DNA of 64,000 bases from a virus (Duplodnaviria; Caudoviricetes). The translations under genes and the position numbers were made by a program. Position 1 is the stretch's first letter. Each line of letters opens with the position of its first letter. The DNA lies in the IMG/VR virus record IMGVR_UViG_3300010163_000009, positions 1 to 64,000 of that record; one strand, 5' to 3'. Under the pieces are notes generated by a model. The model was not told where the DNA came from. It made no database searches and saw only the letters and a list, made by a program, of their open reading frames with translations. Below, piece by piece: positions 1 through 64,000 of this stretch.

Positions 1-1
1 C

Positions 2-307
2 CCGAAGAAACATCTCGGCACGTATCAGGTCTTTACATGGCTTTGTGGATGATGTTTTTTTCGCCTTGAACCATGCAATCGCAGTCGTGGAGTCAGTATA
101 AATAATTCGAGGCTGAAAGTCATTCTCAATGATGAACTTTACAGCCTCGACAACAGCAAGAAATTCGCCTATATTGGTGGTCTGGTTTCCTAAATCCCTA
201 TAAAAAATTCGCTCTTTAGTTGCTATATTTATACCTTGATATTCCGTTTTGCCATTCTTCATGGAATGAGCCGCATCAGTAGCGATTCCCTCGACTGGTC
301 TTCTCAT
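2..307 (-). CDS. rnhA: Ribonuclease HI (partial, runs off the window start)
   Basis: Not in the ORF track. Manual translation from ATG at 307: MRRPVEGIATDAAHS...TTNIGEFLAVVEAVKF...IIYTDSTTAIAW, showing the RNase HI acidic D/E/D motifs. Confidence 0.85.
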   Translation of the reverse strand, partial: MRRPVEGIATDAAHSMKNGKTEYQGINIATKERIFYRDLGNQTTNIGEFLAVVEAVKFIIENDFQPRIIYTDSTTAIAWFKAKKTSSTKPCKDLIRAEMFLR

Positions 308-896
308 GTTTGCCTTTCTTGTTATGGATTTCACGCATATCCTGTTTCATTTGTTCAACAAGTTCAATTGCAGTGGTATTAAAGTTTTCAACAACATACA
401 GCAAATCTTTGACATCGCATCGCTTTTCCAGTAAGGCCAAGCAAGCAGGCAGTGATTTTACCGTTTCCTTCTGTCCATGAAAAGGATCAAAGCATATAGT
501 CTTGTTACCGAAACTTACTTCTACCTTATATATAGATCCACGTACATATTTAGTGGTAATAGTAGCTTTGAACTGTCTGGGATTTGCTTCAATGGCGATA
601 TAGCCCGGAATATAATCTTCACCGGTTTCCTTGTTCTTGACCTTTTTCATCGGTATGAGTACACAATCATACAGTACTTTGGGGAGTATGTGGCTTGACA
701 TCTCCCGGTCAACAATGACAATCTTTTTGGGATAAGGGGAATCTTGACGTACTCCGCTTACAACGCCATTTACAGGATTCTGGGAAACAAAACTGATAAG
801 CGCCTCATTCTTCTCGGATTTAATAAACTTGAGCATCGTGTATATTTTTTCCACACCAGCTCCGTTTGTTTCGATTTTGTTGGTATCTTGTTCCAT
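276..896 (-). CDS. Hypothetical protein
   Basis: 206-aa ORF downstream of a TAnnTTTG element; overlaps the RNase H start. Confidence 0.75.
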   Translation of the reverse strand: MEQDTNKIETNGAGVEKIYTMLKFIKSEKNEALISFVSQNPVNGVVSGVRQDSPYPKKIVIVDREMSSHILPKVLYDCVLIPMKKVKNKETGEDYIPGYIAIEANPRQFKATITTKYVRGSIYKVEVSFGNKTICFDPFHGQKETVKSLPACLALLEKRCDVKDLLYVVENFNTTAIELVEQMKQDMREIHNKKGKHEKTSRGNRY

Positions 897-961
897 CGTG
901 ACTATTATGATTATTCAAAATAAAAATACCACTGAACCGCAATTAGTGCGACCCAGTGGTA

Positions 962-969
962 CAAAGTTA
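962..969 (-). promoter_or_regulatory. Bacteroidetes housekeeping promoter -7 element
   Basis: TAACTTTG on the minus strand, upstream of the 896 ORF. Confidence 0.6.
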
Positions 970-1141
970 GATTATAAAAGCCGAATTTTAGCGGTTTTTG
1001 ATAATGAATTTTTGTATTAAATGCTGATAATCAATCGTTTAATATTAAGTTGAAATTGATACTCAAATTAAATATAATCGCTTTAATTCAGCTTATTAAA
1101 CAGGTCACGGTTACATCGTTTTCCTGTTAAGACGAAAAAAA

Positions 1142-1447
1142 TCAATAATCCATTTCTTTTTCTGCTTTTATACGTTCTATGTTCGGCAAATCAAGTACTC
1201 CATCGTCATTTCGGTAGTCAATGATACACACTTCGGTACCATCGCTTCCCAATAAAGAAAGGACTGGTAGATCATCTGGCATGATGCCTACACCGGATTC
1301 TAAAACGTGAATGGTTGATAACGATTTTAACGCTCGATTGACATCTTCTCCCAGAACCATATATTGTCCCGGAATATGATAAAGAATGAGCGCTTTAGGG
1401 TGCAACGCTTTGTAATAGTCATGCACTTCAATTTGTTTTGCGTTCAT
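1142..1447 (-). CDS. Small MutS domain I-like protein
   Basis: YYKALHPKALILYHIPGQYMVLGEDV resembles the MutS N-terminus pattern Y..K..YPDAILLFRVGDFYE.FGEDA. Confidence 0.5.
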   Translation of the reverse strand: MNAKQIEVHDYYKALHPKALILYHIPGQYMVLGEDVNRALKSLSTIHVLESGVGIMPDDLPVLSLLGSDGTEVCIIDYRNDDGVLDLPNIERIKAEKEMDY

Positions 1448-1458
1448 ATCGATAATGA

Positions 1459-1821
1459 TTATAGTTTAATGCTATCTACTGCACATTTCTCACATAGACC
1501 ATTGAATCTCTTACGCTCACTTTGAGAAATCTCTTTATTGCATTTTGAGCAATAGTACACTGGTCGCTTTCGATGAAATAAAAAACCCCTCACTTTCTGA
1601 GGGGTTAGACCATATTTGTTTGAAATAGCCTGAAGAATGAGCTTCGGTAATGCTTTTGTCGTTTTTCGCTGGGTGTGATATTCATATTCCAAAACCATAC
1701 GAATTGCGACATCATTGGCGAGCAATCCTAAAGCATCAAGTTTCTGAAGGTCAACCGCAGGAAATCCGGTTACGGCAGAAAGCTTATTGTACTCATCGTC
1801 TGAAAATTGGAAACGTCTCAT
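1459..1821 (-). CDS. Putative DNA-binding protein (HTH-like plus C-terminal Zn finger)
   Basis: AISNKYGLTPQKVRGFLF helix-turn-helix-like segment; CSKC...CEKC. Confidence 0.55.
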   Translation of the reverse strand: MRRFQFSDDEYNKLSAVTGFPAVDLQKLDALGLLANDVAIRMVLEYEYHTQRKTTKALPKLILQAISNKYGLTPQKVRGFLFHRKRPVYYCSKCNKEISQSERKRFNGLCEKCAVDSIKL

Positions 1822-2078
1822 GGCTTCTTGGTTTTTTGCTTTTTCTTAGGATTTGCAAACTCTTCAATTTTGCTTCGTATTTTGTCTATAGAATCTACAA
1901 ATTCATCAAGGGTGTCCATTGCATCCTGCATGGAAAATCCCCTGGAAGATTCTTGAAGACTTTCCGGAAGTGAATACAATGCGTCTTCTTCATCATTCCT
2001 GATTTCACCAATTCTGTCGATTGCTTCATCCAATAGTTCTGTGACTTCCAGTAATTCTTCTCTTCGTTCTTTGTTCAT
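1818..2078 (-). CDS. Hypothetical helical phage protein
   Basis: 86-aa ORF; stop overlaps the next start. Confidence 0.7.
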   Translation of the reverse strand: MNKERREELLEVTELLDEAIDRIGEIRNDEEDALYSLPESLQESSRGFSMQDAMDTLDEFVDSIDKIRSKIEEFANPKKKQKTKKP

Positions 2079-2089
2079 TAAAATGCTTA

Positions 2090-2557
2090 TTATATTTCTA
2101 TCTTCATTTCAAGAGTATCAGCCAGCTTCAAGAATGTGTCAATCCTTAAATCACATCGTCCATCCTCAAAAGCCTCCAAAACTGATATATAAGTGGATGA
2201 TTGTTTAGCCAGATCCCGTATAGACAATCCGGCAGACATACGGATTGCAATTATTGCTTTCCTCAAACCGTCTATATTATCAGTAGAATATGTGACATCG
2301 CGCCCTTTGATTTCCATGCTTGTACCACACATTTTAAGATATAAGAACACATTTTCCATGACATAATCAAATGTGCCTTTCTCAAGGGCGTCTACCTTAT
2401 TTTTATTAAGTTGGAGGGCGTAAGGCAAACTGTCTTTTAGCCTTACTTGTGCCTTATTCTTTAATTTTACAAGTTTAGTACTAAATTCTGAACGATTCAT
2501 ATCAATTTGTTTTAATTTAATCTTTATGATTTTTATAATAGGGTATAGCCACTTCAC
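2090..2557 (-). CDS. XRE-family HTH protein (likely start MNRSEF at 2500)
   Basis: IRMSAGLSIRDLAKQSSTYISVLEAFEDGRCDLRIDTFLKLADTL matches the Cro/C1 HTH pattern. Confidence 0.75.
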   Translation of the reverse strand: MKWLYPIIKIIKIKLKQIDMNRSEFSTKLVKLKNKAQVRLKDSLPYALQLNKNKVDALEKGTFDYVMENVFLYLKMCGTSMEIKGRDVTYSTDNIDGLRKAIIAIRMSAGLSIRDLAKQSSTYISVLEAFEDGRCDLRIDTFLKLADTLEMKIEI

Positions 2558-2933
2558 ATATAAGCCCTATAATAATTCCTGCAAAAATGGTAATAAGTAA
2601 AGTTGCTTCAAATTCATGGTTGAGTCCCCAAAAAAAGAAAATAATGCACGCGGCAATTATATGAAACACAACAGCTACGATTAAAGACCATTTTATTACT
2701 TTAAAATATAACGTAATCAGAGGATGCCAAAATTGGTTTTGGGGTAACGTTTTTTCAGTCTTAATGTTTGCGACAATGCACAGGAAGCAACCTATGAGAA
2801 TAACCGGCAAAGCAGACAACGCTATTTGCATTACAGCTCCTTCGTTATAAAAGATAGGCAAAGACAACGGTAGCATAAACAGAATCCCAATATTTATTAA
2901 GGCTTTGCCTAATGTTAATATTTTTTGACGCAT
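2517..2933 (-). CDS. Membrane protein (about 4 TM)
   Basis: Four long hydrophobic segments. Confidence 0.7.
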   Translation of the reverse strand: MRQKILTLGKALINIGILFMLPLSLPIFYNEGAVMQIALSALPVILIGCFLCIVANIKTEKTLPQNQFWHPLITLYFKVIKWSLIVAVVFHIIAACIIFFFWGLNHEFEATLLITIFAGIIIGLICEVAIPYYKNHKD

Positions 2934-2942
2934 ATCAGTTGA

Positions 2943-3284
2943 TTACATTATGAATTTGTAAGCGAATCCTATAGTAAATGCCATTCCTGGAATAGCAGAT
3001 GCGATTGCCGCAATTATCTTGAACCCTGTTAGCCTTGGAAACAATACACCCGATTTGGACAAGACAAATTTCCAATATAACATAGTTATCAGACCTACAA
3101 TTACACTGATGCCAATGCCTATTAAACCTGATAGTAAGGCATTTATAGACCATGTTTCATTTTTGTCAGTATCTATAAAGATGCCCAAAATGAGAAAAAA
3201 CATCGCAGAAAGCAATGCTCCACTTCCAAAGCCCATAAGTATCAACATCGTGGTATCTACACCATCTTTTTTTTCTTGTTTCAT
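2943..3284 (-). CDS. Membrane protein (about 3 TM); start reassigned to MKQEKK
   Basis: Three hydrophobic segments; the track's longer start lies inside the structured leader. Confidence 0.65.
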   Translation of the reverse strand: MKQEKKDGVDTTMLILMGFGSGALLSAMFFLILGIFIDTDKNETWSINALLSGLIGIGISVIVGLITMLYWKFVLSKSGVLFPRLTGFKIIAAIASAIPGMAFTIGFAYKFIM

Positions 3285-3311
3285 ACTTTCTAAATTATAT
3301 TTGTATAGACA

Positions 3312-3460
3312 CAAGAAAAGTGGGCTGCCATCCATGCAAATCTGTGGGCATCGCCAAACGCCTATATGTACGCACGGGTAGGCAGCCCACGTATATGAGC
3401 TGTCTCCGTGCCTCGTACATATTTGTTTAAATTGGCGATTTAACAGATTTGAGGCACTTT
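3312..3460 (-). promoter_or_regulatory. Structured 5' leader with alternative pairings (attenuator-like)
   Basis: Six complementary segment pairs between the promoter at 3494-3501 and the ATG at 3284; one stem is followed by a U-rich tract on the minus strand. Confidence 0.6.
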
Positions 3461-3493
3461 TCTAATATGTCTTATTATGACTAAAAGTCGTTG

Positions 3494-3501
3494 CAAATTT
3501 A
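3494..3501 (-). promoter_or_regulatory. Bacteroidetes -7 promoter element
   Basis: TAAATTTG on the minus strand. Confidence 0.6.
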
Positions 3502-3563
3502 TAAAATCTCATTGAATTTCCAGCAATTTAAAGAAATGATTGATTGATCGTTGTGATTATTTC

Positions 3564-3800
3564 TCAGATTGTTACAGTTACGGTCTTACGTAGTTCACCG
3601 GTGTACCCATGTGACCTCAGTGCTTTTAGCAACAAATCTACTGGAACCAATTGAGCGGTATCATCGTCTTCCAGGACCAGTGAAGCCTTAAAAGCAGAAT
3701 ATTCCGGGCACATACTTTTATTTGCCATCGGGCATTTGTCTCTGTGTGACGCCTTTCTGTAAGTACAATCTTTACAGAATTGCCTAAGCCTTTCATTCAT
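3564..3800 (-). CDS. Small Cys-rich protein with C-terminal LRxxGYTGEL module
   Basis: CKDC..C..C plus DLLLKALRSHGYTGELRKTVTVTI. Confidence 0.7.
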   Translation of the reverse strand: MNERLRQFCKDCTYRKASHRDKCPMANKSMCPEYSAFKASLVLEDDDTAQLVPVDLLLKALRSHGYTGELRKTVTVTI

Positions 3801-3979
3801 ACGTTCACTACTTTTACGAGTCTGAGTTCTCCATTATAACCACGACGCCTGAGTTCTCCAAACAGGTTCTCGTCACTGAAGTCGGCCAAGCTGAGAATTG
3901 CTTTATTCCCAGGCTGGGGTTGATACTCTTTGGGGCGAACTTCATCTTTTTTCGGTGTTTTTTTACTTGTTGTTGCCAT
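3797..3979 (-). CDS. Small protein with ELRRRGYxGEL module
   Basis: FSDENLFGELRRRGYNGELRLVKVVNV; the module is shared with the 3564 and 25679 ORFs. Confidence 0.7.
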   Translation of the reverse strand: MATTSKKTPKKDEVRPKEYQPQPGNKAILSLADFSDENLFGELRRRGYNGELRLVKVVNV

Positions 3980-4088
3980 TTTTCTAATGTTTTTATTGAT
4001 TAAATTTATATTTTTGCAAAATAAAGATGAGAGCCGGAATATACCAGTACCCAGACTCTCATCTGCAAGTGAGTTGACTTACGCCTAA

Positions 4089-4301
4089 TTATGCCGGCTG
4101 CAAGTCTGAATCGCGAGCAAATCCTTTTAGAACGGTGTTGTCAACTTCAACGCGATAGAAGAACTCGTGTTCGTCCGCATCGTTCTCGCTGAAAGAAGCA
4201 TAAACCTTCTTTATTTTGCCTACCTTCCCCTCATACTGAGGCTGAAGGCTGTTACTCACGATTGTTACTCTGTCATTTGTTTTGTACTTTGCTGTTTTCA
4301 T
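4089..4301 (-). CDS. Small SH3/KOW-like beta-barrel protein
   Basis: KYKTNDRVTIV...YEGKVGKIKKV...YRVEVD pattern. Confidence 0.55.
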   Translation of the reverse strand: MKTAKYKTNDRVTIVSNSLQPQYEGKVGKIKKVYASFSENDADEHEFFYRVEVDNTVLKGFARDSDLQPA

Positions 4302-4306
4302 TGTTG

Positions 4307-4567
4307 TTACGCATTAAATTTTTCTCTCCATGCCAAATAGTCTTCACGAGCTTGCGCAAGAATCTCAGGCGCTTTAGATTTCAAATCTTCCACTCTTACA
4401 ATGGGAACTCCATCATAAGCAATGTATAAACGACCATTAAACTCGGTTACATTAATGTTTTTGCAACTAATGTTTTCAAGTTGCTTTAATCGACGTGCTT
4501 GATGTGTAGCTTGAGAGTTTTCTTTGATGCGCTTCAACCAATTGCGAATAGCATTGATGAATTTCAT
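4307..4567 (-). CDS. Hypothetical protein
   Basis: 86-aa ORF in a co-oriented run. Confidence 0.65.
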   Translation of the reverse strand: MKFINAIRNWLKRIKENSQATHQARRLKQLENISCKNINVTEFNGRLYIAYDGVPIVRVEDLKSKAPEILAQAREDYLAWREKFNA

Positions 4568-4632
4568 TTACATATCTGTTAAATGATTTAGAAGTTATTA
4601 TTGTGACATAAGCCACCATATCAATTTGATTT

Positions 4633-5013
4633 TTATTCGTTTCCTTTTACAAAATCTTTCATTTCTTCCTTGTTTATCTGAGAGTAGTTTGCAACCCAAA
4701 GACGCGCTTTTACTCTAATATAACCATGCTCATCATCTAAGATTGACCAAGATATTATGTCTGAGTTGACAATCGCATCAGCCAAATCACGTTTAACGCA
4801 TTGTATCATGTATTTGGGGTCATTATCACGAGTGAAACGAAACGCGTCTGTTTTATCAAACCTCCTGTCTAACTGAACAAGTTTGAAACGTTCAGACGAC
4901 AGAAAGTTTATAATTGGGCGTGGATGTAAAATAGATACACTCATTGGATCAAGCTTGCGTGCTAATTTCACAAACCATTTAGCAATTATTTGTCTTAACT
5001 TCATATTATTCAA
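4633..5013 (-). CDS. Hypothetical protein
   Basis: 126-aa ORF in a co-oriented run. Confidence 0.6.
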   Translation of the reverse strand: MNNMKLRQIIAKWFVKLARKLDPMSVSILHPRPIINFLSSERFKLVQLDRRFDKTDAFRFTRDNDPKYMIQCVKRDLADAIVNSDIISWSILDDEHGYIRVKARLWVANYSQINKEEMKDFVKGNE

Positions 5014-5560
5014 AGACTTTGATAAACGCTTTCAACATTTCTCTTTTCTCATAGACACACTCTGGTACATCTTCAGCAGTAAGCGTGCCATTAAGAATCT
5101 TCTCTCGAACCTGTGTGGCAGAAATCCCCTCAACACACATATTACGGGCCATAAGAGATAATGACACACAGTTTCTCAGAAGGAATCCTGGAAACCAAGA
5201 TGTAATAGTTTCGTAGCCATCAGAATAGTAGATGGTGAATCCCGGTTCCTTCGTTTGGGTTACGATGAACGAGTAAAGATAGAATCCCCAGTCATGGCTG
5301 TTGTCAGACTCATCGGTCAAGTCAGGAAGCTCAACAACTTTGATTTTCTCTTTGTTCCCAGGCACAAGAAAATTGTCATCAATTGTTTGTTCTACCATTT
5401 CTTTACGTATAGTCCACGGAATAGGATTACGCTGAGAGAGTTTGTCTATCGAACCTATAATAATCAATACTTGTTCATTTTCAGCAACTGCCTGTTTTAT
5501 CAATGCAAGGTGTCCATTGTGAATTGGCTGGAACCGAGCCAATATAACTCCTGTTTTCAT
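5006..5560 (-). CDS. Nicotinamide mononucleotide adenylyltransferase (NadM-like); start MKTGVILARF
   Basis: ARFQPIHNGH (HxGH motif), IIIGS...RNP, ISATQVRE. Confidence 0.8.
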   Translation of the reverse strand: MKTGVILARFQPIHNGHLALIKQAVAENEQVLIIIGSIDKLSQRNPIPWTIRKEMVEQTIDDNFLVPGNKEKIKVVELPDLTDESDNSHDWGFYLYSFIVTQTKEPGFTIYYSDGYETITSWFPGFLLRNCVSLSLMARNMCVEGISATQVREKILNGTLTAEDVPECVYEKREMLKAFIKVFE

Positions 5561-5573
5561 ATTTGCTGCAATT

Positions 5574-5939
5574 TTATTGTTTTGCCCATTCTTCCAAACC
5601 GTTAGATAATTCGCTTCTGATAAAAAGCATATCGCCACTTCCGTCACCCCACCAATCGTTACATTGACTGAGGAAACGCCCCATGTGATTGTCTGGACAC
5701 AATTTCTTGTATATAGACTTAAACATCACAGCCACTTTACGTCCACTGAAATGCCCGGCGTTCTTTGCATCATTGGTGCAATAGCCCCATGCGCTAACGG
5801 TTTCAACATCGCCCGCTTCATTGCGGAACTCCATATCACAATCACCCCATGCACCATAATTGATAGTGTCTTTCAGCAATTGTTGTTCATCAACGGTTAG
5901 TTGGGATTCGATAACGCTGATTACTTCTAATTCTTCCAT
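5574..5939 (-). CDS. Hypothetical phage protein
   Basis: 121-aa acidic ORF. Confidence 0.7.
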   Translation of the reverse strand: MEELEVISVIESQLTVDEQQLLKDTINYGAWGDCDMEFRNEAGDVETVSAWGYCTNDAKNAGHFSGRKVAVMFKSIYKKLCPDNHMGRFLSQCNDWWGDGSGDMLFIRSELSNGLEEWAKQ

Positions 5940-5956
5940 TTTATTAGTTTTTATGG

Positions 5957-6352
5957 TTATCGATTAGCTAAATCAAACTCTGGCAACCGTTCAATTACTT
6001 TTTGGTAAAGCTCTTCTACTGGAACCATGTTGCGCCCAGAATAATCTTGTCTATGACAAGCGTTAGCTAATACTTCTCCGCTAAATAAACCCAATTGAAC
6101 GGCTCTTAATACAGCAATCATTTTTGATATATCTCGATTGCAGATGTCATTCCAGAATACGTATATATCAGTTCCATATATACCTTCTCGGTCAAGATCA
6201 AGAATAAATCCAAATCCACCCATTAGATTTTGTGGATCTATTCTTTCACCTTCTTTTATGAGGAGCATACAGACATTCATAGCCCCCATATTTCCTTCAA
6301 CCATTTTAGTAATTGCACCAACTACACTATCTGATAATGTTATTCTTTCCAT
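5957..6352 (-). CDS. Hypothetical phage protein
   Basis: 131-aa ORF. Confidence 0.7.
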   Translation of the reverse strand: MERITLSDSVVGAITKMVEGNMGAMNVCMLLIKEGERIDPQNLMGGFGFILDLDREGIYGTDIYVFWNDICNRDISKMIAVLRAVQLGLFSGEVLANACHRQDYSGRNMVPVEELYQKVIERLPEFDLANR

Positions 6353-6367
6353 AATGCTTTAATAAAT

Positions 6368-7576
6368 TTATTCCTTTGCCTTGAAATTATAAATTGGACG
6401 AATGATTTTTTGAATTTCCACAGTTTCTTGAATAGCATCTACTATGGATTGCATAGGCTTATAAGCCATAGGCGCTTCATCCAAAGTTGATTCACATACA
6501 GAAGTAGAATATACGTTAGACATCTCTTCTGTAAATTGTTGTACAGATAATGACTCCTTTGCCTTTTTACGTGACATCAAACGTCCAGCTCCATGAGGTG
6601 CTGAGTAATTCCAGTCTGGATTGCCTTTTCCGACACATAGTAACGAACCGTCACGCATATTCATTGGAATAATCAACATTTCTCCAGCATTAGCTCTTAC
6701 TGCTCCCTTTCGTAGTATAGTACCGGCGCTGGAGAAGTCAATATAATTATGAATTGTGTGAAAAGGTTGCAGAGACGAACTTATACTCAACTGAAGCTTT
6801 GATAGAATAATGTATGCTATAGTTTCTCGGTTAATTTGAGCATACATTTGAACTATATTCATATCATAAAGATAATTATCCTTAACCTCACCAGTAAGAT
6901 ATGCTAATGTTTCAGGGACGGTATTAGCTTGTGCCTTGGCTTTCGATAACTCAGATTGGATTTCTTGCTCTCGCCCTTCTGACTTTAAGCGTTGAATAAT
7001 CTCATTACAATTAGCGTAGCCATGACGACATAATGCCCTGGCAGTATTTTGATAATATTGACATATTCTAACCCCTAAATTACGACTCCCAGAATGTATC
7101 ACAAGATACTTATTACCTGTATCATCTTCATTCAATTCTATAAAATGATTTCCACCACCTAATGAACCTATTGCACAATTCGCCTTATCAATATCAACAG
7201 CTTCAATACACTTTAACTGTGATAAAAATGGGAAATCATACACTGGTGCTTGATGAATAGCACTCCCAGAAGGTATTGCTGTATGAACCACTTTGTCTAA
7301 TTGCATGAGGTCAATGCCAATCTTGCCAAGTGGAACGACAAACATGCCACACCCTATATCTACGCCAACAAGATTAGGCGTAATCGCTTCATCTATTAAC
7401 ATTGTAGTACCAATGGTGCAACCCTTGCCAGCGTGTACATCGGGCATTATTCGTATATGCGAATTTTGATATGGCTTGAAATCAGCCAATTGCTGTATTT
7501 GAGCCAACGCTGCATCTTCGAGAATGTCTCCGAAAATCTTCACGTCTTGCCCTATTGAGTTTTGAAATATCTTCAT
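6368..7576 (-). CDS. rtcB: RtcB family RNA ligase (copy 1)
   Basis: MPDVHAGKG, VGVDIGCGM, GSLGGGNHFIE, HSGSR, HNY, SAPHGAGR, DEAPMAYK. Confidence 0.95.
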   Translation of the reverse strand: MKIFQNSIGQDVKIFGDILEDAALAQIQQLADFKPYQNSHIRIMPDVHAGKGCTIGTTMLIDEAITPNLVGVDIGCGMFVVPLGKIGIDLMQLDKVVHTAIPSGSAIHQAPVYDFPFLSQLKCIEAVDIDKANCAIGSLGGGNHFIELNEDDTGNKYLVIHSGSRNLGVRICQYYQNTARALCRHGYANCNEIIQRLKSEGREQEIQSELSKAKAQANTVPETLAYLTGEVKDNYLYDMNIVQMYAQINRETIAYIILSKLQLSISSSLQPFHTIHNYIDFSSAGTILRKGAVRANAGEMLIIPMNMRDGSLLCVGKGNPDWNYSAPHGAGRLMSRKKAKESLSVQQFTEEMSNVYSTSVCESTLDEAPMAYKPMQSIVDAIQETVEIQKIIRPIYNFKAKE

Positions 7577-7589
7577 TGTCTTCTAATAA

Positions 7590-8423
7590 TTATTTAGGGT
7601 ATAAAACACTATACACTTTCTTTTCTTGTTCTGTAACTGGGTTCTGAAGATGCCATTTATACGAATCGCAACCACCACACGGGCGAAAGCTGAACAGCTT
7701 TTGATTGATATGAGAAAGTGGTTCCGATATATTCGCAACGACCTTACATTGTTCTGATTCTCCAAGCCGAATACTTCCATCCCAGCTGACGATTGGCAAA
7801 CAAAAACGCTGATTGTATTCCATCAATGCCCCAATGCCTAACATTTTAACGCTCTTGAATTGAGTTAAAATCAAAGCTGAATTAGCGCACGACGGAAAAC
7901 CATTAAAGCGTTTTGCTTCTTCATAACATTTGCCGCTACAAGCACGACCAAGGGGTTTCATTTGTATGTCACCAGGATTGTCACATAAAGTAACTTTATC
8001 TCCAAATAGTCTCAACGCTTTTAAGTTTGGTTTATGCACCTCATCATAATTGGCATACAAACCTTTGAATGATGAAATCTGTAAGAAAAAGCCAGATTTA
8101 TTTTTTACCATATTGGCAAACTTTTCAACAAAATTGTGGTCTTGCAGAAAAGTGCCATTTGATAATACTGAAACAGTTAAAAATCCACTGTTTAGTGCCA
8201 TTGCAAGAAAGTCGAAAAACAGAGGGTGAGAAGTCGGCTCTCCTCCAGAAATCATAAGCACTCTCGACCCTATGCTCTGCGCAAAACGAAGTGCTTGACT
8301 AAATACGTCTTTATTCATCATTTCATTGCGTTCTGGTCCTGCATTCTGCATACAATGCGGACAACGCAATGTACAGTGTTGCGTTATATTGATAATCATA
8401 AATATTATTTTTATTTCATCCAA
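7590..8423 (-). CDS. Radical SAM protein with extra C-terminal cysteines
   Basis: CTLRCPHC (CxxxCxxC), SGGEPT, LSNG; C-terminal Cys cluster (CGGC). Confidence 0.9.
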   Translation of the reverse strand: MDEIKIIFMIINITQHCTLRCPHCMQNAGPERNEMMNKDVFSQALRFAQSIGSRVLMISGGEPTSHPLFFDFLAMALNSGFLTVSVLSNGTFLQDHNFVEKFANMVKNKSGFFLQISSFKGLYANYDEVHKPNLKALRLFGDKVTLCDNPGDIQMKPLGRACSGKCYEEAKRFNGFPSCANSALILTQFKSVKMLGIGALMEYNQRFCLPIVSWDGSIRLGESEQCKVVANISEPLSHINQKLFSFRPCGGCDSYKWHLQNPVTEQEKKVYSVLYPK

Positions 8424-9658
8424 CTATCATAAATTTTTTCCCAATTCTCCAATAGCCCAATTCTATGTCCATAAGCATTAAAACATTGTTCCACTGTTGC
8501 TTTAGGTGGAAGATAACGTCCATCACTCAGCATAATATAACCTTCGTTGATTTGCTGCTGAAGCAAGTCCATATCTACCGGCATAATTTCATCAGGGAAT
8601 AAAACAACATCACCTTTGCTTGTTTGGTATTTTACTCGTGGTAATTCGTAATGTCCTGCCTGCCCAGTCAATAATGAACAAATGCCTATCTCTCCTGTGA
8701 TAAGGTGTACTTCTGTATTGGGGGCATTTACAACCATAAAATACGCATTATCGTCATTTTGGAAGTGATTAACCATTCTACCAACTCTTTCCGTATCGCA
8801 CCTTCTCATTCTTTCGTCGAAATGATAGCCGGTCTCATCGTGAAACTGGATGTACTCCCCTACTTTTTTCCACGTTCTGACAGAAAGGAATTTAGGAACA
8901 GGCAAATTCAAAGTTTTTTCGGTCCCGTCATCGTATTTAAGTTCGTGCTGAACATAATGTCTACGAGCTTGCATAAGGCACATATCAACAATATCAAAAC
9001 TCTCGTCGTAACCGTTGGTCGTGGAATATTCTTCAAGAACAACGCTTTCACTTGATATAATCTCATCTACAATTTTTCGGAACTCCGCTTTGGCATCGGA
9101 TAGCAAGTTCCCAGTGTTCATTCTGTCCTGCATGGGTATTTGTGCCACAAGTTTTATCGGATATTCTCTTTTATCCGTATCATAGCACATATTTTCCACG
9201 ATACCACACTTTACTTTGCCACACCTCTCGTGAAAGAAATTCATTGTACGAAGAACATCCTGACTACTTAATTTTGTTGGTTGAGTGACGAATAACACAT
9301 AGCTTACTTTTACTCGGTTAAGCAGTTCTATATGCACATTGGTAACGCTTGGGGGTGTGTCTATAAGTACAAAATCCGGGTTTATCTGTGGTAATTTCTT
9401 CTTTGCCAATTCAAGGTACTGCCTAACCATTGATTTCTCCAAGTAGATAAACTTATCAAACATATTACCAGACGAATGAATCCAAATATTTTCTTCCGGA
9501 TGATCTCCTTCAAACTCCGTATTCATTGACGGAGTATTGATGTCGGCGTCTATGATAAAAACTTTGTTCCCTTGTTTGGCAAGAAGTCGTGCGATATTGG
9601 CTGTCGTTGTGGTTTTACCAACACCACCTTTACCAGAATATACGATTATTGCTTTCAT
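8411..9658 (-). CDS. Mrp/NBP35/MinD-type P-loop ATPase fused to an unknown C-terminal domain
   Basis: YSGKGGVGKTT, DADINTPS, IDTPP, GIVENM in the first ~200 aa. Confidence 0.8.
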   Translation of the reverse strand: MKAIIVYSGKGGVGKTTTTANIARLLAKQGNKVFIIDADINTPSMNTEFEGDHPEENIWIHSSGNMFDKFIYLEKSMVRQYLELAKKKLPQINPDFVLIDTPPSVTNVHIELLNRVKVSYVLFVTQPTKLSSQDVLRTMNFFHERCGKVKCGIVENMCYDTDKREYPIKLVAQIPMQDRMNTGNLLSDAKAEFRKIVDEIISSESVVLEEYSTTNGYDESFDIVDMCLMQARRHYVQHELKYDDGTEKTLNLPVPKFLSVRTWKKVGEYIQFHDETGYHFDERMRRCDTERVGRMVNHFQNDDNAYFMVVNAPNTEVHLITGEIGICSLLTGQAGHYELPRVKYQTSKGDVVLFPDEIMPVDMDLLQQQINEGYIMLSDGRYLPPKATVEQCFNAYGHRIGLLENWEKIYDSWMK

Positions 9659-9659
9659 A

Positions 9660-9905
9660 TCAAAAAGTATGTTTATATCGTCTTATTATAGTTTGCCAGA
9701 TATTATTATCCTTATAAGCATACCCTCCCCAATGGTTTTCACAATCACTTTTGGAACTATGAAATTCTCTCCAAAGATTTTTGGCAGGCTTTAAATTCCA
9801 AATAAAGCAGAGAATCCAAATGAGAAAAATAATGCAACTTTCAAAAAGAGTAAAAGCTACTACGATTATAAACCATAATAGCTTGTGAATCCCTAAATAC
9901 TTCAT
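9660..9905 (-). CDS. Small membrane protein
   Basis: Hydrophobic N-terminal half. Confidence 0.55.
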   Translation of the reverse strand: MKYLGIHKLLWFIIVVAFTLFESCIIFLIWILCFIWNLKPAKNLWREFHSSKSDCENHWGGYAYKDNNIWQTIIRRYKHTF

Positions 9906-9929
9906 ACGTTACGTGGTAATTTTAATATA

Positions 9930-11138
9930 TTACTCCTTTGCTTTGAAATTATAAATCGGACGAATAATTTTCTTGATTTCCACCGTGTCTTTGATTGCGT
10001 CTATAATAGACTGCATAGGCTTGTAAGCCATCGGTGCTTCATCCAAAGTCGCCTCACAGACAGAGGAAGAATATACGTTATTCATCTCTTCTGCAAACTG
10101 TTTTACGGACAGCGATTCTTTTGCCTTTTTACGTGACATCAAACGTCCGGCACAATGAGGGGCAGAGAAATTCCAGTCCGGATTACCCTTACCCACACAA
10201 ATTAAAGAGCCGTCTCGCATATTCATTGGTATAATGAGCATTTCGTCCTGATTTGCCCGGACTGCTCCTTTACGGAGTATAACTCCATGTGAAGAGAAAT
10301 CGATGTAATTATGAATAGTATGAAAAGCATAAATAGGAACCCTCGTTTGTAATCCAAGTTCTGAAAGTATCAGATGTGCTATGGTTTCACGATTTAATCT
10401 GGCATACATTTGAGTGATTTGCATATCGTGTAGGTAGTTATCCTTCACCTCTCCGGTAATATACGCTAACCCATCAGGTACAGGTTTTGGCTTTATCTTT
10501 TTCAGCTCGGTTTGAATATCCTTTGTGCGTCCTTCACTTTTTAAACGCTGAATAATTTCATTATTATCAGCAAATCCTTGACGACACAATGATTCTGCAA
10601 TCTTTTGGTAATACTGGCAAATACGGACACCAAGATTACGACTCCCAGAATGAATGACAAGATACTTACAGCCATTTTCATCCTCATTGAGTTCTATAAA
10701 ATGATTACCACCACCGAGAGATCCCAATGCGTTATTTGCCTTATGTATGTCTATTGCTTGGAAACATTTCAACGCTCTTAAACTGCCAAATTCAAAAACA
10801 GGAGAATTGTGAATATTGTGCCCTGAAGGTACTTTTCTATTCACTATATTGTCGAACTGTTCAAGGTTTATATTAACATTGCCCAATATTACTACGAACA
10901 TACCACATCCGATGTCAACGCCAACGAGATTAGGAGTAACCGCCTCGTCTATGTACATCGTTGTACCGATTGTACAACCCTTACCGGCATGAACATCCGG
11001 CATCACACGAATATGAGAGTTCTGATACGGTTTAAAATCAGCCAAACGTTGTATTTGTGTCAGCGCTTCATCTTCCAGAATATCTCCGAAGATTTTAATA
11101 TCTTTTCCTATTGCGTTTTGGAATATTTTCATAATCAA
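9930..11138 (-). CDS. rtcB: RtcB family RNA ligase (copy 2; HGAGR motif reads HCAGR)
   Basis: Same motifs and length as copy 1, except SAPHCAGR. Confidence 0.93.
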   Translation of the reverse strand: MIMKIFQNAIGKDIKIFGDILEDEALTQIQRLADFKPYQNSHIRVMPDVHAGKGCTIGTTMYIDEAVTPNLVGVDIGCGMFVVILGNVNINLEQFDNIVNRKVPSGHNIHNSPVFEFGSLRALKCFQAIDIHKANNALGSLGGGNHFIELNEDENGCKYLVIHSGSRNLGVRICQYYQKIAESLCRQGFADNNEIIQRLKSEGRTKDIQTELKKIKPKPVPDGLAYITGEVKDNYLHDMQITQMYARLNRETIAHLILSELGLQTRVPIYAFHTIHNYIDFSSHGVILRKGAVRANQDEMLIIPMNMRDGSLICVGKGNPDWNFSAPHCAGRLMSRKKAKESLSVKQFAEEMNNVYSSSVCEATLDEAPMAYKPMQSIIDAIKDTVEIKKIIRPIYNFKAKE

Positions 11139-11311
11139 TATAAATCTTCTGAATGAAGTGATTTGTAATGGTCCAAGTTTGGTGCAATAACAGCAGCGTA
11201 ATTGTTAGCCATTACTTTTTCTAAATTGTATTTTTGAAATTTTACCCTGTCATCGTTGTATGGATAAACACCAGGATAAAGTTATCCAGCTTCAAATGCT
11301 ATTTTCATGGC

Positions 11312-12028
11312 TTAATCTATTACAATTTCCCAATCTTCTGCAAACACATCACTAATGGATGGAACCCATGAATCAGCACGACCAGTGTTCTCATTATAGA
11401 TAAGACACTGGGAGGAATAATCAATGAATCCCTTTCCTTTCAAAACAAGGTCTTTCGCTGATTGTGGAAGTGATTGCATCTTCGGGATGATTTCTTCGGT
11501 AATATGAGCTGGGACTTGCTTGATTACCCACAACCCCTTGCCATTCCACCCCTCACGTCTTACAGCCAGTCCTGCCTTTAGATACTCAATCGCTTGACCA
11601 AAATTAAGGCTACAGCTTCCTCCTAAACCAGTTTCCATCTTCGTTGCTCTATGGTTAAGAATCTGCCAATAATTGTACATCATTCTACGTTGAACTTTGA
11701 GCATACCTTGTGTAATATTATCAAGCTCATTAAATTTCTCACTCTCAATGAATATGGAAAGCTTACAAGACTTATCTTTTAGTTCTCTTGATTCAATGTT
11801 CATTCTATCCAAAGGCGTATCAGCTACATTGTATGCCTTTTCAAATACATCTTTAGGACTCCAGCTTTCATATCCGTCTTCATAACGGACATGATAACCT
11901 TGCTCTGTTTCTTCATGGTTTTCAATATCCTTACCATAGGGGTTTCTACCAGTTTTTTGAACGAAGTCGCCCAATGTCATAGGCTCGGCTTCAATCTGTT
12001 TTGTTCCAATGTACTTCTTCATAATCAT
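11312..12028 (-). CDS. Multi-domain protein with C-terminal DUF2829/Tad2-like domain
   Basis: NFGQAIEYLKAGLAVRREGWNGKGLWV...WVPSISDVFAEDWEIV is the DUF2829 signature. Confidence 0.8.
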   Translation of the reverse strand: MIMKKYIGTKQIEAEPMTLGDFVQKTGRNPYGKDIENHEETEQGYHVRYEDGYESWSPKDVFEKAYNVADTPLDRMNIESRELKDKSCKLSIFIESEKFNELDNITQGMLKVQRRMMYNYWQILNHRATKMETGLGGSCSLNFGQAIEYLKAGLAVRREGWNGKGLWVIKQVPAHITEEIIPKMQSLPQSAKDLVLKGKGFIDYSSQCLIYNENTGRADSWVPSISDVFAEDWEIVID

Positions 12029-12246
12029 ATCTCTGTTAATGTTGAAAAATCTTCTAACTCCTCTTTCCCCAATGCTTTGATGAGTTGAATGTCATCGTCA
12101 TCAAATTCAAATACCGGCATATAATGGAATATCGGATGATGCAAAATGCCACAATCTGTATTATATGTTTCTGTATCAATTGTAGCGTCCGCTAATGTTC
12201 TAAGTATAGAAACCAGTAATGATTTAATTTTTTTCTCTTTCCTCAT
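12025..12246 (-). CDS. Hypothetical protein
   Basis: 73-aa ORF coupled to its neighbours. Confidence 0.6.
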   Translation of the reverse strand: MRKEKKIKSLLVSILRTLADATIDTETYNTDCGILHHPIFHYMPVFEFDDDDIQLIKALGKEELEDFSTLTEI

Positions 12247-12478
12247 TGACTAATCTCATTTTCAATTCTACTTTCTGAGGGCCATTCTCCCAAGTTACAC
12301 CCGGGAAATCTTCGGGGTTAAGACAAACAAGACATTGGCTCCACTCTCCAAACCACTTGAATTTCACAGGTTTTTTATCAAATAGTCTGAGCGTTCCTCG
12401 TTTGTCTCTGGCAACCCAAGCGAAATAAGTTCTACTTGTCTCGTTCATGTTCCAATAATGTTTTCTGTCTATCAACAA
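12224..12478 (-). CDS. Hypothetical phage protein
   Basis: AWVARDKRGTL.LF..KP...FPGVTWENGPQKVEL resembles small Bacteroidetes phage proteins. Confidence 0.6.
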   Translation of the reverse strand: MLIDRKHYWNMNETSRTYFAWVARDKRGTLRLFDKKPVKFKWFGEWSQCLVCLNPEDFPGVTWENGPQKVELKMRLVNEEREKN

Positions 12479-12596
12479 TGAGTTGCTTCAACTCTGTCAG
12501 CAAATCAAATTCATCAGCTACAGGAGCATATTCTATCTTGCGGATTTGCTCCTTTACACTTTTCAAGAAATCAGTATAATCCATCTTCTTTTATTC

Positions 12597-13310
12597 TTAT
12601 AGTTTGATTAAGCCTGTATAAACAGGAGTGAGTTCATTGACATGTGCTTCTGCTTCACCTAAAGGAGAAACAAGACGCACAATTGCGTCAATGAAAAACT
12701 CATTTTGGCCTCTTGTCAACTCTCCATGTTCATCAAAACTAAATGGGGTATGACAAACTTCATATTCGCCTGATGCCTTTCCAGATGGGTCGTACCACCA
12801 GACCTTTGCGCCCGGTTTGATAAAGCGGTAATAATATGCCGTATCTTCATCATCCATTTCTTCAATTTTGGTCTCAGGATAGCACCAATCAAGTAGGCTG
12901 AAAAGTGCATCGCACCATTCCCGATTGCCACAACAGAGTTTGAGAAGGTCATTGTGAGTATAAAAACCGCAATCTTCACCACCACATTCGTATTCAATGC
13001 CATTGATTGTTACTGCGGCATCCTCTCCAGCATATTCCGGAACATAGCAAGGCGCATCCCAATCATCTTTGTAAGCCTCACAATCTTTGAAGATAAAGCC
13101 ATTGTCACTGTGACCAAATAAAAAGTATGGCTGGTGATTATGCCAATGGACTTCTCCTATATCTGCTATCCTTTTAACTTCCATTATAGTTTTATCAATT
13201 GGGCTTATGGACAATTCAATGCGTTGATCGGGTTCATGGAAAATTGGAGGCTTACTTCCCCAATGCTCCATGAATACCTTATCAAACGGTTTGGCTACTT
13301 TGTTCTCCAT
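12597..13310 (-). CDS. Hypothetical protein
   Basis: 237-aa acidic ORF. Confidence 0.7.
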   Translation of the reverse strand: MENKVAKPFDKVFMEHWGSKPPIFHEPDQRIELSISPIDKTIMEVKRIADIGEVHWHNHQPYFLFGHSDNGFIFKDCEAYKDDWDAPCYVPEYAGEDAAVTINGIEYECGGEDCGFYTHNDLLKLCCGNREWCDALFSLLDWCYPETKIEEMDDEDTAYYYRFIKPGAKVWWYDPSGKASGEYEVCHTPFSFDEHGELTRGQNEFFIDAIVRLVSPLGEAEAHVNELTPVYTGLIKL

Positions 13311-14392
13311 TCTGCCATTTTAGCTTCGATGTCTATGCCATTTTTGGCAATCAGTTCCTTCATTGCGCCAAACATACGCCATCCTTCACCATTTTTATAA
13401 GCTTCCGCAAGTTTATCAAGCTCACGGAGAGAGGACGACTCTACCAAACGGTTTCCCTTTGATGAGAACATTGCACAACCGTGGAACATTATCAGATTGC
13501 GCATAGTGAAGTAACCACCGGCACCCTTGTACGCATCCTTGAACGCCGCACTCATCGTCAACTCGTAAGGGGAATAAAACTCTTTCACACCACGGTAGAA
13601 ATCTACAACTGCCTGGTAGAGATCAATCATGTTGGCTGCACTTTTAATCATTTGTTCGTACTTTTCCAGCGGGTTGAATACTTTCTTACGCAAGTCAGAA
13701 ACGAAGATATTGGTACCATACAGTGTAATGTATGGATTACCCTTGCAATGTCTGCATTTTTTCTTCTTCTGCTCAACATGTTCATGGAGCTGTTTGAGAT
13801 AATCAGCAGCCATGTTGCTGGCAACCTGTTTGTTGAACCAACGATTGCGCTGGATGAAATTCTCTTGATCAAGCATTTCCAGTTTTGCTTGTACACGAAC
13901 TTCTTCGATGAGCATTTCCCAACTGTAACGATAGCCTTTGTTCTGAAGAGCGGTCAGGAATCCAACAGGCTTGTTGGTTCCCCACTTTTTCTGGGTGAGC
14001 ATGTGGAATACTTGTGCCATCACCCAACGACGAAACAAACGTCGATTAGGTACTGTACCACCCCTGATAATGGTGATAATGATAGGGTCATCGTCTGCCA
14101 GGAACGTCATATTGCCGTTCTCGATACGAGCAATAGATTCGACACCTTCGGCGTTAGTAACTGCAAAGAAGTTAGTCACGTCGATACCAGCGGCTTTCAT
14201 AGCCTGAATTTTCTTTGATGCTTTCATTGCTGTTTTGTTTTTAAGATTTGAGTCATTTTCTGATGCCAGAGGGAGCGCAACCGTACCAAGCCCACTATCT
14301 TTGCCAATAGCGATTCCGGCAACAAACGATTCATGTTCTGGGATTGTGATTTCAGAGCCACACTTAGGGCATACAACTTTTGTTTCTTTCAT
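13295..14392 (-). CDS. Hypothetical protein with N-terminal Zn ribbon; candidate RT-system accessory
   Basis: 365 aa; CPKCG and CRHC; second gene downstream of the RT-linked array. Confidence 0.75.
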   Translation of the reverse strand: MKETKVVCPKCGSEITIPEHESFVAGIAIGKDSGLGTVALPLASENDSNLKNKTAMKASKKIQAMKAAGIDVTNFFAVTNAEGVESIARIENGNMTFLADDDPIIITIIRGGTVPNRRLFRRWVMAQVFHMLTQKKWGTNKPVGFLTALQNKGYRYSWEMLIEEVRVQAKLEMLDQENFIQRNRWFNKQVASNMAADYLKQLHEHVEQKKKKCRHCKGNPYITLYGTNIFVSDLRKKVFNPLEKYEQMIKSAANMIDLYQAVVDFYRGVKEFYSPYELTMSAAFKDAYKGAGGYFTMRNLIMFHGCAMFSSKGNRLVESSSLRELDKLAEAYKNGEGWRMFGAMKELIAKNGIDIEAKMAEWRTK

Positions 14393-14406
14393 TGTGATAT
14401 ATTTTA

Positions 14407-14871
14407 TTATTTGTTATTGATTTCTATCCATTGTTTGAGAATGATAAGGGATGGGCACTTCTGAGATTGCCAGAACCATTTACCTTTAGCAAAATCATCC
14501 CAATTCAAATTTTTATTCAGTATTGCGATAAGGAGATATAACTCCAAACGCAACTGAGAAAGTTCTCGGCTTTCGCCATAGAGCATATCATTTTCAGAAA
14601 GTTCATGCTCAGGTAATGCACGAAAGTAGCGTCTGCGTTTAGCTTCGCTACGTGCAGATGGGACACTGTGGAGATACTGCCAGTAATACCCTTCAATTGT
14701 TATTAGAATGTTGTTTACTGGAATGTTTGTATCTTGTCCAAGATTGCCTTCATATTCGCCTTCCTTGATGATGTATTTCCCATCAATTAAGAGATTTCGC
14801 TTTTCCAAATTGATTCTGAAGGTGGAACCATTGTGGACTTTTTCTTGCGCTTCGTTCCAAATATTTTCCAT
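14407..14871 (-). CDS. Hypothetical protein; candidate RT-system accessory
   Basis: 154 aa; starts immediately after the last array unit. Confidence 0.75.
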   Translation of the reverse strand: MENIWNEAQEKVHNGSTFRINLEKRNLLIDGKYIIKEGEYEGNLGQDTNIPVNNILITIEGYYWQYLHSVPSARSEAKRRRYFRALPEHELSENDMLYGESRELSQLRLELYLLIAILNKNLNWDDFAKGKWFWQSQKCPSLIILKQWIEINNK

Positions 14872-14889
14872 TGAGACTTGATTAAAAAG

Positions 14890-16220
14890 ATGTATTCAAA
14901 ATTTGCGACGTAGTTCTTTAATTGAATTGATATATAACCGGATTAAATCTGGGTGAGGTCAGGATATATAATCCTGAAAGAACCCAGATGATTACAGCCG
15001 GTTAAATTAAAAGCCAAATTTCTTATACATCAGATGTTACGTTACATTTTTATTACGCTCAGACCTTTGACACATAACTATACCGCTTTGATGTGGTGAG
15101 CAGGTCGGCACGCGTTCTGGAAGGCATCAGCAGATGCTTAAACGCGTGCTTACACCCGCAACACTGAATAATAGTCACTTGCGTAATTGATACTGTGTTG
15201 TATTTGTTGTCAGTCTCATCAGCTTGGCACATTTCTTTATTTCTTTCGATTTGAGAACTGGTGCCGAAGGCGAGTAAATCCAGGTTGCGAACCTGGATTG
15301 GATGGCCTTCGTTTGAACCAGCTCTTATAAAGATGCTGCCTTGACTAACAAAGTTGTGCTTGAATATTATGATTCTCAAAACTGTGATGATTCACTTTAT
15401 TGGTTACGATGTGTGCGGCATGACAAGCGGTGAAGCGCCGGCGCAACACAGTTGATAAACTGTTGCGCCGGCTCGAACGGCGGGTTCAGGCCGCAAAGCT
15501 AAACGATAGTTCCTTGAATCTGGCCAGCTTCATTACTGAGATTTCTAAGATATGAAGTTGCACATAACTATACTAAAGTCGATATAAAGAAGGATCGCCA
15601 GATCCGACGGGAACGGAGAAGAGTCATCATTCTTCGTATCTCCCGTCGGATCTGGTTTGAGTCTTCCGCATTAAATTTTCATATCTTATAACCTATCCTG
15701 TACGGATGCCCAAATATTTTGTGATTGTCAAACGTTTTGTATGGTTCTGTAATAGTTTCGATGAATGTGATCTGCTTCATCGATAAACGGTCCAGTAGGA
15801 CAACCTACTCGGACCTTATCGTGTAAAGGAGATCATAGCTGAAATAGCCACCATTCAACCACGTTCTGCATACTCAGATTAAGAAGTCAAACTTTCTTGT
15901 GTATATCTTCAAAAGTGTCGATATTTGAAGTGCGTGCCTTGACTTCAGATGCTCTTGGGGGGCACATAGTGACTCTCAAGACAAATCAGAGTCGAGGGTT
16001 TAGCACTTCGATATTAAACTGAAAGGTATTCTTCCTATGCCATACACTTAGCGGTTTGCAGAAAGTTAATACTACGTGCATTTCTATAATTGATTCAATA
16101 TTGATACGTGTTTGTGTGTCCGTGAAGGTCATCTCGGTGCAGGCTTCTGAAGTCATTCAGAAGACAAAGCTGAGATGAGCGAAACTGGACAACATTGAAA
16201 CGTCGAGACTGAATTAAGCA
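14890..16220. ncRNA. Array of eight structured non-coding units linked to the reverse transcriptase
   Basis: Hairpin apices at about 14968, 15130, 15288, 15455, 15626, 15801, 15967 and 16153. Each hairpin is preceded on + by a CTNTA-N5/6-TYGAT-type motif and followed by T(A/G)AA. Confidence 0.8.
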
Positions 16221-16244
16221 TTTTCCTTCCAGCATATTGCACTA

Positions 16245-24950: not shown

Positions 24951-25673
24951 TTAAGTGTGTATTGCCCAGCCATACTGAGGTGTAAGTTGGAAGGAATTAT
25001 TGGTTTGGTAGCCCGTTTCCGGCCACCCATGAAAAATAATTCCACCTACCAATGTTTTAATTCCATTAACCATCTCACAAAATGTAAACTCGTTATATCC
25101 TGAGTTGTATGATATTTCAATGTGTTGATTTGATGCAACACGACTATAGCTATGAAAACGCTTCAAACACTCAAGCAGCGAGTCGTTACCATGCTTTCTA
25201 CAATCTTTAATGAGTTCTTTCAATCGTCCCAAGGATATGTTGTCTATTTTCACTGCAATTTTAGACATAGATGGTATCTTTTCATGTTTTTCCTCCCATT
25301 CCATAATTACTGGAGTAATAATATCTCGCACTATTTCGCGAGCTTGCTCCACATTTACCTCACGTAATCCATTTAGCGTTACATAATAAATAGTCTCGCT
25401 AACCTCTCTGCAACTGGGATAAAGATATGCGTGAAACCAACTGTTTTTCTGGGCTATGTCATATCTCAGGACTTCATTCCCGAAATACTCCTCCTTGAAA
25501 TTGGCAAGTTTAAGAAGATAGGTATGTGTCGGGGCTACCATCCACAAAAAAGGGAAAGCTTTCACGCCTTTCCTGGAAATATACCCCGCATCATATTTTT
25601 CAAAATCTGACTGGAATGATGTCATAGTAGCCGCCACAATCTCAGCCATTTTATTTAATATCTCTGTTACCAT
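24951..25673 (-). CDS. Hypothetical protein
   Basis: 240-aa ORF. Confidence 0.7.
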   Translation of the reverse strand: MVTEILNKMAEIVAATMTSFQSDFEKYDAGYISRKGVKAFPFLWMVAPTHTYLLKLANFKEEYFGNEVLRYDIAQKNSWFHAYLYPSCREVSETIYYVTLNGLREVNVEQAREIVRDIITPVIMEWEEKHEKIPSMSKIAVKIDNISLGRLKELIKDCRKHGNDSLLECLKRFHSYSRVASNQHIEISYNSGYNEFTFCEMVNGIKTLVGGIIFHGWPETGYQTNNSFQLTPQYGWAIHT

Positions 25674-25678
25674 ATAAT

Positions 25679-25929
25679 TTAAATGCTTATTGTTTTTCGA
25701 TACGATAATTCTCCTGTGAAACCTCGCCTACGGAGTTCACCACACAAGGCTTCATCTGATAATTCTGATACGTCAATAATATTGCGTCGCGATGTTGTTG
25801 TTTTTGTAAGTCCATGCTTTTTGCATGTGTTACATCGATATGAGAGGCCATCCGCCGCTTTGTTATTCTTACTAAATTCAGATATGGGCAATGTTTTCCC
25901 ACATACTCCACATATTTTTGTCTGTTCCA
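25679..25929 (-). CDS. Zn-finger protein with ELRRRGFTGEL module (start MEQTKIC)
   Basis: CGVCGKTLPISEF...DGLSYRCNTC plus the shared C-terminal module. Confidence 0.7.
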
Positions 25930-26015
25930 TATTTATTATAGGTTTTATGGTCTTGAAACCGCATTTAGAGTTCCATCTCCCCACAGTACTTCTTTCAATA
26001 TTCAGATCAGGGTGC

Positions 26016-26294
26016 TTACATGCCCAAGCCACCACTTCGCCAAACAGCCCTATCCTTCAGCCACTTCTCGTTGGAATATTCTTCTATTACTTTCTCGACT
26101 TCTTTTCTCTTGTCTCCATTAATAATTAGAAACATTACTCCAACACCATCTGCACCTTTGAGAACTACCGCAGTTTCGTACATATCTCTTGCGAAACTGA
26201 TATATCCAGCACCAAGGTCAAGAATCGTATTATGAGCAAATAATCTCATGCCGCGAACATCAATCGGCTTCTGGGTTTCAAACTTATTTTCCAT
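26016..26294 (-). CDS. Hypothetical protein (start MENKFE), possibly frameshifted at the 3' end
   Basis: A protein-like reading continues in another frame near 26050. Confidence 0.5.
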   Translation of the reverse strand: MENKFETQKPIDVRGMRLFAHNTILDLGAGYISFARDMYETAVVLKGADGVGVMFLIINGDKRKEVEKVIEEYSNEKWLKDRAVWRSGGLGM

Positions 26295-26563
26295 TTTTAC
26301 TTTACTTTTAGTGACGTTTATCAAGTTGCTTCTGAATATTCTCAGAGTGCGCTTTCCACCATAGTTTATATACCGGGGTTTCAATTCCCAAATAGCGTTT
26401 CCATATATTTCTTGCGATCCACAGCAAGGATTTCAAAATGACACGACACATAACTATCAAAATGTCACTTGCAAGAGCTGATATACGAGATGTGAGTTTT
26501 TCCGAGTTTTGATTATTTTTCATACTATTCGTTCTTGTTGATAGGATTAATAATTGATACAGT

Positions 26564-27025
26564 TTAATTATCGGTAACTCCCTTGACCTGTCCAACCAAT
26601 TCATATAACGAAAACGTATCTGTCCAGAAATCCTCATTTGTGTATTTGCCAAATGCTTCATATATGGCCATTGCATCACGGTATATAACAAGTTTGTAAC
26701 CAATCAGATCATTCTCAGGGAAAACCAGATTCCCCTCCTCGTTATCATCCAGCTCCACAAACACCCAGCTTTTATTTGCTAAAAGTTCCTCTATTTCAGG
26801 TTCCTCATTATCATTCGTCCGGTAAAAATATACCGATGTATCATAAAAGCACAGGGAATGGAACATGAAATCATTGGCAAAAGGCTTGATTATTTCAATC
26901 CTTCCGGATTGTGCTTTTCTCCATTCTTCCGACAAGCGAATAAGTGCAAAATCACAATAGTCCCATTCGCTATCCGTAAATGCTCTAATCAGAATATGAT
27001 CTGTCGGCTTGTTTGAAATTTTCAT
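26564..27025 (-). CDS. Hypothetical protein
   Basis: 153-aa acidic ORF. Confidence 0.7.
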   Translation of the reverse strand: MKISNKPTDHILIRAFTDSEWDYCDFALIRLSEEWRKAQSGRIEIIKPFANDFMFHSLCFYDTSVYFYRTNDNEEPEIEELLANKSWVFVELDDNEEGNLVFPENDLIGYKLVIYRDAMAIYEAFGKYTNEDFWTDTFSLYELVGQVKGVTDN

Positions 27026-27280
27026 TGTTTTGCACTTTTATTTAAAGTTCTACCATGACTATCGTTGTGGAAACACAGCATTTTGTTGGCGGTTCCGTTT
27101 CTTTTTCTGCTGGGTGAAGCATAGTTTTGTGTACACGCCACTACTGCTACAAGTGGCTACTTTAACTGCTTTGTGTGGAACTCCCCACACGGTATAAATT
27201 ATCTTTTTCATTGTTTTTGGGTATAAAAATAGCCGCAACCAGATTGCTCCGATTGCGGCTAATTGACATAATTATGACTA

Positions 27281-27904
27281 TTATTGTAACGCTTCTAAAA
27301 TTCTTTTTGCTCTCGCTTCTACCCGGCACTCAAATATGATTTTCTCAGATTTTATCCTTTGTGCCTGAGCCTCTTCGAAACTAATACGGCATCGACCACC
27401 TTTTTTACTACGAATAGGTTTGGCAAGGTCATAAAACTCTTGTTCCTTTCGTCTTGCGATTTTTATATGTTGATATTCCGCTTTTGACATGGGGACATCG
27501 TATTTGTCTGTATCTGAATTTTTTGTGAGCGCATTATACACACCTTTCCAATTATCCCAAGTAATCAAAGTCACCGTTTTTCCAATCCATGCAATAGAAT
27601 ATCCGCTTTTGAGCATCTGACCAAGGTGTCTTGCCCAATAAGCCTGACGAATCACGGGCATTACAGACACTTCCTTTTTGCCTTTCATGCACACAACGAT
27701 TTCGGAGTTAGCTTGCATATTATAATCAAGCATTTTCCAGAACTTTGGCGACAGTTTCTGCCCAAGGTTTGCTGCCATGTCGTAAAGCATTTCCCATGCT
27801 TTTTCACTTATATGGGACGTGTATTTTTCCGCATCTGTTGGGGCGGTTGCTATGCTTTTAAGCGCAGATATTTGCGCATCTGAGAATATATTTCCGAGTG
27901 TCAT
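27281..27904 (-). CDS. Hypothetical basic protein
   Basis: 207-aa ORF followed by a terminator-like hairpin at about 27230-27262. Confidence 0.65.
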   Translation of the reverse strand: MTLGNIFSDAQISALKSIATAPTDAEKYTSHISEKAWEMLYDMAANLGQKLSPKFWKMLDYNMQANSEIVVCMKGKKEVSVMPVIRQAYWARHLGQMLKSGYSIAWIGKTVTLITWDNWKGVYNALTKNSDTDKYDVPMSKAEYQHIKIARRKEQEFYDLAKPIRSKKGGRCRISFEEAQAQRIKSEKIIFECRVEARAKRILEALQ

Positions 27905-28116
27905 ATTGCTTTTGAATAACCGGCTCCCTGGGCCGGGGAAAATCTGAAAAACTTACGCGTTTAGGGTTTTGCCACAACACGACACACATAACAAGTGGAT
28001 GCAAACGTTATGCGAGCGTGGCGAGTGTGTATATGCGTTGTGCGAGTGGACGCATTACCTGTGTGGACGCAATTTGCAAGCGTGGCGCAACGTATCGTGG
28101 ACGCACATACTTGCAT

Positions 28117-28150
28117 AAGAAAGCCACCCAACCCCGAAGGGCTGAGTGGC
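28117..28150 (-). terminator. Intrinsic terminator with cUUCGg tetraloop
   Basis: Minus strand GCCACTCAGCCC-TTCG-GGGTTGGGTGGC-TTTCTT after the 28172 ORF. Confidence 0.75.
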
Positions 28151-28171
28151 AGTCGTGTTGCGGTCGGTAGG

Positions 28172-28804
28172 TTATGCGGCTTTGTCGGTTTCGGTCGCTT
28201 GTACGGGTGCCGGTTCGGCTGCATTGCCCACTGCGGCATTGTACATGCTCTCAGCCTTGGCGAGGATAGCACTGCGGAGGTTTGCTTGCTTTGCAATAGC
28301 CTTTGCCGTTGTTTTTAGCAATTCGGATAGAGCATCACCTTCAGCCGTGAGAAGGGGCGAGGTTTTTTTGACGTTGAGATTTGTGTGCCGGAGCAATAAA
28401 CCGTCGTCAAGAGTGAGAGCGTTTTTGAGTTTACCATCGCTGTCGGTTTTGTACACTACGTTACCCGCAAGCCAACGTGTGAATGTGCTCTTTGCGGTTA
28501 ATTTCGTTTCAATTTCTTCGCCATTCACGACCACGATTTTGAATGCCGTTGCGAAACCGTTACGCTCTTGTGCATCTGCCACCATGAGTGCGAGCAAAGG
28601 CAACAAGATGCCGTCCCCAGATGTGCGGCGTACACCCTCAATCGCCATAAATTCGGTTATTTCTTTCATTTCACCGTCGATGCGTTTCTTTGCGTTACGC
28701 AGGAGCACCGCTGCATTTGCGGGCATTGTGTTCACGTTAAGTTCACCAAAAGTTACGTTGAACTTGATTTCGTTTGCGCTGTTTGACTTGTTAGTTTTAG
28801 CCAT
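28172..28804 (-). CDS. Ala/Lys-rich hypothetical protein (start MAKTNK)
   Basis: Protein-like composition; own terminator. Confidence 0.7.
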   Translation of the reverse strand: MAKTNKSNSANEIKFNVTFGELNVNTMPANAAVLLRNAKKRIDGEMKEITEFMAIEGVRRTSGDGILLPLLALMVADAQERNGFATAFKIVVVNGEEIETKLTAKSTFTRWLAGNVVYKTDSDGKLKNALTLDDGLLLRHTNLNVKKTSPLLTAEGDALSELLKTTAKAIAKQANLRSAILAKAESMYNAAVGNAAEPAPVQATETDKAA

Positions 28805-29189
28805 AATTATGTCGGCTCGGTCCTTGTGCCTATGTGTAGCCCACACACCGCCTTTCGTGTGTCAGGTGATTAAAATTTTACGCTTGACTCTGCTTGTCGC
28901 ATTGCTACAAAATACAATTTTCGCCTTGTCACGAACGAACACAGTACGAACCTATGTTCGGGAGCATTAAGCGTGTCAACATGATATGCAGTTTAGCTCT
29001 GTTACCCTACACGTACTTGATGCGTCAGACGCAAATTTCCGCCACTCTCCAAGAGCTATCTTGTGCTCACGTTATGCGCCATAAGGCTCACATAACGCTT
29101 ATCGCATATCAATCATTTCAAAGAACTTGTTGCCGTACTCTCAAACACCTGCCGATGTTGATTTCGGACGTTGCAAATATGTGGTGCTA

Positions 29190-30250
29190 AATGGTTGATT
29201 TCCAAATATTTTTGCGAAAAATTTTTGAAAAACTTAGCGCGTGAGGCGAAGCCGGCGCGCGAAAAGTTTCGTGGGCAATGGTCGCGTCAAAATGGGCGTT
29301 CCCACGTGACCTGGGCGTGGACGCCTCATAGTGGGCGTACCCATTTTGCGCACCCACCTCCAGACGACATGAGCGCCCATAAATCGCACTCGAAGATGTG
29401 GCCACACGTATCTCATGGGCGCTCATAATTTCACGCAATAATGAGCGCCCATATTGCATTATCTGTACGTCCATATATGCACACAAAATGTGGGCATCCT
29501 CACGCACCCAAATATGTCCACATTTTGCTCACACAAGCCCACAAATTTCGGATGCCCAAACATGACGGTGGACTCACACGTTTCAGGCAAATTTTGAGCG
29601 TCCACGAGTTGCGTGGGTAGCCATGAATTATGTTGAGCTCTCACGATATTGAGCGTCCACACATAAGCATGGACACGCAATATCTGTCGGCTTTGGATGC
29701 CCATGCTTGCGTGTGGTCTCCCATGAATTGTGAGCAACCACGCAATATTTGTGGATACGCATGATTGCAAAATGCACGCCCACAATGTTTTATGGGTGCT
29801 CACATGTTATAAGTGGGCTCACACAAGTTATATGTGCGCAGCCATACATTACGCATGGTGGCACACATATACAAGATGAGCGTCAACACATTGTGCATGT
29901 GTGCCCAAACACGTGGCAATCTTCACGCATTTATGGGCGACCATGATATTATGTGTGGTCTCCCATGCTATTGCATTGGTCGCTCACAATACCGCTTGCA
30001 CGACCACGACGGTTTGTGGATGCGCAACAATCGTCGTGCATGGACACCCAGGAAAAATTTGGAGCCTCACACGTTTTGCTGGGCAACCACTAATTGCTAA
30101 TGGGCACCCACACGGCGCTATGTGGTTGCGTATGTCATGCACGTGTACGCCCATGCTTGTACACGCGATGCACGCAATGTGGGCATGGGCGCGTATATGT
30201 ATGCGCACGCAAATATGTGGGCACGCATTATGCACGCCCACGCACGTAGA
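29190..30250. repeat. Non-coding tract of degenerate short repeats in both orientations
   Basis: GTGTGGTCTCCCATG at 29711 and 29953; TTGAGCGTCCAC at 29594 and 29649; ATGAGCGCCCAT at 29369 and 29441, inverted at 29415. Confidence 0.6.
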
Positions 30251-30256
30251 AACGGC

Positions 30257-30283
30257 AAAACCCCGACCCCAGAGGGGTCGAGG
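30257..30283 (-). terminator. Intrinsic terminator
   Basis: Minus strand CCTCGACCCC-TCT-GGGGTCGGGG-TTTT after the 30313 ORF. Confidence 0.7.
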
Positions 30284-30312
30284 CGATGTGGTAGCCGGTG
30301 TGGTCGGTGGCT

Positions 30313-30801
30313 TTATAGCAAAGCTATAACGGCTTGAACGAGAGATTTTGCTTGTTTCGGTTCGGCTTTTCCGACGAGCTTATCAAAGTCACCCGAAGGG
30401 TGAAGGCTAAGAAACACCGTCTTTGCGACCTCTTCGAGGTCGAGGTTTGCAAGTGCGGTCTCTTTGGCGTGTTTGTAGCCCTTTTTGCTGGCAAAGCCAG
30501 CAAGCAACGAGTACGAGTAGGGTCTGATGTTCGGTTGCAACTTCGTTGCAAGTTTTTGAGGCTTGCCGTTCTTGTCAATCGTTTTGCCAAAGGCAAAGCC
30601 TTCGATTTCTTCTTTCCCAAAGGCTTTGCCTTTGACTGCCATTGCGAGAAGGGTTGCCGTGTGGTTGAAAACCACAGCCCACATATCTCTGGTTTCCACT
30701 ACACGTAGTGTAGTGCCGTTTTTAGCGTTTGCGGTTGATGACTGGTTAACAACTTTGTTGTTAGCGACTACGGATGCGGTGTTTTGTGCAGATTTTACCA
30801 T
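30313..30801 (-). CDS. Ala/Lys-rich hypothetical protein
   Basis: 162 aa; own promoter element and terminator. Confidence 0.7.
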   Translation of the reverse strand: MVKSAQNTASVVANNKVVNQSSTANAKNGTTLRVVETRDMWAVVFNHTATLLAMAVKGKAFGKEEIEGFAFGKTIDKNGKPQKLATKLQPNIRPYSYSLLAGFASKKGYKHAKETALANLDLEEVAKTVFLSLHPSGDFDKLVGKAEPKQAKSLVQAVIALL

Positions 30802-30862
30802 GATGTTGAAAATTTTGATTTTGCCGAAACCCGTCGGCGGCGGTTTGTCGATGTTGACGGTG

Positions 30863-30870
30863 CAAAGTTA
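30863..30870 (-). promoter_or_regulatory. Bacteroidetes -7 promoter element
   Basis: TAACTTTG on minus, upstream of 30801. Confidence 0.6.
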
Positions 30871-31808
30871 GGGCTGACACTCAGTGCGTCACGACGCGTA
30901 GCTTCGCCTGTTTCCGCAGGCATTATGCGCAGGAGAAAGGGCGTGTGAGCTTCCTGTGCGTCCGTGCGGTGTTGTGCGGCCACACGAGAGCGTCATGCGA
31001 GTGTCATGCCTACCCACGTGCGCAATAAGCAATCCCGTACATGGGCATACACTCATGCGTATGTAAGCGCATTATGGGCGAGCACACGCACGTTATCGTG
31101 GGCGCACACAACCGGGCGTATGCACACCCACACGCAACGTGTTGACGCTCAGGCACTACCACGCACGCATTATGGGCGCACAGTAGTCGCAGAGGCACAC
31201 ACTTAGGCGCAAACGTGGGCACGGGAGGGAGTCCGTGTGTGAGTGGCAATTTCTTTCAGAAATTGGGGTGCTGAGAGGGGTCGGACGGACGTCCACATGC
31301 TTGTGTGCGCACCCACCTACACGCACATGGGCGTAAACCCGAAGGGTTTCACTTTTGCACAAAGTGAAAGTTTGAAAGTGTTAAAAATCAACAAGTTACG
31401 ATTTTGTCACAACGTAAGCAACCCGACACAACCGACTTTTGCACCCTATAAGGGTGCAAGCATGAGAAAACGAAAAAAAACGAGGGAGGGTATGCGTGGT
31501 GGTGGGGATTCCATATACATACTACGGTAAAATTTTTCAAATCCGTTTTTCTTAACAAGATTACTGGGTGTCTAAACTATGTCCCGTTACAATCATTTCT
31601 TGTTAAGTCCAAAATCTACCAGTTACACATTATTATATATAACATATCTCATTATCAGACTTGTTGCCATCAATTTTTATACATGACACACAAAAACTTC
31701 TTAATATGTAAATCCCAATTTTTCCCAGCCCCGACTTTTCAAATCGGTCTTTCGACAATATCTCATTCAATTTCCGATTCTTGTTCATACACTCTCAAAA
31801 ATTATACT

Positions 31809-31816
31809 TACCTTTG
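31809..31816 (+). promoter_or_regulatory. Bacteroidetes -7 promoter element
   Basis: TACCTTTG 33 nt before the ATG at 31850. Confidence 0.6.
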
Positions 31817-31849
31817 CTTAAAAATTGATATATTTATAATCCATCGACA

Positions 31850-32842
31850 ATGAAATCACAGTTTCAGACACTATCTTTTCTATCCAATTATGTGCCCAAA
31901 ACACCATTGGACTCCGAATTTATAAATTCGTTCTTGGTACAGCGCTTCCAAATTACCCCAAAAACGCCCGTATTCTCTTCTGTAAGCGATTCTAGTCCTA
32001 TAGATGTGCAATCTTTCGTCTTATGGTTTGAAAGTGGCTTAAACGCGCTTAAAATAGTCTGTTTCAAAAATGAGATTGTTCTGCTGGGTAATTGTACTCT
32101 CGAAACTTGTGAAATTATTGGTTCACTACTTGAAGATGGTTCGGTAAGTACTGAAATCCTCACTGTAGCTAATAGCGAAATATCTGAAGCTTCTGAGACT
32201 GATTCTCAAAAGTTTTATGAAGCCCTCTTTGCCAACAACCTCCAACCCGACCCTAACAAGCTACGCCTTGTCCCCAAATATATTCCCCAAAACAGCGACC
32301 GGGTAATCTTTTACGACTACTCGCTGGAAGTTCAAGGTGTTGGGGTGGTTCGCCATATAGACTCCGAGCATGACGTGATGTTCTATTGCTATTTTACCTA
32401 TCCGACTCTAAGCAAACCAAAACGAATCGGCTACTCACTGTATGAGACTCCGGGATACGACATCCGCACTATAGTATTCGAGAATATCGACAAGGAGAAT
32501 ATACAAACCACGCTTGGGAACTCTACCAGTTGTTTCCGTCGTCTTGGCAGAGAACTCGAAAAGGTTGGAAAAGTGTGGAAGGATAAAACTCTAAGAATCG
32601 AACCACTCAATGTTATGGTTCCTATTGGAGAAAAATACTACTACATTTCGGATAAAATGGATGTGAAGCAGGAAACTGAAAAGGGAACGCCGACATCACG
32701 TTTCCGTTATTTGGCTGGGAACTATTTCACAACTCATAAAGCAGCCATGCTTATGGAAGGTAAATTTAGCGAATTATTGAGAAACTATCTTGCTTCCGAC
32801 GAATGGCCAGAAGTGATAGATGAGACTGATGGCAATAAATAA
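31850..32842 (+). CDS. Hypothetical protein
   Basis: 330-aa ORF with promoter element and terminator. Confidence 0.8.
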   Translation: MKSQFQTLSFLSNYVPKTPLDSEFINSFLVQRFQITPKTPVFSSVSDSSPIDVQSFVLWFESGLNALKIVCFKNEIVLLGNCTLETCEIIGSLLEDGSVSTEILTVANSEISEASETDSQKFYEALFANNLQPDPNKLRLVPKYIPQNSDRVIFYDYSLEVQGVGVVRHIDSEHDVMFYCYFTYPTLSKPKRIGYSLYETPGYDIRTIVFENIDKENIQTTLGNSTSCFRRLGRELEKVGKVWKDKTLRIEPLNVMVPIGEKYYYISDKMDVKQETEKGTPTSRFRYLAGNYFTTHKAAMLMEGKFSELLRNYLASDEWPEVIDETDGNK

Positions 32843-32843
32843 A

Positions 32844-32890
32844 AATAACGACCGGCGCGATTGTTTTGCCAATTCCTGCCGGTCGTTATT
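32844..32890. terminator. Terminator between convergent genes
   Basis: AATAACGACCGGC...GCCGGTCGTTATT. Confidence 0.7.
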
Positions 32891-32906
32891 GCGTTCTGTT
32901 AATATA

Positions 32907-34850
32907 TCACTGGAGTGACTTATGTGCTATCGTGTCGGTATATCCATTCCGTTCGTTCCACTCGACTACATTCTCTGCTGAAAAAATATACGCTTTTTTG
33001 TGTACTCCATCACAAGGCTTGTATTTGCCGTTTAGAACACCCGTGAACTCGTTATACCCCACAGATGGCAAACTATAGCACCAAGGTTTCAAAAGATGAT
33101 CTGGAAGACCACCACCGCTTTCTAATGCCGTTCCTTTGCCGTCGGTGAACTCGTCGATTATATTTTCTTCGCCTGAAATCACAAAGTCACGATAGAAATT
33201 CTTGATTGCGGATTCAATCGGAGAAAGGTCGGAATCGTCAGCAGACAAGATAAGGCTTATGAGTTTTTTATTCTGAGAGTTCTTGGTTCTCTTATCTCCT
33301 TTGCTGGAAATGAAAACATCATTTGCCTCTATGTCGTAAAAACGGTCAATTGCAACTTTCAATGCAGGTACCGATTTATCTTGCATAGTGCATGGACTCC
33401 ACTGGAAGATTTCGTATGGGTTGAAATCCTGGAATGTTTTAAATCCAAATTTAACCTCCCATTCATTGTTATCCCCATAAACATACCTGCCTTGTTCTAT
33501 CGCTCCAGTCATATCCTCATAGACGTTCTTGGCAAGAGAATAAATCTCGTCCTGTGGAAGTGCGGCTCCTATCATCTCTTTCCAATCGTAATTTTGAGGC
33601 TCATCCACCAGATCTCCTTCTTCATCTATTTTCTGTGAGGGATGGTAATGGTCACAATAAAGGTTGTAGATGCCATCCCAGAATTGATATAGGAAAAAAT
33701 CTACTGGGGATTGCACAACCTCGTCAAGACGGTCTACGATCTCTTTTGCTCTTTCGACTTTTATGAAAGGTTTGTTACGGTAAGAGTTTCTTGCCCTCAT
33801 AGACCGTTCCGCTCTTTTTAGAGTTTGCTGGGAAATGTCCTCAATCTCCATGAAATCTTTTGAGGGTTTATCCAAATCCAATATTTCAACTTTTCCAAAA
33901 CCCTCAAAACCTTTTTGAATATCTTCCTGGAAGTTTTCGTTTTGAACCTCGCTTTTTAGAGGAACGGCCTCCTTTATTCTTTTATTTATTATATATATTA
34001 TTACTGTCCTACAAAAATGTAGGATTTTTAAGGTCAAATCCTGCAAAAATGTAGGATTGTTCCCTACAAAAATGTAGGATTTTTGTAGGTCGTTTATGAG
34101 AGATTCTGGAAAATGTCCTGTATCAAACGCGCATTTTATATATTCTCGTAAATTACCACCCTGCAAAAATGTAGGGTTTTCAGATGTACCCCTACAAAAA
34201 TGTAGCGTTTCAGCAATCTCTTTACAAAAACCCTGCAAAAATGTAGGATTTAAGGAATCGACAAATTCATCAAATTCGCAATATTCCCTACAAAAATGTA
34301 GGGTTTTGGCAATCTCTTGGGCTAAATCCTGCAAAAATGTAGGATTTTGTGGATCTTGTGGCGATACTCCTACATTATTGCAGGATTTATCATCTGATAT
34401 AACAATTGAATTTCCAGCAAGTCCGATCAATTCGGTACACCCCTGCATTTTTGTAGGATTGTTGGAATCTGTTATTGTTGACGTTCCCTTCTTTTGGAAC
34501 TCTTTGGCAAATGTTTTTCTATCATTAGTGGATAGGGATTCGTAATGTTTTAGCACTGCAACATACTCGTTACACAAAATTTTTATTCCATTCTTATATT
34601 TTGTGATCAATCCAAGTTTCTCTAATCGCTCTATGCAACCTGGTAGAGTTCGATATGGGTCAACATGAGTCAACTCTCCCAATTTGGCCAATGATATTTT
34701 TACTGTTTGTTCATATATGGAGCGAGACAGTTGAATACGCACCATATCAATTAGACGTTGGAAAACAACCCTGTCGGATGTATTTATGATAAGTTCGTCA
34801 TTTGCTATAAAATGCAAACCATAACGTGCTACCTGTGATTTATTTTTCAT
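32907..34850 (-). CDS. Putative replication initiator (N-terminal wHTH, iteron-encoded linker)
   Basis: ISLAKLGELTHV...CIERLEKLGLI winged helix; NPTFLQ/LHFCR repeats arise from DNA repeats. Confidence 0.65.
   Translation of the reverse strand: MKNKSQVARYGLHFIANDELIINTSDRVVFQRLIDMVRIQLSRSIYEQTVKISLAKLGELTHVDPYRTLPGCIERLEKLGLITKYKNGIKILCNEYVAVLKHYESLSTNDRKTFAKEFQKKGTSTITDSNNPTKMQGCTELIGLAGNSIVISDDKSCNNVGVSPQDPQNPTFLQDLAQEIAKTLHFCREYCEFDEFVDSLNPTFLQGFCKEIAETLHFCRGTSENPTFLQGGNLREYIKCAFDTGHFPESLINDLQKSYIFVGNNPTFLQDLTLKILHFCRTVIIYIINKRIKEAVPLKSEVQNENFQEDIQKGFEGFGKVEILDLDKPSKDFMEIEDISQQTLKRAERSMRARNSYRNKPFIKVERAKEIVDRLDEVVQSPVDFFLYQFWDGIYNLYCDHYHPSQKIDEEGDLVDEPQNYDWKEMIGAALPQDEIYSLAKNVYEDMTGAIEQGRYVYGDNNEWEVKFGFKTFQDFNPYEIFQWSPCTMQDKSVPALKVAIDRFYDIEANDVFISSKGDKRTKNSQNKKLISLILSADDSDLSPIESAIKNFYRDFVISGEENIIDEFTDGKGTALESGGGLPDHLLKPWCYSLPSVGYNEFTGVLNGKYKPCDGVHKKAYIFSAENVVEWNERNGYTDTIAHKSLQ
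33972..34457. repeat. Iteron cluster plus AT-rich tract: putative replication origin
   Basis: CCTRCAAAAATGTAGG (one copy ends in C) at 34008, 34040, 34063, 34160, 34191, 34232, 34287, 34328; inverted variants at 34369 and 34442; AT-rich tract at 33972-34002. Confidence 0.8.
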
Positions 34851-34857
34851 TGTTTTT

Positions 34858-35322
34858 TTACTTTTTGTGGGTTTGACCTACATTGTTAGGGTTTGCATAA
34901 CGTCTATGTGTTCTGTGATAAGTCCATTTATCAAAAGCAAGTGTACCTATATTTTTGAAGTCTTTCTTGAATCTTGTTTGAGATGAAGTAGATAGGGATT
35001 CAAAAAATCGGATAATCTTAATGTAATTATCAAATTCCACAATTATAGATAGATTTTTCTTTTTGATAAGTCCGAGTTTCTCAAGTCGTTTAAGGCATAG
35101 TGAAACAGTGCGATGCTCATTTATGCCAGCTAAATATGCGAGTTCCCTTAAAGAGATACGCACTTCTGCTGGAGTCTCTGAAACACTACGCTGTTTGTTA
35201 ACGATGTTATACAGCGTTTGCCATACAAATCTATCAGATACGTATTTTAAAAGACTATTGTCTGCATACAAGTGAAAACCGATGGCTTTACTGGTGATGC
35301 TTGGAGCTTCTTTGGTTGTCAT
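34858..35322 (-). CDS. wHTH protein paralogous to the initiator N-terminus
   Basis: Shared SDR.V, ISL..L, HRT/YRT, C..RLEKLGLI and ESLST. Confidence 0.75.
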   Translation of the reverse strand: MTTKEAPSITSKAIGFHLYADNSLLKYVSDRFVWQTLYNIVNKQRSVSETPAEVRISLRELAYLAGINEHRTVSLCLKRLEKLGLIKKKNLSIIVEFDNYIKIIRFFESLSTSSQTRFKKDFKNIGTLAFDKWTYHRTHRRYANPNNVGQTHKK

Positions 35323-35324
35323 AA

Positions 35325-35726
35325 TTATTTTGTTTTAATGATTTCTTTTAGGTTATTGATGATATTGATACACTCTTGCGCCTTTTCATATTCCTCAGAT
35401 GCCAAGGCACGTTCCTTGATATTATCAATGAACGGTATCATACACATAGCAATATTTTGGAGCGTGAATGATGTGTGGTTCATAAATGCTCCGGTAGCAC
35501 TGAACGATTGATTGAGAGCATTGCACATTTCATTAATAGCCCTGATAGTGTTCATCTCTTTTTCGTTGCTATGTTCTGCATGTGCTGAAATCATTTTAAG
35601 CGCATCATCTATCAATTCCAGTACTTTAGTCGTTGCATGTTGATTACGTTTGATGTCGCGGACATTCCAGAGTATCACCATGAGTATGGCAAACATGATT
35701 ATGTCAGTAATTGTTATTGAATCCAT
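35325..35726 (-). CDS. Membrane-anchored helical protein
   Basis: N-terminal TM segment; UVR-like ALASEEYEKAQ end. Confidence 0.65.
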   Translation of the reverse strand: MDSITITDIIMFAILMVILWNVRDIKRNQHATTKVLELIDDALKMISAHAEHSNEKEMNTIRAINEMCNALNQSFSATGAFMNHTSFTLQNIAMCMIPFIDNIKERALASEEYEKAQECINIINNLKEIIKTK

Positions 35727-36342
35727 ATTTGTTTATGAAGCTTGGGCAGTTTTCACCGCCAATTTGATAATCTTTTGGAACTATATTCCACGGTTCATCC
35801 GGTTCTGCGATGTCGGCCCGGTACCACAAGCAATGGTACCGGTCAAAGCAGCCTTTTGATAAACACATTTCAGCATCGAATCCGATTATTCTCCGGTATT
35901 CATCTCTCGTGATAAATTTGTATTGATCCGGGACCAGTTTAGACAATCTTGATGGTATTACCCCACGAAGTATCATGTCCATTACGGTATATACATCTTT
36001 GGTGCCTGTTTTTACCAAGAACTGTAATGTTATCGCCCTTGTTTTGCTGAGTGGTAATTGCTTTAGCGGTTGAGTCAATTTGTATAATTCTCCGCTGACA
36101 ATAATGGTGTCCGGCTCCGGGTTGTTTAGCCAATTCATCCAGTAGGCGCAGTCAAAGCATATCTGCTCGTTCCTCATTCTGGAAACCAGAGGATTTTTGA
36201 TTGAGCGGAAGGCTTCAAGGTCTTCTCTCTTGCCACAAAAAGAACAGGTAATGAATGTATGTGCCATGCCCTTGTAGATGATACACGGTATATGTGTAGG
36301 TGGAATATTGATTATGTAAGGGCACAACAACGTGTGCTTCAA
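35704..36342 (-). CDS. Cys-rich hypothetical protein (likely start MAHT)
   Basis: CSFC, CFDC, CLSKGCFDRYHC. Confidence 0.7.
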   Translation of the reverse strand: MKHTLLCPYIINIPPTHIPCIIYKGMAHTFITCSFCGKREDLEAFRSIKNPLVSRMRNEQICFDCAYWMNWLNNPEPDTIIVSGELYKLTQPLKQLPLSKTRAITLQFLVKTGTKDVYTVMDMILRGVIPSRLSKLVPDQYKFITRDEYRRIIGFDAEMCLSKGCFDRYHCLWYRADIAEPDEPWNIVPKDYQIGGENCPSFINKYGFNNNY

Positions 36343-36357
36343 TTTGGGAACCTTGAA

Positions 36358-36945
36358 TTAAAGGTTTATAGAGGCGTAGATGCCAGCAACTTCTTCTTGA
36401 GTAATTCCGATGTAGGTCTTAGTAACCGCAATGGAGCTGTGGTTTAGAATCTTGTTTAGAAGAATAAGACTTTCGGCGCTGTGGTTGTTTGTGTCATAGA
36501 CGTATCTGCCAAAGGTTTTTCTGAACGTGTGAGTGGAAAAGTTTTCAATATGCAGGTGGTACCTACATTTGAACTCTTTTAACTTCATATTGACGTTCTG
36601 GATGGTCATTGGTTTATCTCCATTTGGAGATGGCATGATGTAGTCTTTCTTGTCTGGCCGACCGAGAAGCTGCCAGAGGTCGTAGAAACTTTTCTGAACC
36701 GATGGGTTGAATGGAATTTTTCGTGTTTTCCTTGTCTTTTGCTCGGTAATAGTTACAGATGATACTCCCAGAATGTCTTGCCATCTGAAATTTAAAGTGT
36801 CAGACGCACGACAGGCTGTGCAAAATGATAAACGTGCGTACATTTCCCAACGATAATCTCCGTCTTTGTGGAGACAATCGAGTAATCTTGTGAACTCCTC
36901 ATAAGGGAGATGATCACTGGTTGTAATTTGATTTTTCTGTCCCAT
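36358..36945 (-). CDS. Tyrosine recombinase (catalytic domain only)
   Basis: TACRASD (R), EQKT (K), HTFRKTF (HxxR), LNHSS, TKTYI (Y). Confidence 0.9.
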   Translation of the reverse strand: MGQKNQITTSDHLPYEEFTRLLDCLHKDGDYRWEMYARLSFCTACRASDTLNFRWQDILGVSSVTITEQKTRKTRKIPFNPSVQKSFYDLWQLLGRPDKKDYIMPSPNGDKPMTIQNVNMKLKEFKCRYHLHIENFSTHTFRKTFGRYVYDTNNHSAESLILLNKILNHSSIAVTKTYIGITQEEVAGIYASINL

Positions 36946-36974
36946 AATATAATTATACTTTCATTTTTATATTG

Positions 36975-36982
36975 CAAAGGTA
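36975..36982 (-). promoter_or_regulatory. Bacteroidetes -7 promoter element
   Basis: TACCTTTG on minus, upstream of the recombinase. Confidence 0.6.
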
Positions 36983-37017
36983 TATAATGAAATTCAAAGA
37001 ACAAAAAGATTTAATTA

Positions 37018-37047
37018 AAAATAGTCTTTTTGCAATAAAATATTTTA
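37018..37047. repeat. 30-bp direct repeat, copy 1
   Basis: AAAATAGTCTTTTTGcaATAAAATATTTTA; 28/30 identical to 40976-41005. Confidence 0.75.
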
Positions 37048-37113
37048 GGATAAACAAAAAGACACTGGTTAAATTGTATCATAATAACCAGTGTCTCAAC
37101 GGATAATGTGTAC

Positions 37114-39057
37114 TTATAATTCTTTGAATGAATCAATGGAAAAGATTGGTATTCCGAGTGCTCTTGCTTTGACGGCTTTGCTTGAGGATGAATTAGGGTC
37201 TGCCACAATTAGATGCGTCGTACTCTTGGAAACACCGCTTACAACTTCTCCTCCTTGTGCCGCAATTTCAGATTCCAGTTCTTTGTCACGTACACCTGTA
37301 AAGCAAACTTTCATTCCGGCATATTTGGTTCCTGTCGGCTTTATCGCTTCTTCCATAGGTAGAATCTTTAGCCTATTCTTTGCAACAAATTCATAGAACG
37401 GTGTGATGCCTTTCAAGAAGGACTGTGACGTTTTGTTTAATGCAAGGAATTGTGGTGTCTGATCAAAACCTTCTTCGGTAAACACATATCCATGAGTAAA
37501 AGCAAATCTATCGTTTTCGGACAAGTTTGAAACAATACTTTTTGCTTTGACTTGGCCTATACCCAGGAAACAATCACTGGCGTGCATAAGTTTGATAATA
37601 TCAATGCCGTCTCTGATTTTCTTGTTTGCCGCCAGTATTGTGTTTGCAATAGATTCTCCAAATCCTTCAATTAGCATGAGTTCGTCGAAGGTAATGTCAA
37701 GTATTCGCTGGAGAGTATCATATCCGGATTTAAACATTTTGGAGATAGTCTCTTCGCCCATTTGTTCTGCTTCCAATGTTGTATAGAAGTGGATTATTTT
37801 TGCAAGGCGTATGCCGGAGCAGTCAGGATTGGTACAAATCAACTCAACTTTTGTATCATTCCATTTTGTTGGCTGTCCGCAATTTGGGCAGTACAGAAGA
37901 TTGTCCCGTTGTTCCATCATAGTTTCAGCAGTAGCTTCTTCCATCACACTAAGGATTTTGGGGATTACCCCTCCAGAACGGGTGACTGCGATACGTGCTC
38001 CTGGTCCTATGCTATTCTCAAAGATATACTTGGCATTGTAGCCTGTAGGGTTCTCCATTGTGCAGTCACCTGTATCAACTGCATCAATATTAACAACAGG
38101 TTTCAATGCACCGGCTTTGCTGACTTTCCAGTCTATACCTTTAACCGTGCTCTCAAATACATCAGTGAAGTCTGGGTGTTTATATGCGATTGCATAGAGA
38201 GGATTTCCGGTGGTTTGTTGCCGTCCGATGGTTTCCCAGAGCAAAATGTCGTTTAAGTAAATGACGAGTCCATCAATGTAATAGTCTTTTCGCCATGCTT
38301 TGAATAGATTGGCTAACTTGGTTTCATCAAGCTCTGCTACTGTTACGATTGTACCGTAAATGCGTTGATGATATTTTTCGCAAAGAGTTTGAAGCAATTG
38401 AGCATAGCTTTGAAAATTGTCCAGATCCATAGCACTTACGCCATATCGATAGAATGTTGTGTGCTTTAGGATTTCTGACGGTTCATCACGATTGATAAGA
38501 CCGGCAACCGTATTGCGAGGAGATTTGAATTTTTCTCCTGTTGCATCTGAAATTCTTCCGGCCAATTCCTGTTCCCATGTTTTACAATCAAACACTAACT
38601 CTCCAAATGTATAATGTAGGTGACTGGTGCCATCTTCTTTATAAGAAGCCAGCAGATCGTAATGCTGGGAACAATCTTGTCCTTCATTGTCTGCACCGCC
38701 ACGTGAATATGTCTTTTTTGCGAACTCATCTCGCAGCCAAGATACGCCATCGAATTTAGGAGTGATTACAAGTTTAGCTGTTTCCGGGATTGACAATGAA
38801 TTTAGCCATTGCTTAATCTCTGTAACAGATTTTACCTTATTGAGAGATTTCATAGGTATGGGAAGTTTAACTTTTCTTCCTTTACTTACTACAGATGGTT
38901 CGACTTGTTGAAACCATTCATTATTTGGGTCAAGCGTTTTAAGTTCATTGACCTTTTTGTCGTACTCGGCATCTGATATTGTTGGATGTCCGGCACGGTA
39001 TGCTTCGTTGTTTTCTTTTATTTCAGCGAGTAGCTGAACGATTCTTGAACTATTCAT
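37114..39057 (-). CDS. ligA: NAD-dependent DNA ligase
   Basis: ISDAEYD, PKFDG (adenylated Lys), SPRNTVAG, IDGLVI, AIAYK, RSGGVIP, Zn finger CPNC..C....C, BRCT domain. Confidence 0.95.
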   Translation of the reverse strand: MNSSRIVQLLAEIKENNEAYRAGHPTISDAEYDKKVNELKTLDPNNEWFQQVEPSVVSKGRKVKLPIPMKSLNKVKSVTEIKQWLNSLSIPETAKLVITPKFDGVSWLRDEFAKKTYSRGGADNEGQDCSQHYDLLASYKEDGTSHLHYTFGELVFDCKTWEQELAGRISDATGEKFKSPRNTVAGLINRDEPSEILKHTTFYRYGVSAMDLDNFQSYAQLLQTLCEKYHQRIYGTIVTVAELDETKLANLFKAWRKDYYIDGLVIYLNDILLWETIGRQQTTGNPLYAIAYKHPDFTDVFESTVKGIDWKVSKAGALKPVVNIDAVDTGDCTMENPTGYNAKYIFENSIGPGARIAVTRSGGVIPKILSVMEEATAETMMEQRDNLLYCPNCGQPTKWNDTKVELICTNPDCSGIRLAKIIHFYTTLEAEQMGEETISKMFKSGYDTLQRILDITFDELMLIEGFGESIANTILAANKKIRDGIDIIKLMHASDCFLGIGQVKAKSIVSNLSENDRFAFTHGYVFTEEGFDQTPQFLALNKTSQSFLKGITPFYEFVAKNRLKILPMEEAIKPTGTKYAGMKVCFTGVRDKELESEIAAQGGEVVSGVSKSTTHLIVADPNSSSSKAVKARALGIPIFSIDSFKEL

Positions 39058-39113
39058 AAAGATAAAAATATGGGCGTACCAAGTAGCGATGCGCCCTATT
39101 AATGGTGAATAAA

Positions 39114-39584
39114 TTAGTGGGTTCCGGTAGAGTTATAGCTTCCTTCACCGCGCTCGGTATTTCCTAATTCATTTACGGTAACTAAGTCACCGCTCCAGTG
39201 CTGTTCAATTACCATTTGGGCGATACGTGTGCCAGCTGTTACAAGAAATGGTTTTGTTTCATGGCTGTTTACGATAACCCCTACATTTCCACGATAATCG
39301 GAGTCAATTGTACCAATGAGAACATCGCAGTCAAATCTTGTAGGAGTTTCTTCGTGTCCATTATTTGTAATGACATAGCCTTCAAATCCCTTTGCAGAGA
39401 ACCCAGAACGCGGACGAATCTGTGCTTCATATCCGATTTCAAGTTCTATTGCAATATCGATTGGAATTACGCTTCGACCAGGCTTTATAATGGTATCTTT
39501 GGGGACATAGAGGTCATAACCTGCTGCTTGTTCACTGCCCTTAGTCGGCACTTTTGCATTTGGTGATAAAAGTTTGATTTTCAT
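39114..39584 (-). CDS. dut: dUTPase
   Basis: AAGYDL, IRPRSG, GTIDSDYRG, RIAQMV, RGEGSYNSTG. Confidence 0.95.
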   Translation of the reverse strand: MKIKLLSPNAKVPTKGSEQAAGYDLYVPKDTIIKPGRSVIPIDIAIELEIGYEAQIRPRSGFSAKGFEGYVITNNGHEETPTRFDCDVLIGTIDSDYRGNVGVIVNSHETKPFLVTAGTRIAQMVIEQHWSGDLVTVNELGNTERGEGSYNSTGTH

Positions 39585-39928
39585 TTTTTATTGCTTTTAG
39601 AACGTTGTTTATATTTCATCCCCTTGCGAGACATACTGGCAGTAGGGTAATATGCACGTGTCACGCCGCACATAGAATCATATTCTTCCAGTTTTAGAGT
39701 TCCATAGTCGCTATCCTCAATTTCAATGTCCTTAGCCAGAAATCGGAAATAAAGACCGCAACTGGATATACAAGGTCCAACACACGCCTGATGTATGGAT
39801 GAGTTTGAGGTCTTGAAAGCGGTGGCCGCTGCTGTTAGCGAATGGAAATAACCAATGAATCGTTTAAGGGGATTGAAGACCAAAACAGGATTACTGGTTT
39901 TGTTATTCAGACTTTTCTTCATAGTCAC
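39581..39928 (-). CDS. Small NUMOD1-like DNA-binding protein
   Basis: PVLVF...FIGYFHSLTAAA......SSIHQAC pattern. Confidence 0.5.
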   Translation of the reverse strand: MTMKKSLNNKTSNPVLVFNPLKRFIGYFHSLTAAATAFKTSNSSIHQACVGPCISSCGLYFRFLAKDIEIEDSDYGTLKLEEYDSMCGVTRAYYPTASMSRKGMKYKQRSKSNKK

Positions 39929-40358
39929 TTATCGCTGAAAGGACTCTGTTTGACAAACGAGTTCGTGCCGCTGATACAAGATATGTATCTGAGACTGCTA
40001 CTCCGTGTGCGAATAGTTCAAAGGTCCTATCGCACATGTATGCCAAAAAGTCGGGTTCGACAAATGCTATGAAAAGGAACAGGAATGTTCCATCAATTAG
40101 GTAATGCCCTTCTTCGTTGATGAGACACACTTGGTCGTCTTGAATTTCGTATGTATCGCAAAGTGATTTTATTTGGTAGCGATACTGATTGAAGAATGGC
40201 TGTATGGGCTTAGGCTCTGTCATCTTCGACAGATAGAGTGTTGCGTCAAAGTACGAGTGCCCGGATTCGCTTTGACCAAAGAGCAGATTTGGAAATTCAG
40301 GAAAGGACTGCTCTTTACACTGGAGTTTTATTTCGCCCTTCCCGGCCTGTCCCAACAT
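39903..40358 (-). CDS. Hypothetical protein (KilA-N-like)
   Basis: YFDAT near the N-terminus; FIAFVEPDFLAYM ending. Confidence 0.45.
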   Translation of the reverse strand: MLGQAGKGEIKLQCKEQSFPEFPNLLFGQSESGHSYFDATLYLSKMTEPKPIQPFFNQYRYQIKSLCDTYEIQDDQVCLINEEGHYLIDGTFLFLFIAFVEPDFLAYMCDRTFELFAHGVAVSDTYLVSAARTRLSNRVLSAISDYEEKSE

Positions 40359-40903
40359 CAGTTAAGGTTAAAAGCTGCAACCTTATTCTTATGTACATCA
40401 AGTGGCCAATATATTGCTTCGGTCTTGTCAAATTTGGTATCTCGGATTACGAAATCCGACATTGTTTTTTTGAGGTGCTGGTAAATCCTGTTGGTTGCAT
40501 CAGCGTTAGAAGATGCAGGAACATAGTAGTCCTCAGTGCTTTTCTTTTCTTTGGCTGTTTTTTCGTCAATAGTAATAAACATTACTTTGACATTATAAAG
40601 TCCAACACCAGTTGATTCGTCTTCCTCAAAGAAGTTGCAGCAGAAATTTTTTACAGTTTCTTCTTGTTGTAGAATTTCGTTGAACAATACATCAGAGATT
40701 TTTGTCTTGACGATCTCGTAGCTTACGCTTCCGAATTGTGTACGGTTGAGAGAAGATATGATTTCATTTACAAGCATTTCAGCTTCAGTGTAGCTGGTTG
40801 CAAGTATCAGTTCCTCAATCTTCTTTTTTGCCAAAGCACCAGTCGGAAGCTCGACTGTACATTCCGTTTTCACTCGGAAATAACTGAGTTCTTTTTCTTC
40901 CAT
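40358..40903 (-). CDS. DUF4494-like Bacteroidetes protein
   Basis: ATSYTEAE, YNVKVMFITIDEKTAKEKKS...VPAS. Confidence 0.7.
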   Translation of the reverse strand: MEEKELSYFRVKTECTVELPTGALAKKKIEELILATSYTEAEMLVNEIISSLNRTQFGSVSYEIVKTKISDVLFNEILQQEETVKNFCCNFFEEDESTGVGLYNVKVMFITIDEKTAKEKKSTEDYYVPASSNADATNRIYQHLKKTMSDFVIRDTKFDKTEAIYWPLDVHKNKVAAFNLN

Positions 40904-40940
40904 AATAATTTGATTTGAAGTGAAACTTAATTTATCGTTG

Positions 40941-40948
40941 CAAAAGTA
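40941..40948 (-). promoter_or_regulatory. Bacteroidetes -7 promoter element
   Basis: TACTTTTG on minus, upstream of 40903. Confidence 0.6.
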
Positions 40949-40975
40949 GATAAAATTTTCAATATAACAAATATT

Positions 40976-41005
40976 AAAATAGTCTTTTTGATATAAAATA
41001 TTTTA
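40976..41005. repeat. 30-bp direct repeat, copy 2
   Basis: AAAATAGTCTTTTTGatATAAAATATTTTA. Confidence 0.75.
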
Positions 41006-41119
41006 TATATTATTGATATATAAGTATTTATAAAAACAGTAAATATCTAAAATAGTTTAGTTGATTATTTAAATTGGATAATTGTGTACATGCTCTTAAA
41101 ACAAAATAGGCTGGAAAAT

Positions 41120-41128
41120 TCTATTCTT
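41120..41128 (+). promoter_or_regulatory. Putative late promoter element
   Basis: TCTATTCTT, also present before the genes at 44659, 49467 and 50137. Confidence 0.6.
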
Positions 41129-41150
41129 CAGAAAGTAAACATAGTTACAA

Positions 41151-42479
41151 ATGGCTAAAGCAGAATTATCAGATAAATCACTTGTTACTCAGCAACTGGA
41201 AAGCGTATTTATGACCAGTAAGAAGAGTGTGCAAGAATATGTTAGGGAAATTGAGCGTAGGTGTCGGTTTCAATCTTCCTATCGACACTTACAAAATGGT
41301 ACGGTGCTGGATGACCGTAGCCGTTTAATAGATATATATGAAGCTTGTGTTCAGCAAGATGCACATTTACGAGGTGTTATGGAAACACTCTTTTCTCAGA
41401 TTGTAGGTGAAAGGTTTATGATGGCTAAGCAGAATGAGAAAGGGAAATACTCTAAAGACATATCTGCAACTCGAAAAATTCAGAATACGGAGTTCTTGAA
41501 AATCATACATGGTATCGCAGAATCAAAATTATATGGCTATACCGGGCTTGAATTTTTTGTTGACCCCAGTGCAGAGCGTGGTGGACTTAAAGTGAATTTC
41601 GTCGAGCGTCGAAATATTTTGGCAGATCAACGCAGGATTGTACAGCGTCAAGGTATTTGGATGCCTCAATGGAGTTTTGATGATCCAAAATATTCAGATC
41701 ATTATGTATTAATCAATAGTGGTGAGCTTGGACTGTTTTCGGCTGTTGCTCCTTTGATTTTGGCGAAAAAGTTCACATTTGCCAACTATGTAAACTTTTC
41801 GCATACTTACGGTCAACCTATTATTCATGGGAAAACTGAATCTGAAAATACCGTTGACCGCAAGCGTATGGCAAATGATATTGCAAGCGCAGCTCAGAAT
41901 AAGGTTATTGTTACCGGATTAAATGATGAAGTGGATATAAAGACGTTCACTATGTCTAATTCTGAGCATGTGTTTACAGGCTTAATCTCCATCGTTGACA
42001 AGGATGTTTCTAATCTTATTCTTGGCTCTGAGTCAATGGCCGGAGCAACACAGTCGTATGTTGGAGCAACAAGAGCGCATGAGAATATTTTTCGCGACCG
42101 TATAGAAGTTTATCGTGATTACATTGAACTTGTAATGAACGAGACTATCATACCTCGTTTAGTCCGGCTTGGCTATCTTCCGGATGGGTTGGAGTTCAAA
42201 TATTCAAAGCGTATTGAGATGTCTGACGAAGACCGCATACGTTTATTCCAGAATCTTACTACGTCATGGGAAATGGATCCGGAGACCATTGAGCAAGAAT
42301 TTGGTGTTAAGGTAAAACGACAACTTAACGTAATGGACGGTATGACAAGTGGTCCAGCTGGAGGTGGTGGCAGTGGTTATAGTCGTACTGCTACTCGTCA
42401 TCTTACTGATGAAGAATATTTCCGTCGATATGGTCATGCTCGTGAAACCAAAAATTTTCTTCGGGAGAGAGGGAAATAG
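41151..42479 (+). CDS. Portal protein (DUF935/Mu gp29-like)
   Basis: First gene of the head module; DAHLRGV, YGYTGLEF, YGQPIIHGK, ILGSE, ETIIPRLVRLG pattern. Confidence 0.8.
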   Translation: MAKAELSDKSLVTQQLESVFMTSKKSVQEYVREIERRCRFQSSYRHLQNGTVLDDRSRLIDIYEACVQQDAHLRGVMETLFSQIVGERFMMAKQNEKGKYSKDISATRKIQNTEFLKIIHGIAESKLYGYTGLEFFVDPSAERGGLKVNFVERRNILADQRRIVQRQGIWMPQWSFDDPKYSDHYVLINSGELGLFSAVAPLILAKKFTFANYVNFSHTYGQPIIHGKTESENTVDRKRMANDIASAAQNKVIVTGLNDEVDIKTFTMSNSEHVFTGLISIVDKDVSNLILGSESMAGATQSYVGATRAHENIFRDRIEVYRDYIELVMNETIIPRLVRLGYLPDGLEFKYSKRIEMSDEDRIRLFQNLTTSWEMDPETIEQEFGVKVKRQLNVMDGMTSGPAGGGGSGYSRTATRHLTDEEYFRRYGHARETKNFLRERGK

Positions 42480-42496
42480 GTCCGCCCCCTCTCTCC
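42452..42496 (+). other. Putative -1 frameshift signal (portal to MuF-like protein)
   Basis: In-frame A_AAT_TTT heptamer, 5-nt spacer, perfect 10-bp stem GGAGAGAGGG/CCCTCTCTCC. Confidence 0.7.
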
Positions 42497-42508
42497 AAAA
42501 TAGTTGCG

Positions 42509-43363
42509 TTGCGACAGCCTGATGACAGTAAGGACCGGCATGAAGAAGAGGTTGCTATTCTCCTTCCTTTATTCCATGATTTTGTGATTAGTGTGGTAAT
42601 CCATGAAGATGAATGGGAATCGCTGGAAGCGCTTATGGAAGCTCGTGCTGATATTGCTATTCGGAGAGCGTGTGCCGGATTCGGCATTGACTTTGAGGAG
42701 GCACTGCGGCTGATTCGTAATGCTGACGGACTTGATAGCGAGCAAATAGCTCAACGCAATATTGTTTTGTCCGCAGTTGATAATATGGTTGACTTTGCTG
42801 TAGCTGAAGAATATCAAATGGCTGATGATATGGCAGAGTTAGAAGAATTGTTAACTGAAGAGGAGGAGATGGAAGATGAAGATTGGTTTGAATTTTACTT
42901 GCCGGTCTTTTCCAAATTTCACGATCAATATATGCGGACCGAGAATATGGACATCGAGTATTCTATGATCATCGCAGCTTATCTGTCAACGATAAGAGAA
43001 GATACAGTATTGATGTATATGACTCAAGGCGATGAACGGGTACGCCCGTGGCATCTTCAATATGAAGGTTTTACTGCTCCAAAATCAAGATTTCCAGCAT
43101 GGCTTATTCCTCCTATTGAGCATCAATGTCGATGTTATCTTATAGAAGATACAGAAACGGTTTTTGCTTCTATTAAAGCATCGACAATCCCGGAAATGCC
43201 AGATTGGTTTAATCGTACATTCAAAGAAAGCGTGGCTTTGGGTGGCCGCATTTTTTCTGATGAACATCCATATTTTCAAGTTGATGAGCGGCATGTTGGC
43301 CGTCTCAATGCCATAGCAAAGCGTATTAAAGCAAAGTATTTGGAAGATGGCGAAGAACAATAG
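42509..43363 (+). CDS. Head morphogenesis protein (Mu gpF/SPP1 gp7-like)
   Basis: YMTQGDERVRPWH...PPIEHQCRC; only a weak TTG start. Confidence 0.8.
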   Translation: MRQPDDSKDRHEEEVAILLPLFHDFVISVVIHEDEWESLEALMEARADIAIRRACAGFGIDFEEALRLIRNADGLDSEQIAQRNIVLSAVDNMVDFAVAEEYQMADDMAELEELLTEEEEMEDEDWFEFYLPVFSKFHDQYMRTENMDIEYSMIIAAYLSTIREDTVLMYMTQGDERVRPWHLQYEGFTAPKSRFPAWLIPPIEHQCRCYLIEDTETVFASIKASTIPEMPDWFNRTFKESVALGGRIFSDEHPYFQVDERHVGRLNAIAKRIKAKYLEDGEEQ

Positions 43364-43880
43364 AGGTATTCCGTTGACACCGCAACAATTTCGTGCTCAA
43401 TGGGAGCTATTACCTCACACTTTTGATTTGAATGTCTGGGATTTCCAAGTCTCGGTAGGTCAGTCTGCCGTAGATATTTTTCAAAAATCTTTTGATATGA
43501 AACGCTTCAATTCAAGAGGCAGTATGGTCTGGAAACATAACCCTAAACGGAATAAAGGCGGCTTTACCGTTGGTGGGCTTGTGGAATCTCGGTCATTGAG
43601 AAACTCTATTGTCTATGAAGCTGAATCTTATAACCGTTCCAGAGGAAAAGTAAAGGTGTTCACTGACCCAAAAGCATTTAGTGGAACTTACAATCATAAA
43701 GGATTTTGCTTTGCCGCAGTACACAACTCGGATGACTCTTCTGTGAGAACCGGACGGGTGGCCAATATGCCCCAGCGTCAGTTTATGCCTACTGAGAAAC
43801 GAGACTCTTCGGTTATGAACGATAAGTTACGAGAATTGGAAAGAATATTTTTTAGAACATTCCCAGGTGTAAGACGATGA
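43347..43880 (+). CDS. Virion morphogenesis/neck protein (Mu gpG-like)
   Basis: SLRNSI, AAVHN, MPQRQFM. Confidence 0.65.
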   Translation: MAKNNRGIPLTPQQFRAQWELLPHTFDLNVWDFQVSVGQSAVDIFQKSFDMKRFNSRGSMVWKHNPKRNKGGFTVGGLVESRSLRNSIVYEAESYNRSRGKVKVFTDPKAFSGTYNHKGFCFAAVHNSDDSSVRTGRVANMPQRQFMPTEKRDSSVMNDKLRELERIFFRTFPGVRR

Positions 43881-44605
43881 TAATTGATAAGCATAAACCA
43901 ACACAACCGACAGTGCCGGAAGATGTTCCTGTTGTTTTCCAACCGGAGCTTGATGAAGTACAGGAAGTAGTTGAAACTAACGTTATGATTGAAGCATATA
44001 AGGCTGTACGAAAGATTTTGGAGTCTATTCCTAAAGACCCCACAGATCCAAACAGCCCTCCTTTGTTTAAAACTATCAAATTGGATAACGGACAGTTAAC
44101 CCGTATTAAAAACAATGGGCATAATAAGGAATATGGAATAGTATTTCCTGCTGTATTCATTCACTATATCAATATTTATTACAATGTTGGTGCGGCGAAT
44201 ATAGCTGAAGGAAAAGGGACGATGCGTATTCATTATGTTCTCAATCGATTAAATAACAGTGATGATGAAGTTGAGTGTGAAGGTATGGAAGTATATAAAC
44301 GTATTGTTTCTGCTATTGAATCACAAAAGAGTGATTTTCCTGCATTGGTGTCTCGATTCCAGTTGGAATACTGGGACCAGCCACTAACATTTGATGATGC
44401 TTTACAGCCTTATTGGATAGATTATCAAATTTGGTTCCAAGACTTCACTGCATACGCCTACAAAAATTATAAAGACGTATATGTTACCGTGCCACCATTT
44501 ACTCAGCCAAGTGACCAAAATGAAATTGCGAATCCTGATAATATTCCAAATCACGAATATCCGAAGTTTGAAGACATTGCAGGATTTAGAGATAAAAAGC
44601 AATGA
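43877..44605 (+). CDS. Putative tail-completion/neck protein
   Basis: Position in the module; FPAVFIHY motif. Confidence 0.5.
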   Translation: MIIDKHKPTQPTVPEDVPVVFQPELDEVQEVVETNVMIEAYKAVRKILESIPKDPTDPNSPPLFKTIKLDNGQLTRIKNNGHNKEYGIVFPAVFIHYINIYYNVGAANIAEGKGTMRIHYVLNRLNNSDDEVECEGMEVYKRIVSAIESQKSDFPALVSRFQLEYWDQPLTFDDALQPYWIDYQIWFQDFTAYAYKNYKDVYVTVPPFTQPSDQNEIANPDNIPNHEYPKFEDIAGFRDKKQ

Positions 44606-44639
44606 TTTCACCCTACCATATTTGCAATCCTCTATTCTT
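44606..44639 (+). promoter_or_regulatory. Putative late promoter TTTCACCC-N17-TCTATTCTT
   Basis: Identical bipartite motif at 49400-49433. Confidence 0.7.
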
Positions 44640-44658
44640 GGAAAAAGAGTAATCAATC

Positions 44659-45930
44659 ATGGATGCAGAAAATTTGAAATATGTAGTTGGTAGGGCTGAG
44701 GAAGGTCGGCCAGCTATCATTCGTTTTTTTTCAGCTGTAGATGAGTATAGTGTTCGTTGTTTTAACGATGAATTTTTGTGGTTGCAAGACTATGTAAAGC
44801 CTTCAAAGATTATCGTAATGATTAACTCTGAAGGAGGCTCTGTGCTGTACGGAATGAGCACGTTCTCAGTCATCCGCTCTTGTCCGATTGAAGTTGATTG
44901 TGTGATAGAAGGCATTGCTGCTTCAATGGCCAGTGTTATTTGGGCTGCTGGTGACAATCTTTATATGCACGATTATTCATTGCTGATGATTCACAATCCT
45001 TTTAACACAAACGTGGAAGATGCTGACCCATCAGTGAAGCAAACTGTTGAAGCATTCCGATCACAACTGGAAACTATCTACACTAAACGGTTTGGACTTG
45101 CCAAAGACAAGGTTGCAGAAATTATGAACGGCGAAGGCGATGCCGACGGCACGTTCTTTAGCGCTAAGGACGCTGTTAAGGCAGGGTTCCTCCCTTCGGA
45201 GAATGTTATCAAGACCTCTAAAAAGGTACGAGACAAAGTGAAAAGCGAAATGATAGGCATTGATAACGCAGCAGATATGCGCAACATCATGTCAGCCGTA
45301 TCTGCCGAGGTCGATGAAAATAAACTTATCGAAGCTATTTGTGCTATTCGTAATCAGACAGATAATAATTATTCACCAATCCAAGAAAACAAAATGGAAA
45401 ATAACGAAAAAAACAATTTCGACGCCATTTCAGCACAACTTGGACTCGCTAAGGACACTCAGGCCGCAGCGATTGAAGCTCGCATTGCTGAGTTGATCAA
45501 TGCAGAAGCAGCACTCAAGGAAACTCAGAGTGAGCTCACTGCTACGAAGATCAAACTTGAAGGCAAGGAAGCCGAACTCGCTAACGCCAACAGCGAAATT
45601 ACCGAGACTAAGGCAGCGCTTCAGGCGTACAAGGATGCAGAGCAAGCAGCTCGCACAGCCGAGATTGAAGCCGTTATCGACGATGCAATCAAGGCAGGTA
45701 AAATTGAGGCTTCTGCAAAAGATGCTTGGACTAAGATGGCTGAGTCTGACTTCGCCACCGTAAAGAGCACTCTTGCATCAATCCAAGCACGTGAAAAAAT
45801 CACAGAGAAAATCGCTGAAGACCCGGAAAACGTGGCCAAGATTGAGGACACCATGAAAGATGTGGATGCCAAAATGAAGGAGGCCATCAAGGAACATCTG
45901 GGTGAGGTGAAATTCGAGAAATTTGACTAA
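44659..45930 (+). CDS. ClpP-like prohead protease fused to scaffold
   Basis: INSEGGSV, GIAASMASVI, LMIHNP; C-terminal coiled coil. Confidence 0.9.
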   Translation: MDAENLKYVVGRAEEGRPAIIRFFSAVDEYSVRCFNDEFLWLQDYVKPSKIIVMINSEGGSVLYGMSTFSVIRSCPIEVDCVIEGIAASMASVIWAAGDNLYMHDYSLLMIHNPFNTNVEDADPSVKQTVEAFRSQLETIYTKRFGLAKDKVAEIMNGEGDADGTFFSAKDAVKAGFLPSENVIKTSKKVRDKVKSEMIGIDNAADMRNIMSAVSAEVDENKLIEAICAIRNQTDNNYSPIQENKMENNEKNNFDAISAQLGLAKDTQAAAIEARIAELINAEAALKETQSELTATKIKLEGKEAELANANSEITETKAALQAYKDAEQAARTAEIEAVIDDAIKAGKIEASAKDAWTKMAESDFATVKSTLASIQAREKITEKIAEDPENVAKIEDTMKDVDAKMKEAIKEHLGEVKFEKFD

Positions 45931-45945
45931 TCCCAATTAACCAAC

Positions 45946-47037
45946 ATGGCAACAATCAATTTTGCCGGTAACACTTACGCGGGTGAGGTTCTTGAAGACC
46001 TCCTTGTTTATACCGCGAAGGGAAATGAGACCTATGAGGCTGGTCTTGTTCATGTGAAGCCCGGTATTCAGAAACGTTACGTTTTGCCTCACATTCAGCT
46101 GGGTTCGATTATTCAGGATAACAAGCCCACGCCTACTTCTACTGAAGGAGCTGCCAATGATGACACTGGCTTTAACCAGTATAAACTCTCTGAGCGTTAT
46201 CTCGACCCTCAGGACTTTATGGTCTATTTGGAGTTCAATCCCCGTGACTTTGAGGAGTATTGGCGTTTCGCTCAGCCGGAAGGTCCGCTGGTTTTCCGTG
46301 AACTGGCTCCTGAGGTTCAGAAGACCATGCTTCGTCTGCTTCTGGACAAGAAAGATCAGTATATCAACGACTGCATCTGGTGTGGTAAGAAGGGTGGCGT
46401 AGATGCCAACATCGCCGGCCCTGCCAATGGCACTCAGCTTGGTGGTGCGACTTCTGCCGGTTTGATGAAGTATTTTGACGGTGCTCTCGCTCGTGTACTC
46501 GCCAATTTCAAAGCCCAGGCGGCTGTATCTGCCGGTACTGCAACTGATGCAGACAAGAACGAGGTAGCTTCCGGTAAAGTTATCCTCGCCGGTTCAACAG
46601 AGTTCAAGGATGGTAAGGACGTTGAAGACGCTCTCTATGCTATCTGGATGAAAACTCCGGCACATGTCCGTAAATCCAAGAAGCTCAAGTTCGTCATGGG
46701 CTGGGATGTATGGGATACGTATGACCAGTACCTGACAACTCAGAAAGAGTTCAAGTATGTTGAGAACCCGGATGTCAATAAGCGCACTTTCAAGGGAAAG
46801 CAGATTGTCGTTATCGATGGCCTGCCTGAGTCAACAATCTTCTTTGGCAAGTTCTCGACCGATCAGGATTCTTGCCTCTGGATGGCAATTGACTACAGCA
46901 CCGATGAAGAGAGCGTAAAGGTTGAGCGTCTTCAGGCCAATTCGGAGATGTATTTCTTCCAGATGCGAATGAAGATGGACATCAATCTGGTTCGTCCCGG
47001 TGAACTGGTAGTGTGGACACCCTACACAAACGCATAA
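45946..47037 (+). CDS. Major capsid protein
   Basis: 363 aa directly after the protease/scaffold; biased codon usage; followed by a terminator. Confidence 0.8.
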   Translation: MATINFAGNTYAGEVLEDLLVYTAKGNETYEAGLVHVKPGIQKRYVLPHIQLGSIIQDNKPTPTSTEGAANDDTGFNQYKLSERYLDPQDFMVYLEFNPRDFEEYWRFAQPEGPLVFRELAPEVQKTMLRLLLDKKDQYINDCIWCGKKGGVDANIAGPANGTQLGGATSAGLMKYFDGALARVLANFKAQAAVSAGTATDADKNEVASGKVILAGSTEFKDGKDVEDALYAIWMKTPAHVRKSKKLKFVMGWDVWDTYDQYLTTQKEFKYVENPDVNKRTFKGKQIVVIDGLPESTIFFGKFSTDQDSCLWMAIDYSTDEESVKVERLQANSEMYFFQMRMKMDINLVRPGELVVWTPYTNA

Positions 47038-47062
47038 CCCGATAACAGCAAGTATCATCGGA

Positions 47063-47100
47063 AAGAGGAGTGGAGACAGCGAAACTCCGCTCCTCTTTTC
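47063..47100 (+). terminator. Intrinsic terminator
   Basis: AAGAGGAGTGGAG...CTCCGCTCCTCTT-TTC. Confidence 0.75.
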
Positions 47101-47122
47101 AATTTAAGACCACTTTATAACT

Positions 47123-47509
47123 ATGGCTAAGAAGAAAACCACAGAAACGGCTGAAGCAACTGCACCTGAAGTGACAACGCTTGAGACTCCTGTACAAGAA
47201 GTATCTGAAGCATCGACAGCCGAAGCCAATCAGCCTGAACCTACAGAGGTTAAGACTGAAACAGAGACCAATGTTGAGACCGAGGCAACAAGCCATGAAG
47301 AGGAAACTGCTACAGAACAAGCTCCCGCAGAAGTTGCTCCAGAACCTGTTACTCCGGTAATTCCGGATAAGGCATTGGCATATCTCCGTCGTCACCCTGA
47401 AGACAAGGAAGTGTACATCGACAAGTTCGGCGGTGTATTTCCGGTAAGCATCCCCAAAGTGTTTGTGACGGATGCCGTCCTCTACCAAAATCCATTTTAC
47501 AAACAATAA
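47123..47509 (+). CDS. Low-complexity E/T/A-rich virion-associated protein
   Basis: Disordered N-terminus with a small globular C-terminus. Confidence 0.7.
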   Translation: MAKKKTTETAEATAPEVTTLETPVQEVSEASTAEANQPEPTEVKTETETNVETEATSHEEETATEQAPAEVAPEPVTPVIPDKALAYLRRHPEDKEVYIDKFGGVFPVSIPKVFVTDAVLYQNPFYKQ

Positions 47510-47521
47510 AACTATCATACA

Positions 47522-48856
47522 ATGGCATTAGGAAATGTTTTTATGAGAGACACGGATGGCAATATTCCAGTATTGCGATCCAACACTATTGAAAAAGTGT
47601 GTGGTCTCATTTTCGACATCTCTGGTCAGACTAACTTCTGGACTGAAGGCGGTGGAGCCAACATTGCTGACACTTGGAAGGACAAGATAATAGAGCTTAA
47701 TAGCCTCAATGATGCTATTGAAGCTGGTATTACTGCTTATACCGGAGAAGTTGACAGCGAGACCAGTGTAAGCACCGATGTCTTGGCAGGTATTCCTTAT
47801 TATCACATTCGCCAGTTCTTTAATATGGCTGGCGGTAGTGGTCGTCTGTTTGTCATGTTCGCAGATTGTTCTAATGATTGGAACGCAATTATTGAAATGC
47901 AGCGTGCAGCCAGTGGGTCGATTTTCCAAATTGGCGTATGGACAGAACAGCAACTTTGGAATAAGCCTGATGAGAGTGCTAACGCTTATTCTATCGGTCT
48001 TGTAGCCGATATTAACCGTGCAGCAGTTGAGCTTGCTGATGAGTATTTTGCTCCGGCATCGATCCTTCTCTGTGCTAATACTTCCAAGGTAAAGGTAGGT
48101 ACTGCAACAACCAATCAGGTTGCAATCAGTCAGATACCTTCGTGTGTAGTTGATGCCCGTTATGTTACGGTGCTTTTGTCTCAGTCAATGGAAGAGGATG
48201 TTCGACGTATGCAGGCTTCTCTCGCATCGACAACCCCTGTTGGCGTTTTGGGTCTTGCCCTTGGAACCCTTACACAAGCCGGTGTCGGTGAGTCTATCGG
48301 TTGGGTTCGTCAGTTTGATCTTGTGAATTATGTTCCGGCAATCGAAATGGGATTTGGTGACTCTACTGTTGTCGAAGGTCTTATCACCAATGGACTTAGC
48401 TACTCTGCATTGAGCAAGGCTCAACTTAATGCGTTGGAGGAAGCTGGTTATGTGTTTGTCCGCTCTTTTGAGGGGCTGGAAGGACATACTTACTTTGCTA
48501 ACGACCACACTTGCTCTGCTGGAGACTTCTGTACCATTTCACGTAACAGAACAATCAACAAGTCCCGTCGTCTCATTCGTATTGCGTTGCTTCCTTATGT
48601 GAACTCGCCAATTAAAGTTGATCCCTCTAATGGCAATCTGTCTTCCGCTCAGGTAACTGTTTTCGAGAATTTGCTCAAAGACATCCTGGATGAGATGGAA
48701 AGCGCAGAGGAAATCAGCGGAACATCTTTTATAACTGTTCCTGCTGAACAGAATATTCTCGTCACCAAAAAGTTGACTCTCTCGTATGGTATCGTTCCGA
48801 TGGGCTGTGCCGAGTCTATCGAAGTCACGGAAGGTCTCTACGTTAGTCAGCAGTAA
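47522..48856 (+). CDS. Tail sheath protein (DUF2586-like)
   Basis: 444 aa before the tube gene; ESIGWV, LEEAGYVF, RNRTINKSRR. Confidence 0.8.
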   Translation: MALGNVFMRDTDGNIPVLRSNTIEKVCGLIFDISGQTNFWTEGGGANIADTWKDKIIELNSLNDAIEAGITAYTGEVDSETSVSTDVLAGIPYYHIRQFFNMAGGSGRLFVMFADCSNDWNAIIEMQRAASGSIFQIGVWTEQQLWNKPDESANAYSIGLVADINRAAVELADEYFAPASILLCANTSKVKVGTATTNQVAISQIPSCVVDARYVTVLLSQSMEEDVRRMQASLASTTPVGVLGLALGTLTQAGVGESIGWVRQFDLVNYVPAIEMGFGDSTVVEGLITNGLSYSALSKAQLNALEEAGYVFVRSFEGLEGHTYFANDHTCSAGDFCTISRNRTINKSRRLIRIALLPYVNSPIKVDPSNGNLSSAQVTVFENLLKDILDEMESAEEISGTSFITVPAEQNILVTKKLTLSYGIVPMGCAESIEVTEGLYVSQQ

Positions 48857-48874
48857 TAAAAATCACATACGACA

Positions 48875-49324
48875 ATGATTATCAATAATGTGGCCTATTC
48901 GTGGGCAATGGTTCAGCTGACTTCTTTGGCACTCACAGGGTCAGCAAACCCGAATCCTATCATTCTTCAGGGTGTGAATGCTATCAAGTGGAACAGGAAG
49001 AAGAAGGTGGAGACTAACTATGGTCTTGGTGGTGAGCCGGTAAATCGTGGTTTTGGTAACACTGAATACACAGCTCAAATCACGATGGATTACAACACTC
49101 AGGTTCAGCTTCGAGCACTCAAAGGTTCTTTGATGGCTATTGGTGAATTTGACTTGGTAATTTCGTTCGCAAATGAGTTTAATTCTGAAGACTTCTCAAC
49201 AGAGACTGTTACATTGAAGGGTTGTCTCTTTAACGAAGACGGTATGGAAGTTTCTCAGGATGACACCAACATCACCAAGGAGTTCGAGCTTAATCCTTTC
49301 AAGATTGAACTGAGTATTAAATAA
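48875..49324 (+). CDS. Tail tube protein
   Basis: 149 aa after the sheath; YSWA, YGLGGEPVNRGFGN. Confidence 0.8.
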   Translation: MIINNVAYSWAMVQLTSLALTGSANPNPIILQGVNAIKWNRKKKVETNYGLGGEPVNRGFGNTEYTAQITMDYNTQVQLRALKGSLMAIGEFDLVISFANEFNSEDFSTETVTLKGCLFNEDGMEVSQDDTNITKEFELNPFKIELSIK

Positions 49325-49399
49325 TTTCTTCCATAGGATTTATTAGAGTGAATGGATGCGGCACTGGTATTATTCTGGTGTCGCATTTTATTTGAGGAT

Positions 49400-49433
49400 T
49401 TTCACCCACGTAAACAATGGATGTTCTATTCTT
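49400..49433 (+). promoter_or_regulatory. Putative late promoter TTTCACCC-N17-TCTATTCTT
   Basis: Same motif as 44606-44639. Confidence 0.7.
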
Positions 49434-49466
49434 TATTGAATATCAATTTTAATCACAATTAAAATT

Positions 49467-50029
49467 ATGGAAGAAAAAGAAACCCTTGAACTTCAGGCAA
49501 TCGAAGAAATCGATCCTAAGCTTCGTGCAGCCGTTGAGAAGAAGGTTGCAGACTTGAAAGCAAATAACCCAAAGGCAAAAATTTTCCCGCTCATGGTGGA
49601 TGGTGATCCTGATGACGAGAAAGAAGTGTATATCGGCTATTTCACACAGCCATCGTTTATCACTTTCTCCAAGTACATGACTTTCGCTCAGAAAGATCAA
49701 GTATCTGCTATGCGCCAGCTCGCCCGCGACTGTTTCCTTGATGGAGACCGTGAACTCATTGACGACGATTCTCTGTTCCTTTTCGGTCTTATGGGGCAGT
49801 TAAACAATATAATCCAGATGCGCGGCGGTCGTGTTATAAATTTATCGAAGCCTGGGAAGTAAGAGAGGGCGATTATTTTCGTCAAAAAATAATTCTCTTA
49901 CGACATTACTTTCCAGGCATCAATATCGATGACCTTGACGAAGAAGAATTTGCCAGACTTGTCTGTGACGCAGAATGGATGCACAGCCAAATGGTTATCA
50001 CAAGACATGCAAATGCTTTAGGATTATAA
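49467..50029 (+). CDS. Tail assembly chaperone (49467-49862) with -1 frameshift extension to 50029
   Basis: A_AAT_TTA at 49838-49844; the -1 frame is open (IEAWEVREGDYFRQK...ALGL*); lies just before the tape measure gene. Confidence 0.8.
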
Positions 50030-50047
50030 TGCGATAACTCGTTGAAA

Positions 50048-50086
50048 AGCCCCGTTGTAAATCTTGTACAACGGGGCTAATCTTTT
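50048..50086 (+). terminator. Terminator-like hairpin
   Basis: AGCCCCGTTGTA...TACAACGGGGCT. Confidence 0.65.
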
Positions 50087-50136
50087 CCCCATGCCATTGC
50101 TTCTATCTCTATTCTTTGTAAAAGACATATTTAATT

Positions 50137-53100
50137 ATGGCCGGACAAACATATCAAGTAAACTATATAGTCAATGTTGATGCTGCTAATGCACAATCTG
50201 CGATAAATTCGTTTAAGCGTGCGGTTGCCTCAATGGATAAAGCTACGAAACCTATTATCGACTTACAGAATAAAGTTCGTGGCCTCGTAGAGACTATGAG
50301 TGCGCTTAACAGAGGAAAATATTCTGTTAAGATAGATACTCGACCTGCCACTCAAAAGATAGGGAAACTGATTCGTGCTTTGCAGATGGCTAAGGCCGAA
50401 GTGCAGCAACTAAATGCTATGGGGGTAACTTTGGGAGGTGCAGGAACCAAAAGGAAAACCACATCTCGTACAACTGCTGCTTCTGTTGGCAGCTCTGCAT
50501 CTCGCACACGAACAACACCTTCCAGTTCATCTCGCACAGCAACGTCTTCAACAAGACGTTACGTTTCCCCAATAATGAAGCATCCCACTAATCTCGGATA
50601 TAAACTTTGGGGTCCAACTCCGCTGCCTAATAACGGAGGCATGGCTATTGATATGCTTAAAGGTATGGGGATTGCTTACGGGCTTGCTGGTGCTGGAATG
50701 ATGGTGTCAAATGTTGTTAATCAAGCTGCTGAGTACGACAACTTGATGAAGACAGTTGAAAATATTCTGAAGTCCCATGATACTGAAGAAGATTTTGCAG
50801 GCAGATTTGCCCAGATGACTCAAACGGTTCGTAATGTCGGCATGAAAACGAAATTTACAGTAGTAGAGGTTGCTGATGCCGCACGTTTCCTTGCTATGGC
50901 CGGTTTGAATGTAAATGCAATCCAACAAGCAATCAGTCCTATTGCCGATATAGCTTTGGTTGGAGATACTGAACTTGGTAAAACCGCTGATTTGGTCACT
51001 AATATTATGACCGCATATAACATTGCGCCTAACCAAATGCGTAATACAGCAGATATTATGACCAATACATTTACTATGTCAAATACTACTTTGACCGAAA
51101 TCGCTGAAGCTTATAAATATGCTGCATCGTTGCTTTCTGCTGGTAAAGTTCCGTTTGAAGAAGCTACGGCTGCTATTGGTGTATTGGGTGATGCCGGTAT
51201 CAAAGGTTCACAGGCTGGTACGACAATGCGTACTATTATGGCAAACATTGCAAACCCGACTAAGAAGCAAAGGGAAGCATGGGATGCGATAGGCGTTAGC
51301 CGTATTGATAAAAACGGAAAACGGAAAAGCCTCCTTCAGATATTTCAGGAACTACATGACAAAAATCTTGATGTTGATGCGTATTACAATATATTTCATA
51401 AAACCGCAGCTTCTGGAGCTGTAGCTCTTGCTGCACACGCAGATAAATGGGAAACTGTTTATCTTGAAAATTTCTTGTCTGGCGGCATGACACGTCGTTT
51501 GGCAGAAGAAAAACAAAATACTTTTAAAGGCTTGGTTGCACAGCTTGAATCTGTTTTTACCGATCAAGGAGTGACAGCGTTTAATGGAGTGCAGGGAATA
51601 TTGCGTGGTTGGATGAAATCGTCAATCAATTGGATGGATCCTAATAAAAACCCTGATGCACAAAAAGTATTCAAAGAGGTTGCCAATAGTTTGATAGAGT
51701 TTATACAAGTTCTTATCGATGCTTCTAAATGGTTTGTTTGGTTTTTTGATAAATTCGGTAGAATAGTGAAAACATGGGCCAAATTTCAGTTAATGATTTG
51801 GCCTGTAGTAAAAGCTGTTACTGCTTTTAGAAGTGCGTTCCTTGGTCTTTTGGGATTAAGAAAGGTTAGTAGCGTACTTATAGGTTTCTCCAGCATCTTT
51901 GGCAATCTCAACAAAAAGCTTCTCGTTTTAGGAACTACGTTAAAGCAAGGTGGGTGGTTTAAGCAAAAGATAGGTGGTAGCATAGCAACTTTTCTTGGTA
52001 ACACAGTTCCTGTAGCACCTCCGGGAAATACGTCTGGTGTCACACAAGTATCTCCATTTGGCTTTACAACTGGCATGGCTGGGTTTGCTCCATTGTCATA
52101 TAAACAGTACATGAAAGCAGCTAAAGGTTTGGACTTATCCAGACCTCATGCTTCAACCAGTGGCTATTACCTGAACAATATAGACAATTTCGGTCGTGAG
52201 GCAGAGGTTGCTGCATGGAACTCTGGAGTGTATGCTAATCGTCAGGCTGAGGATAAAGCCGCATTAAATCGATACAAGCAAAACCAAAAGACATTCAATA
52301 AGCGTGTTCGTAACATGCAAATAAAGAATGGTCTTGGTGGTTTGGGTAAAATGGGGCTTGGCACAGCCGGTATGATGTTGGGTATGCACCAAATGACTAA
52401 AGAAAATGCAAATGGTTGGGATGTTGCTTCTGGTGGACTCTTTGCTGCGGCAGGAATGGCTGCAATGGTTGGTGGTCCGGTTGGATGGATAGCTGCTGCT
52501 GGTTTGGCTCTTGGCGCATTGGGTTCTTCTTTGATGAGCTTCAACCAAAATCTTAATGCACTTTCTGACTTTGTTAATAGTTTCAGTAGAAGCCATCAAC
52601 TTCTTGATGGAGCTTTACTTAATGGTAATACTCGTACAGAGCGTTATCTTGAATTTATATGGCGTAAGAACTACGATATAAATGACCTTATTCAACGTCG
52701 TATTGAGTTGATGAAGGAACTTCTTGGTATTGAAACACCAAATGCTACTACTACAAAAGATGTTGGCAATGAAGTGTATAAAACCATGTATGAGAAGTTT
52801 TACGCAGCTGACTCATTATGGGGGAGTTCTCCTGCCGCATCACGTGCCGCAGAACTTTTTAATAAATATGGTAAAGAGTTTGGTCTATCTATTGATAAAC
52901 GTACAGAGACGTATTTGACAGGATATGATAGATATGGTAGACCTATGTATAACTCTCGTACTTATTGGGGTTATAAAGACGCTGAAGGAAACATTATAAA
53001 GTTCAATAATCCGGATGGAACTTCTGATGCAAATGATGCTGTAATGTATGACGTTGCCGCTGCAATGGAAATGTTGCACGGACAGTATCGTTCTAAGATA

Positions 53101-54372
53101 ATTGACGAGAACCAACATCGTTTGGCACAAATCCTTTATGGTAAGGCAACTGCTGAAGACGCTAAAAATTGGCGTGACACATTTGCCACTACATACGGAC
53201 CTTCTTCATGGACACATTTGACTCGTCCAGACCAGTGGAACGAAGATACTGATGTAGCAAAATATTGGTCTGGAGAAGATATTGCTCAGTCTTATATAGC
53301 TGCTCAACTCCTTTGGAAGTCAATGTACCAAATGGTAGAGGCTCAAAACGCCATTGTTGCGTTCAAAGAAAAAATAGCGAATGGCAATTTAACCGAGAAT
53401 GATGTTGTTAAGGCTTTACGATGGGGAGACTATGATATTCTTGGTCAAACGCTTGTTGATTATAATCCGAACGACATTGCAGGGTGGTTCAGGAATCTCG
53501 GATACTTTGGTGATGGAATTTGGCGTGACCCGTCAGGAAGGGAGACACCGGAAGTTATGGCTCAGACCGCCGCAGGGCAAATGCAACGTCTTTTAGATTC
53601 AATACAGAAACTTGGACTTGAAGCAGATCCTTCCACTCGGGCACTTCAGACATACGCCAATACGTTACTTACGTTAGCCCAATCGTTTATGGGTTCTAAT
53701 GAAGCTCTGTCGGGTTCACATGAAGGTGAAATTAAAGAATTGAATGGACAAAAATGGCGTTGGAACGCTACTACAAAACAGTGGGAACTCGTTGATGACA
53801 ATAACCAACCTGCGCAAATTTCACAGGGATTGTTAGATCTGTCTAACAATATGAATAACTTGTTGACAACGGTACAAACTGTTAATTCCCAATGGCCAAC
53901 GCTTTCTCCTATTATTTATCCTTCTAATGCAGATACAGGGTGGCGTTTCCCTTATGATTGGGGTACAGAGGGACAATATGGTTGGCAGACTCCGTGGAAT
54001 AATGGGAGTCATTTGATACCCCCCTCAATGACTTACACTACAACAGGTATAACTATGACCCCTTTACAGATGGGTAATGCTATCGCCAAACCCAGTCTTC
54101 CAGGGGTAAAAAATGGTGCTGGAACTGATAGTAATGGTAAAGATGGGCATACGGGTACTAAAACATCTGATTATAAATCCCACCAGAAGGAGCGTGCTAT
54201 TCCAAAACAAATTAATATCAATATTCAGAATTTGATGAATGTTGACTCAATTGACTTGACCAACGAAAATAACGTTGCCATAATCGATGAAATTAAACGT
54301 AAAGTCGCCTATGCACTTTATGAAGCCGCCGCAGACGGTACAATGATGCTGAATGGCCTTGCAAATACATAA
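50137..54372 (+). CDS. Tape measure protein (TP901-family core)
   Basis: 1411 aa; FLAMAG, LGDAGIKGSQAGTTMR; hydrophobic segments. Confidence 0.92.
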   Translation: MAGQTYQVNYIVNVDAANAQSAINSFKRAVASMDKATKPIIDLQNKVRGLVETMSALNRGKYSVKIDTRPATQKIGKLIRALQMAKAEVQQLNAMGVTLGGAGTKRKTTSRTTAASVGSSASRTRTTPSSSSRTATSSTRRYVSPIMKHPTNLGYKLWGPTPLPNNGGMAIDMLKGMGIAYGLAGAGMMVSNVVNQAAEYDNLMKTVENILKSHDTEEDFAGRFAQMTQTVRNVGMKTKFTVVEVADAARFLAMAGLNVNAIQQAISPIADIALVGDTELGKTADLVTNIMTAYNIAPNQMRNTADIMTNTFTMSNTTLTEIAEAYKYAASLLSAGKVPFEEATAAIGVLGDAGIKGSQAGTTMRTIMANIANPTKKQREAWDAIGVSRIDKNGKRKSLLQIFQELHDKNLDVDAYYNIFHKTAASGAVALAAHADKWETVYLENFLSGGMTRRLAEEKQNTFKGLVAQLESVFTDQGVTAFNGVQGILRGWMKSSINWMDPNKNPDAQKVFKEVANSLIEFIQVLIDASKWFVWFFDKFGRIVKTWAKFQLMIWPVVKAVTAFRSAFLGLLGLRKVSSVLIGFSSIFGNLNKKLLVLGTTLKQGGWFKQKIGGSIATFLGNTVPVAPPGNTSGVTQVSPFGFTTGMAGFAPLSYKQYMKAAKGLDLSRPHASTSGYYLNNIDNFGREAEVAAWNSGVYANRQAEDKAALNRYKQNQKTFNKRVRNMQIKNGLGGLGKMGLGTAGMMLGMHQMTKENANGWDVASGGLFAAAGMAAMVGGPVGWIAAAGLALGALGSSLMSFNQNLNALSDFVNSFSRSHQLLDGALLNGNTRTERYLEFIWRKNYDINDLIQRRIELMKELLGIETPNATTTKDVGNEVYKTMYEKFYAADSLWGSSPAASRAAELFNKYGKEFGLSIDKRTETYLTGYDRYGRPMYNSRTYWGYKDAEGNIIKFNNPDGTSDANDAVMYDVAAAMEMLHGQYRSKIIDENQHRLAQILYGKATAEDAKNWRDTFATTYGPSSWTHLTRPDQWNEDTDVAKYWSGEDIAQSYIAAQLLWKSMYQMVEAQNAIVAFKEKIANGNLTENDVVKALRWGDYDILGQTLVDYNPNDIAGWFRNLGYFGDGIWRDPSGRETPEVMAQTAAGQMQRLLDSIQKLGLEADPSTRALQTYANTLLTLAQSFMGSNEALSGSHEGEIKELNGQKWRWNATTKQWELVDDNNQPAQISQGLLDLSNNMNNLLTTVQTVNSQWPTLSPIIYPSNADTGWRFPYDWGTEGQYGWQTPWNNGSHLIPPSMTYTTTGITMTPLQMGNAIAKPSLPGVKNGAGTDSNGKDGHTGTKTSDYKSHQKERAIPKQININIQNLMNVDSIDLTNENNVAIIDEIKRKVAYALYEAAADGTMMLNGLANT

Positions 54373-54375
54373 TAT

Positions 54376-55491
54376 ATGGGTTACTTTAACAGTGTATGGT
54401 CTAACCTTGTTTTCAATACAGGAAATGCGACCTCTCAATTTGTAAATAGTCTTAACTGGCGCTATCAAAACATGCAAGGGGGGATTGAGTATGTGTCCCA
54501 ATCCGCCTACAAAAGTGTTTTGGTTCATATAGCCAAGCAACTTGCCATGTCAACTTTGGAAGGAGAGTTAAACAGTCTTCTTCCAAAGTATGAGAAGTAC
54601 GCTCGTGATAAGATGAGGGATGCGATGCGTGTTCAACAAGATGCGAATCGTAAGGTTCTCATTAACAATGGCAAAAAATCAACTGAAGATTTCGGATTTA
54701 TTATATGCGAGGGTGGTCACAAACTTATCGCAAAGACAAAATATGGCACTCCGGTTCCAGAAGCACTTATTCTGTCGTTTGATGGCCAAGAGAAAGTACA
54801 TTATGAAGATGTGTTATGGGATGAAAATTCAGTTGAATCTTATACTATAAAGAAAAAGAGTACACTTGAAAAGCTATGGAATCCCGGCAATGAAATTGAA
54901 CACACATCTCAGTCTTACAAATCAGATCCTTTTGATACAAAGACCGTGTTTCATATAGACCTTGCGCCAAAAGTTTCAATGAGCAGTAATAAAAATGTCA
55001 TTCTTACGCAAGTACAAGGCAGGGATTTTACTCGAAAAGAACTTGTGTCAGGTGGAGATATGACTTATACTATTAGCGGCTCTATCGTTTCAAATGATGA
55101 AGGTGTGTACCCTACTGAAGCCGTGAAACGCTTTGTGAAAATCATGCAATACAATGGCGTGGTTAATGTTAACTTTATTACATTCGGATTGCTTGGCGTT
55201 ACTCGCGTTATTATTAAGGATTTCTCGCTGGATTCCATTGAATATAAAAATATTCAACCTTATAGTTTTACATGTGTAGCTGTAGAGCCTGACGATGCCA
55301 TAAGTCTTCAGGCCGATACAATTGCGACTATTAATAAAGACCTTGCGGATTCAAAATGGGACACTTGGTATAAATCTATTCTTGATAACAAATTGGCACA
55401 AATGGCTGCTAAGACAGCTTTGAATGTTGCAACAAGTGCGGCGACATCTTCAGCTGGTGCCGGACTGGATGAATTACTTCCTAATATTTAA
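54376..55491 (+). CDS. Tail/baseplate initiator-like protein (DUF6046-like)
   Basis: Follows the tape measure gene; KNVILTQVQGRDFTRKELVSGGD. Confidence 0.6.
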   Translation: MGYFNSVWSNLVFNTGNATSQFVNSLNWRYQNMQGGIEYVSQSAYKSVLVHIAKQLAMSTLEGELNSLLPKYEKYARDKMRDAMRVQQDANRKVLINNGKKSTEDFGFIICEGGHKLIAKTKYGTPVPEALILSFDGQEKVHYEDVLWDENSVESYTIKKKSTLEKLWNPGNEIEHTSQSYKSDPFDTKTVFHIDLAPKVSMSSNKNVILTQVQGRDFTRKELVSGGDMTYTISGSIVSNDEGVYPTEAVKRFVKIMQYNGVVNVNFITFGLLGVTRVIIKDFSLDSIEYKNIQPYSFTCVAVEPDDAISLQADTIATINKDLADSKWDTWYKSILDNKLAQMAAKTALNVATSAATSSAGAGLDELLPNI

Positions 55492-55501
55492 TTAGTATAG
55501 T

Positions 55502-56983
55502 ATGGCAGATTTTGATACAAATAAACAACCTGGTTATCACATTCTCATTTCTCTAATCGAAGTGTGGACACCGAAGGATAAGAAGAAGCCAAATGGCGAT
55601 GTGAATGGTGATATTATGCGCATTTGTGAAGTCGAAGATGTTCAAATCGAAGAATCATTCAAAAAACTGATTGGTACTGCTTCGGTGCGTTTTCCGCGTG
55701 GTACCATTATTCGCAAAACAGTTACCGCCAGAACAGCAGAGGAAGAGAAAGACTTTCAGAAAATCAGTGCCAACCTTTCAAATAGTGGTGTTGTTGAGGA
55801 AACTCGTACAGAAACTTCTGTGGCATCCGTTAACACGTTCAAAGTAGGTCAGCGTATAAAGATTTATCTTGGCTACACAACTGATCCGCTGGTAGCAGAG
55901 ATGGCTAAAACAGGAAATACGGGTAAAACCATTTATAATGATAACGACACGTATCAAGAATACTTGTCCAATTTCAAGAATACCGGCCCAGACTCAAAGA
56001 AGTATATGAGTCTGATGTTTGATGGGTACATTACAAAAGTTAGTTTGGACACTCCAATTGAACTGGAGTGTGAAAACCTTGCCAGTTATCTGAAAACCAT
56101 ATCTTGCCCGAAAGTCAAGCTCAAAAAATGTGAAGTGAAAGATTTTCTTGGGGATAAAGGACAATATAGGATGCTCCAAGATACAGGTTTGATATTGCAT
56201 CCAGATACAGCAGGGATGGATTTTGACCTTGGAGCTGTCGAATTGAGTACTGATTTGACCGTGGCTGATGTGTTAGCAGAATGGGCAAAATATGGTCTAT
56301 TCTGTTATGTCAGTGATTATAACGGGCAGCCAGCCATTCAGATTGGGCGAGCTTATTTTTCAAATCCCGGAAAAGATTCATTGTTGAATGCGACAACCAC
56401 TCCTGTTGTAGTACCTATTCATTTTGATTATCATGTAGCAAATAATGGGTTGACATTGACATCTTCCGATAAAAATTTTTTGGCTGTTCAGGCAAAAGGT
56501 ATATCGTCGGATGATAAGTTTATCAATATTACCATTTTGCGAAATCCTAAATATGACTCGGCAAAAGAAGAGTCTAAGAGTAATTCGCGTTATCGCTATG
56601 TTAATGAAACTAAGTTGAGCAAGAAAGCTTTGAAAGCTGGCAAGAGATACTTGACTGATGCCCCCAATGATAAAGTAGATATGAAGTTATACACACAAAT
56701 TGCTTTTGTATCTAAAACCATTCCGACAACAATCGAAAAGTTATCAGAGGAGGCAATAAAGTATTTTGAAGGGTATAATATGACAGGAATCGAAGGCTCG
56801 TTGACCTTGTTTGGTGATTTATATATCCGTACAGCTCAACAAGTTCAGTTTATTGATAACAGATACCCTGGGAAGAATGGTATTTATTTAGTTGAAGAGG
56901 TAACTACAACCTTTGGCACAGATGGTTTCCGTCAAAGAATTACATTGCCATATTGCATTAAGCGAGAAGGCAACAAAGAGTAA
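55502..56983 (+). CDS. Baseplate hub protein
   Basis: FKVGQRIKIYLGY, FDGYIT, IELECE, GSLTLFG, YLVEEVTTTFG..GFRQ. Confidence 0.7.
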   Translation: MADFDTNKQPGYHILISLIEVWTPKDKKKPNGDVNGDIMRICEVEDVQIEESFKKLIGTASVRFPRGTIIRKTVTARTAEEEKDFQKISANLSNSGVVEETRTETSVASVNTFKVGQRIKIYLGYTTDPLVAEMAKTGNTGKTIYNDNDTYQEYLSNFKNTGPDSKKYMSLMFDGYITKVSLDTPIELECENLASYLKTISCPKVKLKKCEVKDFLGDKGQYRMLQDTGLILHPDTAGMDFDLGAVELSTDLTVADVLAEWAKYGLFCYVSDYNGQPAIQIGRAYFSNPGKDSLLNATTTPVVVPIHFDYHVANNGLTLTSSDKNFLAVQAKGISSDDKFINITILRNPKYDSAKEESKSNSRYRYVNETKLSKKALKAGKRYLTDAPNDKVDMKLYTQIAFVSKTIPTTIEKLSEEAIKYFEGYNMTGIEGSLTLFGDLYIRTAQQVQFIDNRYPGKNGIYLVEEVTTTFGTDGFRQRITLPYCIKREGNKE

Positions 56984-56992
56984 AAAATAACT

Positions 56993-57967
56993 ATGAACGA
57001 TAAGAAAAAGTATCTGACAGACCATTCATCAAACGAAATGATACGCGAGGCTATACGTTCTATAGCTTTAAAAGGTATTGTTAATCGTCAGACAGGCGCT
57101 GTTCGTGGTACATCAAAAGTAACAGGATTCGTCTCCAAAATTCACACAGATGAAAGCGATGAACTGTTCGGAACTATAGATGTGCAAGAATATGCAGATT
57201 GGTCTGTTGCTGAGTCTGAAGATGCCAAAATCGGCTATCACGAAGGTGTGTTACTGACCGCCATTCAGAAAGATAATCAAGGATATATCATAATTCCAAA
57301 GCTTCATTCGGATGTGCTGGTAAGTAAAGACCCTGAGACGGGCAACGAATATGTAACGATGTTTTCTCATGTAGATCTTATCCAGCTTGATTCTCACGAA
57401 AAAATTTCTATTGGAGTCAGAGAGCGTGAAGAATATAAACCGGATGATGAGAACGCACCGGATATTCACGAATTGGAATTGACCGGTGTTCAGACGAATA
57501 CTACCTACGAAAAAGATAAGATCGTAACAACCGTTCAAGGCGAAGATGATGAAAACAAGGTTTATCAAACAATCGACAGCACCCAGATAGCTCAGGTTGT
57601 AGGAGATAATAAAACATCTTCAACTATGACCCAAGACGGTTTGAATATTACACATGATAAGACGAAGCTGGATTTAAATGATGACGAGGCAACTTTGAAT
57701 CAGGGCAAATCAAAAGTCAAAGTGACGGATGGTATAGTTTACTTGGGCAGTGATAGCGGAACAGATGACGCTGTGCTTGGTCAACAGTTAGCAACTATTT
57801 TATCAGACCTCGTTGGCTACCTCGGACAAATGATGACTCCGACAATGATGGGACCACAACCGCCGGCCAACGTCCTTGCAAGTTTTATCTCGCTGAAGGC
57901 AAAAATACAGTCATTTGCTTCCAGTCATAGTGGATTCCTAACGAATAAAGTTCAAATTCAGAAATAG
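56993..57967 (+). CDS. Baseplate spike (gpV-like)
   Basis: OB-like N-terminus, beta-repeat region, AVLGQQL ending. Confidence 0.6.
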   Translation: MNDKKKYLTDHSSNEMIREAIRSIALKGIVNRQTGAVRGTSKVTGFVSKIHTDESDELFGTIDVQEYADWSVAESEDAKIGYHEGVLLTAIQKDNQGYIIIPKLHSDVLVSKDPETGNEYVTMFSHVDLIQLDSHEKISIGVREREEYKPDDENAPDIHELELTGVQTNTTYEKDKIVTTVQGEDDENKVYQTIDSTQIAQVVGDNKTSSTMTQDGLNITHDKTKLDLNDDEATLNQGKSKVKVTDGIVYLGSDSGTDDAVLGQQLATILSDLVGYLGQMMTPTMMGPQPPANVLASFISLKAKIQSFASSHSGFLTNKVQIQK

Positions 57968-57969
57968 TT

Positions 57970-59802
57970 ATGGCAGACGCACAGCTCAATTTTAACGAGG
58001 AAGAACTTGATGAAAAAAGTGACTTATATCATTTGTATGACAGGCTTTATCAGGGGATGGTGAAAGCTAATGAGATTGATCCTCCAACTTTTCCATCTTC
58101 TGAAGATTTGCTTGTTTTGGATGGCAACGGTAATCCGGTTTTCGATTCTAACGGAGAGCCGGTACTTGATCAAGACAAGAAGGAGGAAGTAGATAAGGCA
58201 GCATCGAATTATTCTACCATTCTGATGAAAAACTCTGCATATCTTTTCGCCAATTCCATTTTATCTGTTATGAGCGGTGGAGGTGGAAATGAAGGTGTAG
58301 AAACTATAGGTTTTGTATCTCGTGGTGGTGATTCAATGAAAGGGGCGTTGTCTGCATGGTATGGCTTTGATGCAGGTGTAAACGGACAAAAGATATTTGA
58401 GGTTTCTATTGATGCAGATGAGAAGAAATGGGCTATCGTTCATGGAGGCTTTCAAGTCAAAGGCGATGCTGATATTACCGGAATATTGAATTTTGGAGAT
58501 GGCATTGCATTTGGCAATAACAAAACAATTTATTTAGATAATGATTCGCTTATCATAGAACGTCAAAAAATATCTATGAAAGGCGACATTATGGTTGACG
58601 GCACCTTCAAATTGGGAGATGTTATCATTAATAAAAACGGTATTTTCTGGGATAAATATGAGTTTTATCATTCTGATAATTCTAATAAGTCCGATGTGGA
58701 CTGGACAATGAAAGATGCCAATATACATGGCAATTTGTCAGTCAAGCAAAATGCTTCAGTAGATGGTACCCTTTCTGTTGACGGTGGTTTCTCTTTGGGA
58801 ACCATACAGAAGAATTTGCTTTATTCTGAAACGATAGACCAAATTGAAGAAGATGGTAATGTAACCTCAATAGCTCGCACCGTTCTTGATTCTGATTTGC
58901 GAATCATTAACGGTCATGGAATCAAATTCGATGAAGACTATATCATAAATGTACGTAATAGTCAGGTAGTGTCATTTTCAGCTCCTGGAATGATAATGAA
59001 TCTGGGAGATAGCGACAATGGAAAGCAGACAGGCAAAATATCACTTCAGTCGGATATTTGGGATTACTCAAACAATTTCAAACTTGTTTCTAAAGAAGGT
59101 ACAGGAAACTTTGTTAATGGGCTAAGGGCGCAATGCGCAGTAAATGGCTCTTCTGTACTGGAAACGTTTCGCACAGATACCGATAATTTGGGTGTTTTGT
59201 TTCCTAAGCAAATCCGCTTTGGTACTACCGATGGACCGGCTATTTATCAAGATACAGATACTGGAGGATTGAATATTCAAATACCTTATGTCAACGGTGA
59301 GGCCGAAGGGTATCCAACTGAGCAATTAAAGTTTAACACGTTTTTTGCTCAGACTACTTCTCCATTTAGAAACCAAGCGTTAGACTGGTCTGCAACGCTT
59401 CATTTTATGACTGATGGTGAGTTCTTTGCTTTTGACAAGCCTATTGAAGCGGAATATTTTGCAATAAAAAGTGAGCAATATCACACCAGACTGATTGAAG
59501 ATGCTCTATTCTTTGATGACGGAAAGTTCATTGAAGGAGTAGTTGATGGTCTCCGGTATTCAGGTAACGGGTACTTTGACGGAAATATTTCATCACCCAG
59601 TTTTGCAAGCGGCTTTGCAGGTTACGGGTGGGCTGTCAAATATGAGATTACCAATGGCGGTTTTCATGCTACTGTTGATTCTCTCACTGTTCGCAAGAAA
59701 ATGAGAGTATATGAACTGGAAGTCCAAAAAAATTCAGTTACAAATGGTTCTCTGTGGGTAAGTGATAGTTGCTCAGGAGACGAGGTTATAGCAATAGAGT
59801 AA
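57970..59802 (+). CDS. Tail/baseplate structural protein
   Basis: 610 aa, beta-rich; FASGFAGYGW...DSLTVRKKMRVYELEVQK. Confidence 0.65.
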   Translation: MADAQLNFNEEELDEKSDLYHLYDRLYQGMVKANEIDPPTFPSSEDLLVLDGNGNPVFDSNGEPVLDQDKKEEVDKAASNYSTILMKNSAYLFANSILSVMSGGGGNEGVETIGFVSRGGDSMKGALSAWYGFDAGVNGQKIFEVSIDADEKKWAIVHGGFQVKGDADITGILNFGDGIAFGNNKTIYLDNDSLIIERQKISMKGDIMVDGTFKLGDVIINKNGIFWDKYEFYHSDNSNKSDVDWTMKDANIHGNLSVKQNASVDGTLSVDGGFSLGTIQKNLLYSETIDQIEEDGNVTSIARTVLDSDLRIINGHGIKFDEDYIINVRNSQVVSFSAPGMIMNLGDSDNGKQTGKISLQSDIWDYSNNFKLVSKEGTGNFVNGLRAQCAVNGSSVLETFRTDTDNLGVLFPKQIRFGTTDGPAIYQDTDTGGLNIQIPYVNGEAEGYPTEQLKFNTFFAQTTSPFRNQALDWSATLHFMTDGEFFAFDKPIEAEYFAIKSEQYHTRLIEDALFFDDGKFIEGVVDGLRYSGNGYFDGNISSPSFASGFAGYGWAVKYEITNGGFHATVDSLTVRKKMRVYELEVQKNSVTNGSLWVSDSCSGDEVIAIE

Positions 59803-62330
59803 TGGCAGCACCGGTAAAACTGGGAAAATACCAAATACTGATAGCCCCGGATTCGAAGAAGGTTCAGGGTTTACGAACAGGTGATATTGTGCGTCGTCAA
59901 TATTTTGATGGTGCTAATATCATTTATTCGCTTATGTGTGTATTGTCGTATGGCACAACGAAGCGGTTCTACACAGAGGCGCAATACGATTCTAATGGAG
60001 AACCGATATTCAATCCAGACGGCACTATAGTTACTCAAAACGTTGAGAAAGATGTTCCTTATTTTATAGGCGCTCTCCTTGAAGGTGATGCTCCAAAGAC
60101 TAAAGAACTGCTTGATTTTGCCAGAATAACAAATCTTTTTGATGCTGACCGGTCTGGGGCACTGTATCTTACTGCATCTGACGATAATGCTCCTTTCATG
60201 GATATTATCGATGGGATTGGTCGCAATAAAAGCTTGTGCTGGCCGGAAAACATTGCCAGTGATGCTTTTGAAGATTCACATTCTCAGTATATTGTGAGAG
60301 GAAATGGTTTAACTCAACTTTACAAAGGTAGCGACGGTGATCATAATCGTATTGTTCGTTTGACTCGGAGTGAAACTTCTACAGGTTTTTGTGGGTTAAA
60401 CCAAGATTTTTATGAATTGGTTGCAGCACAGAAACGAGTACTTGTTTCCTATAAAGCAAGGGCTAATAAGGCTGTAATGGTTAATGCTGAAATTGGTTAT
60501 TCTGTTGGTGACGTAAAAGATGCAGAATGGACTGAAGATCTGGCTGAAGACTGGCATTATTATTTCCAGGCTATCAATGTTCTTAATTCAGGAAGACATC
60601 TTCGTACATTTAAACTCGATTTGCAAAATTTAGGTGTAAACGACTGGGTTGAGATCGCTGACTTTAACATTATATTGTTGGATAGCATTTCTAATTTTGG
60701 AGATGCCACTTCTATGCGTATAGGCAAGCTGGAAGGAGTTAATGACCCTGTATTTGGTACACTCACAGGTTATGGAGCTTATATTCAAAAACTGTATGCT
60801 TCACAGACTGCACATATATCCGGTACGCTGACTGCCGGAGATGAAAATGGATTTGCTTCCACATTTTATGCCGGTAAGATTCATCGTAATTGTTTTAGGA
60901 ACTCGTGTGATGTCAATTTTTTGAGTGACATTACAATTGATAATGATACGCTTTTGAATCCGACAGGCATGGGTAATGTGTACAAGACGATGAACTCCAG
61001 CGAATTGATTATGTTCGCTCAGAGCAGAAGTTGGCTAAATGACCATGCAAAAAAAAGGTATTGCTTTTCGTTATGGGGATATACCAAAAAGCCATGCCAG
61101 ATTGGGATTAAGCAGAACGGTAAAGTCGTTGGAACGATACAAATAGCATCAGATCAATGTCACGAATGGCGGCGGCTTCATGTATTCTTTGACTTGCTTA
61201 TACCGGAAAAATATACAGATGACCTATTGATAAGTCTAATACCGACATTCACCAGTTCTATATATCAATCAGTAGCTGGTAGTATCAACCCAGATGAACA
61301 GGTATTGTTTCTAACTGCACCTCAGTTAGAGTCTGGTGAATATTGTACACAATATCAGCCGACCGATGATATTCTGAATGAAACTAATGATTATGGCGCA
61401 TGGTTTGCCCGCGGTGGCATTGGAGGTACAATTCAGAACCCATTGCTTAGGTTGAATTACGATGGAACAGGAGCTATTGATACACGAACAAATTCGTTCA
61501 GGCTCAATCAAGACGGATCTGGTTATCTTGCTAATGAAAATATTAAATGGAATCCTGATGGAAAGGTCACATTCGGTAAAGATGTTACTTTGAATTGGGA
61601 TAATCTCTCCGATGACGCTCAAAATGAAATGGCAAACCGATATATGCGAATCCTTGGGCAAGACACTTTTACCATTATAGGTCAAGAAGATACAACTAAT
61701 GGTAAAACTTGTAGCCCGTCTTCAATTGTAATGACACTTGAAGAAGTTGGCTTTTCATCTGCATCCAGTCAACGTCAATGGTATTTGCAAGTCGGAGATG
61801 AATGGATAGCAATACCTGGAGCGAATGGAAAATCATTGGAGGTGTTTCCGGATTCTTGTTACTGGCTTGGATATGTAACAGATCCTCCTGAAACTGATGT
61901 TAATGGGAACCCGATTACTTATCATGGTGAGAGCAGAGTCTCTTTTCAGTGTGTTATCAAGTTAAATGATTCACGAACCTACACAGACACCTTCAACATT
62001 ATAAAACAATATGTTCAGGGATATACGGTACAGGTCACATCGTCTAAAGGGAATGCTTTTCAGAATGGAGTTTGCTCTACCGTTCTGACGGCCACTGTTT
62101 ATTATCAAGGACAGCCAGTAAATTTGGAGTATGCGTTGGAGCATTTTACGTTCACATGGCACCGATATAAAGATAATGACCTCACTACTGATCTTGGATT
62201 TGAAGACCTTGATGCTACCGATGGCGACAATGTGTTGACATTAAACTATGAGATGGACGGCACCGATGTCTTTGTGTGTGAGATTGGACTTGCAGACCAT
62301 TTCGATTATTCATTTCCTATAATTTTCTAA
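59769..62330 (+). CDS. Tail structural protein with carbohydrate-binding-like domains (likely start MAAPVK at 59802)
   Basis: About 850 aa, beta-rich, in the tail module. Confidence 0.65.
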   Translation: MLRRRGYSNRVMAAPVKLGKYQILIAPDSKKVQGLRTGDIVRRQYFDGANIIYSLMCVLSYGTTKRFYTEAQYDSNGEPIFNPDGTIVTQNVEKDVPYFIGALLEGDAPKTKELLDFARITNLFDADRSGALYLTASDDNAPFMDIIDGIGRNKSLCWPENIASDAFEDSHSQYIVRGNGLTQLYKGSDGDHNRIVRLTRSETSTGFCGLNQDFYELVAAQKRVLVSYKARANKAVMVNAEIGYSVGDVKDAEWTEDLAEDWHYYFQAINVLNSGRHLRTFKLDLQNLGVNDWVEIADFNIILLDSISNFGDATSMRIGKLEGVNDPVFGTLTGYGAYIQKLYASQTAHISGTLTAGDENGFASTFYAGKIHRNCFRNSCDVNFLSDITIDNDTLLNPTGMGNVYKTMNSSELIMFAQSRSWLNDHAKKRYCFSLWGYTKKPCQIGIKQNGKVVGTIQIASDQCHEWRRLHVFFDLLIPEKYTDDLLISLIPTFTSSIYQSVAGSINPDEQVLFLTAPQLESGEYCTQYQPTDDILNETNDYGAWFARGGIGGTIQNPLLRLNYDGTGAIDTRTNSFRLNQDGSGYLANENIKWNPDGKVTFGKDVTLNWDNLSDDAQNEMANRYMRILGQDTFTIIGQEDTTNGKTCSPSSIVMTLEEVGFSSASSQRQWYLQVGDEWIAIPGANGKSLEVFPDSCYWLGYVTDPPETDVNGNPITYHGESRVSFQCVIKLNDSRTYTDTFNIIKQYVQGYTVQVTSSKGNAFQNGVCSTVLTATVYYQGQPVNLEYALEHFTFTWHRYKDNDLTTDLGFEDLDATDGDNVLTLNYEMDGTDVFVCEIGLADHFDYSFPIIF

Positions 62331-62334
62331 CAAT

Positions 62335-62556
62335 ATGGCAATGGACAAACTTACTATAGGTACGAAGACCGCCAATCAAGGGGTCAATGCGAATGGAAAA
62401 TTAACAGCTGTTGAGTTCAATCAGTTGGTTTCCAAAGTAAACGAAATGATTGAGTCTCTAAATTCAAAGGTATATGTCTCTCAAGAAGAGTATGACGCAT
62501 TAGTAGCTAACAACCAAATAATTGATACAGTAGAATATAACGTGTACGAAGAATGA
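62335..62556 (+). CDS. Small tail-fibre-associated protein
   Basis: LTAVEFNQLV, SQEEYDAL. Confidence 0.6.
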   Translation: MAMDKLTIGTKTANQGVNANGKLTAVEFNQLVSKVNEMIESLNSKVYVSQEEYDALVANNQIIDTVEYNVYEE

Positions 62557-62726
62557 TTACAAAAAACAACATAGAGCTCACTGCCAGATATTATGGATTG
62601 AAAACCATATCAGCTGTTTATAGAGGAACAAGACTGATATGGGAGGCTATCAACAGTTGTTTTGGCAGTGGGTATTGGGTTCGAGAAAAAGCCTGGAGCA
62701 ATACTGACTCTTGGCGTAACAACTAA
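62553..62726 (+). CDS. Small tail-associated protein (57 aa, not in the track)
   Basis: MITKNNIELTARYYGLKTISAVYRGTRLIWEAINSCFGSGYW...; ATGA overlap with the previous gene. Confidence 0.65.
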   Translation: MITKNNIELTARYYGLKTISAVYRGTRLIWEAINSCFGSGYWVREKAWSNTDSWRNN

Positions 62727-62737
62727 TAAATACGAGT

Positions 62738-64000
62738 ATGGCAAAAAGAATTATTATCGACGATGACATCCCATCTATTGAAGTGCCTTGGGATGATGGA
62801 ACGCAAGCCTATAGCGGTAGAGCTGTAGAAAAGTTTATCAAAAGTCAATTGTCTTCAAAGATTGGCTATATAATCATTCCACAGACAAAAGACACTGATG
62901 GATATTACCATATTTGGGGATTCTCTGACCAAGCAGCCTATAATGACTATATGACCGACACTGATGCTAATGCTGCGCTTCGGTTATTGAATGTTGCAAT
63001 TCCCTTGCTTGAAGAACAAGGTGGAGTAAGCAATATCGTTAAACTAACCAGAATATCTTCAGGGTCACTTGTAACGAGCAAACCGATTGCAAGCGTGGAA
63101 GTATCTTATTTGTGGCAGCAATATAATCCAATCACTCAGGAAACTACGGATCAAGATGAAGATGCAACTATCGTGGTGTCTTGCCGTACACAAAATGCAA
63201 ACGGTGCGTGGGGGACTTGGGATTCCAGTAAAGAGTTCACTGTGAACATTCAGTCAGGGCAAACCAAGATCATAGACCTTAGCAAGCTGTTGACATCTGA
63301 TGCCACTTATCAAGTTCGTCTGATAGCAACAGGAGAGACGAGTGGCATTTCTGCCAGCCCGGTAACGATGACAATTATCTATTCCAATGTAGCCGTAAAT
63401 TATGAAGGGTCGATTGCAACTGCATACCAAGGTGCAAGCATCCAGTTGCCGTTCCGTATTTCAGGTAGTGTACAAAAACAGCTTCGTATAAAAATCAATG
63501 GATATACCAAGAATTATACACTTGGAACCACAACATATACGGATAATACTTATGGGGCTACTCTCACTCAGGCGGAGTTTACATTAACACGTGGAGCAGT
63601 TAAGGCAGAAGCATGGATTGCGTTTGGAGAAGGATATACTGCTGAAACGGAGCATCAGGAATTTCAGTTCATCTATATTCCAGAAGGAGATACTTCGATT
63701 ACTCCGATTTTGGCCGTTACAGATATTATGGAAGAGTTTCCAAACTGGACGCGTGCTACAATCTTTCGCTATGCCATTTACAATCCGGTAGATAGCGAAA
63801 CCCAGCTAAATATTACGTTACAAGACAGAGATTCTGGTCAAATATATATTCAAAAGAAGATTGTTTGTGTGAATGGTGAAGGATATGATTTCGATGAGAA
63901 TTTTTCTATGGAGTATGAAGGAGATGAACAGCCTAATGTTATCAATGCTCAGGCTGTATTTACCAATGCTGCCGGAGTAACGTTTGGTAATAACATTAAC
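62738..64000 (+). CDS. Large tail fibre/structural protein (partial, runs off the window end)
   Basis: Reading frame from MAKRIIIDDDIPSIEVPWDD appears open to the window end. Confidence 0.7.
   Translation, partial: MAKRIIIDDDIPSIEVPWDDGTQAYSGRAVEKFIKSQLSSKIGYIIIPQTKDTDGYYHIWGFSDQAAYNDYMTDTDANAALRLLNVAIPLLEEQGGVSNIVKLTRISSGSLVTSKPIASVEVSYLWQQYNPITQETTDQDEDATIVVSCRTQNANGAWGTWDSSKEFTVNIQSGQTKIIDLSKLLTSDATYQVRLIATGETSGISASPVTMTIIYSNVAVNYEGSIATAYQGASIQLPFRISGSVQKQLRIKINGYTKNYTLGTTTYTDNTYGATLTQAEFTLTRGAVKAEAWIAFGEGYTAETEHQEFQFIYIPEGDTSITPILAVTDIMEEFPNWTRATIFRYAIYNPVDSETQLNITLQDRDSGQIYIQKKIVCVNGEGYDFDENFSMEYEGDEQPNVINAQAVFTNAAGVTFGNNIN

Follow-up and report, generated by a model that had tools for sequence, protein, structure and literature searches.

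A probable programmed −1 ribosomal frameshift site joining portal and MuF-like reading frames in a tailed phage

In the Gag-Pol systems of retroviruses and totiviruses, a −1 frameshift extends a structural protein by an enzyme, which the viral protease then releases. To our knowledge, few −1 sites have been studied in Bacteroidia, whose ribosomes ignore Shine–Dalgarno signals. According to the passages of PMC5009743 and PMC7911831 that cite Levin et al. 1993 and Xu, Hendrix & Duda 2004, the tail assembly chaperone pair G/GT of phage λ and most long-tailed phages is made by −1 frameshifting. Capsid proteins extended by a frameshift are represented, in the part of PMC10885494 that cites Garcia et al. 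2004, by T7 gene 10A/10B and the major head protein of Lactobacillus phage A2.

The 64-kb stretch of DNA analysed here (the window), from a gut Bacteroidales phage, carries, at the 3′ end of its portal gene, a heptamer A_AAT_TTT followed by a hairpin. On comparative sequence grounds, this is very probably a programmed −1 ribosomal frameshift site that joins the portal to a MuF-like protein, and comparison with about 155 related loci makes the case a strong one. The features of the locus are as follows.

41151–42479, + strand: portal gene, zero frame, 442 aa, with the stop TAG at 42477–42479 (ORF list)
42443–42445, + strand: TGA closing the −1 frame upstream (translation)
42452–42458, + strand: putative slippery heptamer A_AAT_TTT, in phase with the portal ORF 41151–42479 and encoding Asn435-Phe436 of the portal
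42459–42463, + strand: 5-nt spacer CTTCG between heptamer and stem
42464–42496, + strand: putative stimulatory hairpin, with a 10-bp stem (42464–42473/42487–42496) and a 13-nt loop containing the portal stop codon
42458–43363, + strand: −1-frame part of the predicted transframe product, 301 aa, a MuF/SPP1 gp7-like head morphogenesis protein
42458–42532, + strand: linker, in the −1 frame only, approximately 25 codons beginning SSGEREIGPPPLSKIVALRQPDD, without a conserved start codon
44659–45930: ClpP-like head protease

The portal assignment is supported by a profile search with PF06074 Portal_Mu (150.8 bits against a curated cut-off of 23.9, E-value of 8e-44), and its reading frame ends AAA AAT TTT CTT CGG GAG AGA GGG AAA TAG. 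A previous sequence-only reading of this DNA had described the heptamer at 42452–42458 as correctly phased, with a perfect 10-bp stem beginning 5 nt further on and the −1 frame stop-free into a MuF-like ORF whose only start is a TTG; all of this was borne out. The stem arms, GGAGAGAGGG (42464–42473) and CCCTCTCTCC (42487–42496), are exact reverse complements flanking the 13-nt loop. From 42446 onwards no stop interrupts the −1 frame, which runs into the MuF-like ORF as far as the stop at 43361–43363. Since this frame is closed upstream by the TGA at 42443–42445, a shift yielding the fusion is confined to 42446–42479; in four relatives (L006, L042, L051 and L066) the −1-frame stop lies immediately 5′ of the AAA of the heptamer. 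The predicted transframe product, join(41151..42458, 42458..43363), comprises 737 aa.

The canonical −1 arrangement has a structure starting approximately 5–9 nt 3′ of the heptamer, and here the 10-bp stem begins after 5 nt. Motifs of the type H_HH.U_UU.Y, including A_AA.U_UU.Y, are among the most efficient class in E. coli (PMC4066793). The chance of one in-phase X_XXY_YYZ in the 11-codon overlap is approximately 4% (11/256; rough estimate), so that a single heptamer is not rare, and the site owes its significance to the conservation of AAATTTT across loci. A covariance model of the junction has a single match in the 64-kb window, at 42440–42513 (80.6 bits). Folded as a single sequence, the junction reaches −24.7 kcal/mol, compared with −18.5 kcal/mol for shuffles, a modest z-score (z = −1.9) that counts against the frameshift reading.

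The MuF-like gene lies directly 3′ of the portal gene, and the MuF superfamily is defined by such gene context next to the portal (PMC5576092). In a profile search, PF04233 scores 19.3 bits with the window protein, under the curated cut-off of 29.6; among its orthologues, L084 and L085 score 31.9 and 53.9 bits, respectively, and the others 17.6–29.3 bits in the same region. The AlphaFold model of the MuF part has a pLDDT of 89 and a pTM of 0.87, and each of its top five fold matches in BFVD is a 'phage head morphogenesis domain' protein (E-values of 8e-8 to 9e-7, TM-scores of 0.53–0.59). No PDB relative was found with a profile built from the sequences of 59 MuF orthologues, and a Foldseek search of the model against the PDB matched no solved structure.

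MuF lies in the −1 frame in 116 of the related loci, which come from isolates, metagenome bins and viral contigs. All 116 carry an in-phase AAATTTT, over portal identities falling from 95% to 49% and MuF identities falling to 33%. Across 60 distinct contexts, the codon before AAT is of nine kinds and always ends in A, the Asn codon is always AAT and the Phe codon is always TTT. The heptamer is thus invariant at synonymous positions as well, a conservation that exceeds the amino-acid need when set against the varying junctions at which MuF is a separate gene. In the latter, an Asn-Phe/Tyr motif is retained in 10 of the 11 distinct junctions and AAATTTT in none; the Asn codon is AAC in six and AAT in four, the codon after it is TTC in six, TTT in one and TAT in three, and the base before it varies (A in two, T in two, C in three and G in three). 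The Asn-Phe motif of the portal is itself conserved, and this accounts for part of the conservation of the heptamer, but not for that of its synonymous positions. The −1 relation between the two frames survives many insertions and deletions in the portal tail.

The stem covaries. In one alignment (A1, 35 sequences), the consensus stem begins at column 25 in 35 of 35 rows, 90.9% of cells are paired and compensatory changes occur in 8 of 10 pairs; in another (A3, 51 distinct sequences), the corresponding values are 89.6% and 9 of 10. A point against the frameshift reading is that the 5′ arm is rich in purines and the 3′ arm in pyrimidines, which inflates background pairing: a register slid by −2 still pairs 80% of cells, and shuffled segments fold to −10.7 kcal/mol. 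The A3 stem contains 95 double-change cells, compared with 32.8 in shuffles, none of 500 of which was as high. The mean hairpin free energy is −18.3 ± 3.5 kcal/mol in distinct frameshift-state junctions (n = 70), against −4.1 kcal/mol in separate-gene junctions (n = 11). Conservation of the signal, a check that the sequence-only reading had proposed, is therefore found both in the heptamer, synonymous positions included, and in the covariation of the stem. Where lineages provide MuF with its own ATG, heptamer and hairpin are both lost. The frameshift state is found in 81 of 107 distinct portals; in the portal tree it occurs on every major branch, and the other states are nested within it. In twelve related loci no recognisable MuF was found downstream of the portal, even with a family HMM.

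In-frame fusions in relatives, the other comparison that had been proposed, are also present. Two related lineages have them, and P0001, P0002 and P0003 are in-frame portal–MuF proteins of 729–763 aa from syntenic relatives, with neither heptamer nor hairpin; the junction covariance model has no match in L081 or L082. The 855-aa portal–MuF ORF of MT835523.1 (L085) was rejected as a fusion within the clade, as the tree places its portal very distantly (branch length of 10), and it serves only as an example of fusion elsewhere. In the annotation of actinobacteriophages, the term 'portal and MuF-like fusion protein' is accepted.

In the window, the first canonical start of the MuF frame is the TTG at 42509 (codon 19), 13 nt 3′ of the hairpin and within a predicted disordered segment (pLDDT of 40–48 at residues 1–20 of the AlphaFold model, the first long helix starting at residue 27), and the first ATG is 61 codons past the slip site. 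MuF proteins with their own ATG start approximately 25–30 residues downstream of the point corresponding to the slip site. As an alternative, MuF might be a separate gene that starts at this TTG or at some other near-cognate codon, possibly through re-initiation once the portal stop has been reached. The heptamer would then be a by-product of the conserved Asn-Phe, and the hairpin would regulate mRNA stability or coupling; we consider this very unlikely. Some ATG, GTG or TTG does occur in the linker of about half of the frameshift-state junctions, the window included (at least one in codons 8–30 in 42 of 81 distinct junctions), but the remaining 39 have none before the folded domain, and the frequency does not exceed a rough chance estimate of approximately 0.7 per 25 codons. 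No start position is conserved in relatives, and the TTG of the window is TTA at 94% portal identity. For BS-TP1, a cultured relative grown on Bacteroides salyersiae BG8, the record lists MuF as its own CDS; yet coding periodicity in the MuF frame past the portal stop (entropy by codon position of 1.04/0.79/1.65 over codons 15–27) sets in upstream of any start codon. Asn-Phe-Leu is likewise conserved in the portals of separate-MuF lineages, but there the motif drifts (AAC, TTC) where MuF has an ATG, whereas all seven positions of the heptamer are otherwise invariant, and the −1 relation is maintained through the indels of the portal tail.

A combination of both routes, with frameshifting producing portal–MuF and weak initiation at TTG 42509 producing some free MuF, is improbable for this phage, if less so than a purely separate gene. 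Start codons in the linker could yield some free MuF, and mixed arrangements have parallels: Hankyphage p00 combines T_TTT_TTC and a hairpin with an ATG overlapping the portal stop, and L121 retains the hairpin with an ATG just after it. The codon-19 TTG is shared by the window with L006 and L010, but even close relatives can lack it, and it lies in the disordered linker beyond the hairpin. Least probable of all, and in our view scarcely credible, is a change of frame by transcriptional slippage on an A/T run, or a decaying fused gene (pseudogene or assembly error). The window does have an A5T4 run, but in many relatives the run is no longer than A3T4, which is less than known polymerase slippage requires, and it is phase and identity that are conserved rather than run length. 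Decay might be read into the in-frame fusions of relatives; against it, the portal and MuF ORFs are both under purifying selection, and the same −1 arrangement recurs in all 116 loci irrespective of their source. Stop-codon reassignment was rejected, as the portal stop at this site is variously TAA, TGA or TAG among relatives, and read-through of the TAG soon meets a TGA. A terminator was rejected as no U-tract follows the stem. Initiation within the hairpin loop was rejected too: the MuF-frame codon over the portal stop is not conserved, being ATA in the window but ATG, GTA, TTA or another codon in related loci.

Under the preferred reading, programmed −1 frameshifting, a single late mRNA would carry portal and MuF. 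Most ribosomes would read AAU-UUU in the zero frame, translate six further codons and stop at the UAG in the hairpin loop, giving the 442-aa portal. Some would reach the G+C-rich 10-bp hairpin 5 nt downstream with AAU in the P site and UUU in the A site and slip by −1, tRNA-Asn re-pairing with AAA and tRNA-Phe with UUU; these would then read the flexible linker of approximately 25 residues and the MuF domain, giving the 737-aa portal–MuF. In solved portals, the C-terminus points toward the capsid interior. MuF in the fusion should therefore sit on the inner face of the ring, which is where free gp7 binds in SPP1. The ratio of portal to portal–MuF would be set by frameshift efficiency. That the shift occurs is inferred; both products would then co-assemble into the dodecamer, and MuF may be carried by only a minority of portal subunits, which would set its stoichiometry. 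MuF may later be released by the ClpP-like head protease. Unless the fusion protein is cut, a covalent tether sits poorly with the proposal that gp7-like proteins leave the capsid alongside the DNA.

The sequence-only reading did not know this as a standard recoding site, in agreement with our literature searches, in which no published report of a portal frameshift or of portal–MuF frameshifting was found. If the frameshift reading is true, a new, widely conserved recoding site joins the short list known in tailed phages, and many gut phage annotations, which at present begin MuF at an arbitrary internal start, would be corrected; the GenBank record of BS-TP1, for example, annotates a truncated MuF. 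The low copy of gp7/MuF-type proteins at the portal vertex would become a testable question, as frameshift efficiency would set the copy here, and one clade would offer three states for comparison: frameshifted, fully fused and separate. A broader proposal, which we hold to be evenly balanced, is that a large clade of Bacteroidales phages made MuF ancestrally by portal–MuF frameshifting, which in many of its lineages is the sole route, and that T_TTT_TTC is a sister site in Hankyphage-type Mu-like phages. It would then be a second broadly conserved recoding of structural genes besides that of the tail chaperone, hard-wiring the number of MuF on the portal, with possible release by protease.

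The window itself allows a direct comparison with the tail chaperone site, for which the sequence-only reading had rightly noted a near-identical heptamer: A_AAT_TTA is in phase at 49838–49844, upstream of the 1411-aa tape measure ORF, and in the same phage group this site is accompanied by a covarying stem. The portal site lies at the portal/MuF junction rather than just upstream of the tape measure gene and is not a member of the G/GT family; it would work like the λ G/GT frameshift without belonging to it. Shared with G/GT would be a conserved −1 shift on X_XXY_YYZ near the 3′ end of a morphogenesis gene, a short and a C-terminally extended product in fixed ratio, and a downstream ORF without its own start. 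The genes, however, are portal and MuF instead of chaperones, the extension amounts to an entire protein of 300 aa, which most phages encode in a gene of its own, and, unlike G and GT, which are absent from virions, both products would be expected in the virion. With Gag-Pol the site would share the low-frequency extension of a structural protein, the carriage of a functional protein into the particle, a particle ratio set by frameshift efficiency, and a heptamer with downstream RNA structure, although Gag-Pol is eukaryotic, its proteins are unrelated and its extension is an enzyme. T7 10A/10B and A2 likewise involve a phage head gene in which a −1 shift near the ORF end yields a second, longer head component; there the major capsid protein gains a short or decoration-like tail, whereas here the portal would gain a separate conserved protein family. 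In SPP1, the portal gp6 and gp7, the prototype of the MuF family, associate non-covalently, and gp7 has its own start without recoding, unlike the arrangement proposed here. The in-frame fusion genes encode the same two-domain polypeptide as the predicted transframe product, but from a junction without heptamer or hairpin, and they place MuF on every portal subunit.

The portal gene and the gene directly downstream, which encodes an SPP1 gp7-like head morphogenesis protein (MuF), are most likely coupled by hairpin-stimulated tandem -1 slippage at A_AAU_UUU. The portal ORF ends AAA AAT TTT CTT CGG GAG AGA GGG AAA TAG, and the junction transcribed in the sequence-only reading agrees exactly with the window sequence. 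The features are as follows.

41151-42479: portal ORF, 442 aa (PF06074 Portal_Mu, E 8e-44)
42452-42458: slippery heptamer A_AAT_TTT, in phase with the portal ORF
5 nt between the heptamer and the stem 5' arm: spacer CTTCG
42464-42473: stem 5' arm, GGAGAGAGGG
42487-42496: stem 3' arm, CCCTCTCTCC, the exact complement of GGAGAGAGGG
44659-45930: ClpP-type protease-scaffold, in the head-gene neighbourhood
45946-47037: capsid-like ORF, in the head-gene neighbourhood
49467-49862: tail assembly chaperone ORF, upstream of a 1411-aa tape measure ORF

The hairpin has a 13-nt loop containing the portal stop codon and folds at -24.7 kcal/mol. A TGA (42443-42445) closes the -1 frame, which then stays open through 43363, so a fusion-producing shift is confined to 34 nt containing the heptamer. 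The predicted transframe product, join(41151..42458, 42458..43363), comprises 436 + 301 = 737 aa.

The upstream protein is, by its profile match, a Mu-type portal, and the surrounding genes are head genes. The window MuF-like protein scores 19.3 bits against the Phage_Mu_F Pfam profile, under the 29.6 cut-off; over that region, orthologues reach up to 31.9 bits and a distant fused form reaches 53.9. A confident AlphaFold model built from 59 orthologues (pLDDT 89, pTM 0.87) most resembles, among predicted viral structures, proteins annotated 'phage head morphogenesis domain' (E 8e-8, TM 0.58), and no solved structures resembling the model or its orthologue profile were found. The model shows disorder over roughly the first 20 residues past the slip site, with the earliest long helix beginning at residue 27; the disordered segment looks like a linker.

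Relatives were sampled from 80 viral-contig loci, 72 bacterial-assembly loci and several GenBank or assembly records. The bacterial hosts are nearly all Bacteroidales, from families including Prevotellaceae, Muribaculaceae, Bacteroidaceae, Rikenellaceae, Tannerellaceae, Dysgonomonadaceae and others. In 116 loci MuF sits in the -1 frame and AAATTTT is in phase (the frameshift state), an arrangement still seen where identity falls to 49% for the portal and 33% for MuF (L143-L148, L157). Fifteen loci have MuF in the +1 frame and two have it in the portal's frame beyond the portal stop, in each case starting at its own ATG; in four more it is in the -1 frame but the heptamer is missing, and in three it is fused in frame to the portal. 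Thirteen loci gave no MuF match: one is a truncated contig, in which the signal is nonetheless present, and in the other 12 (L070-L073, L112, L127, L128, L131, L133, L135, L137, L155) no downstream MuF homologue was detected, also with a family HMM, and the portals have no Asn-Phe-Leu tail. The nearest cultured relative is the temperate Bacteroides phage BS-TP1 (111.7 kb; 92% portal and 80% MuF identity). The closest relatives (L086, L087, L091) come from cultured isolates, on contigs of 116-144 kb (Prevotella sp. MGM2, Palleniella muris NM73_A23 and Muribaculaceae Isolate-002); two of these contig names state high coverage (245x and 480x), which would be consistent with a phage that is episomal or replicating actively, not with an integrated prophage.

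In all 60 distinct frameshift-state contexts, Asn is encoded by AAT, Phe by TTT, and the preceding codon ends in A, even though that codon itself varies (ACA, AAA, GAA, GCA, GTA, CAA, GGA, TCA or CTA). Among the 11 distinct junctions at which MuF carries its own start, 10 retain the portal Asn-Phe/Tyr-Leu motif, with Asn encoded by AAC (six) or AAT (four) and followed by TTC (six), TTT (one) or TAT (three); the base before Asn is A, T, C or G, and the full heptamer occurs in none of the 11. This internal control, in which the motif is kept and the heptamer lost, shows at the level of codon choice that selection acts on the heptamer as RNA, and does so only in junctions whose MuF has no start of its own. 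A -1 frame stop directly 5' of the heptamer in four lineages pins the shift site. L121 (NZ_CAJLKP010000014.1, ~3780-3830) retains the hairpin (-16.7 kcal/mol) and a -1 frame MuF, but its heptamer position reads G_TCT_TTT, with only a U_UUU_C tetramer remaining, and an ATG lies just 3' of the stem; this locus may represent a transition from one to the other of the frameshift and separate-gene states.

RNAalifold, run on 35 distinct junctions aligned without gaps, recovered the stem proposed from the window sequence, with compensatory changes at 8 of 10 pairs and 90.9% of cells paired; none of 500 shuffles matched the observed covariation. A covariance model from this alignment has one match per locus, at the portal end, and a single match in the window. 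Across 51 distinct matches, 9 of 10 pairs are compensatory and 95 double-change cells were observed against 32.8 expected (0/500 shuffles as high); example stems are GGAGAGAAGA/TCTTCTCTCC, GGGAGCGGAA/TTCCGCTCCC and AGGGGTGCAT/ATGCACCTCT. Because one arm is purine-rich and the other pyrimidine-rich, cells pair often out of register as well (80% at slide -2). The 48 nt 3' of the heptamer fold at -18.3 +/- 3.5 kcal/mol in 70 distinct frameshift-state junctions, compared with -4.1 kcal/mol in separate-gene junctions (n=11) and -10.7 in shuffled segments.

Free MuF may be initiated in the window phage at TTG 42509, the first canonical start in its -1 frame; the first ATG in the MuF frame is 61 codons past the slip site. 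This TTG is replaced by TTA in relatives with 94% identical portals, and from the slip site up to a conserved internal Met at codon 61 there is no conserved ATG, GTG or TTG. These three codons are absent from codons 8-30 in 39 of 81 distinct junctions, and several junctions have no start before codon 54. Codons 15-27, 3' of the portal stop, have entropies by codon position of 1.04/0.79/1.65 (1.22/0.78/1.57 deeper in MuF; 1.18/0.93/1.64 in the portal); by this measure their third-position variability is the same as in real coding sequence, as it would be in a translated frameshift extension. The GenBank record of BS-TP1 (L083, PQ571274.1, locus 1200-3424) annotates a portal and a separate, truncated MuF CDS beginning 113 nt past the portal stop, within the conserved N-terminal region; the lack of a start codon probably led to a mis-annotation here.

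In-frame portal-MuF fusions, which the sequence-only reading had suggested seeking in relatives, were found as three proteins of 729-763 aa, indicating that the fused polypeptide is viable. Two (P0001 and P0003) were traced to contigs syntenic with the window locus, where an unrelated linker replaces heptamer and hairpin. In the portal tree, all major branches include the frameshift state, which accounts for 81 of the 107 distinct sequences; separate-gene states (at least three origins) and two in-clade fusions are nested within it, which suggests that frameshifting is ancestral in the clade, the midpoint root leaving polarity unproven. L085 (MT835523.1, 839-3406), on an unrelated 42-kb gut phage contig, is by domain content a portal-MuF-toxin-type fusion: one 855-aa ORF carries matches to Portal_Mu, to Phage_Mu_F (53.9 bits) and, at the C-terminus, to CdiA_C, the toxin-like match being weak (22.8 bits, under cut-off).

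Slippage would yield mostly the 442-aa portal, plus a fraction of 737-aa portal-MuF. The portal C-terminus points into the capsid in portal structures in general, so the fusion would bring MuF inside, at the portal. For frameshift efficiency, the number of fused subunits per portal dodecamer and any cleavage of portal-MuF by the head protease, we can only infer.

Full-text literature searches turned up no account of frameshifting in a portal gene; the word 'portal' is absent from the portions available of a large recoding review (PMC5009743) and the PRFect paper (PMC10885494), and frameshifting is not mentioned in the MuF family (PMC5576092) or BS-TP1 (PMC12694917) papers. In a different, Mu-like phage group, Hankyphage p00 (L177, BK010646.1, 13257-13310, minus strand) has an in-phase T_TTT_TTC and then a hairpin (AAAGCCCCG...CGGGGCAGCTTT) near the end of the portal gene; MuF follows in the -1 frame, and the ATG annotated for it overlaps the portal stop. 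This appears to be a sister frameshift site. The tail chaperone is the one site of established frameshifting in tailed phages. The window's A_AAT_TTA, noted earlier as near-identical to the portal heptamer, is indeed present in phase at 49838-49844, with a strong 3' stem (region 49838-49920, -28.7 kcal/mol, z -5.1) and a -1 extension of approximately 63 codons, to about 50028. Heptamer, extension (63-72 codons) and stem are all kept in 17 of 17 relatives, with some paired changes in the stem, and 49838-49844 is, as judged from these features, the canonical tail assembly chaperone -1 frameshift; this phage group thus uses A_AAU_UUN heptamers at an established frameshift site. H_HH.U_UU.Y motifs, A_AAU_UUU included, are among the most efficient in E. 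coli (PMC4066793). The mechanism proposed for the portal-MuF junction is itself canonical.
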